Shown here: in pieces, positions 1-64,000 of the stretch
Position numbering within the stretch: position 1 is the stretch's first letter
Layout of the letters: each line of letters begins with the position of its first letter
Assembly: GCA_029717555.1 (NCBI GenBank)
Contig: JAMDHS010000003.1
Location: 1-64,000 of the forward strand
Reading direction: 5' to 3'
DNA length: 64,000 bases
Source of the DNA: Peribolospora baueri
Lineage: Eukaryota
Made by a program: the position numbers and the translations under genes
Notes under the pieces: model-generated
The model's database searches: none
What the model was told of the DNA's origin: nothing
What the model saw: only the letters and a program-made list of their open reading frames with translations

Positions 1-1070
1 GGCTTTCGGTTGACCGCGGCCGAGAGAAGAATCGAGCGTGCGAGAGTCAGTTGAGTGCGGTCGTATTGGAGACTCGTCCTGCCCTCATCCGCTTACCGGC
101 GACAAAGATGATCGGCTCGCCAGCCATGACGCTCTGAGCGACGAGCGCAGTGGCGTTGTACCTGTAAACGAGAGCCGACCGAAGCGGGCGGAGGTTAGAC
201 CGGAACACGAAAGAGATTTGAAGAAAGGGGAGGGAAGTGGAGCTCACTGCGCCGAACTGCCGCTTTGGAAAGAGCCACCGTAGACCCAGTGCATCACCGG
301 GAGCTTGGCGTCGGATCTATGAAAAGAAAGGGCAGGTTGAGCGTCCAGCCGTTCAAGACACTCTGGTCCACGCTCACCTGACGTTGGCCGGACGATAAAC
401 GTTGATGGTCAAGCAGTCCTCATCATACGTCAGGTTGGTTCCCTTTGGACGAAGGCAGGCGAAGAGAGCGGCGCGCGAGAGTTGAATACGTCGGACGAGC
501 AGCTTTCCGGGCTCTTGTGTGAGCTTGGGTCTCTGCACGAACTCACAGATATCCCTCTCGTCACAATAGAAGGAAGCGGCTGCTGCAAGCACGACGGTCC
601 ATACTGAGTAGCCTGGATGACCTTTTCAGCAGAAGCGTCTACGGGCTGAGGCTTTGTGAAGCGGAGCGCGCCAAGCGGGGGTTTGGCGAAAGGGATGCCT
701 GGGAGGAAAGGAGAGAATAGTGAGCGGAGGAAGTGGTCCGGGTACGCAAAGGTCGAGAGTCAGAGTGCGTCAGCGAGCGGGCACGGACAAACAAAGTGTC
801 AATATGTCTCTGACGGTGACGTCGTCCATCGTCGTCCCACCAGAAGTGCTCCCTCACTCACTCACCCAGGAACCAGTCCTGATGGAACTGCTCGGCCAGG
901 ACTCCGTTCACCGTACCCTGCTTCAACTTGACGCTCGGAGCTTCCGAGCTGGTTCCATTCGCGGGCGCCGTTCCGTTCGTCGACGCTTCGGCGCGGGGCA
1001 AGGCGAGCGGGACGGCGGTGACGCTGGCGAGCGACAAGAGGAGGAGGACCAACGGTGTGCGACCGAACAT
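1..1070 (-). CDS. Secreted type-B carboxylesterase/lipase, 5' part (runs off window start)
   Basis: Signal peptide [19 protein letters not shown]. Spliced exons give [37 protein letters not shown] and [15 protein letters not shown], which are COesterase family motifs. GT-AG introns; TATAAA on the minus strand at 1207-1212. Confidence 0.9.
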
Positions 1071-2023
1071 GTCGACAGTGAAGGTTAGTAGGGAAATGAA
1101 GATGCGGGGGAGGGTGGGGGCCGTCTGTTCGACTTCTTGCTGGAAGGAGACGGACGGCTGCGGGGAAGAAGAAAGGACGGGTGGGGCTGCGAAGGGGAGG
1201 GCGTAATTTATAGGGATAGCCTGCCGAAGCGAAGACGACGCTGTGCGCGTTGAACGATATATTTATGGTGACGCAGACTCGCCGGCAGACGACGTGGGTG
1301 GCGCTCGGTAGTTCGAGTTGCCGTACCCGGCCCTGATGGCTGAGTCGCCGTTCCTGAGTCACTGGCGGTGGCCGGCGATGCCGATGCTTTAGGAGGCAGG
1401 CGGGCTCGTGCGCAGGTCGAGTCGCTGGAGTGAAGCGTGAGTACTGCCTGGGTTTCGTTTCCGAGCGGGTTAGGTAGGCGAGGATGCGGGCAGAAAGGCG
1501 TTTAGAAATTTTTTTCGAGGGAGGATGTGAGGATAACGCAGGGCGTTGGCAAGGGTGCCGATGTGGTGCGGAGAGGAACATACCGCCGAGTAGGCCAGTG
1601 CGAGAGACAGCGATGGACGGAAGAACGGGTGCGGAAGAACGGGTGCAGAAGGTGTACGTACAGGATCGCGTGCAATGCGAGCGGGGAGAGAAGCGAGGAT
1701 GGAAACCAGAGACGGCGGGCCAGCCAGTGACGGTAGCACAGACGGCAAGTCAGGGTAGCACAGGCGCAAGCAGTGCCCCAGGCACGAAACCGTCCCGCTC
1801 GTCCCTATCATAAAAGAGACCATCGACATCACGTGGCAAATGATTAACGCTGACGTAATCTTGCCACTCCAGCCGCGGCACGGCCACCGCAGACCCATCG
1901 AGTGCACGTCCCGACAACGGCGATTACGTTGACGAAGAACAGAACAGGCGGGCAGGCAGATGTACGAAGCGCTCGTAAGGATAGAAGACAGCTGCCGCCC
2001 TTCCTCGCTCTCGTCTGCTGTTC

Positions 2024-3243
2024 ATGCTCCTCCGCCGCCTATCCTCTTCCGTCCGCCACTTCGCCCCCGCGTCGTCTCGCGCTCGCCGCCTAACTCTCGC
2101 AGGCACCTCCACCCTGCTCCTTGCCGCCACCGGCTCCATCTTCCTCCTCGCCTCCTCCCGTCGCCTGCCCCTTTCCAGCAACCTCGCGACTTTTAGCGCC
2201 ACCAAAGACCTCCACAAGAAGGGCGCCATGAGCAGAACCGACTTTGTGCAAGGAAGGTCCGAGAGCGATTGGCAGGCCAAGCTGAGCAGGGAGCAGTTCA
2301 GGGTGTTGAGGCAGAAAGGCACGGAGATGGCGGGGACGGGAAAGTTCAACAAACACAAGGAGAAGGGTGAGTTGCTGGGGGCAGGAACGGGGTGCCGGGT
2401 GCGCCGACCGATCGAACGAGGGCGGCAGCCGAACTGACGTCGTTGCGCTCCACTCGCCTCGTCACATGCGCACCCACACCACACAGGCATCTACACCTGC
2501 GCAGGATGCGGCACGCCTCTGTACGAGTCCAAGACCAAGTTCGACTCTGGCTGCGGCTGGCCCGCCTTTGTGAGCCAAGCTTTCTTTTCCCCCGACCTTG
2601 CCTCCGTTCGCCATGTCATGTCGATCTGCGCGGACGCACTACATCTTGTCGGCTCTCTCGACACCCAAGAAGGGAGCGGGTTAGGCTGAAGGGAGACTCC
2701 TTCTTTGCTTCTCATGCAGTACGATGCCATACCTGGCGCGATCGACCGGCATGTGGACCACTCGCTCGGTATGGTGAGAAAGCGGATGTCGAGTGTCCTG
2801 AAGGGGAGAAGCTGAGCTGAGCGGAGAGTACGAGGGCGAGGACGAGATGCGAGACACGGCGGTAGAGGGCTGATGCACGTCGTCGTTTCTTTTTCTTTTT
2901 CTTTCTCGACCAAATCGCCCCCTCTTCGTCTCCACTAGAGACGGATCGAGATCACCTGCGCAGCCTGTGGAGGACACCTGGGCCACCTCTTTCAGGGCGA
3001 GGGGTTCCCGACTCCGACGGACGAGCGGCATTGCGTCAACTCCATATCACGTGAGTACTGCCGCTGCATGCGGATGCTCGCCGTCTCGGCAGGGCTCCAC
3101 ACCCGCCCCGCTCGGTGAGAATCTCGCTTACCGCCGTCGACGCCCCGTCCCGTCCCGTCCCATCCCATCCTATCCTATCCCTGACAGTCGACTTCACCGC
3201 CGACGACCAAGCTCGCGCCAAAGCAGACTCCCCGAAGAAGTAG
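2024..3243 (+). CDS. msrB: Peptide-methionine (R)-S-oxide reductase MsrB (SelR), 5 exons, N-terminal presequence-like extension
   Basis: [56 protein letters not shown] and ERHCVNSIS. Stop TAG at 3241-3243. Confidence 0.95.
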
Positions 3244-3531
3244 CTCATCCCCGGGCTGGTTGCAGTGCAAGTGTTTGCCGCTTCCATCTCCATTGAACCG
3301 ACAACGTAAAGGGAGGGAGGTGTGCAGCCGGGAGGAGGGGGACCTTGTTCAATTTACACACGACCTGCTCGCCAAATCTTTTGGAATCGAATGGACGATA
3401 TCCGCTCGTCCACTTTCCCCGGCCGACCAAAGCCAAAGCGACTCATGCTCGCCTCCAGGGCTCGTGCCGCTCTCAATATAAACTTGATATTCCCCTTCCT
3501 TCTGCATATTTTCGGATTTCGATGTCAAAAT

Positions 3532-3588
3532 GAAGAAGAAGAAGAAGAAGAAGAAGAAGAAGAAGAAGAAGAAGAAGAAGAAGAAGAA
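3532..3588. repeat. (GAA)19 microsatellite between convergent msrB and cyclase 3' ends
   Basis: Perfect GAA run read directly. Confidence 0.95.
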
Positions 3589-3702
3589 GAGAAGGAAAGG
3601 ACGCTGGACGCTCAAATAACTTAATTGGGCGCTCGTGCCAAAGGTCAAGCTCGGGCGGGCGAGCGAGGCGTTGACTCGGACGCGGGCGGATCTGACGGGA
3701 GT

Positions 3703-6245
3703 TCAGAAGATGGCGCTGGCGTTGGCAGGGCTCGCGACGCCGCCGTAGAGGTTGAGCGGCCAGGAGGAGAAGAAGAAGGTGTAGCGGCCCGTGGCGGCGC
3801 AATGGGCTGCGACGGCTTCGACTGTGCGCGAGTTGGCCCGGGTACGCGGACGAGGTGCCCGAGGGCGAGGGAGGGAGGAGGCGACGTTAGCGATCGTGTG
3901 GTTCGATGTGTAAGTGAGAGCGAGGGAGGGATGGAGGAAGAGCACTTACGCTGTCATGAGAGAAGGATGCGATTTGCAAGGGGGCGACAGAAGCGGTAAG
4001 TTGAAAATCGGGGTCGAGGCAACTCGTTCAACCAACCATCCTCTTGCGACGACCAAATGAGCACACCGCAACAACGCCAGACTCACGTCGAACATTTCTC
4101 CGATCTGCGAGTGCGCAACAATTGCGTTGGTATTGGAAAAAGAAAAAAAAATTGCAGGATGAACAAAGCGTCTCGAATGCGCACGCACGATCATCTCACG
4201 CCTTTAAGGATGGGAGCCAAACTTACAGGACATCCCCAGAGGGCGAGAAGCGTCTCGTGGAGATGCTGCTCTCCCTTCGGCGGGGGCCACCTCTCGAAGG
4301 CGGGCGCGTCGCCTGCAAAGGGACCACATATACAGCGGAGCGGAGCGACTGAACGTCATGTTCCGCAGAACGGAACAGCATCGCGTCACTGTGATCAGAC
4401 TCACCAGCGACGGCAGCAAAGTGGTTGTCCCACAGGAACGCCTTCATCTCCTCTCCCTGCTCCACACCCGCTAGTTTCTCGTTACCTCCCGCGCCCCATG
4501 TGTCGCGCTCCACTTCGGTCGAGTTGTAGTACCTGCATGTGCACGTCAATTTGTAGGGAAAGTAAGATAAAAGGGAAGGTTGAGCGCCGCCCGCGGGATG
4601 AAGGGTTGGGGACTAGCGTGTGATAACGCACGTCTCCACCCGCTCACCTCCTGATAAACCCGCTGCGGATCATCAAGATGTCCCCCTGCCTAAAAGTGAC
4701 GCCCTGAGCCTGTGCGACCTCCTTCAGAAGCGCAACGCTGAGGGGATGACTAGTGCAGGGGTCGTATGGTCCCTTTTCCTTGTCGACCGACTCCTTTTTG
4801 ATCAAGTAGCCCCAAACGTCAAGAAGAACACCTCTTCCAACAATCCCGTGCTGCGCCCAGGCCTGAATGCCGTTGCGGATGGAAGAGGCGTAAGGGGTGG
4901 AGGCGTGGAGGGAGGGATCATGAGGGTGCTTTTGAGGGCCGGTGGGGATATCCTTGCGGGTGACACCGTTGTAGAAGCAGTTGAGGGGGAGATGGCCGAA
5001 GTGACGCTGTAAATAAGGAGGAGAAAGCAAGATAGAAGGGCGTATCAGGTCAGAGTGTCGAGTCGAGTATCGACGCGACCTCGGCCACAAGCATTCCATG
5101 CGAGATTTTCCAACTCACTAAGCCGTCCCATTGAGTGCCACTGTTGACAAAGGTAAATAAGTAGCGTATACCGGGAGAAAGACCAGACCGCTCTATGTGT
5201 CAGAATCGAGCACTTCCCGCTCGTCCACCGTCCGCCTTTCCATGTCTCTTTCAACTGAATGTACGGTGCGAAAGCCTTCGCTCTTCCTTCTGGGCCCTGA
5301 CGGGACGCTCACCTCTGTGAGTTGACGTGTAGTTCCTCATCGTTCAGTGGGGCTTCCAAAAAATCGGGATGCGCTTTGCAGGTAGGAGCAGGACGAGGCA
5401 GAGTGGGCAGGCAAAACGCAGGCGAAAAAGAAAATGGCGGGTGGTCAGCAACGTAGGGAGAGAAGAATCGCATGACACAGGTGGTCCCAGCTCTCTCGAT
5501 CTTCACTTGGCGCGATATAGCACACCACATCATGTCATTACGCCTTACCAAGCTCTACCACCACTTTCTTCCCCTTCTCTCTCTGTGCCTCCCGCACTTG
5601 TATATAACGGCCACCACCCTTACCAATTACTTTGTGCTCAGCGTGACGTCTGGTGGCCGGCGCACACAAGGAGCAGTGTGATCAGGGACTCTTTCCGGGT
5701 GCGCAGCCCAATTCGACGTCGAGACACCACATGGCGGTGGATAGTAGAGAACGAAGGGCGTGGAGAACAACAACGAACTTACCTGCGAAACATGGGCTTG
5801 AGAGGGAGGTGCAAGGGCCAGTTGAGGGAAATGGCATGTCCTGTCTTGATCTCCTCTTGAGCAGCTTGCTTGGTGACGGAAGGGGTCAAGAGATTGACCG
5901 TGCCAAGCTAGAGAGGCAAGGAAGCGCAAATTGAGAGTAGAGAGCGCAGGATAAGGACGAAAGCCAGAAAATACCCTTTCGAAGGTCAGGGCTTGTGGAG
6001 AGCGTTGTCCATGGAGACTCAAATTGCTGTGGTACGCGCTAGATGGTGTGCACTAGACGCACCTCATCGCCGTCACCCCATACACCCCAGGCGCAACCCG
6101 GGTATCCATCCTTGTGGGGTAAGTCCTTGTAGCTGGGCAGATTTTTCCACTCCTTCTGGGTTGCGGCCGAATCGGGGACGACGTGCTGGGCGAGCGAGGC
6201 GAGACGGCCAGAGACCGAATTGTTGTTGGTGTTATCGTCAGACAT
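3703..6245 (-). CDS. Putative cyclase / kynurenine-formamidase-like metal hydrolase (fungal type), 11 exons including a predicted 1-nt exon at 3950
   Basis: AWGVWGDGDE|LGTVNLLTP, SLNWPL, NSQSGTQWDGL|RHF, GIVGRGVLLD, GDILMIRSG, FLWDNHFAAVAGDAPAFE, LHETLLALWGCP|IGEMFD|L|EAVAAHC..RYTFFFSSWPLN..GGVASPANASAIF*. Confidence 0.88.
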
Positions 6246-6598
6246 GGTAGGGGGTGTTGAGAAGGACTGTCGGCAGATGTGGGGAGAGAGGGCGCCCGAC
6301 TAGATATTCCCAGCGACACAAGTCGCCGGGCTGGCTCGATGCTGGCGCCGGAACGCCGGCCTTGGCAGTCCCCGCATGATCTGTGGGGCAACCCCAGCTG
6401 GAGGTGGATGACTAAGCACGAGAGGCCAGATCAGATCACCCAGCTCACAGCTATCTTATCTCCGCCGCCTGCGGCAAGGCGAACGAGCGAGGACGACGCC
6501 GACAAGAAGAAAGTAAGAAGACGAAGACAAAAGGGGTCGCATCGACTTCTACACAACACCACCGAAACAGTCACCGAAGGACAACGCAGCGCGACAGA

Positions 6599-8847
6599 AT
6601 GACCCCTTCTTCCCCCTCATCGAATCGAAATGCCGCCCTGGGCGCTCACGACGACAGCGGCGACGCCTTCGCCTCCCACCTCTCCAAGCTCACCGCGCAT
6701 CTGTCCGCCCATGCCTCGTCTTTGTCCACCCTTCCTACAATTGCTTCTCCAGCCTCCGTCTCCCGTGCTCTGACCTTGCTCCCCTCTCACCTTCCCGCGC
6801 AAGGGCTAGGCCTCGACTCCACCATGTCCCTCCTGCATGAGTGTCTCCTTCCCGCCTTGGCACCCGGTCACGCTGGCCCAAGGTATTTTGGTTTTGTCAC
6901 CGGTGGGGTCTTGCCTGTTGCTGCTCTGGCCGATCATTATGTCACAGCATACGATCAGAATGTCCAGGTCCATTTGCCCGTGAGTTTGTGCGGTCCGGTC
7001 GGGTGGAATCCCGAGCCGACCCAAGTCAAGGCTGAGCGAAGAACCATCCCGTCACGCAGGACCAGACTATCTCTACGGTTGTCGAGCATTACGCTGTTCT
7101 CATGCTGCTTGATCTCCTAGGCATGCCTAGAGACAAGTTTACCGGTGGGAAAAGCTACCGCCTTTCATTCTCCAACCTCCACCGTCCTCGTTCCAATTCG
7201 ATTGGCATGACAAACCTCTTTCTGGTCCTCTTTCCCCCTGTCTCTGGCGCGCCTAGGGACGATCACCACCGGCGCTACCGCCTCCAATATCCTTGGTCTT
7301 CTTTGCGCTCGGGAGTACATCTTCTCCACTGCCTCTGACTCCGCTTGCCCTTCCAGCTCGCCGACTTACTCAGTAGCGGAACACGGCTTCCCAACGACCG
7401 CTGGGGCAGCGCCATTCCGAATTCTCTCTGCCTGGCCCCATGCAAGCGTCCGCAAGGCTGCTGCCGTCGTGGGTGGTGGAAGAGCCAATGTGGTTGACGT
7501 GGGCCGCAAGGGTCAACGGAAAGTGGATGACTCTGCTGAAGCGGAGCCGCAGGATGGATGGGAGTGGGAGTTTGATTTGCGGAGGTTGGAAGATGAGCTG
7601 AAGAGGGCGAAGAGGGAAGGTGCGCGGTGTGCCGTCGTCGTCGGTTTTGGCGAGGTGAACACGGTGAGTGAGAAGAGCCGCTTTACGACTTTTCCTTTTG
7701 CTGTCCGTTCTACTTCCCCTGACACGTCCTCCCAAATACCGCCTACACGACCTCTCCCGTCCCAGGGAGCACTCAGCACCCTTGTGCCAGCCATACGCGC
7801 CCTCTGTGACGCTTATTCTTCCTGGTTGCACATAGACGCAGCATTTGGCGCTTTCGCCGCTCTCATGTCCAAGTACAGCTGGGTCAGCGAGCACCTCTCC
7901 ATGGCTGACTCTGTTACCAGCGATGGTGAGCAAGAAGCGTAGGCTGGACCTACGTTCACAAACTGTTTGTGATGAGCAATTGCCGTTTGAGTCCCAAGTT
8001 TGGCACTGACCAGGAAACGACGCCTCGCTTGTACTCCTGTTTACTAATTTTTGTCTCTATTGGAATAGCTCACAAGTGGCTTAACGTACCCTATGACGCT
8101 GGCATCTTCCTCGTCCGCCGCGCAACTACTACCCTTGCCGGTGACGCTGCTCCATCCCATTCGTCACTCCTCGAGGCGGTGCTCGGCTCCGGAGCCGGAC
8201 CGGCGCCGTCCTACCTTTCTTCCAACGTCTCTCCTTTGCCCTCCTCAACTGCGGAAAACTCGGACGACGCCGTGTCAGACCCGGATGGGCATCGCCATCT
8301 GCTTACCTCCCTCCGAGCCCTGCCTTCGCCGCTCAACATCAACCTCGAAAACTCTCGCCGGTTCCGAGCGCTCCCCATCTTCGCCGCCTTGGTAGACCGC
8401 GGAAAAGAGGGATACTCGGAGATTGTGCGGCGGAATTGCGAGTTTGCGAGCAAGGTCGCGAGATGGATGGAAGGCCGCGGGGAGGATTCGGGCGGGGAGG
8501 GGTGGTACGAGGTGCTTGGAAGGCCGAGCGGATGGGAGGGCGCCTGGCCGCCTTTGAACGTCCTCCTTTTCCGCGCCGCACGGACGCGGAAGCCCGGGGC
8601 GGTGCCCGAGGCGTACCTGGATCCCAACACGGGCCACCTGGAGCTCGCGCATGCGATCAACGCGACGCGGCGGATGTACGTCACGCCATCGTCGGACGCG
8701 CGCGGCAGGGGTGCGGTAAGGCTCGCGGTGAGCAACTGGGACACGGGGCGCGACAGGACGAAGAGCGGGGGCGCGGGGGCCGTGGACGATTGGACAGAGG
8801 TGAGAAAGGCTTTGACGGAGGTGATGGCTGGCGGAGCGCACCGGTGA
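6599..8847 (+). CDS. PLP-dependent group II amino-acid decarboxylase
   Basis: GPRYFGFVTGG, DQNVQVHLP, TTGATASNILGL, WLHIDAAFG, DSVTSD|AHKWLNVPYD (PLP lysine), IENSRR-like LENSRRFRALP, and AVRLAVSNW. Confidence 0.9.
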
Positions 8848-9243
8848 AGAGGACGCAGTGCGGGGCCAGCGCCAGGCTTTCTTTTAGGCAACTTTTTTTA
8901 AAACCGACCCGATGACGGTCCAAAGGGGGTCACTTAATCTCATCCTAGCACCATGCCGCTGCAAACGAGAGCGAGTGCATTCCACGGAACCGCACGCTAC
9001 AGAAGGTATTCCAACGTTGACTTCCACCGGATCCTCATTGGTCCGTAGACACATGCCATAAACATCACAAGCCTAGCCTGGGGCGCGCGCAGAAAAGAAA
9101 GGCACGGACGGTGGCGCGTGGACGCTCGAGACCGTCGCATGTACCTCATGCAGCCAGACCGATTCGAAAGCGAACGAAACATGTATCGGGTAGGGTCTCG
9201 GTGAGGTGCAACTGAAGCGAGAAGGGGAGGAGGGAAGAGTGCG

Positions 9244-12200
9244 TCACAGCTTCGCTCTCACGGCGTTGCGGCTCTCCACGAGCTTCCTCGCCTGGTCTCG
9301 GAGCATCCTTCGAAGACTGTCATGGTGTGAAACGAGGCGATGGACGAACAGCGGGTTACAAGAGTCAAAGGAGCGCATCAGTCCAGCGCCTTTATTCGTT
9401 CCTCCCTGACGCCCGTCAGAGTCAACTCCACCAGACGGCTGCAAGGACTCACATCTTCCCAGACGCCGTCTTGGGTATGGCGTCTATAAACTCCACGCCG
9501 CCGGTGAGGTGCTTGGCTCGGACCTGCGCCGTATCGGTCAGACGGGGGCGTTCAAGGCCATCATGAGGTCAGGATCTGAACGGGCGAGGCGAGCGTCCGA
9601 TCTGGCCATCACACAAGATTCCAGCGGGCGGACTGACCTTATTATCCGCAACAAACTTGCAAATATCCTCCTTAATCCTATTCGCCTCCGCTTCACCTCC
9701 CTTCTCGATTTTCTCAGCGTATTCGGGAGTAACCTTCACAAACGCCAGCGGAGCTTCGCCGGCGCTCTCGTGGGGGACGGAGACGACGCCGCTGTCTGCC
9801 ACGGCCGGGTGATCGAGGAGGAAGCCCTCGAGCTCTGCCGGAGCGACTTGGCTACCTTTCACTTTGATGAGCTCTTTGAGACGGTCCTAAGTGCGTGTGC
9901 GTGGCCGTGCAGGTACATGAGCCGTTTGGTTCAGCGCGGATCGGATAAGCGAACGGGACGTAGGCGAAACGACGGACTGGAACTCACGACGACGAACACG
10001 TTTCCGTCTTCGTTAATGATGACCTCGTCACCGGTGTGGACGAAACCTTCCTCGTCAAAAGTCTCCTTCGTTCTGTATGCAAAACAAATAGCACAAGGGA
10101 TCGACCGAAGATAGAAATGAGGGAGAGAAGGACGGCGCACCCGCCCGTTTATTTCAGACCGTCGGTATGGCTGCGCAATGGAGAGAGAGCATGAGAAAGG
10201 AAAAAAGATGCTCACGCCTTGGCGTTGTTCGTGTACCCGAGCGTGTTGCTCGGGCTCTTGATCCATAGTTCTCCTGGCTCGTTGTAGCCGCACAAAGAGC
10301 CGTCGGGACGGACGACCTTCGCAACGCAGTTTGACATTAGCCGGCCAGCGGAGCCGTCCTTGGAGGGTATGTAGGGCGGGAACATGGTTGTCACCGTCGA
10401 CGTTTCCGTCATGCCTGGGAGACGGACGGAGATGGAGAGACGGGCAGAGGCGAAGATACACGTGAGCCCACTTGAAGGACTCGTCTGAGAACTATCGCCA
10501 GCACCAGACTCGGCCGGTCTGCTCACCGTAGCCCTGTCCGAAATCGGCGTTGGGGAAGAGTTGGCGGAACTGCCTCGTCTGGTCGTCGTTGAGTGGGGCG
10601 GCGCCGACCATGACAAAGCGAACGACGCTGCGGAGCTGGTCTAGGAGCCTCTTCGTCGCGGCCTCTTTACAGAAGAGGACGATCTGGGGAGGTACGAGCC
10701 AGAGATGGGAGATCCTGTAGCGGACGATGCTCTCGAGCATGCGCTCGAAGCGGAATTTCGGAATCACCGCGTTTGTCATGGACGAGTAGAAAACAAAATG
10801 GCAGACGATGACGAGGCCATAGATGTCTTTTGTGTGCGAAGAACGTTCCAGACGAGGCGGGATGAGCGTTAAGCGGCGAGGAGAACAAGCGCATGTCATT
10901 TGCAACTCACGATAAAAGGGAAGGCAGCCGAGGGAAACTGCGCATCACACGACACATGCAGAATGGAGGCATGAACAAGAACAGGGCATGAGTGAATCGA
11001 TCTAGAGCGATAACCACATGCGCACTGGATCACGCGCCCGCTCCTCGTCCACGGTCTACTTCCACCCGACGGAGAATGAGTGGCCTCACCATCATGTCCG
11101 GGCCTGAATCTGGCATCCTTCGGCATCTTGGTGAGGGAAAGCGTGTTGGGCACGTCATTGTACGTCTTGATCTGGAGCGTGTTGGCAATGACGGAGGAGT
11201 GCGGGATAGCGACGGCCTGGAGCGGTCGAGAATGGGCAGGGGTGAGGACAGGAGAAGGAAAGGAGATTAAGAGAGGGAAAGCAAAGCGAAGATCGGGAAC
11301 GTCAGTGGGAAGGATAGAATGGACGAACGAACGGCGACTCCAACTTGCCTTGGGAAAACCGGTGGTTCCGGAGCTGAAACTCAAGAAGGCCAACTTCTTT
11401 CTTCCGCCCCCTTGCCCGAGGTCCTTCTTCCTCCCCTTCTCGAGCAACGCCCTCTTCGCCTCTTCTCCTCCAGCCTTCTCAGCGTCCTTCAGGGCCTTCC
11501 TCCCGGCGTCCATCAAGCTTGTAAGGGATCTCAGACCGGCGCGAGGCGCCTCGCCGGCGGAAATGGCCCGAAGCGACTGGAGGACGAGGACGCGGTCGCG
11601 GGGGAGAGAGACGCGGGAAGCGGCTTCGAGAGCGGTGCGGATCTGCTCCTCTGCCTCACCAACAATGAGGTATTTCGCGTTAGCTTCCTTTAGCTGGTAC
11701 GCTGCGTGGCAATGCCAAGCGTTGAGTTGTGAGGGAAGCGGCGAGAAGATGGAAGGGGTCGATAAGAAGATGACGGTCAAATGCAGCTCCGCGTAACGTC
11801 CTTCTATCTTCGCTCTGAGAGAGAAGAGAAGTACTCACTAAGCTCGCTAGCGTTGAAAGCGGCGTTGGCAGCCGAGACGACGCCGCCGCACCGATGGACG
11901 GCCCAGGCGGAGACAAGGAAATCCATGGCGTTGGGAGAGAAGAGAGCCACGGAGGTGTCCCAGCCTGGGGATGGGGAAGGGAGGCCGGGAAGGGGGACGA
12001 GAAGGAGTGCGGGCGCCAAGAGCTCGTCGGTTGTCAACCCCCCTCCCTCCTTCGCCTCGCCCGGGCGCTGGAGACGAAGCGGTGCGGAGGACAAAACTCA
12101 CCGACGCCCATGACGTCCCTCAAGCCGACGGCGAGCGCGTCAACGCGCTCCTTGATGACCTCGAACGACCATCTCGTGCCGGTGTCGTCGTCGAGGAAGA

Positions 12201-12321
12201 GGGTGGCGCCGGTGCCTCGCGGGTCAGGCCTGTCGGGGGGGAAGTGTTCGAAGATGAAGGAGTAGAGATCGATGGAGTCTGGAATGGAGGGGACGTCTGG
12301 GTAGAGGGACTTGAAGAGCAT
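9244..12321 (-). CDS. Adenylate-forming acyl/aryl-CoA ligase (4-coumarate/phenylacetate-CoA ligase-like) with C-terminal PTS1 (-AKL)
   Basis: [82 protein letters not shown], ending RAKL*. One GC-AG intron (11348-11217). Confidence 0.92.
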
Positions 12322-13103
12322 GGCGGCGGCGGAGCTTGGAGGTGTGGGGAGGGCGATGGTGGGCGACGAGGGGGAAGGCTCTGCTATGGTCTGCTATGAC
12401 GACGTCTAAGGGCACTCGACGTGCGAGACGAGCCAACCTTTGACCACCGCAGGCGGAGACGACAGCCTGCGAGGCTGGCCTGGCAATCTGGTGTCACTGG
12501 CAGCGGCGACTACGACGTCGGCCCCACGCTATTTCGCGTCATCGCCCCAGTCGCCGGCGACACCGTGCACAGGGCCCCGCAGCGGCTGCTGTCGCACGTG
12601 GCAGGCCCGCTTTATCACGTGACCCTCATTGACCATCGCCTGGCTCGACGTATTTATAGAGAGAGTGCGGTATGGGCGACGGCTAAACACAACGAGATCC
12701 CAGAGAGCACCAACGACCTGACCGCTTTACTGCTATATGAGAGGAGGCAGGTAGGCAGGCGGGCGGGTGGGTGGGTGGTCACATAACGCTACTGGGTGCC
12801 AGTCGTCCGGATCAGAACCCGACTTAGCCTCGTTGGCCGACACCATTCGTCTCGGCCTCGCCTCTCCGCCGCGGTGTCCTCACAGCCACTGCCCAACCAA
12901 ACGAAACGGAGGGCAGTTCGCACCTATGCACTTTTCCGGCACACCACCGCCGCCGCCGACAGCCGTGTGTGATTGGTCGGGATCTGTTGTGCCGATCAGA
13001 GAGACATCAAAGTGGCTCGCGGTAGGACGTTTCAATCTCGATCGGGCATTTGCTTCCGCCTTCCTTCCGTTCCCCCGCGAGCCTGGCCCCGTCTTCCCCA
13101 GCC

Positions 13104-13222
13104 GGATGAATGATGGAGGACGGATGATGGAGGATGGATGGATAGCGGATGGATGGCGGGCGGGCGAACGGATGGATGATGGATGGATGGCGAACGGATG
13201 ACGGATGGGCGACGGATGGATG
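13104..13222. repeat. Degenerate (GGAT)n tract in the ligase/transporter divergent intergenic region
   Basis: Imperfect GGAT/GGATG/GACGGAT units read directly. Confidence 0.7.
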
Positions 13223-14406
13223 CAGCATGGCTTGCCTCCTCTCTTCTCTCTTCGCTCTTGGCGTCTCCCTTTCGTAGTAGCCGCCCAGACTTTCCTTACT
13301 CCCGCCTGCTCGACGCAACCCCGCCGACGTGAGCATGCGACTACAGGGCTGTATGTGCGCACCCCACGTCAAGACGCTCACGAGCCACGTTAAGGGGCTG
13401 GCGGAAGCCGTCGCCGTCGTCGTCCTTCTGTCTGCGTCACTTGGCACCGCGCGACGGGGATCCGCTCCCATCACCTATCTCAGTAGGTTCCGCGTCGTCG
13501 ACAGACGATCGCTTTTGCTTTCTCTATCCATGTGCCCACCTGTTCCACCATCTCTCCGATCGCGCGCGTGCCATACTAACCCCGAGGACTGGAAGGTTTC
13601 GTAGGACTGTCCGACTTTCGTGGCCGGCCCTTCACGTATCCGACCTTGGCAGCTCGCGAGCAAATCCACCTATCCGGCCTCTCCCGACGCCCGTCTTCCG
13701 CTCGCCTCCTGTGGGGTTCTCACCCAGACCCCACTCCATCCCTACATTCTCCGGGGCCCCGTCGCGCCCGCGTACGGACTCTCGGCACGCGCCACCTTCG
13801 TCACCCTCGTCCTTCTCAGCGCCTATTCTCCACACGGCCAACCTATGGCATGTCGCACCCGGGCGGCACCTGCCTGCCCCTCGTGTGGCTTTCACCTGCC
13901 GTCAGGACCGCCTGGAACGCTTCTCTCCCGTCCTTCCACCCCTTCTCTTGCACGCCCCCTGCTGTCAAGGATGTTTTACATATCCCTTTAGTGTCTTCGA
14001 CATCGCCTCATCGCCGACGCGCATAGCTTGCGCAGCCAGTGTTTACAAAAGGAACCAGATGTCCTTCGTTCCCGTCAACGCGGAGGGGCCGAGCTGGCAC
14101 GTTTTCCCCGCACTACCAACGACCGAGCCTGGGTGGTTTGTAGAGCAAGCTTGCTCCCAACGTCCCCGCCGTTCGTCCTCGCCGTGTCGGGCGTCATCGG
14201 GTACCTGCTTCGCGGATGGACGAAATGTCGGGGCCCCTCACCCCGCACCTCTTGCATTGCGATGCGATGTGCTCTTGAGGTTATCCGAGGAGCGCGCGAC
14301 CATGACATGATTGATCCATATCGCCCCAACCGCTCGAGCCTTCGGATGCTTGGTTCAGCTGCCAGCAAGGTGCACCCTCATGGTCGGTCCATCGGTCTCG
14401 GACGCG

Positions 14407-14413
14407 TATATAA
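14407..14413 (+). promoter_or_regulatory. TATA box of Ady2-like gene
   Basis: TATATAA about 140 nt upstream of ATG 14548, followed by a pyrimidine-rich leader. Confidence 0.55.
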
Positions 14414-14547
14414 GGTGACGCTTCTCCGACCCTCGCGAAGCGACCTTTTTTTTCGCCCCCGCCGCCTTCCTCCGCCCTCGCATCTCTTTCTCGTTCGATC
14501 GACCACATCTTGTTCAAGCGAGTTCGACGCAGAGCACCGACCCGACC

Positions 14548-16349
14548 ATGTCCGATACCAAAGCGCACATCAACGACGCCGCCGCGTCTCAGCAGCCTAG
14601 CGAGAGTTATGCCGGAGGCGGAAACCTGCAGCAGAACGTGAGTCACCGAGTCTTCGCGTCCCCGATTTGACGCGTCGAGTCTCCTCCTAACACATGACAG
14701 AGCCCTCCCCCCTGCCTTCTCGCATACCCCGTCGCTGGCGATCGACTAGATCTCCACCGTCGAAGGCCGGCACTACCCGCGCGGCGCGACCTACGAGGCG
14801 GAGTACTTTGATTCCAAGCCCACGCCTACTTTCCGGCAGCTCGCACGCATCGGTAATCCGGCGCCGCTGGCGCTGGCCGGTTTCGCTTCCACCTTGTCCA
14901 TCGTTTCCTTTGCCCTCATGCAGTGGGGCGGCGAGCAGTACACCGATCTCGCTTCCTCCGTCGGCACGATCACCTTTTTCGGCGGTTTGGCCATGTTTGT
15001 CGGCGGTCAATGGTGAGCGGTCCGAAGGAGCCGACGACGACGCGAACATGGCTAACACGGCGGAAACCGCGTTTCGCTCGTTTCCCGCCTTCAGGGAGCT
15101 CGTCACTGGCAACTCTTTCGCCTACGTGGTGAGTGCGAGACGCTCCTCCTCCCAAACGAAGAGCGCTTGAGGCGGAGCGTCGGTCGACTGACCCCGCACC
15201 CCCACGCCACCTAACCCCCCCCCCCCCCCCCCCCCGCCGCCGCCCGACAGGTCTTCTCAAGCTTTGGCGCCTTCTGGTGAGCGTTCCTCCGTGCTAGGCC
15301 TAAATGCGCTCGTAATCCTCAGAGCTGCCTCCAACTCAAAGTTCTTTCCTCCGTTCACCCATCAGGCTCGGATTCGGCGCGTGAGCACCTCTTTCTGTCC
15401 CGCCCCGTGACGACGACGTGTTGGCCTTGTCACTGATGCTCGTCCTCGCTCGATGCGCGGTCGCAATACGTCCAGCATCTTCAACGGCTCTTTTGGAGTG
15501 GCCCAGGCGTATTCCGCCATGGGCGAAGCCGGACCGAGGGCCAACGCGCTCTCACTCGGTTTCTGGATGTGAGTAACGACGCACGGCTCCCTCACCACTC
15601 CTAGAAGCGCTACTGTGCAGACGCTGATCGTCGGCGGCGGCTGTCTCTCTCCGTCCCTTCGTTCCTGTCTCCGATCGTCAGGATCACGTACTGCGTTCTA
15701 ATCGGCATTTATCTTATTGTGCGTGGCGACACCTCATCATCTCATCCATCCCTCTTCCCTTCTCTCTTCCATACGTGCTGATCGCGCCGTGACTCAACCC
15801 GATTCCCATTCCCCCAACCCGTTTTACGCCGGTCGGCATCCGCGCTCCCCTTTCCCCTCGCTCACAGGTGTCTCTCCGTACCAACGTGGTCATGATCTGG
15901 ATCTTTGTCCACCTCGAGGTCTGTGTCGTCCTTCTCGCCGTCATCTACTGTCGCTCCACCTCGATGAGCGTGACGGCCTTGAAGCACACGACCACCGTCT
16001 CGGGTGTGTTCGGGTTTTTGTGCGCTCTTGGAGGGTGAGTCGAGTGCCGTCTCCTTTTGGCTTTTTCGAGTCCGTCCAGCTGACAGACGGCGGGGACTGT
16101 CGCTTCTTTCGCTCCGCTCCCTCCTCTCCCGCGTCTCAAGATGGTACCTAATCTTGGTGCAGATGCTCGCCGACGTGAGTGCCGTCCCTCTTCGCCCTCG
16201 TCCGACAACGGCAAGGCAAGCGCGAACATGCTCAAACGGTGCCCTCTCGTCCCCTTCTCCCACCGCAGGTCGGCTACCCGATCAAGCTTCCCGTCGGAGA
16301 CATGACCCCCAAGCTGGCCGCCCGGGACGCACCAGCCAAGCAAGCGTAA
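14548..16349 (+). CDS. GPR1/FUN34/YaaH (Ady2/Ato) acetate/carboxylate transporter, multi-exon with 15-nt exon 15366-15380
   Basis: IGNPAPLALAGFA (variant of the NPAPLGL motif), FFGGLAMFVGGQW|ELVTGNSFAY, FSSFGAFW, SLRTN, KLPVGD. All junctions reconstruct in frame; stop TAA at 16347-16349. Confidence 0.9.
15215..15235. repeat. C21 homopolymer inside an intron
   Basis: Read directly; it follows a CTAAC branch-like motif. Confidence 0.85.
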
Positions 16350-16640
16350 TCTGTGACACGCCTCACATCCGCGCACGGAAGGAACGACACAACCACGTTT
16401 TATTCGTTCATAATGATGTTAGGGGGGAGGTTACTTTCAGGTCGCGTCGCGTCGCTTCGTCGTATATTTCTCCTTGCCACACAAGCACACATACACGGGT
16501 CCCTCGTGAGGCCATGCATGGCATGAATGAGCCCACGTACATCGCCGCCGGGCCCCCGCCCGTGGCCCTACCTTACCTGTCCGTCGTATACGCGTCACCC
16601 CGCCCCGACGTTGTCGTTGCAATTTACCCTCTCCGTTTCC

Positions 16641-16721
16641 CTGCACTGCACTGCACTGCTCGTGTTCGCCGTCGCGCTTCGCATGGCATGGCGTAGCATG
16701 GCATGGCAAGGCGTGGCATGG
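16641..16721. repeat. Short pentanucleotide repeats (CTGCA)n and imperfect (GCATG)n
   Basis: ctgcactgcactgca and gcatggcatggcgtagcatggcatggcaaggcgtggcatgg. Confidence 0.6.
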
Positions 16722-18808
16722 ACGCTTGCCAGCCTAGCACGACACGTCCAAATACCGTATCCTGTATCGTGCATCGCTCTCTTTGGCTTCAGCGTGTGGC
16801 CGCGCTCTACTCTACTCGGTCGGGACCAGCAGGAGGTCGTGGGAGCGAGCGGCGAGGGGCTAGGAGCGAAAATGAATCCCCGTCCCGTCCCTCCAGCCAG
16901 CCTCCTTTGGTAGGGTGGGCGTTGTTGACGTGAACATGCAGGCTTCGTCGGCTCGGCCAGTGAACGAGGTGACTTTTGCTCATGGATGCGCCCCGCCCGG
17001 ATAAGTCAGAAGGGGGGCGGAGGTACAGGAACAGGAACAAGAGGGAGCGGGTCGGAGCGGAGGGGTTTAGCCCTCTGCCTCCGGTGGGTGACTCGGCGCT
17101 CGCCGGCGACCAACGAGCGGTAGTACGAGCGGAATGAGTTCGAGAAGAAGAGCGGCGGTGGGACAAAAGGGGTCGATCAGCTTGTCGTGGTCAAAGTCGC
17201 GACGACGGCAGACGGACTTCCACCCACGGAAAACGTCCGGCTCGAGTCCCGTCCGTCAGCCAAGCGAGGGCGAGCCGCTCGAGATGGTATATCTGAGGCG
17301 AGCTCGGGCACGATGGACGGCCACTCCAACCCCAGTTCCGAGTCTCTGCCCGTCGTCCCACCCCTCCCAGCGACGCACTGGCGGCCAGTTTTCCGTCTCG
17401 TCTCGCACCGGCTGGAGCCGTCTTCGGACATCCAGGGCAACTGAGAAGCCGTCCTTGACGCTCCTGCTCCCTCCCGCCGTATCGCATTTTCGTTCTGCCC
17501 ATTTCGTGCGGCACACTGCGGGACTGTTACTGGCGCTCGTATTAATCAAGGCGCTTTTGTCAACGACGGTAGCGTAAATGAGAGGCGGCGTCAAGCTGGC
17601 GGAAGCAGATTTCCTCCCCTTTCCCTTTCCTTTCCTTTCCTTTCGTCACCTCGAGCGGCCAACGAGCGCCTTCGTCAGCGGGCTTTACAAGGAGAGCACG
17701 GTGGTAGTTCCGGCGGCGCACGTTCTGCTCACGCGAGCGGAACGCTGGCTTGAATTATTCATGTTCTTGTTGGGCAGGCTAGCTCTGTCCTCACCTCTTT
17801 GGCGGAGCGCACTCGCACGCGACTCTCCCGTCCCGGACTTGACGTACGGTATGCGAACTGGTGCCCACGGCCGAACTCGCACATCGTCCTTCTTTGGCGC
17901 CCCAACCGGAATGTCACTATCGCTGCCACCAGTGTTTAGGTGCTTTCTTGGAAGGCGACACAGCTGAAGAGGCATCACTGGCATCCGGACGCCTACGTTA
18001 GACGCCGTCCCGCCAACGACGCCACACCTCTACGGCTGCAGCTCGCAGGCGGATTCGACGGATGATACTCCAAGACGTTGACCAATCTTCTCTCCCTATC
18101 TCTATCAGTCTTCTCTCCCGTCCCTCGCCTCGCCGCCCTCGTCCCTCCTCCTCGATCGATGATGCACTCGCCCACGCTTATTAAGGAATAAGAAATAGTC
18201 CGCCTCTTCAAATTAATTAATTTGAGAAAAAGTACTCTTGTAACTGCTGGAGGATCCGTAACGTAACGAACGCGCTAACACGGGCAAAATGGCACCCCAT
18301 CGCTGCTCGCCGGCCGGCCGGTCAAGTTCGTGCCAGGCAGCTGTGCGTGCCTTTCTCTCGTGTCCTCCCTCTTCCTCCCTTTGTCCTAATCGTCATCGCT
18401 GATTGCTTCTGGGCTGCTTTCACGCACCAGCGGCCGCTACTGACATGGAACTCCGTCAGTCGCCCGTACGCGAACGCCCGCTCGTGTGAGGACGGACGCG
18501 GGGACGCCCAGCCGCTGTGCACGTACTCTACTGTCCTCTGTGGTCGGTCGAACATTCGCTAAACCTACTAGGCCCCCTTTGACCCGTCTCTGGTGCGTTC
18601 TATTTGCGTGCAGATCTTTTCATCTTTCTCCCTTTGCCACGCCGCGAGCTGACTGGACCCGACTTTGCAGTCACCTTGTGCGCCGTCCCTCTCGTTCTCC
18701 GCTCTGCCACCGCCCCTGCCGCGCTTGCCACAGGGACCTTCATGCGCCGCGGCCTCGCTGAGCGATAGGCTGGCCAGGCCGAGCATCGACTACAGTATGA
18801 GCCCCTGG

Positions 18809-18818
18809 CACATATAAA
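18809..18818 (+). promoter_or_regulatory. CACATATAAA TATA element of secreted protein A
   Basis: 211 nt upstream of ATG 19020; the same 9-mer lies 212 nt upstream of paralog B. Confidence 0.6.
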
Positions 18819-19019
18819 GCTGTGGGTAGAGGTGAGGCCATCTTTGGCCGCACTCTGCTCTCATCACCACTGACCCCCGTCGTGTGCGTTTGACTTCCAT
18901 ATCGTCACGTCCTCCCCCCACGCTCTTTTTCCCTACACCCTCTTTTCAAGCCCAGGCCAGCTTTCTACCCCGTTAGTACATCTTGTACCCCCTTCTTCCG
19001 TATCCCTACACTACCCACC

Positions 19020-19919
19020 ATGTACGGCCTTCGCAATTTCTCCATCGTCCTCCTCGTCGCCCTCGTCGCCCTCTTCGCCTTCTCCGGAGTCGAGGCACAC
19101 AGGCCCCTCCGTCGTGACCACTCCGTCCTTGCTCGCTCCGCTTCCGCTTCCGTGGACGTCCAGGTCACCGAGGTTAAGGTCGACGTCGATGTGAAGGACC
19201 CCGCGGGATCGATGGAAAAGCTTTTCTGCGAGCTCAAGTCTTCCGTTTCTGCTCCGTTGTCTGAGATCCGTGAGTCGTGGGCTAGGGCCAACCTTATGAG
19301 ACCAGGTCGCGGTCTTTTCGGAGCGCTTGTTTTGTCATGACACTGACGGATGCCGCTCTCGGCGATCCCTTGCCCTGGCTCGACGTTCAGAGGGCCTCGT
19401 TTCGTCCAACAAGTGCGCCGCCTCCGATCTCAGCCAAGCCATCTCGGAGATCGACTGCGCGATCAAGAAGGTCCTCTCTGGCGTTCAGGAGCTCTCCAAG
19501 GAGCACGCTTCGTGCGCCGTCTCGCAGATCTCCCAGGCGACGAAAGACGAGCTGAAGAAGGCCCTCGAAGACGTCCTTTGTGAGCTCAGGTCGACCCTTG
19601 ACAAGGTCCTCGGCGCCAACGTCCCCGGCATCGGTCCTGTCCTGTCCCCCCTCATTGCCGACGTCAACGAGGTCTTCTGCACCCTCGATACCGTCATCAA
19701 CGGCGCCCTTGAGCTCGTCAGCGACGTGTGAGTCTTGGCGTCGTCGCAATCTCGCCCCAGTTCTTCGTCTACCTTCACGGTCCGTCGTTCCTGATCCATT
19801 TCTCTTTTCGCTCTCCCTTCCCGCGCCGTGTGTGCAGTCTCTGCGATATCTCCAAGACCCTTAGTGGCCTCGGCCTCGGCGGCCCCATCGCCGAGTTGAA
19901 CAGTCTCATCGGCCTCTGA
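19020..19919 (+). CDS. Small secreted helical protein A (SC15-like by resemblance), 3 exons, 7 Cys
   Basis: Signal peptide MYGLRNFSIVLLVALVALFAFSGVEA; introns 19270-19390 and 19728-19837; ends KTLSGLGLGGPIAELNSLIGL*. Confidence 0.8.
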
Positions 19920-20378
19920 ACTCGGCCCGTGGGCCATCCATCTCCTGGACCGACGCCTAGTTTCTACAAGAACGTACCCTTGGGCAGGTGTATGATATTC
20001 TCCCCGCCTTCGTTGCGTGCTGGCTCCCTTTCGGTCGATCGTCGCTCTCCATCCGTCTGGCGTCCGTCGTGTCGACCTGAGATCGCTCCTGTATACCCTC
20101 TTTTAATCACCCTTAGTCATCGTCTTCTTGCCTTCTCTTGACGTCGTGAACTCTTTTGCTAAAACAAGAGATCATTCACGTTTGATTGCGCGCTTTGAGT
20201 ACAGAGGCTATCGTAGCAGAACCCGCTCATAAATAACCCCAAGGCGTAACTTAAAGATGACATAGACAAAACGAGACGCAAGGAGGACGATGACGGCTTC
20301 CTGTTCTTCAAGTCCCACCCATTTCGGCTGCCTAACGCGTTCTTGCATTCGACGTTCCGCACGTGCCCGCCTACCGTT

Positions 20379-22516
20379 TCATTCGATATCTTGAACAGCT
20401 TTGCCCGTCGCCGCCGTCGTCAACGCCTCACCGCCTCCCTCTTCCACATCATCCGCAACTGCGTCACCGCTACCAGCGGTCCTCTTATCGTGGCTCCGCA
20501 AATGATCCTCAAAGACGATCTGGGCGTCATATTCGAAGAGGTTCTGAAGCGCTTTTGTGTTCTTCCACAGGAGCATGTGCTGGATAGTGACGACAGAAAC
20601 GGAATGTCAGATGACGACATCATGTCGGCTTCAGCTTCGCTGCTCCTCGATCTCGGGCGGAGAGAGCTCACCGAATCGTTCGGAGGACTGCGGAAACGCT
20701 CATCTCTGACGCGCATCATTTCTTCGTCATCGGTCTCGAAAATGTACTTTTTGGCCAGCGCCATCTCATTGATCTTCTTCGTCCGGGGCTTGCGGAGGGA
20801 GGTGTACCTGCTGAAGGCGGAGTGCAGGTCTACGATGGTGGGACGGCCTGTACGATGATGGACGGCTGAAGGTGCAGATGCTGAGGTGGAAGAGGGGGCG
20901 TTAGTTGTAGGGCCGATGGAGTGCAGTATGGACAGGAGGAGGATGTCAACGTCTGATCCAGTAAAAGAGAGACGTGAACCGTGCATGGGAGAAGGACAAG
21001 TCAGCTGGGCTGGCGTTTCAGAGGCAGGACCCTTTTTCGCTATCATCATACCCTCAAGACCTTGAGAAAGTCCTTGTCCCTTTGAATTCCAAACCAAAAG
21101 CGCGATGAGCGAGGTTATGAAGTGTGAGGCATCAGCTCCGAGTTGTACAAGGGTTGTCGACATACCACAAAAGGCAGCATGGCGTGTGCGGCGTCACCTA
21201 TGAGGACCAGTCGTCCGCCATACCAACTGGGAACAGCGCCACGGTAGACCATACCGATGCGAGTGCCTTCTTGCATACTGAGGATCAGAGTGCGGAGTCT
21301 TGAAGATGCGGGGAGCGTGACAATGGTGATGACAGAGGATGACATGATACAGGGAGGACATCCCACGGTTTTAGCTTTGTGGACTTGTGCGGATGGACAC
21401 CTAAAATACCGAGGACCTTAGCCTTGGGCTTAGCCATCCTCACCTTGGATCCCAGTTCTCGTAGTACTTCTCCACTTTGGCAATGTCCTTGACAGCTTCC
21501 CAAGCCTCTCGGCATCCGTCATCTTCGCGGCTCGTCAATAGAGCGTAGTATTTTCCATGCGAGACGGGGAAACTGCCACCAAAAAGTCATGTTCGATCAG
21601 GGGGCGTTCAACTCCATGAAATGAGTTACGTTCAAGTGTCAACGTCTACCCCTGAACTCACCAGATAGCATGCGCTCGAGGCCCGACCCACACATTCGTC
21701 CTTCCCATCAGCTGGCACAGAGCAGGATTGTGCTTGACCACCTCGGCGGGGATGATGGAATTGTCAGAGCAGTTTCCGCTCCGCTGTAAAGCCCACTCAG
21801 CTTTGGGCACCCGTCCCTTCGCCTTCTTGTCAGTTTTGTGCTCGTCGGGAAGCTCAGGGTTTAAAACCGCTTGGCAGAAGGAGTTGATGCCGTCAGCTCC
21901 TATGATGATGTCCGCCACCAGATGCCTCTCTTCAGCAACTCCGTCAGGCAGAGCACTGGAATAATGAACGGCTCCCGTCGGGGGATCGACTTCCCTGACT
22001 GTGACACCGAAGTGAATGTCCACACCGAGGTTGAGGGCCTGCTGGTACATGTAGTTGTTCAAGTCGCGTCTGCGGATCGTCATGTCGGGCGCAAGCGCCG
22101 TCGCTTCGGGAGTCCGCTCGTCTCGCCTGACTGTCGTGAGAAGCTCTCCGTGGTGGTTTATAAAGTTCCAGGCTTCCGTTGCCACGGCGCCTGCTTCGAG
22201 AAGCCCCTCGGTGAGGCCGTGCTTGGCTAGGACCCTTCCGGCGTTTCGGGCCAGGACGATGCCTGCGCCGCCCTACGTCGAAACGAGATTGCAGACGTAG
22301 TTGAGCGGTTAGAAATGTAGCCGTACGCAGTTTGGAAAGAGCTGAACAAGCTCGGATAGACGAGCTCACCACAGGCACCCCAGCTCCTTTCTCCAGCAGA
22401 GTCACTTGAAACCCATTTTGAGAGAAAATGACCGCGGTGCTCAGACCGACAGGTCCGCCGCCCACGACGACGACAGTAGTCGGGTTATCTGAGCTCGAGT
22501 TTCGGGCGTGAAGCAT
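20379..22516 (-). CDS. FAD-dependent monooxygenase (salicylate hydroxylase-like, group A)
   Basis: VVVVGGGPVGL, GAGIVLARNA, IRRRDL, ADIIIGADGINS, RLVLIGDAAHAMLPFV|GQGLSQGLE|D, Y..LRKPR; last exon WKNTKALQNLFEYDA. Confidence 0.9.
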
Positions 22517-23445
22517 CTCTGGTTGGGCGAGTGGCGACAAATGCAGGAAATGTCGATGGGGATGAGAAATGGGTGGTACGAGGAGACGCGAGGGAAGGAG
22601 ATAGAGGGACGAGACTTATTCATGTGGGGTCGCCAATCGCCCTGGGGTTAAGGCTCTGACGTGGTCAGGTGGGCTCTAAGACTGTCAAGGGAAAGAGAGT
22701 CAGACAGGTAGTGAATCTGACACTTGGCCGTAGTGTTGTCCGCTCAAGTCGGCGTTTGCTGCGACGGAACAGCAAAGGCGCTGGAGAACAACATGATGCG
22801 GAGCACTCCACCCAGGAAAAGTGTCGCGGTTACCAAATCGCCTGTGCACAAAGTGACCCATGTCAAGCGCTGAGCCCTACGCGAGCGAGGGAAAGAACAC
22901 GGATGTTTGATAGACACGCCTTCAAGCAAGTCGTCTTGTCGTGTCCATCATGGGCGCGAGTAAGCCTTGATCGCTATCTATCAGTCGCCGCTGCGGCAAG
23001 GGCCGGATTGCTCCTCCTATCATCACGCTCATAACAAAGCCATGTCGCAACATGATAAACATGATCCTCATCGCCATCGTTGATCATAATGTCTTGGCTT
23101 TTTGCTGACTATCGCGCGGGCATCCTGGTAGCATCCTGTTGGCTGCATTCGTGCTTAACAGGTACCATGAAAAGACGGATTAAATACGGTTCCGGCCCTG
23201 TTGACGGACGCCTGTCTCGCCGCGAGACCGCCCTTTCCCGCTCTTCTGACTTCCGGTCACCTCATCCCCTCAGGTGAACCAGCTCGGGCCGTTGTCTCTG
23301 GTTCTCTCTATAATCGACTGCCTGTTCTGCATGCCCTTACTTATGATACATCCAGAGTCTGGAACAGCGAGCACAGATCTTTGTGCCATAAAGCTCAGGG
23401 TAAGGCTTTCTGTACGGCGCCACTGATTGTCACCTCACAGCAACT

Positions 23446-26400
23446 ATGGATCCTCCAATGTCACCGCCCAGACATGATCAGCATGTTCTCTGCTTCTCAT
23501 CGCAGGGCACAGACTTTCTGCCCACTATTGCTCAATTTCTCAAGCAATGCGAGCGTCAGCCCAAGCGCTTCGCCGCGCTCAGTCTCTTTCTCGACCAGAC
23601 CGCGTCTACTCTGCGTCACGACGTCAAAGCCGCCAACATTCCTGGCGTAGCTAGCTGCGACTTTCTCAGGCTTCTCGGCTTGTGCTCCTCAACTGAAAGC
23701 CCGGCGAGCGAAAGTTTGTGGGATTCTTTCTTGCCCATCGAGCGTCACATCAAGAGACATGGCAGTTTTACAGCTTCGGCACACATGATCTCTCAGATCG
23801 GTCTCTACCTCTGGTGGCTCACCGACGGCGATCTAAACCAGGAAGAAGTCGTCAGCATGAAGGCCGAGGATGCTGTGGACTGGCAGATAGGCGTATCAGG
23901 CTTCTCTTCTGGCTTCCTCGCGGCTGCCATCGTCACATACTCAAGGAATCTCACCGATCTTATCTCCAATGGAGTTCAAGCAGTCAGACTCGCGTTCTGG
24001 ATTGGGTTGGAGGCACACAAAGTTCGGCAGGAGGAGGATACTGAGGCCAACCTTTTGTGCTCCTGGTGTTTAGCCGTGAACGGCGTCGACTTCCGGCGTA
24101 TCCAGGAGCTAGTCAAGGTGTTCAACGAAACTGTGAGCCTAAGGTCCTGTCAGATTGAGCGAGTACAATTTGCACTAACACGCCCTTTTATATTTTGGAA
24201 GCTTGACGGTAATGACGGACGCCCTATTTCTCAACTCTACGTCAGCGCTGTCGCTACGCCGACGTGCGTTACGGTGAACGGACCGCACAGCGCCCTGCTA
24301 GCCTTTCGACAGCGTCTCGAGAAGGACGGCAAGACGAACTCGACGGACAAGTCAACGTTGTTTCTAGACCTTTTTACACCTTATCATTCCCGCCAACTAC
24401 TTACTACGGCCCACGAAACCGTTATCGGACACACCCTACTTCACGACATCCAGTTCATTTTCACGCCCAATTCCCGCATTGTTCTCCTTTCGCCAGTCGC
24501 TGGCACCGAAGTGACGTTGGTTGGCGGCCCCTCGGTTTCGCACGGCGACGAAATCGTTCGGACCGTCTGCGACTCTCTCCTTTTGGAGGCGTGCCGCTGG
24601 GACGAAGTATGCAGCTCCGTAGTCGACATGTTTGCCTCGGGTCCGTCTTCGGCCATGCAGATCACTGTCTTCGGTCCCAACGTCGGCTTCGCTCGTCAGC
24701 TGCGTGAGCATGTGATTGCCAGTTCGGGCCGCATGCCCGCAGATGTTTTCCTTGATAGGGTCACAGCCCGAATGGCGGGGGCGCCACGACAGCAAAGGGA
24801 CGCCAAGGAGAAGGTTGCCATCGTCGGGTTAGGATGTAGGCTTCCGGGCAACGTGGAGGAGCCGGAGGAATTGTGGGAGCTGCTCAAAGAGGGCGGCTGT
24901 ACCATGGAAGAGGTGAGCATCAGACGCTGGAGCTGAACATGAGGTATAGCTCTCTAACGCTCCTTTGTATCTTCAAAGGTACCGCCATCACGCTTCGATG
25001 TCAATGACTATTGCTCCGAAACGGGAGAGGAGCGGAACAAGATGAGAGCCCGGTACGGCCATTTTCTTTGCGAACCAGGTGCTTTTGACGCAAACTATTT
25101 CAACATGTCCCCTCGTGAGGCGCTCAACACCGACCCCCAGCAGCGCAACCTTCTCGAGACTGCGGTCAAAGCCCTAGATGATGCCGGGTATCAGCCAGAC
25201 AAGGGGGCGTGGCAACGAACCCGTATTGGATCCTTTGTGGGAGTGGCTACCGATGATTACCACCAGGCGAGTGACGGCTCATAGATCAAACGTTCGCGCA
25301 TTGGCTCTTCCTTACCTTTTTTTGGGCGGCCCCGCAGAACATTGCACAAAATATCGACTCGTACTACTGTCCGGGCACCATACGAGGCTTCGCGGCGGGT
25401 CGTCTTAGCCACTTCTTCAAATGGGAAGGACCTTCGCTCACCTTGGACACGGCATGCTCATCCAGCATGGTTGCCGTGCACGAGGCTTGTCAGGCGCTGC
25501 GCACCAACGAGTGTGACGCTGCACTGGCTGGGGGCGTCAGCATCATCTCTGCTCCAGAGATGTTCATTGGCCTCAGCAAGGGATACTTCATCTCGAACAC
25601 GGGAGGTAGCAAGACCTTTGATGAGACTGCCGACGGGTACTGCAGAGCCGAGGGGTTCGGTGTCGTTGCCCTCAAGCGCCTGAGCGATGCAATCAGAGAT
25701 GAAGATCGTATTCATGCCACCATCGTCGCGTCGGGCACCAACCAAAGCGGGACGTCCGAATCCATCACCCACCCGCATGCGCCAACTCAGGCCAAATTGT
25801 TCAAGCAGAACTGCGAGCAGGCAGGAATCGATCCGCTCTTTATCAAAGTTGTCGAAGCGCACGGCACTGGTACTCAGGCTGGTGACGTTAACGAGATGGC
25901 GAGCATTCAGGAGGCGTACTGTCGAGCGCGTCCATCGAGCGACCCCCTTTACGTGAGCGCTCTGAAGCCCAACATCGGTCACTCTGAAGCCGCTTCGGGT
26001 ATCTCCAGTTTGCTCAAGGCGGTCTTGATGCTCAAGCACAAACAAGTCGTACCTCACAAAGGGGTCATCACCCGTCTCAACACCAAGTTCAGGTCGCTCG
26101 AGGAAACTAGCATCAAGATACCGACCACCGTTGAGGACTTCCTGCCCGCGAAAGGATGCGACAGGCGCATCATATCGGTGAACAACTTTGGCGCTCCAGG
26201 TGGTAACGCAAATGTCGTCGTGGAGGAATATCTCGAACACCGGCGTGAACAGGATGTCAGCCCCAGGACACATCACGTTGTCTTGCTCTCGGCCAAGTCG
26301 GACGTCGCTCTCATCACGACAGCTCAGAAATTGGCCCAGTCACCTGGCCTTGCGACGATGAGCCTCGCGGATCTGTCTTATACAACGACCGCCCGCCGCG

Positions 26401-29400
26401 CCCGTCATCCCCTGCGGATAGCACTGAGTTATTCAAGCCATGACGAATTGCACGCTAAACTCCTTGGAAAGCTAACGCCGGTGGTCTCCAAGCCCGACAA
26501 ACCCCGTGTGGGCTTTATGTGCTCTGGTCACGGAAGCCAGTACACTGGAATGGGCAAGTCGCTTATGGAGAGCTGTCCTACCTTCCGCCGCCTTCTTCAG
26601 CACTGCGACACGGTCTGCAGGGCCTACCATAAGCCAGGCATGATCGGCGTCATTGAGGGAGCGATCAACACGACCGACACCAGGGCATCTGCCGTCATCT
26701 CGACCCATGCGGCCATGTTCTCCGTCGGTTACGCGTTGGGAAAGATGTGGGAGCAATGGGGAGTCAAGCCTGCTGCGCTCGTGGGGCACAGCCTTGGAGA
26801 GTACACCGTGGCTTGTCTCGCCGGGATCATTTCATTGGAAAATGCGCTAAAGTTGGTCGTTCGTAGGGCCGAGCTCCTCGTCAAGCATTTTGAACCCAAT
26901 CATGACGGCATTCTTGCCGCCATCGTTCCCAAGGCCAAGGCGAGGAAGCACTTGTTTCACAGCGGCTGTCAAGACGTCAGCGTGGCATGCTTTAACGCTG
27001 CAGAACAAGTCTGCTTTGCGGGACCGCGTTCTGAGCTGAATCAGTTGAGCGCATATTTCAATCGAATCAAGCCGCCAATCAGCTGCAAACTGCTGGAATC
27101 GCCTTTCGCCTTCCACACGCCGCGCATGCAAGCCGTCTCAAAGGAGCTTCGGGAGGTCGTAGCCAATATCCCTTTCGAATCAACGTCTTGCTTAATCGGC
27201 CTCAATCTTACTGGCGGTGCCGCGCCGGCGGGGCAACCCATGGACGCGGAATACTTTCCCCGGCAGCTGGAGAGTCCGGTCGAGTTTAACAAGATGTTCA
27301 CAGAAGTCGGTCCAGAGGCGGACGTATGGCTCGACCTGAGCGCTTCGCCCGTCTGTCTCGGCCTTGCCAAGGAAGTCCTTTCTCCCGCTCACCTCCTTCC
27401 AACTCTGGAGCGGAACGTCGATTGCTGGAAGAGTATAACCCGGACACTGGTTCGGCTCGAGCACGCCGGCGTTGAGCTGGACTGGGGTGCTTATCATCGG
27501 GGTCAACAGGTCAAGCTCTTGTCTCTTCCGTCCTACCCATTCTGTCACTCCAACTTTTGGATCCCTTACCGCGACCGCGACCTCATGAATAGGAGGGTCG
27601 ACGCATCGACGCATCAATCCTGGAACACCGAGCTCGGCCCGGCGGAGCAGATCGCCGAGGACACCTTCGTCTTGGATTGCACTAACCCAGCGTTTGCCAA
27701 CTTGGTCAAAGGTCATGCCGTGGGAGGCGTGGGCATCGCTCCCGCTTCCTTTTACGTCTATCTGGCGCTCGAGCTGGCCAGTGGCATCATCGTCCGGAAT
27801 TTGGAAATTCTCAGGCCCTTGGTCGCTCAGAAGCAAGATCTGCGCTTCCTCCGAGTCTGCATTCGTAGCCCTCCCGACTCGTTTAAGGAGTGCCAGTTTT
27901 ACGCCAGCTCTACCAAGGGAGAGGAAGGTACTTTGGTCGCCCATTGCCGCACTCTCCGCGACGCCAAGCTCAAGGCGTTTGAAGGCCGGCTGCCGACCGT
28001 GGACTACGCGGACAAGATCTCAAAGCCGCTCTTCTACCGGATCTTCAGCTCTGCTGCCGAGTACGGTTGGGAATTTCAAGCTGTCGAATGTGTGCATCTT
28101 CAAAACGAGGGCAAGCGTGGAAGTGTACTGGCTGATGTTAATGTCCGCGCGATGGCAAGGAAAGGACGCCAATCTGTCGGACCGATTGCGCTCGATACCT
28201 GGATGCAACCGGCGGGCTTTGCGATGAACTTATTCTCCTCGGACAAACTATTCATTGTGGGGAGCATCAACGAGATCCATCTTCCGGGCGGCCCCATCTC
28301 GGCAGCGGAACAGCAAGGCGAGCAAGAAAAGTCGCTGCTCAGGGTCGGGGTCGACTTTTCCTGGACCAACGAGCAGAAGAACGAAGGCAAGGCCGACATC
28401 TGCGTCTTCAATAGCACCGGTCGTCGCGTCGCTTCCATTAAGGGTATGCGCTTTCAAGGTGTCAAGAGGGAAAGTTGGAGGGCTAACGTTGCCGGTTTGA
28501 GCGGGGCGGTCAGAACATCGCCACAGATCAGGTCGTCCTCCTCCTCCCTGGAAGCAGCACCGACATCGCAGCCGATGTCGCAGCCAGCAGAAGAGTCGCC
28601 GTGCTCGTTTTCGCTCGTGACGTCGTCGCCCCTGTCCAGCTACAATTCTAAGAGCGGTGACGATATCAACGCCGATGACGACGACAATGAACAGGTCCAA
28701 AGGCATCCTGTGGTCAGTTCGTCACAGGAGCCGCCGCCTCAAAAGCCTTCTTCTGGGTTCGATCCCGGCGAAGCGCGGGCGACGTTCAGGAAAGCGATCG
28801 TCGAGCAGCTCGGCGTGTCTGCCGACGCTGTCTACGACGATGCGAGCCTGAGCGGGCTTGGTGTGGATTCGATCATGTCGCTTAACCTGCAGAGCGAGTT
28901 CAACCGGCTCGTGGGGCACAAGTTTCCGCGCTTCGACTTGAATGGCGACTCGACGGTGGACGATGTCCTCTCCCAAGCCTTGGCTTTTTGTGAGAAGGTG
29001 CAAGGGGGAGGAGGGTCGAGCGATTCCGGGCACAAGCGCAAGTTTGCCCTCGAATTGGAGAGCGCTGATGCATCGTTCACGCCTACGGTCGCCTCGGAGC
29101 GGACGGACGACGTGGTACATGGACAGGAAAGCAGCACCATGGTCTTCATCCTTCCCGACGCTCTGGGCAACTTTGGCTTCCTCGAGCGCTTTTCGTCGTC
29201 GTCCATCGAAACTGCCCTGATGAGGTGGCCGGACACGTTCAAGGTCTACGACACGCTGCCTGAGCTCGCGATCAGTATGAGGACCAGAATCCTTTCCCTC
29301 GCGTGCGGGCGACCTTTCATCCTTGCAGGTAAGTGTTGCGATCCATTTCCCCAGCCCTTGCTCCGTTTCCTCGTCACCTGAACTGACGGTTTTAACCCCC

Positions 29401-29971
29401 TCTATTTTCCCCACGTGGGCTCACGGCAGGCCATTCTTTCGGTGGTCTTGTCGCATACCAGGTCGCTCGCGAGATCGCTCGTGTCCTAGACTATAAGGGG
29501 TACGGCCCGCTCTGCGGCCTGATGATCATCGATTCGCCTTATCCGCAAGCTCACCAACCGGTGAACGAGGCCATCTTCGAGCGGCTCATCGGACGGGCGT
29601 TGTACACCAGTCGCATCGGCAAGGAGCTGCGCCTGGCTAGGACGATCGTCGCCGACTACGGTGACATAAAGTACCATTGCAACCGTATGGCGGTGAATTT
29701 GCCAGTTACTCTGTTGTCCGCCGACAGTGTGCCGCCGAAGGAGCTCCTCCGTGGGGACGAGGACGAGCGCCGGTTCGATGCGAGTTGTTGCGGGAGCGAT
29801 TGGGACACGAATCGCTGGAAAGCTCCCTTCGGTGGGCGCCTGCGTGTCCACCAGCTGGAGGGCCACCACTTTGACCTGCTGGATGCGAAGCGGGAGCGGA
29901 CGAACGCGCCGCGGGTCGAGGAGGCTCTGAGGGAACTGATCGAGCGTTCCAAAGGCTACAGACGTGAGTGA
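23446..29971 (+). CDS. Non-reducing iterative type I polyketide synthase, SAT-KS-AT-PT-ACP-TE (orsellinic-acid-synthase-like architecture)
   Basis: SAT GFSSG and PYH; KS DTACSSS, EAHGTGTQAGD, KPNIGHSEAASG; AT GHSLGE, AFH; PT GHAVGGVGIAPAS and LDTWMQ; ACP LGVDSIMS; TE AG|HSFGG, IIDSP, GHHF. Introns 24133-24201, 24913-24978, 25267-25337 (GC-AG) and about 29329-29429. No KR/ER/MT motifs seen. Confidence 0.95.
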
Positions 29972-30592
29972 CGAGGTTGGAGGCTACAATGGCGATACAT
30001 GTAAATACGATCGATGAGTTGCTATCCAGTCTGTCTGTCTCGTCTCTTATGTTCCCATCCCGACCTTGCGCTGTGACGTCACGATTGCAAAGCGGCGCTG
30101 CTTTGTCTCCTTCCTCCGTCCGTAGCGTGGACGGTCCGACTGAGCGCCATGAGGCGGCGCAGTGCCTGTATAAAATAAGCCTCGCGTCGTCAAGCACGTC
30201 ACGTCACAGCGCATCGCATCGCAACCAGCTGGGCGGACGGCGAAAGCGAGGCAAGGATGGCGGTGGGCGATGACGATTTGGCGTCGTCGCACTCTCCCTC
30301 GCCGTTGCCGTCGCCGTCGCCTTGGCGGGCGCTCAGCCGAGACCATTGTTGACGGCGAGCCCATTTCATTGATTGTGCGCGGCGTGCTGTTCACCTTGCG
30401 GAGCGCCGTTGTCGGTCCACTCGACGTCGTCGTCGCCTTGTTTTTTTTTTCCTCTTTCTTTTCAGTCCTGATCGGAAATGAACGTTGGCACTCCCATCGG
30501 CACCGAACTCACCTCCCCCATTTCCGTCGACGTATACGTCCCTCGTCAGCCGACTTGCGCCCCTGTTGACTGACCTACGCTGACGAGCGCTT

Positions 30593-30601
30593 CACATATA
30601 A
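30593..30601 (+). promoter_or_regulatory. CACATATAA TATA element of secreted protein B
   Basis: 212 nt upstream of ATG 30805; identical to the element upstream of paralog A. Confidence 0.6.
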
Positions 30602-30804
30602 GGGGCGGACCTTCTACGGCGTCCTTCCCTCATCGACCGCTCTGACATACACCCTCTTTTTGACACTACCCTCTCCCCTCGTCTTACCACTTTCCTTCCT
30701 TTGGTGTTCCTCCCCGCCTGCCTCGCTCCCTTCGTCCTTACCCAAAACCCCGTCCTCACAAAGACTCTCCACCGCCCCCCTGATCTCATTGGCAAAGACA
30801 GAAC

Positions 30805-31749
30805 ATGATCATGTTCCTCATACGCAACGTCCTCGCCCTCCTTCTAGTCGCTCTCATCGCCTCGACCATCCTCACCGACACCAGCGCGGCGGACGCTCGC
30901 ATGGTCCGTAAGAGCGTCAACGCCCCTCACGTGGCCGCGGTGGAGAAGCGCCAGGGACAGGACCCGACGAGCATCATCACCAGCGTCCTCGACCAGCTCC
31001 TTGGAGAGCTCACCGGGCCGCTAGGTCAGCTCGGTGAGTGGACCGGAAAGGAGCATTGTCATCGCCGGTAGAACCCGTGCTCAACCATCTGCTCTCGTTC
31101 ATCCTTTTGGCCTCGCTTCAAATCCAGGATCCGTTGCCAATACCAGTGGCGCCACCAGTTCGGCCCTCTCAAGCCCCGTCAACGCCCTCGATGGCGTCCT
31201 CCAATCCGCCGTCGCTTCTCTCGGCAAGCTCAGCACTCAAGGTGTCAACACCAACGTCTCGTCCACCGGGACCGGGACGGACCCAGTGACCGCTACCGCC
31301 ACGCAGGTGTTACAGAACATCAACGTCGGCCTCGGTCAGATTGAGAGCAAGCTGCAGAGTGAGTTCTGTCCGACGACACTCGACGGACTGGTGGCCTCAA
31401 CCTACGCACCTACCTACGCGTTTCCTTCGTCTTCACAGGCATCCCCGGCGTCGGAAGTGTCCTCTCCCCCGTCGACCAGTCGCTCAACACGCTCATCACC
31501 TCGCTCGAGACGGTCGCCACCGGCGTCACCGGCCAGCTGGGCGGCGCGTGAGTGCACGTCCGTCCCATCGAGTCCGCTTGCAATTGGTTCGCGATGATGG
31601 TTCACCTCGCTCACTTCTCCGTCCCTCCCTCCCTTCTTCTTCTACCCCCATCATCGTCTCCACACGCAAACACCCCCCACAGCCTCGCGCCCGTCGCTCA
31701 GACCCTCTCTGGCCTCGGCCTCAATAACCTCCTTGGCGGTCTCCTCTGA
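30805..31749 (+). CDS. Small secreted helical protein B (paralog of 19020-19919), 4 exons, Kex2-like KR site, no Cys
   Basis: Signal MIMFLIRNVLALLLVALIAS; VEKR|QGQDP; introns 31034-31127, 31359-31438 and 31548-31682; ends QTLSGLGLNNLLGGLL*. Confidence 0.8.
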
Positions 31750-31790
31750 TTTCCTGATCCTCTCTCTGGTCGAGCAGAGCAGGTCTCGCT

Positions 31791-31813
31791 CCGACCGACC
31801 GACCGACCGACCG
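31791..31813. repeat. (CCGA)5 microsatellite in 3' flank
   Basis: Read directly. Confidence 0.8.
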
Positions 31814-32191
31814 GAAGACTGAACGACCGCCGCGGGCGGCGTCCCTCTCGTCAGTTGCCCATGTCCCAATGAGGGTCACTGCGACGTGCGCCCGCCCTCT
31901 TCTCACACAGTTGGTAACAGAACCAGTCTGGGCTCGTGAAACGTCTAGCCGAGACGATGATGGGGACCGTACAGACGTTTTCCGGCTGCTCTTTTCGTCT
32001 GCCTACCTACGTCGACCGGATCGATCGAAGGAGGGGTAGGGAGCCATGTTTTTAGGGCGCGCGGAAGAACAGGCGCGGGGCGGAAGGAGGCAAATGGAAA
32101 CTGTTGCTACTTGATTACCGTTGAAAAAATGGAGCATTTTGAACATGGAAAATGTCGCGTCGCGTCGCACCCGTCCACAATCTAGTCTAGT

Positions 32192-34496
32192 CTACTCTAC
32201 ATGACGACCGTCGTCAGCCTCCGGAGATCCGTCCTCCCCGTGCTTCCCTGGCGAGCGGGGCGAGGGCGGGGACGGGGGCACGGGCGAGGGCGAAGGCGAG
32301 GGCACGGTGGAAAGGCGGGAGCGACGCGGCGCGGCCGCCGCAGACCGGTGGTTCCTGGGCGGCACCTTGGCCACTTCGTCAAGAGGCGTGCGCGGGCCTA
32401 GGAAAGGGTGCACCCAAAACGCGCCCCGCACCTGGCGTCCTTCTACCTTCACCATGGTCCGGCTCGTCTTAAACCCGTAGTTCTGACAACCACCCACGTC
32501 GAACACACGAAGGAGACGAACGCGGGTCAGGCAAGACACGGAAAGACAAAGCCGGCCGATAGGATCGTTCCTGCGTGTGCCCCACTCACATGCAGCTGCC
32601 TCGCGAACGAATCTATGCTCTTCTGAGCGGGAAAGCTGCGAGGACGTAAAAGGAACAAGAAAGAGCCCGGTCAATCAAAGCCCAATAGCGAGAAGGAAAG
32701 CAGGCGGAGGGAAGTACGTACTATCTGCGTTGGACGCGCTTGACAAAGGCCTTAATGTCAAAGATTCTCAGCCCATGTCGACGTTCCTCGTCGCCCATCT
32801 CTTCCCACGCGATAATGTCCGGATGGCAGCCGCTTTCGACGACGCTAAAAGTACAAAGGCACACGGCACGGGCGGCGTGTGAGTCCATCTGAAAGTGTCT
32901 TCCCGCCAAACAAATCCAAGCGGGAAAGAGCGCCACTCACCGGTACACCGTACACAGGAAGCTTTCGCGCGGGGAGACAATCCGACGCGCCGTCGCCTTC
33001 CCCTCCTGCTCGTCCGGACTTGCTGAGCGACGCTGCGGAGACGGTATCGAGCCCTCATCTTCCCTGATCACCTCCGTCTTTCCCTCCTCCTTCCCACAAA
33101 CCTGCGAAAGACCTCCCGCGATGCTCGAAGCGCTGTCCTTATCATCGTTAAGAGAACGAACGGTGATGGTGTCGAAGAACTGCTCGGAATGAAACCCCTC
33201 TTCTCCCGACGGTTCGCCCAAGTTTGCGTTCTCCAGCTCTGTCGGATTGTCTCTTCCTTCGGTGGAAGAAGCGTGGGCAGAGAGAGCGGTCTCGGCGGGG
33301 GTGTTGCAACGTTCTGCATTGCCATCCGCAGCAGTGACGGCGCCAGGTCCGTCCTCCTCGCCGAGCGATTCGACGGCCTCAAGGATGGCGGGGCTGACCG
33401 GGCTGACCGAGGTTTGAGGCGTGCTGGGGAGGGAGAGGGCTCCGGCGAGCGAGGAGGTATACGAGGAGCGCCGAGGGAGATCGAGGTCCACCGGATCACA
33501 CATGGAGGAGACGGAGTCCAACCACCAGCGGCTGCTACTATCGCCAGTGGACGTCTCCACGTCCATGAACGGCCAGTCCAGCCCAGCGGCAAAGTCTTCG
33601 ACCTGAAAAGCGCACATGTCCATGGTGAAGCCTCCGTGTCTCTCGACGCATGGGCAGTTGTGGTGAAACAGCTCGCTCGAGCAGGCCACGCTACCTCCTA
33701 GGTGCACGCTGCCGCGGCCGCCGAACGTCGTCTCCATCTGTCGAGCGTATCCTGGGTACTTTAGAAAAGCTGTGTCGGCTGGCGCTGTTTTTACAGAGCA
33801 CTGGAACGGCGTGCTGAGAGACAATGGCTGAAAGGCGACAGATGTGAGCGCCTGACAAAGGAGGGGTGAATTGGAGAGAGGTGACAGTGCCGAGGAAGAT
33901 AGGAGGGTGGGTGGGCCATGTGGTTCGCAAGGCGGTTGGGGAAGCTGGACAGAGGGGTGTACTGAAGGACAACAAGACGGTGATGACGGCAACGGTAGTT
34001 GCGAAGGTGTCGGTGGGGCGAGCGGACGGGCGTCAGCTTGCTCGACTCGCTGCAAATCAGACCTCCATCTTGTAGGTTCGAGCGTGTGTGGACTACCGTC
34101 AGGAAGGCTTAGCGGAGGAGAAAGGAGCGCACGCAACTGGCTCTGAGAGCGCTGTACATTTGACTCGCTCTCGTCGGAGGGTGTTCTCCGACCATCGGGC
34201 ACAGTTCCGTGAGCGCTCGAGGAGGCGGAGTGGGTGTACTGAAGAGGAACAGGGTGAATGGACGGAGGCCGCGCAGAGGTGAATGCTCGACCGTCTGGGG
34301 CGACCTGGAGAGTGAGCGATGTGAGGGGCGTCTCGTTGGCTTGGAGGCCGGGGCAGGGTACGGCGTAGGTGGACCGAGGAGACGGGAGGGTAGCCAGGAA
34401 AGAGGTGCGAGCAGCCGAATGGAGCGGACGAGGCCGCACGGCCGAACGGAGAGTGCGATCGAAGGGTAAGATGGGCTTGCGAGTGCGCTTCGACAT
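32192..34496 (-). CDS. Transcription factor with C-terminal HSF-type DNA-binding domain (start uncertain)
   Basis: Splicing exons 34496-32941, 32844-32722, 32635-32590 and 32482-32192 gives SFLCTVYR-VVESGCHPDIIAW...LRIFDIKAFVKRVQRRYFPAQKSIDSFARQLHNYGFK...AFWVHPFL, matching the HSF FL.KLY/I.W/SFVRQLN.YGF/F.HP.F pattern. Confidence 0.75.
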
Positions 34497-35415
34497 GACC
34501 TGTGGAGGGAGGAGTGGATGTAGCTCGAAGGGGTTCAATCGCAATCAGCGAAGAGAGAGGCTTGCTTTGTCCGTAGGGCTCGGAGGAGACGGAGAAGAAA
34601 GGCTCCGAGGTGTCACGACAACTGTGAGAAGGTAAGAATCGGAGGACAAGGATGAATGGCGGCTGGCGGTGAGGGGTGATAAAAGAGAGAAAGGGCCGTG
34701 GAGTGGAAAGAAGGGACGAGGTGGGTGCAATGGTCGGTTTTATCTGCCGAGACAACGACGGCGACGGGGATGGAAGGATGGCAAGACGATGGCCGGCTGG
34801 CTCCCCGTCCGATGGTGCCCGTTTAGACAATCTGCCGGTCTGCCTGGCTTGGCTTGGATTGGCTTGGCTTGGGTTGCTTTGGCTCGTTGGAAGGCACGGA
34901 GATGAGAGACAAGGGGGAGAGAGGCTGGTGGTGGAAGAAGGTGGCGCTGGATGGATGAGGACGAGGGTGATGGTCGTGTGAGTTGGGTGTGGTTGCGCCG
35001 CCGTCGCGTCGCCTCGCCTCGCCTGTCGCCTATCACGCCACGTCGTTTTGGGGTCGTCGTGGATTCGGCCAGCCGGACGGGCCTCGTCTGGTTCGTCGAG
35101 TCGAGCTAGCAAGGGTGCGCGGAGGCATGGAATGGAGCAAGAGGGAGCGGATGAGCGGTGAGCAGACAAGGTGGGAGAAAGAAAGAAAGAGGCGTCACCC
35201 ACCGTTGGTCGCTATGAGATGCTCTACCATGCCCTGCGCCAAGTCACGTCGACCACCGACCGAGCGAGGAGAGACGCACGCGTGGAGGAGAGGCTGACGC
35301 CGACGTCGGCGCAACGCACACCAGCCATGCAAGGCAACCGTCGGCGTGGACAAGGCTGGCCAAAAACGAACGAATGGATATCATCCATTTGACAGGCGGC
35401 GACAACGACGGCGGG

Positions 35416-35475
35416 CAGCAGCAACAACAACGATACCAACAACAACAACAACAACAACAACAACAGCAACAACAG
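35416..35475. repeat. Imperfect (CAA/CAG)n microsatellite in HSF/Pol31 divergent intergenic region
   Basis: Read directly. Confidence 0.85.
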
Positions 35476-35895
35476 ACAACACACAAACACCGGCAAGCAA
35501 ACACACAACCGGGCGCTAAGAAGGCAGCCCTTTCCCGAGACCCGTGTTGTCGGCGTCCCCACTCCGCTCATCGCCTGGGAGGGCGTTGATACCACGCAAC
35601 GGCCAAAAGAGAAAAACAAGCTTGTGTAGACAGGTCCATCACCTTATCTCCTCGGACCTTTGAACCGCACTCGGAATAAGGACGAGCGACCGACGAGCTG
35701 CACCAACCAACACTCGGCGCGACGACATCGTGTCGGGACACAAAGCGTGGCCTGTGCGTCCACCCGCAGTTGCTGCGGTGCATACGCGTCCGATCGACAC
35801 GAGGCGCGTAAATGAATCGAGCCGAGTCGGACCACTATTCCGTTCATTCCTTCGCTCGCCCATCGTCGCCTCGCATTCTCTCCATCGCGCCCATT

Positions 35896-38225
35896 ATGAC
35901 GAGCGTGGACAGACCCCCAGCGCCCTCCCTAACCCGCCTCACAACCACCTTTGATCCCCTCCCCGCCCTCTCCGATCTCTTCCTCCACAAGTCCGGCTCC
36001 AAGAGCTACACGCAACAGTATGCCAACATTTACTTTATCCGTCTTCGCATGCTCGGCGGCCGAGCTCTCCAGAGCGCCCAGGCGCTGTGGGATGGTGAGT
36101 CCGTGGAAAAAAGGGGTGTCTTCCTCGTCCAGTAGACTCCCTTCTGGTCGTACAAGAGGACAATGGATGACATTGTCCGCTCCCATTGCGTCAGACCAAG
36201 ACCCCAAGCCGAAACACGTCCAGCGCATCCTAGACGTGGAGCAAGGAGAGCTGTGCTACATCGTCGGCACGGTGTACATGGACATGCCTCTCAAGCCCAG
36301 CGTGTTGGACGATATCACCAAGGAGGTGAGAGAGCGAGCCCCGTGCCCCACTCCGGCCGAAAATAGGACAAATTGGAATAGCCGCCGTCTTGCTGATCCG
36401 CTTCGCAACCTCTCCTTCCACCGTTTTTTCCGCTCCTCCACGTTTCAGCAATGGGTCACCGCTCCTCCGCCCCGGACAAAATTCTGCGGACCGGATGACG
36501 AGATGATGCTGGAGGACGAGAGCGGACGTGTCAAGCTCGTTGGCGACCGCTTGGCCACTTTTAGGGATCGGCTCGTCACTGGTGAGCTTTGTCTGGTCGC
36601 AGGCGCGAGGGGGGTGAGAGCAGCGTGGTGGGCGGGGACAAACGAGCGGTTTGGCCAGAACGACGTTGCCGATCCATGACTCCCCCCTCTCTTGTCGCCC
36701 TCCGCTGGCTCGTTTTTTGTAGGCATCATCGTAGGTGTACTCGGCGCCGAAACGAGCGCGGGCGATTTTGAGGTGGTCGACATCTGCTTTCCTGGCTTGC
36801 CCAAGCAGATGCCCGCCGTCAACGCAGGTGCGTGTGTCTTCTCTTCTGCAGCCACCGACGAAGCCGTTCATGCAGACGCCCATATGCTGTCGTTCTTTCC
36901 TTCCTTCCCTCCTGTCAGCCGTCAAGGCCGAGCCGGCGGGAAATGATGACGATAACAGCGACGAGGGACCGTGGGTCGCCATCGCTTCCGGTCTGGACGT
37001 CGGAGCGTCCAACGCGCTCGCCGAGATGCGATTACAACTGCTCGTCGAAATGCTCACGGGCGAGTTGGGCGGTGAGGAGGTGAGCGGCCGGCGGCGTTCG
37101 ACCGTCGTTTCGACCGTCGCTCACCTCGGACGTCTTCTGATGACGACCGACGTTCTTTCACTCTCGAACGACATTTGCAGGATCAAGTAGCCAGCGCCAA
37201 GATCTCGCGGCTCATCATCGCGGGCAATTCCATGGCCCAGCCGGTGCGAGCCGAGGATGACAAAAAGGCGGTGAGCAGTGCGCTCGGCGCCTTCTCTAGC
37301 GGAACGTTTGGCATCGCTGACGTCTCCTCTCATTCTCTTCTTTCCTCTTTGCCATCATCGATCAGAAACGATACGGCTACGATTCTTCTACCTACTCCGA
37401 CAAGCCGACGACCACGCTCGACGAGCTTCTGACCGACATTGCCTCGACCATGAAAGTCGACCTCATGCCAGGAGAGAACGACCCCGCGGCAGTGACGATG
37501 CCGCAACAGCCTGTTCACTTTGCCCTCCTGCCCCGGGCGAGTCGATTCGACAGCTTGAATTTCCGGAGCAACCCTTGGTGGGCGGAGATCGCGGGGAGGA
37601 CGTGAGTGTCCTCGTCATCCGTTTGAGACGAGCGCAAGCCTTGGCTCTTCCTTTTTCCACTGATCACTCGACCTGTCGTCGATTGGCCAAATGCTCACTG
37701 TTTTCCTTTTGTCCACCTTACTCGACAGCTTTTTGGGTACATCTGGCCAGACGCTTGACGACATTTTCAAGTACGTCGAGTCGGACGACCGGTTGCAGAT
37801 GGCATGCGACACGCTCGAGTGGAACCACATAGCGCCCACCGCCCCGGACACGCTTTGTGAGTCCTTTCCATCCCTCTATCTATGTCAGGCCCCGCCCAAC
37901 CTCCTCTGACCCTGCCTCTTTCCTCCGCCTTCGCCTCGCTCCCCGAACTCGTACAGGGTGCTACCCCTTTGTGGACCGAGACCCGTTTGTCATCTCCCAA
38001 TCTCCACACGTCTATTTTGCTGGGAACCAGCCCCGGCTGGAGTCCAAACTGATCCAAGGTGGCGACAAAGAGGGAGGAAGCGGGGAAGGCCAACCCGTTC
38101 TTGTCGTTTTGGTGCCGAGGTTCGCCGAGACGGGAGAGGTGGCGCTCGTGAATTGTAGAACGCTCGAGTGTCGGAGATTGTGCGTCGAGGTGCCGAGGGC
38201 GTGGATGGGGGAGGAGGAGCGATAG
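35896..38225 (+). CDS. pol31: DNA polymerase delta small subunit (POLD2/Pol31/Cdc1)
   Basis: YTQQYANIYFIRL, CYIVGTVYMDMPLKPSVL, LEDESGRVKLVG, LVTG, ISRLIIAGNS, MPGENDP, MPQQP, FLGTSGQ, HIAPTAPDTLWCYP, DPFVI..PHVYFAGNQ, VPRFAETG. Confidence 0.95.
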
Positions 38226-38560
38226 TCGATGGGGATGGAAGGGGACGCGGGGCGGGGATTAGCTCTCGGGTGATATCGTTCCGTATGGGCCTCTTCCCAT
38301 TGAGATGGGTTCCTCTTGCATGACCATGGAATCTAGCGGTGTGGTTTGCTTTGCTGAGCGAAACGGATCTGCAACGAAGCGGGCGCACAGCTGACCTGCT
38401 GCTGGCTGACAAAGGAACGACGGATAGAAGAATTCTTCGCTTCGCTCGTCGAGCCACAGCATACGCCGTCTTTCTCCTACACCAACCCTTCCTCCCCCCC
38501 AACCCCCCCCGATAAGGTGGCGAGCGAACGGAACACAGCCTCCTCGGTGGCCTGTCTGCC

Positions 38561-39277
38561 ATGTCCGGAAAATGGAAAAAGCAGTAAGCGCCCGGCTCGC
38601 CTCCACTCCGTCCATCCGTCCGTCTGTCCGTCCGTCGTTCGTCGGTGCACGTCTTCGCGCGCTCCGTCCGTCTCCGTCTCCGTCTTCGTCTTCGTCTCCG
38701 GCGCTGAGGCAGCGTGCTCGCCGGACGGCACATATCATCTCTCCTTCTTCACAGCGAGGAGGACGAGGAAAATTTAAGGGGCCAGATCCGGAGGATGGTT
38801 CCTAGCTGTGCTAGGACCCTAGGCAAGCTTGGTTCCGTTTCATCTCTCAGGCCGTCGTTCGTGTGCCCTCACGATTTTTTTTCTGCTCGTTTTCCGCCCC
38901 TCTCATGAATAGAAACGTACAGCAAGTGCGTCTCTGGCAACCCATCGAGCCAAGAGACGACTTGTGAAGGAGAAAGGATTGGTCTCTCCCAATGCGTGGT
39001 GCGCAACGCGCCCTCGGAGACGTACGACGAGCTACCTATCGACATTTTCGTGTATTCCAGGTGTCGAGATGACATGGAGGCGTACTCGACGTGCTATGAC
39101 AGGGAGAGGCGGGCGGGAAAGACGGGCCCGGAGCTGGTGGACGAGTGCTCGGGGCAATTTGTGCGCATGCAAGATTGCAAGAGGAAGGCCGTCGAGGACT
39201 CGCTTTTGGAGGTCGCCCGCTGGAGGTCCCAGTTTCAGAAAGAAGGAGCAGAAGGTGCGGCAAGACGCTCAGATTAG
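38561..39277 (+). CDS. Mitochondrial IMS protein with four CX9C motifs (Mix14/CHCHD5-like), 3 exons
   Basis: Exons 38561-38583, 38755-38822 and 38913-39277 give CARTLETYSKC, CEGERIGLSQC, CRDDMEAYSTC and CSGQFVRMQDC. The second intron is GC-AG. Confidence 0.75.
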
Positions 39278-39603
39278 ATAGATGGTAGAGCGCCGACCTT
39301 TTTTTCATCATTGTTCCTCTCACCCTTGTGTCGACTCTGAGACTCTCAGTCTGCATTTTCAAATGGTCCGAGTGCGAACGATCATCCCAGCTTCTGAGAT
39401 ACGGGAATCTTGCCGTACCGCACAGCCTTTCTTGCCCATGCTGCGCCAAGTTAGCTCGGCAGTTGGCCACTCCTGGGGGAGGTCTTGTATTCGTTCACTC
39501 TTGACCGTTATACAGTCATCGCCGCTCAACGTCGGCGCCGGCTCAGACTCTACAAGGTATATCTACAGGTGTGCGACCTTGTTCTCGTACGCGGCGGCGC
39601 TCC

Positions 39604-41934
39604 TCACGCCCTTCCCAACGGGCCGTCTCGTCGTCTTCTGAGTCGTTTCTCGATCGACTCCGCCACCTCTCCCGCCCTGACGGCCACCAAGCTTAGCAGA
39701 CTGTCCCCGATCCCATGCGTGCGCTCATTGCCGCCCAAGACGTATAGACCCGCTGCGGGAGGGGACGAGTCCGCTTCGTCTCTCGCTTCGCCACCGTCGG
39801 ACGAGCGCATCGCCTCGTCCCGGGCGAGGAGCCTGTAATCCCTCGTGACCGTCCGCGCCGCCTTGCCGTCGCTCAGCTTGACGCCCACGCCGGGTCCCGC
39901 CGGGGTCATCTCAGGTCCGAGAGGGCGCAAACCGGGATAGATGTCGCGGAGCGGGGCGAGGAAAGGCAAGAGGCTGGCGTGCCTGTCGAAGCCGGTAGCG
40001 AGGAAGACGGCGTCGTATGCCTCCGGGCGGCTCACCACGTGCGTCTTGTTGTGCTGAAGGGTGAGCCCGATCTGCGTTGGTTCGGTGCCGTGTGGGAAAG
40101 TGGCGGAGTCTGGGGAAGAGGGAAGGGTGTCGGAGGGCGGAGAGCTGGAGGCGGACGAAGGGTGCGAACCGTGGCCGTCGACGCCGCCACGCGAGTGCTG
40201 TAGACCGTTGGAGATGAGCCCGCCGGCGATGAGAAGAGGGAAGGACGGGGACATAGCATCGTCGACGAACTTGGCTTCTACAATGTCCTGGTTGGACAGG
40301 ATTTCGATACGGCCGCGAGATGGAGCAGAGCTACCCGAGTACGCAAGAGGCGTGGCTTCCACCTCCTGATCATAAAGGAGTTCGTGAAGGTGCTGAAGCT
40401 GAGGCGTGGTACCATCCGAAAGGAGAGCGCAAGGGTAAGTGGTGAAAATGTTAGATGGCAGAGGAAAGGCTTAGTAAACCGCCGTTCCCAAAGGCACGAA
40501 AAGATCAAATGGCCTCACAACGTCTTTCTTAACGACGCCGTAATTTGTCCTTCTGAACTCGGCCCTCCACTCGTCCCGCTCGGCATCTCCGGCGGCGTAG
40601 AAAGACTCGGTTCGATCTGGATCGAAAGCGGCGGCGTTCACGAAGCCCGAGTCGTCACTAGGCACGAGAGCAGAAGTGCGGATGATAAGGTCCACTTTCG
40701 CGTCCGGGAAGAGTGAGTGGAGGTGCAGGAGCACTTCGACTCCGCTCTGGCCCGCGCCGACAACAGCCAGGCGCTTTGGGGGGCCATGGCGTGGTGGTGA
40801 TGCTAGACTCGCCAAGGGTCCGTCCGGAAAGAAGTCGGTCTTGGGGGCAGGGACAGAAGGAGTCTGTACAATGTCTGGGAAAAGCTGGTTGAGGGAGGGG
40901 AGGTAGGTACTGGAGTGTATCACCCTCTCCACGCCGGAGGGCGGCGATGTCGCCGACGGGATCAGCTTTGGCCCGTCCTTGCGTCCCGGGCCGTCAACGC
41001 GCTCGAAAGGCGTCACGTCTTGCCCATCCAAGGTCGGCTCGGCCAAGTTGCCGTACATTAGGGGCCGAAACACGTTTGGCACGACGGCATGACCTCCAGC
41101 GGCCGCTACGACGTTGCGAGCCAGACGGACCTTTGTCGCGCCGCTGGTTTCGTCCAAAGAGACGACTTGAAAGATTGTCGGAGGTGCAGGGACGCCTGTA
41201 GATAATGGGGTGGATGGGGAGACGGAGACGACGCGCTGCGAATAGGAGACGACGTCGGCGCAGCGGGAGGCAGCCCAACTGTATTTCACGCGAGCAGAAG
41301 GTGAATCAGAGCTGGCAGCGACAGCGCGATGAACGTGTTCATAAGCAGGCATGCTTCCAGAAGCTCACCCGAGATACCCGCTCCACTCACGCCTGCTGGG
41401 CGTCTGATCCTCCCGATTGATGAAATGAACGAGCCTACCCTTCTCCTTGAGGTAGTTGACGAACGTGAAGGTCGAAGTCGGATCTCTCATCGTTGCCAGA
41501 TCTTTGAAGTGCGATACCTGAAGGGTCGAGCCTGGGAGGAGTAAAGAGAGGTGCCTGCAGAAGCGACGGCGGGGACGACATGGACCATCAGCATCGGAAG
41601 CGGCGCTCAACACTAGCCAACTAAGAAAGGAGACGCGCAGCCTGCTCACCACCCGAATCTTTGCTGCCGCTCCAAAAACTTGACCTTGAGGCCATGATGC
41701 GCGTATCGTTCACGCAGGCAGATAGCCAGCGCCAGGTTGGCGGGGCCACTGAGAAATGAAAGAAGGGCGTTGGATGAGACGACGCTAAAAAGAAGGGCTT
41801 GGGACTTGGCGTGCTCACAAACCGATACCTAGGATGTCGTAAACCTCGTCCACATCGTGCGTAGGGTTGCTGGCATGAAATCCGTTCGGTCGAGCAAGCG
41901 CCATCGGGCCGGTGGAGACGGCGGAGGGGGACAT
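39604..41934 (-). CDS. sid1: L-ornithine N5-monooxygenase (hydroxamate siderophore biosynthesis)
   Basis: YDILGIGF|GPANLALAI, FLERQQRFGW|H..LLPGSTLQVSHFKDLATMRDP, F.NYL..KGRLVHFIN, PSRREW..YL.W, IHSSTY, VVGAGQSGVE, LVPSDDSGFVN..FDP, RRTNYGVV, YDAVFLATGF, GGNERTHGIGDSLLS. Confidence 0.95.
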
Positions 41935-42023
41935 GGCTCAGGATGGACGGGGAAAGAAGATGCGGAAGCGTGGAGCAAGGTAGATATGCGAGGAGGTATG
42001 GGAGAAGAGAAGGGGAGGGAGAA

Positions 42024-42044
42024 GGGGGGGGGGGGGGGGGGGGG
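42024..42044. repeat. G21 homopolymer just upstream of sid1 ATG
   Basis: Read directly. Confidence 0.85.
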
Positions 42045-42152
42045 AAGGTGGTGGCCCGTTTATGAACGGGAGAACGGGGCTGAACGGGGGGAAGACGAAG
42101 AATGGAGTCGGGGAAGATGACCCCTGCGGTGCGCAAGGGGGGCCGTCCATCA

Positions 42153-43312
42153 ATCAGATAACTCCGAGCCCTGCTCGCTTCTTCTCCACGCCGCGCTCCG
42201 TTTTCCCTTCTTCTTCTCCTTTTTCTCTCGCTGAGATCTCCCTGGCCCAGCTCCGTGCAGGTGTCCTAACAACGAGATGCCCAGCTCTCCTCGTTCCCTA
42301 CCGAAGCCGTGCGCTACTGGGAGATGGATAAGGAAGAGCGTCCGAGATCGGATCAGATAACAGGAGAGGTCCGTCGCGCAAGAGCGGCGCTTGGCGGGAC
42401 CGCGCGCGACGGACGGAGAAGAACGGGTGGTGCGAAATAAATAAGTAAATAGTCGAGCATTAGAATACAAGTAAACGATGGGCAGACTTAGGAGACTTAA
42501 CATACGTCACTGCGGAATGCGCTCCAATCAAGGCCCGGATGGCAACGCTGGGGCCGCGCTGTGGCAGCGCCGGCGCAAAAAGAGGGGCGGGGTGGAGCGC
42601 CAGCGCGGCTGGGTCTCCTGCCTCCTGCGAGTGACTACGGTCGACTCTTAGGAGAAGGCCCAACGAGGCGCCTGCTACTGGGACAGACAAGTCCTTTGAA
42701 CGGATCTAAGCAGGCACACTCGAGCACCGCCGCTTCCTGCTCGATGTCAACCAAAGCAGCCGCAGTCTCAATCAGATAGGGAAGCCGTGCCGTCTGGTCC
42801 GCGGTCACGAGTCGTCCAGGCGCTCGAGCAAAGAAGGGGAGGAAAACCTAGGACAGGCAATCGTCGATTATGGATAGAGAGGTGTCGCAGAGATTAGAGT
42901 GAAGAAGAGTCTTCAAGGGGACGGCACTCTCGAATTCGCTCGGCCTCTTCCTCCTCTCCTTCTCTTGCGCCCCCCCCGGCGCCATTCGCGATTCGCGATC
43001 TCGAGACCTTGGCCCATGATCGTACGAATCAAACCGCAGCACGAACAAACAACCTCCCAAAATCACACTCTGAATCAGTTCCGATCCCAAATACCTCGTT
43101 CCTGTCTTGGACCCCTTCCCTCGTCCATATCCTCTACTTCTATTTTCCTGGCAATCCAGCATATACTATAATGGCCCTCTTCGACTCTATCGCCGAAAAA
43201 CAGGCCATCCCGAGCGCCTAGAGACAGAAAGCGCCACGATGGCGACTGACTCACGGCTGACTGATGCGCCGGTTACGGATCGAGGTCGGCGGACGTAAAT
43301 CACATCTGATAA
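42153..43312. promoter_or_regulatory. Cluster of iron-responsive GATA-repressor boxes (ATCWGATAA) upstream of sid1
   Basis: ATCAGATAA 42153-42161, ATCAGATAA 42352-42360, ATCAGATAG 42771-42779, ATCTGATAA 43304-43312; also GATAAG at 42327 and CCAAT at 42524. Confidence 0.8.
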
Positions 43313-45057
43313 CCGATGCGCGCCGACGTGCCGGGACCCTCGATTATGGCGTTCGCCAAGCACAAGCAAATGGGCGGACAAGTTCTCATGCAATACAGTT
43401 GAGCCTCGTCTCGCGGTAAACAATCAACTTGCAATAGGGAAAGATATTTGTACTTTTTCCCGGTTTTTGCCGTGTCACGAGGAGCCCCTTCAGTGATGGA
43501 CGCCGGGCCAAGAACGCTGGAACTTTCTCCCTCTCATCCAAGCGGTAACCTTCCAGCCGATCGAGCGCGCTTTGCTGGGGTATGATGATAGGCGGAGGTC
43601 GTGACTCTCTGTCTTTTGTCAGACAGACTGGCAGAGCAGGGCCCACTTGCGCTTAGGTGTGCGGATGAACGGTATGGTCGGAGGACCTCGGTCATGCCTG
43701 CCACCACGCCAGGCCGAGGCTGTCGCAGCTAGAGTGGGGAAACGGGAATGACATAACAGGAGGGTGGGGTTCGCTCCAGCGCACTCGAAGAGACATATAT
43801 TATCACTCCTTCGTCAGTCATGATGGGAGGGTGGCTGCCATTCGTCCCCGAGGGCGTGTACCCGTCCGGGTGGACATTTCATACCCGCCTTTGGCATTAT
43901 CTGAAGTCGGATTATTATTTTTATTTATAATACGGATGTCTGTTTTATAAATTTTATTAAATGCTTCCATCGACTTGAGGGGACGGTACAAAGCCGAGAA
44001 GAGCAATGAGAGAATCAGCTTACCTGCCGATCGCATAACCAAGGCGGACCTCGCCAAAGAGATCGCCGGCCTGTCTCTGAACCGCGTGCCGTCGCTGATC
44101 GGCTCGCCCGCCCCGATATTCGTAACGCTGGTGGTGGCCAAAGGAAGAGGGTGCAATCTTTGTGTCATGAGATTCAATGGGTTGGCCGTTGGGCAGGCGT
44201 TACGTTTTGTCCAGGTTGCTTTTTTTTTTCACATCCAAGCCGAGGTTTACGAGACTGAGCAACACGGGCTCATCGCGCGAGCTGGCTTGAAAACGAGCCT
44301 GTGAGCGAATGGTCCCAGCTAATTCAGGTTAAAGGACGGATTGGATAAGGTACGCTACGCTTAAGAACCGAATCCTCCAATTCCCACTTGCTCCCCTACT
44401 TCTGAGTCCGAGAATACCGGAAACATCGAAATGATGTTCGGCCTCGGCAAGAGACGTTGATCCATAACATGCTCACAGACTAGCCAACGCGAGCGTATAT
44501 GTTTGCCATGAATGTGGCCAAGACCAACCTCTCATCTCATGACCTGGTTTGAATTGAGCGTATTTATTTACCAGCTGGGTAACCGAATGTCGCCTGGAGG
44601 AGAGAGACTGGCGACGGATGGGGAAAAAAGACCGAGCCAGGGTGACGAATACGACCCCGGCCTGCGCTATGAGCCCGTTTCCCGCAAATACTAAAGAGCA
44701 GCCTCTTTTCATGAGCGCGCATCCTGGAAGCACATCTCTGATACCAATAAGAAATGCTGGAAGCTTAAGAAGTCAGCAGCGCCATTGGAAGTGGAACCCT
44801 ACGAAGGGGGACCTCGGAGCATTGGAAGAGTGCCGCAGTCAATCAAGCACTCCGCTTTGACGGTCCGGACGGATCGACGTCGACCACCACCGACCCACAC
44901 AAGCCCAACCGTCATCGCATCCTCGTTCGCCTTCTTTTCGCCGGGTGAATGGCATCTCACCTTGTGCCCAGACATTTAGGAGTCTTGCCCTTATCCGCAT
45001 AGCCCCTCTTGACTGCCCTTGTCTGCTTCACGCGGCCATTTCGCATGAATTACCACC

Positions 45058-48000
45058 ATGGCGCCTACCAGCCAATCCACCTCAGCTGCCGCTTCGTCCA
45101 GCATTTCCAAGTCTGTGCAGGGCACACTCAAAGATGTGACGAGCAGAGTGCGGGCGGCGCTTGTCTCGGACTCGACGCCTCTTCAGCCGGCGCTTTCCTC
45201 CATTGACTTGCTCATCTCGGACGTCGTCAAAGACCACCCTCGGTCCGTCACCGGCTCCCTCAGCCAAGCTCTTGCCATGGCCGCCCACCCTTCCACCGCT
45301 GCTCCGGCTCCCTCCTCATTGCCCCCCGTCCAACCTGGTCAGCCTTCCAACCCCGCCGTTGCTGAGCTTCTCTCTACCGAACTGCTTCATATCTATGAAG
45401 AGGAGATGGACCAGCACGATCTCACCAAACTCTCCGCCTTGGTCGAGATCCTCCACCGCGTCGTACCCCTCTTTGGGTCCGAATGCATCATCCTCACATG
45501 GTGGGATCTCGTTCTTCGACCCATTCTCAAGAACACTTGCGCCAGCCAACCGGCCACGCAGCTGGCTCGTGAGCTCGTCGTGCTCGCCATGAGCGACGCC
45601 GCTCCAGAGGCCTACAATGATGAGCTCGAGTACCGACCTGGTCCATCACTCGTTTCCGCTGTTGCCCCGCCTTCCTCTTTTTCTGCTCCGACGCCTGCGA
45701 CAACAGCCGGGTCCGAGGAAGAGTCCGGATTGAGCAGTGACGAGCACGAGCAGCCGGCTGAGGACACTGGCAGCCGGTCAGCCCGCCCGTCTCCGTCCAA
45801 AGCGTGCCTTCGGGCGACAGGTGATAAGGCGCGAAAGTTTACGCAACGTATTTTGGACATGTTCCTGTCCGAAACCTCTCCAGCAGTACACAGCCCGGGC
45901 TCTAACAGTGCGGACGATGATGCAGAGGAGGAGGAGCTGGCGGAGATGGTGCAAGACGAAGACGATGGGGACGGCGGTGCAGCGCCTCAAAGCGGCCGCG
46001 AGCACCAGCGGGGCTCGGTTGCCGAGGAAGAGTTGGCAACGCAAACGTGGAGGGGAAACTTGGAGAACATCTTGCTCATGTTCGGCAAGAAGAATCCAAA
46101 GGTGAGTCGGTCTTCTGCTTTCGTCCTTTCATCTCACATCCTTCTTGTCCGTTCACGCCCTCGTTGGCACCTTCGCTTATCATGTCTCTTTATCATCAGG
46201 AGTTCTTCGCTCACCTCGCCGTGTCCTTCCCAGACCCGGCGGCACGGGTTCCCATTCTCGTCTTGTTAACCCACTTTGTTCGCCTCCACTCTATGCACGC
46301 CCACCAAATCACATCGACCCGACTCCTGTCCGTCATGCTGCTCTCCCTTCAGCTTGATACGTCCGCAACGGCTATCTCCCTCGGCATTACTGCACTCATC
46401 ATGCTCATGCCCCACATACCCATCTGGCTCGCAGCGGGATCTACAAATCCTACCTCTTCCACCGATCGCGAGAGTCGATGGGGCACGCTGGCCACACCTC
46501 CCGGCGGCTGGTTGGCCCAATTTTTCAGCATCTTTGGCAGGGTCGTCGACTGGAGACCTGACATTGGACAGGGTTGGGAGCAGCGACTCGGGGAAGGAGA
46601 GAAGGCGGTACGGGAGCGGAGGGAGAGGGACGAGGACTTTGCTGTCGTTTCAAGAATGGGAAAGCGGTTGGAGATACGGCCGGAGATCGGTTGGACGAGG
46701 CTTGGTGAGTTTGCTCTCTTTTTTGGCACTGAGGCCAGCTCATTGTCTCTCATTACTGACTTTTCACTCCACTTCCCTTCCGGCCCGTGCTGATGATATT
46801 TCATAATTGTAGACTCGTCCTTCGATACCACTCCGTTGGAAATGCCCAACGTAGGGCAGTTCTTCACCTTCCTCTACGGTCTCTTTCCTTGCAACCTCAT
46901 CCGGTTCCTTCGGACACCTTTCGTATACCTGAGGGAAGCCGGCTTTGACAGTCCCACCGTGGGACATTGGGAGGACATGATGGATGAAGACGGTATGAGG
47001 GCCAGGAGTGTCGTGAGTCTGTCGTTGAAATTCGCTTTAAGGCGAAGCAAATGACCTGACTTTCGCTCCCTTGCTCCTTTTCTTTCAGGCTTTCCTTCGA
47101 CGTCATTCTCTTCACCCGTCTCTCGTTTTGCATGATGCAAAATCGGAACTGAACGACCGTTTGAGATGGTCTCGGTCAGACACAGCCGACATTGTCACTG
47201 AGTGCATAGGCCTTTACTTTGGCAGCTGGGGCGATCGGCCCATGGCGGCGACGGATTATGAAGCTGTCCCTGCCGACGACAGTGTACTGCCTGGCCCGGG
47301 GTCCGAAGAGGCCCCCGTGTCGCCCATGAGCGACTCGGCTATGTCCAAATCGGCCGCTGTGGCCGATTTGCGTGCCGGAAGTACCCGAACGGGGAGTGAT
47401 GCAGACGTGCCGTGGACGGGGCACTCTCGCCAGTCGAGTGTGTCGGCGTTCGCTCCTGCTACTCCCCAATTCCTGACATCCAGCTCCACGCCGCCTCAAC
47501 TCTTATGGCGTTCCTACTCCGGATTTCGACGGATCGTCAACGAAGACGACATTCTCTCCACGTACGCCGCTCTGAGGTCTGGCGTGCCCGTGGCCTTAGA
47601 AGTCAGCTCGCCCATGGAACAAGTCCACGCCGTGAATTCCGAAGGACGCCGCGTCACCTTGGCGGCACTTAGCTTGGACCCCCCGGAGCTTGATCAGCCC
47701 CTGACCGCCCCCCTTTCCGGCTCTCAGACTCCGAGGGTGCCCACCTCACATGGTTCCGCCGATGTACTTGGTTCAGCTATGAGCTCGCCACGAATAACGG
47801 CCGCGACACCTCATCGACGCTCAGTCCTTCACCGCGGGAGGTCCGGCTCGCTTAGCTCGCCGTTCCACGCCCAGCCTCTTTCCGCCCTTGGTTCGCCATT
47901 GAAGTCTCCGTCCGTCTCGTCCCGGAAGGGCCTCTCGAGCGGGTTGACACCGACCCCATCACCGATGTATCCCAACGTCCACGTTCACTCCATCGCTCCC

Positions 48001-49643
48001 ATCTCTACCTTTTCCCCTCCCTTGCGCCCCGCCCGTACCCGGCGTCAAGCACATCTCACGTTTATGCAGCGCGAGAACTTGCTGCTTCGGAACGAGCTCA
48101 ACTTCGAGTTATACCTCAAAGAGCAGCATCTCAGGCATATCGGGCGACTGCACAGGGATCGGATGGCCGATAGCGCCGTCGAGGCTGAGCGGCAAAATTT
48201 GGTACGTGATTGCTTGCATTTCATTGCAGATCCAGATGTGCCCCGCGTTGACATTTTTTTTTCGTTCTTCGCGCCGTCATGACATGTCTGTATAGCAAAA
48301 CACGAACCGTCTACTAAGGTCCCAGCTCTCAGCGGCGCAAGCTTCGCTCGAGCGACAGCGGTCCGAAGCGGCGTCTACGAAGGTTATGCACGTGAAATGG
48401 GAGAACGAGCTGAACGCCAAATTGAAGGTGTACAGGGAGGAGCGCAACAGCTGGACGCACGAGGCGAGAGAGCTGAGGGCCACGATCGAGGAGAATGAGG
48501 TGAGCCTCTTCGCCCATCTAGCATCATGCCGCATGTCTTGAGACCAACAGCTACGTCCCTTTTCGTCCAGGCTACCATCGCTTCTCAGACAAAACACCTC
48601 GCGGAGACTGGTGCAAAGTGAGCTGTTTTCTCTGTTTTGTACCGCAGCTCGTTCCGCCTTCCTGCTGGTCGTTCTTTGCTGAAGTGGGACGAGTTTATCC
48701 GCTTATTGTCGGCTTGTCACACAGGTTGTTTGAGTTAGAAACTCACATGACGCAGGTGCAGCCTAAAGTACAAAAGATTACGGAATATGAAGCGAAGATA
48801 CAACAGCTGATGACGAGCTTGTCATACTGGTAAGAGGCTCCGCCGAGTCCTATTCTTTTGAAGGGACTCATGTCTTGTCGCTTTTGTCACACAACACATG
48901 CACGCAGGGACGAGGACGTGCGTAAATATGAGGAACAGAAGAAGGAGATGGAGATCCTCATTTCCAACTGGCGCAAGCTCGAGATGCTGTTGCAGAGCAT
49001 GGAAGATCAGCTTCGCACGGCCCATATGGCCGAACGGTGCGTGTGACCTGTGCTACGTATTACGCATGCGGAGTGCTTGGGCTGACCGATTACCTTCGCG
49101 CTCATTTGTTGTGATAGGGAGCTTCGAGCACGCGTCCACGAGCTCGAAGCGGAGACGGCGGCGGCGAAGGAAAGGGCCTCTCATAAGGACCCTTCCGTGC
49201 TCAATGTTCCATTGACAATGCCGTCGGAGACCGAACTAGAGGAGCGAAGGGGCCGGGAGCAGCGCCTTCGAGAGCGTAACGAGGAGCTCGAGGCAACCGT
49301 TTTGAACTTGCGAGCGCGTATCGAGGAGCTCGAGCTTGCCCGAACCGTCGCATCCCGCGGGGAGGGTGCCTTGGCTGCTTCCGGTAGGGCCAGCGCGGGG
49401 GGAGAGCAAGATCCCAGCTTGACCTTCTCTGCCTCCCTTCCAGCTTTTGCCTACGGCGCCGACAGCTCGAGTGCACGAACGAAAGACGGGGGAGTCGGAC
49501 GAGGCACGGCGGGGACTGCCGGTACGCTGCGAACATCTTGGGTGAGCCCCGCATCGCCCTCCGGCGGTGGAGAAGAGGCTCTACTAGCCTCCCCGGACCT
49601 CCACGGAAGTGAGCCGCCGCCACTGTTCCCTCATGAGGTGTAG
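45058..49643 (+). CDS. tsc1: Hamartin (tuberous sclerosis 1 homolog)
   Basis: IILTWWDLVLRPIL, SLQLDTS..AISLGITALIMLMPHIP, QFFTFLYGLFPCN.IRFLR.P, FLRRHSLHP, QRENLLLRNELNFELYLKEQHLRHIGRLHR; coiled-coil C-terminus. Confidence 0.9.
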
Positions 49644-49789
49644 TTTCCACCGAGGCAATTCGAATCGTTTCATAGCCCAGCAATTGTTACACGAGCACAT
49701 GTTTAGCGAGACAGCGGATCTCTACCGTACGCCCCACTCCACCTTTCCGGCATCCGCATCGATGGATCTTCGCCACAAGTATGAACACG

Positions 49790-52219
49790 TCACGAAGTAT
49801 CTTGTACGTTGCTCTTCAAAAACCCGTCGAAAAGGCGCGCGCAGCCTTCGACGTCCTCGACGGCGTGCCAGTGTCCGACCCCCTCGAGTTGCACGATCCT
49901 TGACCAGCACAGAGCCTTGCCCAGCGCCTCGACCACGGGCGCGGGGCTGACCTGGTCCTCGTCGCCCGAGATGATCAGCACGGGCTGCTTGATCGATCCG
50001 TACTCCGGATCCCTGCCGATCGCCATCGCCTCGCAAGCTCGGGCGTATCCTTCGGGAGAGGCAGATTGGAGGAGCTGGCGGACGAGGGATATGGAGAGAG
50101 GACGGGAGGAGCGTGTGTGAGAGGAGAGGCCGGCGTGGAGAATGGCATTGACGACGGCGGACATGCCCTTTTCGCGGACGAGGGTGGCGCGCTCTAGGAT
50201 CGTGGGAACACGGACGGAAGGGATGGCTTTGATGGGGCCAATGAGGACTGTGAGAAGGCATCACGGAACGCGCAAAATGGTTGATATCAGTTGCATTAGC
50301 CATCCCGGTCTCTTCAAGAACATATGAAGGAAAAGACTGAGGGCGACCACTCACTCATCTTGCTGACCAGCTCAGGGTATGCTGCCGCAAAGGTATTGGC
50401 GATGAGCTGCGCCGAAGGAAAGACGAGAAAGGCGGACGAGTCAGGCCGGTCAGTCGCCATAGATTGATTCGCCAGGGTGTGATGGAAAAAGAAGGGTCCC
50501 ACTCACTCCGCCCATCGAATGTGCGACTATCACCACGGGGCCCTTCGTCGCTGTAGCTTCGAGGACGTCTTTAACGTCCTGCACGTACCCATCGATGCTA
50601 GGCCTATCCTCCTTCTGCGCTGTCCCCTTCTTCGTTCGTTGGTAGGAGACGGGACTCGACCCGTGTCCTTCGAGGTCAAAGCACACGAGCCGATGAGTCT
50701 TGCCCAGTTTGGTCGCCTCGATCACCGGCCTGAAAAAGTTGAGTGTGCCGCCAAGGCCGTGGATGAAAAGAACCGTCTCAGCCCCGCCAGATACGTCGCT
50801 GCTGGAGGGCTCGGAGATCTCTACGTGAAGGCGCTTTCCAGATGGCATAGTGACCAGGTCGCAGTCCGGGGCAGCGACCGCCGCCGAGGGGGAGAGACGA
50901 TGGCGCCACGACTCAACGCTGGGAACCTGCATTTGGTAAGGGCCCACCGTGTTGGAGAGCGTGCCAAGCCCTGTGATGGAGATGTCTACCTTGTCACCCG
51001 GCTTGAGAAACTTGGGAGGCTTGAAGCCGAAGCCAACACCAGCTGATGAAGGGAATTGTGGACGCGGGCCGCCAGGCTTAGTTGGCGACAGGGTTCTATC
51101 TCGCGCATCAGAAAATGGCTCCTCTGGAAACCCACCTGGTGTTCCAGTGGCGATGACATCGCCAGGCTGAAGTGTGATGCCATCAGAAATGGCGGAGACG
51201 AGCGTGGGGATGTCGAAGATGAGCTTGTTCGTCGTGCTGCGCTGACGGACCTCGCCGTTGACGCGGGTCTCGACCGTGAGCGAGGCGCCGTCGAGATGCG
51301 AGGAAGGGACGACGTATGGGCCCTTGTTTGGTTAATAGCCCGGATAGAGAAGGGGAAGGTTCAGAACATGGCTGAACGGAATGACAGGGGAACCGGACAG
51401 ACTCCTCGCCCAGATGGCCAGCAATCGTTTACTCTTCACTGACCATAGGACAGAAGGTATCGAGCGACTTTCCAAGATAGAACTGCTTGTGGTCCCTCTG
51501 CTTCTCCCTGGCCGTCACGTCGTTGACGATCGTGTAACCCCAGACGTGTTGCCATGCATCCTCCTTGGAGATCTTGAACCCGGCCTTGCCGATTATGACA
51601 CCCAGCTCGCCCTCGTAGTCGAGCGTCTCGGTTGTTCCCTCGTGCGGATAGATCAGAGCGCCGTGGGGAATGATTGAAGTTGCACGCTTGGTGAAGATGA
51701 CTGGGTTGCCGTTTGAATGAGGAATGCCCCCATTCGAATTTCCCGTGTCCGATGCGTCGTAGCCGGAGACGCTGAACTCTGGATGGCGCAGGCGAGCCAC
51801 AGTGGTGAGGGTGAAGACGACGATGTATACGGACTCCGAACGAACGACGGTCGGCCCACCTTTGGCGTGCTCTACGTAGTTCTTGCCCACCGCGATGACG
51901 TCCCTACCCCTCAGCGGTGCGAGGACCTTGACATCGCGAATCTTTTCCACGGGCTCGCCGGGACGGAGGGAGTCGGCGATGGCGTCCCAATCCTCGAGGA
52001 GGTCGAAGAGCTCGACGATGGGCTCGCCAGTGCACGGGTCGAGGAAGGGCGTGACCGAATCCTCGGTAGCGTTGACGAGGCCGACGCGAGGCTGAGAAGT
52101 GGCCGAGGAGAGGTAAGATAGACTTGGGCGGGGACCAATAGTGTCAGAGGGTGGTCGAACAAGAGGCGCGAGCGTGTCGGTGAGACCGTACGTAGAAGAT
52201 GCTGTACTCACAATTTCAT
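49790..52219 (-). CDS. Fumarylacetoacetate-hydrolase-family domain fused to alpha/beta-hydrolase (enol-lactonase-like); probable 8-nt first coding exon
   Basis: MK|FLSY; VGKNYVEHAK|EF, PVIFTKRATSI, LDYEGELGVIIGK, GYTIVNDVTARE, GKSLDTFCPM|GP, PGDVIATGTP|AGVG, then continuous into FIHGLGG, FDLEGHG, AHSMGG, GDED and GVGHW. Confidence 0.9.
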
Positions 52220-53443
52220 CGCGAGAAGCGTGTCGAGTCCGAGGCTGAGTGATGGAGGAGTGCGCCCTGAATATACAACGTTGAGGATCGTCGTGCGACT
52301 GCAGGCGACGACCTTGCTTGCTTTTCTCTCTTTTCCGGGGCGGTTCAATAGTGTCGCCCATCGTTGAGCGAGGCCGTCGGCGTCGGCAACGACTAACTGC
52401 GCCCACCGAAGGTCCGCTTCCCCGCTCTTGCTAACCTAACCTCACGAATCGCTTGCTTCCTTACTCACCGAGCTCCCCACCAAGGTGCGTTCCCGGTGCA
52501 GCAGATACCGGTCGAGCGCGGCAAGAAGGGCGTCAACAGAACTGCCGGCGAGAGGCAAACGTTGTTGGACGGCAAAACTCCCTCCGCCCATCGGAGATGT
52601 GTAAAAACTTCCGACCCCGGGCGACCGCGATGACAGTTGCCTTGCCGTTTTTCACTCACCTTTTTACTCCCATTCTGACAGATTTGACAGCTGCTTCCGT
52701 TGTTAGGCACCATGCCGTGCCCGTCTCGGCAGGCGGGGCGTGTGGACGGCTCCGCAAGAGCAGTCACAGTAGCGCGAGCCCACCTCGACCGATCAGAGTG
52801 TGGGGAAGACGTCGCATCGTGTGCGTTGTAGTAAGTAAGCATGTCTACGTGTCCAGTGGTTTGCATCGGTGGGTCCTGTCTGGCCTCCGAGCTACCCATC
52901 TCTGCTCGTCGGCTTCACTCAACGTCGGCTTTGCTCGCCCGGCACGTAGTATTGGCTGGCAGCCTTGGACCCTTGAGCCGCCTCGCACTCGATGAGCGCC
53001 GCCTCTGCGCCGTGCAGAGACTGCTACCACTCTCTCGTCGCTACTGGACCCCTTTATACGGCCGTCCGGCCTCGGCATAGCGATGTGCCCCGCAGTGGCA
53101 CGACAGTTTCGCCGTAGGCAACGATCGACTCGGCCGAATCGAGCCCTGCGGGGCGCTTAGCCAGTGGAGTGCCTCTGCCGTGCGACAGAGGCGGCTTTAC
53201 GGGCACCATAGCGGCGTCCAAGTGTGTTCGGGGGCCGAACACGGTGCACGACACGGTCAGCACGTCTGAGACGTACAGGTCGCCATACGCTACTTATTTG
53301 GACCACGACGTCCCTCCACACGACGGAGGGTACACAGCCCGCTGCGCTCGTCGCTTTTTGCCACCACAGCCAACGGTCAGGATTCCCTTCTCTTCTATCA
53401 GAATATCCCAGCGTCCACATCGAACAAGATCGCCTGCACGAGT

Positions 53444-56338
53444 ATGTCTTCCACCATCGGCATCTCCGCGTCCAACGGCCTGCCTTCGGGCCTCCCCCAT
53501 CCTGGTTTCAGCTCGCGCTTCACAGACTTCATGAACGGCCGTGACAAGCCGGGCGTCGATGCAAACAGCACACATTACGACGACGACGACGCCGCTTCTA
53601 TCGTGACGGCCACCACCTCTCGATCTAGGGGCAGCTCTTGGTCTCCGCCCCAGTGGATGTCTCACAACGCCGCCGTCCGCGAAGTGGGCTACGGAAATGC
53701 CAATGACGTCCAGGGAAATGCAAGCTCGACCAGCTTGAATACTCTCTCCGTTTGTGGGAATGAAAAGGTGAACGGCCATGAGACGACGTGACGTGTTAAA
53801 TCTCACTTTCGCTCGTCAGTCGGCTCGCTCGTCGACTCATGTATACGTGCATTTTCACCAGTTGAACTGGCGCCAGGTTCCAGCTTGGATGACCGAGACT
53901 GCGTACGGAAAGGTGGGCGGATATCCACGTAGTGTCCCCGTTTCGGCCTGCCTAGTCTGAAACAATTTTCCTTCTCTTTTGGAGTAAACAGACGAGAGTC
54001 AACGGTCTCGGCGAGCCTTGGAATCCCCTCCGCCCCTCCTTCCGCGGAATCGACTTCACGAAGCCGGACCCTCGCCTCAACCAACCCCAGTACGAGTTTG
54101 CCGCGTTGCCGGGAGAAGAGGCGAAAAAGGAGAATGGAGAACGGGCGATCGTGTTTGAAGACGTTCGGATCGTTGACTCGACCCACCCCCGTGCGGAACC
54201 TTATGAGGGCGACGTGTTGATCATAGGCAATAGGATCATCAAGGTCGTCAGGAAAGGTTCCGGTAAGAAACTGTCAGCTCATGAGAAGAGAGGAGCCAGG
54301 ATCATCAAGGGAAGAGGCCGGACCTTGATGAGCGGCATGGTCGACGCCCATACCCATTTCAGTTGGGTGAGCCAGATACCCCGTAGCCGCCTCGCTCCAG
54401 CGCCATAGACTTATTCATCTGCGTTTCTTGTCCCCCGTGTCCGACCATCCTTCCATCTTTCTTCTTAGACCAATACGGGCTCTTTAGACGGTCTGGGCGA
54501 CATGCCCGTCGAGGAGCATATTCTCTTCGCCGCCCGCGCTGCAAAGACCTTCCTCGACTGCGGGTACACCATGTGCCTCGGCGCCGCGAGCGCCAAACAG
54601 CGCATCGACTGCGTCATGCGCGATGCCATTTACGCCAGAGAGATACCCGGTCCCAGGTTTTTGGCCAATGGGAGGGAGATGGCGCCGAGGGATGGGTATC
54701 TCAGTGAGCTGGACGTGTGTGTAGTGACTTGTGCGAAGTCGATCGCTTACCTGCGCCTGTCCCTCGACCCCCCTCGCCGGGTATCAGTTTCCTCCATTAC
54801 TGCCTTCTGCGACGGTCCCGAAGAGACACGCGCGCTCGTTCAGGAAATGGCAGACAAGGGCGTGGACCAGATCAAGCTGAGCATGTCAGGAGAGGAAATC
54901 ACGGAGCGCATCAAAGCGGAGGACACTACCTTCACCGATGAGATGGTCGCCGTCGCTGTAGAGGTCAGTCGACGGTGTACTCCGAACACACTCTCGTTCA
55001 TTCTCCTTATCTCATTTTTCAACGTGTTTTCGTCTTCGATGTACACGCTCATCATGTCTTCCCCCTTTTTTCCCCAACACAGACCGCGCACGCCAACGGT
55101 TTGCGGGTCTGCGCTCATGCAAGGTCTGACGAGTCGGTCCTTCAATGTTTGATGTACGGCGTCGACATCATCTACGTGGGTGAATCTCGTCTATTCCGCC
55201 TCGTGCCCGAATCCTTCTTTCGCGCTTGGCGATGCTGCATTAACCGTCTCTCCTTGTCCCCGCTGGATTTCAACAACCGAATCACAGCAGTGAGTTCGAA
55301 GAAAGCTGTTCTTCTTTTCTCCTTCTTGCGCGGTTCTCCGACTCACTCCTCTTTTCATCTCCCTTTGACCCCACACCCCTCTAGTGGTTCCTTCATATCC
55401 CCGGAGACCATGGACGCCCTGGAGGCTCAGAAGGACCGTGTTTTCGTTGCCCCTGCTATCAATTGGATCGTCAGCACGCTCTATGATGCCGGAGCGTTTG
55501 GGTACCCGCCCTCCAGAGCCGAAAGCGTCGGCTACAAGCGCGAGCTCGAAGAGGCTGTCAAAGGCCTTAAAGAGATGCGAAGGAGGGGAATTCGTGTCCT
55601 TCCTGGTGGGGTGAGCGTTGGCATCCATGGTATCTCCAAGAGCGTATCTTCTCATACGCTTGATCACGCTAACATTGGATCTACCTACTTTTTTTCTTCA
55701 TCTCTCGTTCTTGTTGTTCGTGCCATTTGCCTCTGCCGCAGGACTATGGGTTTGCTTGGACGCCGCACGGACACTACCGTGACCTGGAGCACTTTGTCAA
55801 CCTGATGGGCTACACTCCTTTGGAAGCCATCTATGCCGCCACGGCGCTCGGTGGCCAACTCATGCTTCGTCCCAACGATCTGGGCAAGGTTCAACCGGGC
55901 TACCTCGCCGACCTGATCCTCGTCAATGGAGACCCGACGAAGGACGTCTCCCTGCTCAGCAGCCACGAGAACTTGGACCTTATCCTCATTAACGGTCGGA
56001 TCCACAAAGAAACTGTAAGCCCTCTGAGGACGAACGTTTCGATCCTCACCACGAAACTGCGGTCGTTCTGTTCAAGTCGCTCGTCAAACAAAGACTTTCT
56101 TTCACGAACCAGTCGTCATGTTTATCGCTTCGCCTCTCTCTTGCAGATCAAAGACCCCGACTGGCAAGCAATCACTGCCATTACCGCCGCCGAAAATGAG
56201 GCGCAGCTGCGCCGCGACGCCTTCGCGGCCGTCGACAAGATCACCAGTGGCGTACGCTCTCTCCCTCTCGGCACGACTGACGACTTGACCGATACTTGGA
56301 GAAAGCCGATCACGGGCCTCGTCGCTGCGGCCCATTGA
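53444..56338 (+). CDS. Metal-dependent amidohydrolase (prolidase-like subgroup); predicted 2-nt exon 55288-55289; start uncertain
   Basis: GRTLMSGMVDAHTH (HxH), IPGPRFL, GVDQIKL (Lys), CAHARS, GVDIIY|H|GSF, PGG|DYGF, AIYAATALGG, GKVQPGYLADLILVNGDP. Confidence 0.88.
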
Positions 56339-57090
56339 TGTCTACCCATTTCACCGTTCATATAGCCTCGAGTGCTCCTTCCAACCTCTTATTCTTCGTT
56401 CTTCCTCCTTCTCTTACCACCAGTCACTGTTTAACACACTTCGTGACCCGGCCCCCAATTCCGGACGGGAAACCCTCTCCTTCGATTTGATGAAACGAGC
56501 TCCGCGCCTTGAATGTCGTCCCCGCCACCTTCTTGCGAGCTCCGCTGTGTCCTCAAATCGTACGTGCGGCCCCTAATGATTCGGACTGTGAAGCAGATTA
56601 TCGAGATCGCGAAGGTGCTTGTCCGGAAATACGATCACCGCTATGAAACTCCCTTGCAACTCCACGAGCACATTAAAGAAAGAATGCCGAGCCGAGCCGA
56701 GCACCGAAGGTCGTACAACTCGGTAGGATGAGCGCCTTCAATCCCAGTGTGTCAGAGAACGGATGGTCTGCTCGCCAGAGGCGGTGAAGAACCAGTGTGT
56801 CTTGTCCACGCCTCGACGGGACATATTGGGAACGAAGCGGCCACCGGTCCCAGGATCCCGAGGACGAAGTGAGCTTGAAAATAAAGACTCCCGCCCGAAA
56901 GTAGTTGCGATGGGATCTCCTGTTCAAGCACGGTCGCTTCCGGTTCTTACGACATTACAGGCTCGTAACGAGGGTGCAGTCAGCTTTTTTAGGCCCCATA
57001 CTCTACCGAAAGCGAGCGAAAAGCCATCACTGGAGGCTAAGAGGCCAAGAAGTATCCTCGGGACAAAGTCACAATACGATTAAAACTACA

Positions 57091-58167
57091 TCACCACCAG
57101 AGCCGATGCGTGGGGCATTCGTATCCCTGAGGGTCTGGAAGGTGCAAAAGGTATAGTTTCGCCGTCAGAAGTCAAATTCGAAAACGGCAAAACAGGTCTC
57201 GTCCAACTTTGAGTTGAAGCTCACTCTTAAGAAGGTATTCTTGATGATATTCCTCCGCCTTCCAGAATTTCTTTGCCGGTGAGATCTCGGTGATGATCTT
57301 CTTGCCCTGGGGATCGAAGTACTTCTTCTGCACCTCGTCCGTCACCTGCCGCGCGATCGATTCCTGCTCGGGCGAGTGATAGAAGATGGCAGAGCGGTAC
57401 TGCGTCCCTACGTCGGGGCCTTGCCGGTTTACCGTCGTGGGATCGTGTGTCCGATAAAAGAACTCTGTGAAGTCGGTTCAGACGGACACGAAAAGGCCGG
57501 GGCAGGCGTGCATGGATAAATCGAACTGATTAGCAACTGCAGAGCGGTTCAGGCAGCATTGCCAAGGTAGAAGCGATGCCTCTAAATCTTGTGGCTGAAC
57601 CGCCTGCGCTACTCACCGATCAATTCGGCATACGAGACCTTGGTCGGATCGAACTTGAGCTCGACCGCCTCAGCGTGGCCGGTGCGTCCGGTGCACACCT
57701 CCCGATAGTTCGGCTCCTTGCCATCGGTGGGATCGTTTCCACCAGTGTAGCCGACGCGGGCGTCAAAGAGACCCTTGTTGAGGTAATGCTTGCGGTAGAT
57801 GTGCTCCACTCCCCAAAAGCAGCTGTGAGTACGATGGATATGAGGACGTCAGGACGGGACGCTTAATGAAGTTACGGAGAGAGTGCGATGACTCTGAACT
57901 TGGACTGACCCGGACGCCACAGTAGCGAGTTCGGCTGCTTGCGACGATCAGAAGCGAGCAACGACAAGCCAAAGGTCAGTAGCCGCTCTCGGCCACGGCC
58001 GATCAAACCTAAACCGAACTCTTCTCACCTGCACCAGTGCCGTCGGCAGTCATCTTTAATAGGCGCTCTCGAGCCTGGATGGCGGTGTTCGTCGTTGGGA
58101 TAGTAGGCGTTCCAAGAGCGGTCGTCGTAATAGGACCGGTGAAGATACCTCTAAGGCGGCCAAGCAT
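57091..58167 (-). CDS. msrA: Peptide-methionine (S)-S-oxide reductase MsrA, 5 exons
   Basis: ATVASG|CFWGVE, RVGYTGG, PNYREVCTGRTGHAEAV, HDPTTVNRQGPDVGTQYRSAIF, AEEYHQEYL, NPQGYECPTHRLWW*. Confidence 0.95.
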
Positions 58168-58569
58168 GAAACTCGAGATCCACAGGTTTGCCGTAAGTGG
58201 TGGCAGAGGAGGGGGTGGAAGGAAAGCGTATGGTTTTACTGGCTGTCGGGGCGATTGCCGTGGTCGTCGTCGCTGACGTGATCCAAAATGCGGCTGATCG
58301 TCGTTCCGCCTCTTCGACCATGATCGGCACCGATGAGCGCAAATATAGGATTCGACTACCAAGCTCACCCGCCGAGGTCGCACATCTCCTGCTCGGCGCC
58401 CATGGTGCCTCGGACGAGCACGGCCTGCAGTCACCTCAACTCGTTCGCCATCCGCGTTCGCCCAGCTACGACGTGGCGCTTCCCGCTGGACTCCCACTCA
58501 CGCCGACATCTGCGTTTTGACGGTAGCCCAGCTGTTGGTACGCACTCTCAAAGACGTTTCTTTACCATC

Positions 58570-60564
58570 ATGCCAGATCCATCGCGGGGTTCATCGGAGA
58601 GCTGGCAAGAAAGAGAAAAGGTGTCGAATGGCACACCGTTCCCTTCCGCGACTGCCTTCGACTCTGGGGTATGCCATGCTGACGAGGGGAAGCGGTCGTC
58701 GCGAGGACACCAGCGCAAGGGGTGGAATGGCAAGCGGCGGGCCACATTTCAGAAAAGCAGTGGTGAAGGTTGCACAGAAGGTGCACAGCAAGGCGAACTT
58801 GAAGACAAAGTTGCGGAAGGAGGTGCCTTCAAAGGCAAGAGCAAGCGGCGCAAGGGGCCGCCACCGATCCCTCGACCACGCCCGACCCACTTCCTCTCCA
58901 TCCCGCTCGTCTCCTCCGTGCTGTCGGACCGTGTCGGGGTGCTGTACGACGACCTGCTCCGCAACCAGGACGCTGTGCAAGGCTTGGACCGGAGCATCAT
59001 CATTCCTGCCCAGCGTTTACATCTCACGCTTGGCGTGATGGCTTTGGGCGAGGAGGGGGAGGGGTGGAGGCGTAGGTGGAGAAAGGAGGTGAGAACAAGG
59101 AAATGGAAGAGGAAAGGCAAGGAAGAGCCAGAAGCACGAGAATCGAATGGTGACGAAGAGCACACGGAGGGAGCCCGCGCGCCATCTCCACCTCCCATCG
59201 CCCTCGACTCCACGGTGGCGGACGCAGGAAGGCATCCAACCTCAGGAGAGATGTGCGGGATGGAGAAGGAGGATGGAGAACAAAATGGAGAAGACGAATT
59301 ACTCCTGCAAGGCCCCTCACTTCCCAAACCTTCAGACGCCGTCCGGCTCCTGCGTTCACTTCGTCCCGCCATCCTCGCCCAGCTCGCTTCCACTACATCC
59401 TCATCGGCGTCAGCGATGATGGTGTCGTCTGCCAACACAGTCTCTCCTTCAGTGTCACCATCAACCTCCAATGCCTCCTTCTCACAGCTATCCATAGCTG
59501 TGAATAGGCTGGGAACCTTTCCTGACGGCCCGAAGGCGAACGCGGAGAACGTGAGAGTGTTGTGGGCGGCTCCTGATGAGGACCAGGAGGCGACGAGGAG
59601 GTTGAGAGGCGTTTGTGGTGAGTTGCGCAGTGCGAGATAAGGCGCAAGGCAAGGCTGTGGGACAGGTAGGCAGTAGACTAATGCCGCGGAAGGCGATCGT
59701 CTTCATTTCCCATCTATTCGCAGACATCGTCCTGCGGGCGTTTACGCAGGCCGGTTTCATGGCGGAAGGGACGAATGAGGAGGAGTTCAAGGTACGTTGG
59801 CATCTTTTATTTTTGACCCACTTCCTCTTTTTATGACGTCTCCCTTATCGTAGACGTCATGCAGGCTGACTTATCCGCTGATGAATGACCATCCATGACC
59901 GTGTTCCCTGTTATTCACTTTTCTTGTTCATTTGGCCATAAAGCTTCACATGACTCTTCTCAACACCTCCAAACGATTCCCCCGGCCCAAACCGAACGAG
60001 ATGCGGCGCAACGGATTCTCCTTCTCGGACATTCGCCGTCTTCTAGCTGAGTCAGTTCCGCTCTCTCCTTGGGTGGAGCGTCCGAGTTTGACAACAAGCG
60101 AGGCTGTCGAGTTGGCGAAGGGCACGACGATGATGGTTACACCGACGTCGACAACGGCCACGAGCGCGACGTTTGAAGGAAAGACGGGGTCATCCAGAAC
60201 AGACGGAGAAGGCGAAGGTGGTGCTGCCTCGCTGAGGACTGCGAGTGCAGTGGTTCCCGAGTACGAACAAGGCACCATGAGTTTTCGAGGGGAGGGAAGG
60301 GCACGAGCAACACCAGCAGTGGTATTAGACGTTGGCGTGGACGACCGAGCCCCCTCCATCCCGCATGTCGGGTCTTCTGAAACTGTCGACTGGTCAGCAT
60401 CGTCGTTTCTTCCGTCATCGTTCCCATCCCCTGAGCCGACTATCCATCTCAATCTCGGTTTGGTCCCCCTCCGCTCGATCGAGGTGTGCTCGATGGGCTC
60501 ATGGGACGAGGAAGGGAGGTATGTGAGCTTGGGAGGAATCGCTTTATGTCACAACGATGGATAG
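58570..60564 (+). CDS. 2H phosphoesterase, AKAP7/ASCC1-like 2',5'-RNA-ligase-like domain
   Basis: RPTHFLSIPL, RLHLTLGVM (HxT 1), RVLWAAP, K|LHMTLLNT (HxT 2), IEVCSMGS..GRY. Confidence 0.8.
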
Positions 60565-61212
60565 GGTGGGGGAGGAGACTTGGAGGTGCCCGGGGAGGCA
60601 CCGAAGGAATAGGCGGTGGTCGAGGTTGCTCCGAATGTGCAGAGTGTGTGAAGGCAAGGGGTGTTCAATCGCATTCATATGACCAGAGAGTGTTTTGCAC
60701 CTCTACAATAGGCGGCATTTCTACAATCCGTAACAGTCAAAGAAGCGACAGCAGTAGCCACACATCTACATCTCTCCGCCTCTCATGTCTTCGCTGACCT
60801 CACGAACCGCCAAGGCTGGGGACCCATCGTGGGGGATTCTCAACGGTGGCGCGTGCGAGGTCGCCACGCGAGATCGGCCGACTGCGGGCGGTGCACGGAG
60901 CGCGACGGCTGCGCTGGATGACATAACCGACGTATCACACTCATTACTCTGCGCACGCACGTTTCCCGTCTCCTCCATTTACTATCTTGCGGCTGTCTAG
61001 AGAAGAGGGCCTCCCTCAGCATTCGTACCATTTTTGGTGCCCAACGGTACTGCTACGAGGCATCCCAATACCGCCGGCACCGTAGTTGCGGCGACCGCCG
61101 CTTGTTGCACATCACCGCCGGCTGCCAGTCGGGTAACCATCGCCCACGTAGTCCAGGGATAACGAGAGGAACGAGACGGAGAGACGGCAACGCCGGGAGG
61201 GCTCGATCGACG

Positions 61213-61852
61213 ATGTTGTACCTTGCCTCCTCCTTTGTTCTGGTCAGTCTTCTTCTCCTTCTTCTCTACCTCTTCCGCTCCCGTCTCCCCCACTCCTCCC
61301 TCGTCGATCGCCTCTCCTCGCCCTCCCCTTCTGCCTCCCACCTCCGCTCCGTAGTCTTCCCTTGGTCGTTCTTCCCCTCCTCCAGCGCCCCCTCTTCAGG
61401 AGGTGGAAGTGGACAAGCAGGGGGTTTTGGCTCGCGACTCCGCGAATGGGGCTTCCCAGGTGGAGCGCGCTACGCCCCTCTCGCTGCGTACGACTGGGAC
61501 TCTGCTCGCTCCGAAGGCCTTCATTCGGACCTGTTTGATATCGAGGCGAACAACGTGCAAGCCGGGGATACGAGGAGTGGGCTGGAGAGGGAGGGAGCAG
61601 AGGAGGTGAGGAGGATTATGCGCGAGATGGGCGTGGAGTGAGTGCCCGTCCTTCCATGCCGTCTCTTCCCGCTTTTCCTCGTCCGCCCTCGCTAACCATC
61701 ACCATGTCACCTTCACGAATGTTTTTGTCGAACGCTGCGTCTCCAGCTTCGATCGAGGGCGCTTGATCCGACACCAACGCGTGCTCGAGCGAAACGGCGT
61801 AGACCCGGCTACGGGACTTCCTCGGGATGCCAAACTCACCACCTTCAGCTAG
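61213..61852 (+). CDS. Fungal DUF2015/UPF0357-like membrane-anchored protein, 2 exons
   Basis: N-terminal hydrophobic segment; GLHSDLFDI..N..GDTRSGL....EEVRRIM....D|FD..RL......NGVDP.TGLPRDAK.TTFS*. Confidence 0.75.
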
Positions 61853-62671
61853 CCGGTCGAAGAGGTTGGCATCGACTGCGCTTATTCACGCTGCCTGGAT
61901 CGAATTTTCGGGTTTTCAATATGATAGTGGGAAGGGCGCTCCAGTCCGTCTAGAATGGGCTACGGACGAGGGGCGCATCCGATCCGAAGTGGCATCGCTG
62001 CCTGGCTCTCTTGCCGCTGGAGTGGGAAGCTTGGTGGAGAAGAAGGACGCCCTACGAGGACGTCACGTCACTTTATCAGGCGCCAGAGCGGGAACGCTCT
62101 AGGTCACCAAAAGGCAGCACAGTGACAAAGTGACTGAACGGCTGTCCGGGAAAGCTACGGGCTACAGCCAGTCTTCCATCCGTCTTTGCTTATCCAAGAT
62201 CACTTCTTCCTCGCACAAGCTCTCACGAGTCTTAATGTATTCATCTCACATTTCGACTCGAATCTACTTTTGAGACCGCTCGTTCGAACGAGGTGGGTCG
62301 AAAGGAAGGGTATGTTCTAGTCAAGGTATATATCGGCGAGGTAGGACAAGCGGTGTTTGCTCCAGCTGAAAGCTGGAAAGGAAGTCTGGATGGGCTGATA
62401 TGCGAAAGATAAGGATGGGAATTCGGCGAAGGGGAAGCCATTCTAATCGCCGTCTCTGAAAGGAAGACAAAGAAGCAGATTCAATAGATAAAACAGCCTT
62501 GAGTCGTTCAGATATGGAAAGAGTAACTTTAAGATTCCTCTCTGAGGGCAACGCTTACGAGGTGAGGTCTTGCAGCAGACGTCCCTGTTCTCCCATAGGC
62601 CACGTCGCAGATTGGCACGATTTGTCTACCCGCGAATGGTGAAAGGTAAAAGCACAGACAGCTGCCTGCTT

Positions 62672-63397
62672 TCAAACACCATCCTCGGCCATCTCTGTAC
62701 CCCGCATAATCATGAATAACGCAACGGATGCCAGGGCGAGCACGACGACCGTGCTTGTGCTCATCCATGCCATCTCCTTCCGTGAGAGGGGCTGGAAAGA
62801 CTCCGAGGCGGTTGAGGCGGAGGTACCAAAGAGAGGAGCAGGAAGGCCATTCAGCTCGTCCACTTCTTCGTCCGAGGAGTAGGAGGACGAGTAAGAGTCG
62901 TGCGACAGGTCCGACCTCCCGTCTAGGCCCATGTCGGGCCCTTCGGCCTGCTCGATATAGTCGTCGTTCTCATCGGCATAATTTGGCCTCCACCTTCCGC
63001 TTCGTCCATGACCTTCTCCACCTTCCTCCAAAATGCCCATCTCCATCCCCGCCTGTCCGTCCATGGACGTCCTCAACCCCATCTCTCTCGTCAGTCCTAG
63101 CGAATTCCTCCTAGCCACATCCGCCAGCCCTGCCGTAGAAGTAACGCTCGCCTGTCGAGTCTTGTGTCTGCGCTGGTCGCTCCCGCCCATCAACGGCGGA
63201 CTGACCGAACGCGCATCTGGCTTCTCTCCCGTTCCTGCTGACCCTCCTTCTCGGGTGTTCGCTTCCGAGTCGGCGCCGCCTGCGCGGGAAGTGTTGGCAC
63301 GAGGCAATGCGGGAGAACGCAGTGCTGACGGGGACGGCGCGGTGAAAGCCACGAGGTCGTCCAAAGACAATGAAGAGGTGGAGGACCGCGGCGACAT
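62672..63397 (-). CDS. Uncharacterised protein with single C-terminal TM helix (tail-anchored-like)
   Basis: Open ORF, disordered acidic N-terminal part, then FQPLSRKEMAWMSTSTVVVLALASVALFMIM. Confidence 0.55.
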   Translation of the reverse strand: MSPRSSTSSLSLDDLVAFTAPSPSALRSPALPRANTSRAGGADSEANTREGGSAGTGEKPDARSVSPPLMGGSDQRRHKTRQASVTSTAGLADVARRNSLGLTREMGLRTSMDGQAGMEMGILEEGGEGHGRSGRWRPNYADENDDYIEQAEGPDMGLDGRSDLSHDSYSSSYSSDEEVDELNGLPAPLFGTSASTASESFQPLSRKEMAWMSTSTVVVLALASVALFMIMRGTEMAEDGV

Positions 63398-63731
63398 TGG
63401 CTCAGCGGTCTTTCTGCCTGCCTCGTTGGCGGTCTGCGTTGTTATGACGAGGTGTGAGAAGAGCAATGATGAATTGCATCCTGGCCAAGGCGGCCTCTCC
63501 GAGAGCGGCCATGGCTAAGTCCGTTTAAGTGCGTACGATCAATCCACGCGCCCTGCTCTCTACACGGTCGCGTCATCCCAGCGCGCGGGGGCGAAAGAGA
63601 GGAAGAGGCATCGTCGATCGCGAGCGCGATTTCCATCCACAACCGCCATCAGCGTCCCCGCCACCACCCTTTCTTCCATCCATCCGGGTCATTGCACAAC
63701 TCGTCATCGCTCGGAAGCTCGCAGTGTAACG

Positions 63732-64000
63732 ATGGGAGACGTCCAGCTCGACGTAGCGCAATTCCACAAGAGGGCTTCGGCTCTTCTTCGGGCATGGAAG
63801 GTGGGTCGGACGTCGACTTGTGCCCATCCACCGCTCGTGTTCCGGTTCCCCACAGCTAAGCGGGCGCTGCTTGACTCGGGGCTAGGCGCTATTCCGTTAC
63901 TTATCACCGTTTGATCGTTTATGCGCACTCAGAACGCTACCGATAACGAGGACTTCTCTACTCTCAACGACGTCGACGCCGTGCTCGTCATCGTCGGTGC
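63732..64000 (+). CDS. spt16: FACT complex subunit Spt16, N-terminus (runs off window end)
   Basis: MGDVQLDVAQFHKRASALLRAWK|NATDNEDFSTLNDVDAVLVIVG resembles the Spt16 N-lobe start; only about 45 aa visible. Confidence 0.65.

Follow-up and report, generated by a model that had tools for sequence, protein, structure and literature searches.

The C at position 3950 on the minus strand is probably a one-base exon lying between two GT-AG introns of a gene for a putative cyclase, and this reading of the sequence was the best supported in all of the in silico tests that were run. The window in which it was found is the whole stretch of Peribolospora baueri DNA analysed here, 64,000 nucleotides long. 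In the proposed arrangement the base would be a constitutive exon, and the interval 4086-3822 would be made up of two independent U2-type introns (136 and 128 nt) with separate donors, acceptors and pyrimidine-rich 3' parts. The mature message would read ...TTC GAC CTC GAA GCC..., with the predicted junction TTCGAC-C-TCGAAGCC, and would encode the conserved GEMFD-L-E pattern followed by the normal C-terminus of the family. A sequence-only reading of the window had pointed to this exon, and the features that it named on the minus strand, namely the preceding exon, the donors, the CAG, C3950, the CTAAC and the last exon, were each found as described, with every position that it gave correct to the base.

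The coding region was modeled as 11 exons (Table 1), which are spliced into 1203 nt encoding 400 amino acids without an internal stop. The ten introns measure, in order, 155, 133, 175, 172, 112, 115, 92, 122, 136 and 128 nt, and all of them are GT-AG. Judging from its sequence, the gene is probably a member of the fungal PF04199 'putative cyclase' family, whose relatives are called kynurenine formamidase in some sources, and IGEMFD is a motif of that family. A protein search with the 119-aa exon as query yielded 90 homologues, PF04199 being present in 87 of them; the largest exon by itself scored 20.8 bits against Pfam PF04199 for a cut-off of 23.1, a score that applies to a single exon and not to the spliced protein. 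Alignment with cyclase homologues, which the sequence-only reading had suggested as a check, extends from end to end with 49-56% identity, and the proteins so aligned carry PF04199. The model is 56% identical to P0001 over 405 columns (E 9e-171) and 55% identical to P0215, a Pseudozyma flocculosa protein (E 2e-144), and its alignment with five homologues is gapless over the junction that joins the 18-nt exon, the C and the last exon.

The last exon was aligned by tblastn with the C-termini of P0001 and P0011 at 60-67% identity (E about 1e-11), and its best C-terminal relatives are 67-81% identical. Protein searches with the 119-aa exon and with the last exon, both of them confined to longer proteins, returned no protein from the same species; the best matches came from other fungi, with identities over the exon of 55% for the first query and 81% for the second. 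Thirteen homologous metagenome loci were also found, 12 of which cover the junction region, and all 12 encode the motif without an intron; these loci are mostly intron-free and distant (at most 48% identity), and they are therefore uninformative about a one-base exon.

The gene has other very short exons, of 22 and 18 nt. An apparent second frameshift, at cyclase exons 2/3, was explained by the 101-nt exon (5649-5549) and leaves no further microexon puzzle; that exon encodes a lineage-specific insert common to P0003, P0004 and P0215. Besides the insert, P0215 has several exact stretches in common with the cyclase model, of which it is the closest named relative in terms of overall architecture.

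Table 1. Features of the cyclase gene model, with positions given in the window.
Feature	Position	Strand	Length	Remarks
Whole coding region, cyclase / kynurenine-formamidase-like gene (PF04199-type)	3703..6245	minus		11 exons
Exon 1	6245-6063	minus	183 nt	
Exon 2	5907-5783	minus	125 nt	
Exon 3	5649-5549	minus	101 nt	
Exon 4	5373-5313	minus	61 nt	
Exon 5	5140-5119	minus	22 nt	
Exon 6	5006-4648	minus	359 nt	largest exon
Exon 7	4532-4405	minus	128 nt	
Exon 8	4312-4227	minus	86 nt	
Exon 9, IGEMFD	4104-4087	minus	18 nt	ATC GGA GAA ATG TTC GAC, phase 0 at both ends
Upstream intron, predicted	4086-3951	minus	136 nt	donor gac/GTGAGT (4086-4081), acceptor ...CTTCTCTCATGACAG
Weak donor GTCTGG of a rival model	4082..4077	minus		3/9 positions of the CAG/GTAAGT consensus
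Exon 10, putative one-base exon C	3950	minus	1 nt	opens a CTC (Leu) codon that TC at 3821-3820 would complete
Downstream intron, predicted	3949-3822	minus	128 nt	donor agc/GTAAGT (3949-3944), acceptor ...CGCGCACAG
Exon 11, last exon	3821-3703	minus	119 nt	phase 1: TC + 38 codons (EAVAAHC...ANASAIF) + TGA at 3705-3703

The norms against which the splice sites were judged were derived from the cyclase gene's own ten introns. The window also harbors a gene for a non-reducing polyketide synthase (PKS), whose best named matches are from Agaricomycetes, with 49-56% identity; it has too few introns to serve for splice-site statistics. Taken with the insert and the exact stretches that the cyclase has in common with P0215, these matches place the window in a basidiomycete-type fungus that had no closely related annotated species in the databases searched. 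On the minus strand, the middle of the interval reads CAG (3953-3951), C (3950) and GTAAGT (3949-3944), and this CAG-C-GTAAGT is the only AG-N-GT of any kind in the 265 nt. All ten cyclase donors have the form GT[AG][AC]G, and those at 4086 and 3949 match the consensus at six of nine positions each, or at seven in the case of 4086 if the G at +3 is allowed as a purine. Over the 40 nt leading up to the acceptor at 3951, pyrimidines make up 72% of the sequence, within the 60-80% of the other introns. In the downstream intron, CTAAC occupies 3890-3886, at a distance of 65 nt from the acceptor, and the first AG past it is the terminal one, that of the CAG (3824-3822) directly preceding TC GAA GCC (3821 onward). 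The upstream intron contains no CTRAY motif, a property that it shares with introns 6 and 8 of the gene; TTCAAC/CTTAC, about 45-50 nt before its acceptor, may be taken as a candidate branch site at most, and the first AG 3' of this branch-like element is again the terminal AG. Six of the eight other cyclase introns have CTGAC or CTGAT 32-82 nt before their acceptors.

That introns of 136 and 128 nt would be of typical size, as the earlier reading had it, agrees with the range of 92-175 nt spanned by the other eight introns of the gene. Taken as a single intron, the interval would measure 265 nt and would exceed every one of them. The window contains no further copy of either half-intron and the two halves are unlike each other, so that neither an introner-like nor a duplicated origin is indicated.

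The exon that ends at 4087 does so in phase 0 and the exon that starts at 3821 does so in phase 1; joining the two directly was said to cause a frameshift, and the joined sequence does so. With the C added, the join reads FD-L-EAV and continues to the normal C-terminus of the family, up to the TGA at 3705-3703, and among the four possible bases C is the only one that yields the consensus Leu. What the family has at this place was established from its C-terminal motif, which could be located in 66 of the 90 homologues; 21 had no match, and P0059, P0062 and P0077, in which the regular expression matched elsewhere, were dropped. The two residues that follow the motif-ending [D/H/N] are LE in 56 of the 66 relatives, LD in five, FE in three and VE in two, the first of them being Leu in 61, and in 65 the R[WY][ST]F motif lies 13 residues away. 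The product predicted from the one-base model has L-E and a spacing of 13, as would be expected if, in the terms of the earlier reading, the C created a CTC codon and restored GEMFD-L-E. Ten additional C-termini, obtained with the last exon as query, have D-L-E in seven cases and D-V-E in three, with unchanged spacing.

The same family data argue against a single intron of 261 nt starting at the weak donor GTCTGG (4082), the alternative that the sequence-only reading had itself put forward. Its product was found as described, in frame and with FD-VI-EAV at the junction, so that GEMFD-VI-EAV would be one residue over the family length, and the spacing of 14 that results is at odds with the 13 residues seen in nearly all relatives. 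The donor itself is poor (Table 1) and lies 4 nt downstream of the GTGAGT donor, and C at +3 and T at +4 are both absent from the ten donors of the gene. Such an intron would moreover leave the motif in its middle as a coincidence. This model is highly improbable, even though its product fits the family well enough to rank near the top of the possible splice products, as shown by the following enumeration.

Splice products were enumerated from the IGEMFD exon to the end of the gene, with GT or GC donors, AG acceptors and one or two introns of at least 40 nt each, and the 1631 products were scored against an HMM built from 56 relatives. The highest score, 120.5 bits, was obtained by the product with the one-base exon. 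The runner-up, with 118.9 bits, uses T3944 as a one-base exon followed by the GC donor GCTCTT, and it was rejected on account of a poor donor and of an acceptor that is nothing but the AG within GTAAGT. The product of the GTCTGG donor came third with 112.5 bits, and direct joining of the two exons gave 49.4 bits. The last value is relevant to the possibility that the C is skipped sometimes or usually, in which case a frameshifted protein without the conserved C-terminus would be made. This protein might be the sole product, or else an isoform that is regulated or non-productive. Direct joining does give an open frame, which runs beyond the normal stop, but 38 conserved C-terminal residues would be lost, with the corresponding drop from 120.5 to 49.4 bits, and the last exon is conserved in frame, as would be expected of a translated sequence. 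Skipping of the base is therefore held to be very unlikely.

An AG-N-GT motif might also arise by chance, and its frequency was estimated in several ways. The strict form YAGNGTRAGT occurs twice in the 64-kb window, both strands included, for 1.19 occurrences expected from shuffles, which corresponds to a single-strand rate of about 0.0025-0.004 for a length of 265 nt; the second match (31355, plus strand) was discarded as an ordinary exon end, CTG CAG A/GTGAGT. When the interval itself was shuffled 100,000 times by mononucleotides, the strict motif appeared at a usable position in 0.058% of cases. The looser form AGNGTRMG, which admits all donor types of the gene, appeared in 1.1% of the interval shuffles, and its window-wide rate is 7.7% per 265 nt. 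Overall, the chance of finding the strict motif in such an interval is about 0.06-0.4%, and its presence exceeds chance.

This estimate weighs on the main rival to the one-base exon, namely a single 265-nt intron (4086-3822) next to which one base is missing, either through an assembly error or through a real deletion that would represent a strain-specific frameshift or a young pseudogene. An extra G at either boundary would produce GAC GTC GAA, that is, D-V-E, without any one-base exon, and D-V-E is present in two of the 66 relatives and in three of the ten additional ones. The G at 3822 together with TC makes a Val codon, and the tblastn match to P0011 continues through it. On the other hand, this model leaves CAG-C-GTAAGT in mid-intron as a coincidence of the low probability given above, and it requires in addition that, out of four bases, the coincident one happen to be that which encodes the consensus Leu. 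The intron would also be longer than all the others of the gene. The assembly otherwise looks clean, with canonical sequences at the nine other junctions and an unbroken frame of 1368 codons in the PKS, and the last exon shows good in-frame conservation and no sign of decay. A one-base assembly error or deletion is on these grounds considered unlikely.

A D-V-E product, which would suit the family, could also be obtained from a complete sequence if the single intron had a non-canonical boundary one base off, as GT...CA or TG...AG. Intron boundaries of these types are very rare. Strong canonical sites are located exactly one base away on both sides, and all ten introns of the gene are GT-AG, which together make this possibility exceedingly improbable. 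To return to the missing base, a rough weighing, which is an estimate and not a computed value, puts the one-base exon ahead by some two orders of magnitude. Its inputs are a prior of about one such exon per 1000 genes, with 13 in the Coprinopsis annotation, and a probability of about 1/100 for an error in this coding sequence, multiplied by the coincidence; the exon is all the same rated as no more than probable.

How the two introns might be removed can be proposed from the layout of their sites. Both half-introns are short, and they would therefore probably be recognized by intron definition, with pairing of the sites across each intron and not across the exon. The AG of the first acceptor (3952-3951) coincides with positions -3 and -2 of the donor that follows, and both introns are therefore probably not engaged simultaneously but removed consecutively, as the factors reading the two overlapping sites would clash. 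Excision of the downstream intron first would leave ...CAG/CTCGAAG, and excision of the upstream intron first would leave GACC/GTAAGT, each of which would be an ordinary substrate for the second step. Ordered removal of the two introns can reasonably be inferred from the overlap between the acceptor AG and the stretch that U1 would cover at the following donor.

The likeness to recursive splicing that had been noted for this arrangement holds as a resemblance but not in the strict sense, since one base is kept. Recursive splicing through a zero-length exon was ruled out, as one base separates the AG from the GT and removal of the whole interval would give the frameshifted join. The proposed arrangement may also be compared with the stwintrons of filamentous fungi, which reportedly consist of an internal intron that interrupts a splice signal of an external one, nothing being left in the mRNA (PMC5639578, PMC5587772, PMC12403724). 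As in stwintrons, two U2 introns are packed together, and their consecutive removal is proposed for the cyclase gene; unlike in stwintrons, the cyclase introns would be side by side rather than nested and C3950 would stay in the message. With adjacent introns, a retained base and no arrangement in which a G/GT... donor is split, the interval was not classified as a stwintron.

One-base exons have been described in a small number of systems. In Arabidopsis, the APC11 gene contains a single-nucleotide exon (Guo and Liu, 2015, PMC4674806), which the earlier reading had cited as the one known case. That view is out of date, given the publication of one-base exons in the Fusarium P450 gene CYP621A (PMC12940212) and in Coprinopsis cinerea (PMC12230235). 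The APC11 exon resembles that proposed here in being a constitutive exon of one base flanked by two ordinary introns; it differs in belonging to a plant and to another gene family and in having been tested by GFP fusions in Arabidopsis and rice (PMC4674806).

The Fusarium exon provides a close parallel. It has been found in 20 orthologues of CYP621A, with support from SRA reads (Nelson and Syed, 2026, PMC12940212), and was deduced by its authors from out-of-phase exons, an over-long intron, an AG-N-GT and the invariant spacing of motifs (PMC12940212). In both cases the gene is a fungal nuclear one with flanking exons one base out of phase, the AG-N-GT lies within a stretch about twice the usual intron length, and a conserved motif with its invariant spacing is regained through the added base, in a place missed by gene predictors. 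In contrast to the C of the cyclase gene, which would be the first base of a Leu codon, the base of CYP621A is a G (AGGGT) in the middle of a Gly codon. The 20 orthologues and SRA reads of CYP621A also contrast with the cyclase case, which is basidiomycete-like and known here from one sequence.

In Coprinopsis cinerea, a long-read annotation has revealed 13 exons of a single nucleotide, distributed over 13 genes (PMC12230235). This fungus is a basidiomycete with many microexons, whose omission breaks the frame as it does in the cyclase gene; its 1-nt exons rest on full-length transcripts (PMC12230235), and that proposed for the cyclase gene on genomic sequence. A word search in the partial text of five supplement files of that study retrieved neither 'cyclase' nor 'PF04199' (PMC12230235), and thus yielded no orthologous case.

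As to the origin of such exons, the Fusarium authors have proposed that they rescue the loss of one base at an exon boundary (PMC12940212). The reading of G-TC as Val in the cyclase gene agrees with this proposal, an analogy that is only suggestive. A one-base loss at the old acceptor might have been rescued in this way in the cyclase gene, since G3822 and the TC after it can even now be read as Val, the alternative residue of the family. This origin, together with the related notion that the C is included non-constitutively and acts as a splicing-controlled frameshift switch, is regarded as quite unlikely. Were there such a switch, the overlap of the sites would impose one fixed order on the removal of the introns, skipping of the C would cost the protein its conserved C-terminus, and it would be splicing that determined the activity of the enzyme. 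If the exon did originate as a rescue, the origin of an exon of this kind would become traceable.

The constitutive one-base exon, which is the preferred reading, is probably an addition to those already described rather than a near-unique case. Published examples now span plants, ascomycetes and a mushroom, and the main value of the cyclase exon therefore lies in annotation practice and in its use as a splicing substrate; it opens no new kind of mechanism. For annotation, the rule that emerges is to look for an AG-N-GT wherever neighboring exons are one base out of phase. The interval would offer a further substrate with which to study how overlapping splice sites are dealt with by the spliceosome. 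Should the exon prove real, gene models generated automatically for this locus will be wrong, being frameshifted, truncated or endowed with an extra residue, and a basidiomycete-type cyclase gene would join the short published list of genes with one-base exons.

The 1.2 kb of coding sequence of the kynurenine-formamidase-like cyclase gene is split by 10 introns, and the proposed one-base exon (C3950, minus strand) is accompanied in the same gene by two microexons of 22 and 18 nt. The strict acceptor-N-donor motif YAGNGTRAGT has a single other match in the window, which was rejected as a second candidate of this kind, being the normal end of an exon in a Ser/Thr-rich open frame to which no family is assigned.

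A further exon lies inside what appears to be a 410-nt intron. It encodes a lineage-specific insert, RRHAEHKVIGKGGG..., which is common to the cyclase homologues P0003, P0004 and P0215, the last from Pseudozyma flocculosa; if this exon is omitted, exons 2 and 3 are seemingly out of frame.

Several database 'proteins' of the cyclase family (P0223, P0003 and P0004) are read-throughs of short in-frame introns. In P0223, from a Mycena-like relative, the read-through MPIG...GEFFD reveals an intron directly 5' of GEFFD, and intron positions near this motif thus vary among lineages.

Features of the cyclase gene and of its surroundings in the window
Feature	Position	Strand	Remarks
SelR (PF01641) gene, methionine sulfoxide reductase B	2438-3115	+	at least 2 exons
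(GAA)21 microsatellite	3532-3594		TTC/CTT on minus strand
Cyclase microexon, 18 nt	4087-4104	-	IGEMFD
Cyclase microexon, 22 nt	5119-5140	-	SGTQWDGL
Cyclase exon, 101 nt	5549-5649	-	
Non-reducing polyketide synthase gene	23404-29968	+	SAT, KS, AT, PT/DH, ACP, thioesterase
Other YAGNGTRAGT match	31355-31364	+	CTG CAG A/GTGAGT (slash, exon end)
DNA polymerase delta subunit OB-fold gene fragment	35933-36676	+	
L-ornithine/lysine N-monooxygenase (PF13434) gene fragment	39607-41364	-	
Gene fragment	50453-52430	-	fumarylacetoacetate-hydrolase, then alpha/beta-hydrolase domain

At its 3' end, the cyclase gene is convergent with the SelR gene. The (GAA)21 microsatellite is found approximately 110 nt past the cyclase stop codon and probably belongs to the 3' UTR or lies just behind it.

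Elsewhere in the window, the non-reducing polyketide synthase gene includes one open frame of 1368 codons, and the top named matches of its product are Agaricomycete proteins, with 49-56% identity. Together with the PF13434 monooxygenase, this synthase suggests a secondary-metabolism neighbourhood.

What the first reader, a model, noticed from the sequence alone, without database searches (positions are those of the whole stretch)
55176..55388. Apparent 2-nt exon (CA, 55288-55289) that builds a predicted metal-ligand histidine of the amidohydrolase
Seen: the exon ends ...GVDIIY at donor GTGGGT (55176, phase 0). The next large exon begins T GGT TCC TTC after CTAG (55385, phase 2). Between them is cacAG|CA|GTGAGT, giving introns of 112 and 95 nt. 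CA+T = His, producing GVDIIY-H-GSF. Established: amidohydrolase TIM barrels carry a metal-binding His after strand 6, and no other His is available at that position. Inference: skipping this exon would frameshift and inactivate the enzyme, so it could act as a splicing switch.
Basis: partly seen in the sequence, partly recalled or inferred. Interest (0 to 1): 0.8.

Follow-up and report, generated by a model that had tools for sequence, protein, structure and literature searches.

The report
Two-base exon completes amidohydrolase metal histidine
A fungal metal-dependent hydrolase gene can only encode one of its zinc-binding histidines if a two-base exon between two ordinary short introns is spliced in, a rare gene structure that is already known from other mushroom-type fungi.

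Summary
The exon ends ...GVDIIY at 55175. It is followed by donor GTGGGT, a 112-nt intron, CACAG|CA|GTGAGT (CA = 55288-55289), a 95-nt intron, and CTAG|T GGT TCC from 55385.

- All 227 fetched homologs that cover the site have exactly one His there, with no insertion.
- Among 32 one-intron and 92 two-intron in-frame GT/GC-AG models, only the CA microexon gives ...IIYHGSF.
- A profile built from 120 homologs scores this isoform highest.
- The His is the second M-beta metal ligand. It lies 20 residues after the first and 61 after the bridging Lys, as in ochratoxinase and CaeD.
- Chance is unlikely: AG|CA|GT with a consensus donor arose in 2 of 50,000 shuffles.

No RNA run was listed, so inclusion is inferred, not seen. 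Seven fungal genomic comparators lack both introns, so there is no support from conservation.

The "splicing switch" idea has no support. Exons of 2 nt are already documented: 57 in Coprinopsis cinerea (PMC12230235). This scan has noted two other cases in other fungal genomes. The finding is a new member of a known kind.

The parts
53998..54366 (+). Exon of the amidohydrolase gene (VNGLGEPW...DAHTHFSW). It carries the HxH metal motif. The 5' end of this exon and the exons upstream (candidate ATG at 53444) are not resolved.
   Evidence: tblastn of P0002, P0004 and P0030; gene model; upstream candidates
54367..54468 (+). Intron, 102 nt, GTGAGC...TTAG
54469..54703 (+). Exon (TNTGSLDGL...APRDGYL, ends in phase 1)
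54704..54787 (+). Intron, 84 nt, GTGAGC...TCAG
54788..54963 (+). Exon (ISSITAF...IKLSMSGEE...AVAVE). It carries the bridging Lys.
54964..55082 (+). Intron, 119 nt, GTCAGT...ACAG. Fungal comparators appear to have an intron at the same position, before (A/T)AH.
55083..55175 (+). Exon (TAHANGLRVCAHARSDESVLQCLMYGVDIIY, ends in phase 0). It carries the first M-beta His.
55176..55287 (+). Intron 1 of the pair, 112 nt, GTGGGT...CACAG. The only yTrAy match is TTAAC at 55240-55244, and there is no AG between it and the acceptor.
55288..55289 (+). 2-nt microexon CA. It supplies the first two bases of the His codon, which is completed by T at 55385.
55290..55384 (+). Intron 2 of the pair, 95 nt, GTGAGT...CTAG. 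TTGAC lies at 55365-55369, with its A 16 nt from the acceptor.
55385..55610 (+). Exon starting in phase 2 (T + GSFISPETMDAL...RVLPGG)
55611..55741 (+). Intron, 131 nt, GTGAGC...GCAG
55742..56014 (+). Exon (DYGFAWTPHG...INGRIHKET). It carries the Asp ligand. PF01979 scores 33.5 bits against a cut-off of 25.
56015..56146 (+). Intron, 132 nt, GTAAGC...GCAG
56147..56338 (+). Last exon, with stop TGA at 56336-56338

Best explanation
The gene at about 53.4-56.3 kb (+) encodes a subtype-I binuclear metal amidohydrolase. It belongs to PF01979 and the COG1228-like prolidase / carboxypeptidase / ochratoxinase group. It comes from an intron-rich, basidiomycete-like fungus.

The codon for its second M-beta histidine is split by two ordinary short introns, of 112 and 95 nt, that lie only 2 nt apart. 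The mature mRNA therefore contains a constitutive 2-nt internal exon, CA, which together with the T at 55385 forms the His codon.

The 3' splice site of intron 1 and the 5' splice site of intron 2 overlap in the space that U2AF and U1 would need. The two introns are therefore most likely removed one after the other by intron definition, in either order, much as in recursive splicing. This step is inferred.

Shown here:
- the sequence anatomy
- the uniqueness of this splice solution
- the requirement of the His by homology

Inferred: that the cell actually splices the gene this way, and does so constitutively.
For: 1. Anatomy at the stated coordinates is as described.
2. The eight-exon model that includes CA is stop-free. 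Its 521-aa core is 62.9-65.4% identical to fungal homologs P0002, P0004 and P0030 over 450-460 aligned columns, and 57.5% identical to bacterial P0047.
3. Of 236 fetched homologs, 227 cover the site. All 227 have His with zero inserted residues between the Tyr/Phe/Cys and the [AG]S. Eight are fragments that do not reach the site. One (P0229) has a non-homologous stretch of about 55 residues there.
4. I enumerated all GT/GC-AG models with introns of at least 35 nt. This gave 32 one-intron and 92 two-intron in-frame models. Only 55176-55287 plus 55290-55384 gives ...IIYHGSF. Every one-intron model adds at least 9 residues.
5. A profile HMM built from 120 homologs gives these scores:
   - CA microexon isoform: 772.1 bits
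   - CT microexon (Leu): 765.9 bits
   - His deleted: 760.4 bits
   - best one-intron model: 752.2 bits
   - full retention: 744.3 bits
6. The 210-nt span looks like intron, not coding sequence.
   - Its GC3 is 0.557, below the minimum of 0.600 in any 70-codon CDS window.
   - Its codon log-odds is -0.43, against a CDS minimum of +0.23.
   - Its C+T content is 0.67, like the other five introns (0.64) and unlike the CDS (0.49).
7. Introns of 112 and 95 nt fall within the 84-132 nt range of the other five introns. A single 209-nt intron would be the longest.
8. Chance is unlikely: 2 of 50,000 shuffles gave AG|CA|GT with a consensus-type donor.
9. Ligand spacings in the model are K to H = 41 and H to H = 20. 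These equal AnOTA (Lys246/His287/His307) and CaeD (K186/H227/H247). The His also aligns with the H of GVDTIEHGS in 2p9b and of GVRTIEHGN in 3mkv.
10. There is precedent. Long-read annotation of Coprinopsis cinerea lists 57 exons of 2 nt in 50 genes (PMC12230235, passages). A 1-nt exon in Fusarium CYP621A is confirmed by SRA reads according to its abstract (PMC12940212).
Against: - There is no transcript evidence of any kind for this locus.
- There is no support from conservation. Seven fungal comparators that look genomic have the Tyr and His codons contiguous: L002, L003, P0126, P0130, P0134, P0141 and P0144. Three of the eight examined (L003, P0141 and P0140, the last of which does not cover the Tyr-His junction) instead have an intron in the Ser codon, 5 nt downstream of the window's intron 2.
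- No close relative of the organism was found. The best identity was 82% over the 74-aa exon and 57% over the N-terminal exon.
- Donor 1 (GTGGGT) departs from the GTRAGY form of five of the other six donors in the gene (the sixth, GTCAGT, also departs).
- Its only yTrAy branch candidate lies 44 nt from the acceptor. Three of the other five introns have no yTrAy match at all, so the branch model is weak.
- A direct 55176 to 55384 splice that skips CA is possible in principle, and its share is unknown.
Confidence: 0.8

Rival explanations
1. Regulated switch. The 2-nt exon is real, but its inclusion varies with conditions. Skipping would give a frameshift and a premature stop, and probably NMD. 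Double retention would give an in-frame 70-residue insert that removes the metal His. Either way, enzyme output would be tuned by splicing.
For: - Skipping gives a stop after 33 codons, and double retention is in frame.
- Donor 1 is less consensus-like than donor 2.
- A regulated microexon has been reported in a filamentous fungus: Trichoderma virens Xlr2 (PMC11121469, abstract only).
Against: - There are no expression data.
- Stop-free read-through occurs in 19% of shuffles.
- The insert has non-coding composition.
- Any exon whose length is not a multiple of 3 shifts the frame when skipped, so this property is not a sign of regulation.
- The Coprinopsis passages describe such exons as annotation features, 63 of 89 gene models being broken when they are omitted. 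They do not describe them as switches.
Confidence: 0.07
2. Decaying or inactive gene copy. The 209 nt are removed as one intron (frameshift) or retained, the His is lost, and AG|CA|GTGAGT is a chance pair of cryptic signals.
For: - Neither intron of the pair is seen in any comparator.
- There is no RNA evidence.
- Cryptic splice-site pairs do occur inside long fungal introns. An earlier scan note, e1-7522345, describes such a case in another genome (not checked here).
Against: - All other seven junctions keep the frame, and there are no stops in 521 codons at 63-65% identity to homologs.
- All other ligands are intact at the canonical spacing.
- Chance gives the motif with a consensus donor in 2 of 50,000 shuffles.
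- The two bases are exactly those needed for the invariant residue.
Confidence: 0.08
3. Assembly or sequencing error in or near 55170-55390. The true locus would have a different structure, for example one intron and an intact His codon.
For: No reads could be laid on the locus, and no whole genome is held.
Against: - An error would have to create a perfect AG|CA|GTGAGT inside intron-like sequence.
- The span is twice the typical intron length, as expected for two introns.
- There are no N runs and no repeats: a blastn of the span against the window finds only itself.
Confidence: 0.03

Closest known systems
[quoted passage not shown]
   Same: - It is a basidiomycete with internal exons of 1 nt (13), 2 nt (57, in 50 genes) and 3 nt (27).
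- Omitting them breaks the gene model (63 of 89 gene models).
- They are missed by standard predictors.
   Different: - The Coprinopsis exons rest on long-read cDNA, whereas this one rests on homology and splice signals only.
- In the passages I read, enrichment is reported for P450 genes, and no amidohydrolase case is mentioned. I did not open the supplements.
One-nucleotide exon of Fusarium CYP621A P450 genes (PMC12940212; abstract and passages)
   Same: - An ultra-short exon sits inside a codon of a conserved motif.
- It was detected because the apparent intron is about twice the usual length and because homologs demand the residue.
- AG and GT flank it directly.
   Different: - It is 1 nt rather than 2 nt, and in an ascomycete.
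- It is conserved in 20 or more orthologs and confirmed by SRA reads.
- The exon here is not found in any comparator and has no reads.
1-nt microexons of plant APC11 and VPS55 (PMC8831610; passages)
   Same: - They are flanked by two introns, have a strong GTRAGT donor after the microexon, and are missing from annotations.
- Intronless homologs carry the base or bases inside a large exon.
   Different: - They are in plants and are anciently conserved.
- Alternative forms are documented for VPS55.
Recursive splicing (PMC6224609, abstract only) and fungal stwintrons (abstracts)
   Same: A long intervening stretch is probably removed by two consecutive splicing reactions, with the second site used after the first ligation. 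This is a resemblance in mechanism and is inferred.
   Different: - In a stwintron, or at a zero-length ratchet point, nothing from the interior stays in the mRNA. Here 2 nt must stay.
- No splice signal is interrupted by the other intron, so this is not a stwintron.
Subtype-I binuclear amidohydrolases: 2p9b, 3mkv, 3mtw (Cc2672), 3feq/3n2c, 4c5y (ochratoxinase); ligand descriptions in PMC11342369 and PMC5636949 (passages)
   Same: - It has HxH, a bridging Lys, two M-beta His residues 20 apart, and an Asp.
- Homolog P0002 matches PF01979 end to end.
   Different: - The substrate is unknown.
- Fungal members have an N-terminal extension of about 100 residues.
- No structure was matched to the window's own protein. 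The search with P0001, which carries the 70-residue read-through, found 0 chains.

Membership tests
Ultra-short (3 nt or less) internal microexon | A canonical 3' splice site lies directly upstream and a canonical 5' splice site directly downstream | tested here: met
   CACAG|CA|GTGAGT at 55283-55295
Ultra-short (3 nt or less) internal microexon | Both flanking introns are complete and of normal size for the gene | tested here: met
   They are 112 and 95 nt, against 84-132 nt for the other five introns. Donors are GTGGGT and GTGAGT, and acceptors are CAG and TAG. yTrAy candidates lie 44 nt and 16 nt upstream of the acceptors, measured from the branch A.
Ultra-short (3 nt or less) internal microexon | Inclusion is needed to keep the frame and restore a conserved residue | tested here: met
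   It is the unique solution among 124 in-frame models. His is present in 227 of 227 site-covering homologs. The isoform has the highest profile score.
Ultra-short (3 nt or less) internal microexon | Junction reads or cDNA show inclusion | not testable with these tools
   No run was listed for the locus, and no genome is held.
Ultra-short (3 nt or less) internal microexon | The same arrangement occurs in related species | tested here: not met
   Seven fungal genomic comparators have Tyr-His contiguous. None of them is a close relative, so this does not speak against the exon in this lineage.
Amidohydrolase superfamily, subtype I (PF01979) | Pfam Amidohydro_1 match above the gathering score | tested here: met
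   Exon 55742-56014 scores 33.5 bits against a cut-off of 25. Five other exons, tested singly, gave no hit. Homolog P0002 scores 67.1 bits over profile positions 1-340.
Amidohydrolase superfamily, subtype I (PF01979) | Six metal ligands: HxH, bridging Lys, two His, and Asp | tested here: met
   H118, H120, K231, H272, H292 and D368 of the core model. The K-to-H spacing of 41 and the H-to-H spacing of 20 are identical to AnOTA and CaeD. H292 exists only if the microexon is included. Carboxylation of the Lys was not tested.
Regulated microexon switch | Inclusion level changes with condition or cell type | not testable with these tools
   There are no RNA data.
Regulated microexon switch | Both isoforms are productive | tested here: not met
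   Skipping gives a stop after 33 codons. Single-intron retentions shift the frame. Double retention inserts 70 residues of non-coding composition at a metal ligand.
Stwintron (spliceosomal twin intron) | An internal intron interrupts a splice signal of an external intron, and the whole unit is removed | tested here: not met
   The two bases between the introns must stay in the mRNA to give His, and no single outer intron restores the protein. The definition is taken from abstracts.

The most novel reading that the evidence does not exclude
The 2-nt exon could be a lineage-specific on/off device for the enzyme. Inclusion would build the second M-beta histidine. Direct splicing from 55175 to 55385 would yield an NMD substrate. 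The cell would shift between the two with nutrient or stress state. A related reading is that the 30 nt around this His codon are a hot spot of intron turnover in fungi. Three different intron positions are seen within about 30 nt in L002, L003/P0141/P0140 and the window. On that reading, the microexon is a snapshot of an intron being shifted by gain of a second intron next to the first.
Probability: 0.06. Interest if true: 0.6.

Novelty: new member of a known kind. Interest (0 to 1): 0.3.

Why it matters
- **Annotation.** Standard gene predictors will break or truncate this gene, or give it a 70-residue insert that lacks a catalytic residue. The locus is a clean test case for microexon-aware annotation, because homology fixes the answer to a single base pair.
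- **Biology.** It shows that an active-site metal ligand can depend on the accurate joining of a 2-nt exon. This is a demanding task for the spliceosome, since the 3' and 5' splice sites are 2 nt apart.
- **Novelty.** It does not open a new kind of system. Exons of 1-3 nt are already catalogued in a basidiomycete, an ascomycete and plants. This scan has also noted other 2-nt exons in other fungal genomes.

Tried and rejected
- **RNA evidence.** The look-up of sequencing runs on window:54100-56340, kind rna, listed no RNA holder. Read laying could therefore not be used.
- **Whole genome.** None is held, so paralogs, genome-wide intron statistics and other microexons could not be examined.
- **P0001 searches.** P0001 is the read-through translation of 55083-55609. 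It found 0 PDB chains and 0 Pfam families, probably because the 70-residue non-homologous insert splits two short homologous pieces. I used homolog P0002 and single exons instead.
- **Close relatives.**
  - Three protein searches found no protein above 82% identity.
  - They found no model with an anomaly confined to the His site.
  - P0229 (Uncinocarpus reesii) lacks the site. However, its anomaly spans about 55 residues, including both M-beta histidines, so it looks like a frame-shifted model and not a missed microexon.
- **Metagenome scan.** It returned 12 loci. I examined five of them (L001, L002, L003, L004, L012). Only L002 and L003 are intron-bearing fungal DNA, and neither shares the arrangement. 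L005-L011 were not examined.
- **Duplication or introner origin.** The two introns share only a 13-nt match (E = 0.029). The 209-nt span matches nothing else in the window. Rejected for this window; the rest of the genome is unknown.
- **Window-wide pattern AGNNGTRAGT.** There were 8 matches against 2.8 expected. This pattern also describes ordinary exon ends, so it says nothing about microexons.
- **First regex for the His site.** It missed 15 of 120 homologs. These have N, H, K or D instead of G before VD, and all 15 have the His. A second regex failed on all 32 new proteins and was replaced by pairwise alignment.
- **Cryptococcus papers** (PMC3990503, PMC8022950). They mention microexons only as a read-mapper setting.
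- **5' end of the gene.** Only candidates were found: ATG at 53444, donors at 53684 or 53768, and an acceptor ending at 53991. It was not resolved.
Full report
**Observation.** The window is GC-rich (0.54-0.63 per 2 kb), and this gene has many introns of about 100 nt.
- ...GGC GTC GAC ATC ATC TAC ends at 55175, and GTGGGT begins at 55176.
- CACAG ends at 55287, CA is 55288-55289, and GTGAGT begins at 55290.
- CTAG ends at 55384, and T GGT TCC TTC begins at 55385.
- The two intervals are 112 nt and 95 nt.

**The gene.** tblastn with three fungal homologs defines the exons. With GT-AG boundaries, the core model is 53998-54366, 54469-54703, 54788-54963, 55083-55175, 55288-55289, 55385-55610, 55742-56014 and 56147-56338.
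- It translates without a stop into 521 residues.
- These are 62.9-65.4% identical to P0002 (Meira), P0004 (Tremella) and P0030 (Rhodotorula) over 450-460 aligned columns. They are 57.5% identical to bacterial P0047.
- The 5' end is unresolved. Candidates are an ATG at 53444 and one more intron.
- Exon 55742-56014 passes the PF01979 threshold, and P0002 matches PF01979 over its whole length.
- The nearest solved structures are 2p9b, 3mkv, 3mtw, 3feq/3n2c, 2qs8 and, further off, ochratoxinase 4c5y.
- Top hits are almost all Basidiomycota. The best identity is only 82% over the 74-residue exon and 57% over the N-terminal exon. No close relative is in the searched collections.

**Is the His required?** I aligned all 236 fetched homologs pairwise to the model.
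- 227 cover the site, and all 227 have His with no inserted residue.
- Eight are fragments that stop short of the site.
- One (P0229) has a non-homologous stretch of about 55 residues over both M-beta histidines, which looks like a faulty model.
- HMMER aligns the His of P0002 with the H of GVDTIEHGS in 2p9b and of GVRTIEHGN in 3mkv.
- Passages in two papers name the ligands. In Aspergillus niger ochratoxinase they are His111/His113/Asp378 (M-alpha), His287/His307 (M-beta) and carboxylated Lys246 (PMC11342369). In CaeD they are H61/H63/D317, H227/H247 and K186 (PMC5636949).
- In the window model the spacings Lys to His (41) and His to His (20) are identical to both.
- The His made by CA+T is therefore the second M-beta ligand. 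Calling it the strand-6 His follows the usual numbering of the superfamily. I recall this numbering and did not test it.

**Is the microexon the only way to get it?** No single intron can supply CA, whatever its splice dinucleotides. The genome has GTG after TAC and AG before the T.
- I enumerated GT/GC donors and AG acceptors between 55150 and 55410, with introns of at least 35 nt. This gave 32 one-intron and 92 two-intron models that keep the frame without a stop.
- Exactly one gives ...MYGVDIIYHGSFISPE.
- One other model has the right length but puts Leu there and needs the poor donor GTTCTT.
- All one-intron models add 9 or more residues.
- A profile HMM built from 120 homologs ranks the CA isoform first:
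  - 772.1 bits for the CA isoform
  - 765.9 bits for the CT microexon (Leu)
  - 760.4 bits with the His deleted
  - 752.2 bits for the best one-intron model
  - 744.3 bits for full retention

**Intron or coding insert?** The 210 nt are stop-free in frame, but so are 19% of dinucleotide shuffles. Their composition is that of the gene's other introns.
- C+T is 0.67, against 0.64 for the other introns and 0.49 for the CDS.
- GC3 is 0.557, below every 70-codon CDS window (minimum 0.600).
- Codon-usage log-odds is -0.43, against a CDS minimum of +0.23.
- The other five introns are 84-132 nt long. The two halves therefore have normal lengths, while a single 209-nt intron would be an outlier.

**Chance.** I ran 50,000 shuffles of the interior of the span.
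- AG|CA|GT with both flanks at least 35 nt long occurred in 319.
- With a GTRAGY or GTRNGT donor it occurred in 2.
- With GT[AG]AGT it occurred in 0.

**What is missing.** There is no RNA evidence: no run was listed and no genome is held. There is also no support from conservation.
- Fungal contig L002 has its intron seven codons upstream and an uninterrupted His codon.
- L003 has CAT GGA T|GTGAGT...CAG|CA, an intron in phase 1 of the Ser codon, 5 nt downstream of the window's intron 2.
- ORF fragments P0141 and P0140 fit the L003 position.
- P0126, P0130, P0134 and P0144 read straight through the site. Their genomic origin is inferred from non-homologous in-frame extensions.
- The pair of introns is thus lineage-specific as far as can be seen.
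- By contrast, the intron before (A/T)AH at 54964-55082 seems to be shared.
- The two introns are not copies of each other or of anything else in the window.

**Mechanism (inferred).** The AG of intron 1 lies at positions -4 and -3 relative to donor 2, inside the stretch that U1 pairs with. Both sites can hardly be occupied at once. Sequential removal by intron definition is therefore the likely route.
- If intron 2 goes first, intron 1 sees a normal 228-nt downstream exon.
- If intron 1 goes first, donor 2 is preceded by ...TAC CA.
- This resembles recursive splicing, in which a 5' splice site is used after a first ligation (PMC6224609, abstract).
- It is not a stwintron, because 2 nt must remain in the mRNA (abstracts).

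**Switch idea.** Skipping CA gives 33 out-of-frame codons and a stop. Retaining either intron alone shifts the frame. These are generic consequences of an exon whose length is not a multiple of three. Nothing at the locus points to regulation.

**Known context.**
- The long-read re-annotation of Coprinopsis cinerea reports 13 exons of 1 nt, 57 of 2 nt (in 50 genes) and 27 of 3 nt (PMC12230235, passages).
- A 1-nt exon inside the PKG motif of Fusarium CYP621A is supported by SRA reads. The same argument from a double-length intron is made there (PMC12940212, abstract and passages).
- Plants have conserved 1-nt exons in APC11 and VPS55 (PMC8831610, passages).
- Searches for the phrases '2-nt exon', '2-nt microexon' and similar found 4 papers. 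The only hit for '2-nt exon' itself was a preprint on viroid-based dsRNA production, and none of the four listed titles concerns a fungal 2-nt exon.
- I did not open the supplements of the Coprinopsis paper. They may list whether an amidohydrolase is among its 50 genes.
- Earlier notes of this scan describe 2-nt exons in two other fungal genomes and reached the same classification. I did not check them.

**Verdict.**
- A constitutive 2-nt exon is the best explanation, with confidence 0.8.
- The switch reading is unsupported.
- The finding is a new member of a known kind and is of moderate-to-low interest, mainly as an annotation test case.

Noticed in passing
window 23404-29381 (+): Two long ORFs carry SAT, KS, AT, PS-DH (product-template-like) and ACP domains. 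This is the layout of a fungal non-reducing polyketide synthase, apparently split by an intron or frame change between 24936 and 25275.
   Followed up: no
window 51429-52430 (-), and protein P0234: A fumarylacetoacetate-hydrolase-family gene (PF01557) lies about 1-2.5 kb upstream of the amidohydrolase gene (depending on its unresolved 5' end), on the opposite strand. One Aspergillus homolog, P0234 (1067 aa), carries PF01557, amidohydrolase and alpha/beta-hydrolase domains in a single protein. This hints that the two enzymes work in one pathway.
   Followed up: no
L003:730-800; proteins P0141, P0140: Three fungal comparators share an intron in phase 1 of the Ser codon two codons after the metal His. 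L002 has one seven codons upstream. With the window's two introns, this makes four intron positions within about 30 nt of this codon in different fungi.
   Followed up: partly
window 58324-59640 (+): An ORF matches the AKAP7 2'5' RNA ligase-like domain (PF10469, E = 1.2e-11).
   Followed up: no
protein P0229 (Uncinocarpus reesii model): The deposited protein has about 55 non-homologous residues in place of the segment that holds both M-beta histidines. It is probably a frame-shifted gene model or a pseudogene.
   Followed up: partly
window 55283-55291: The acceptor of intron 1 is part of a CAGCAG tandem. The second AG (55289-90) overlaps the G of donor 2, so using it would destroy the microexon.
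   Followed up: partly
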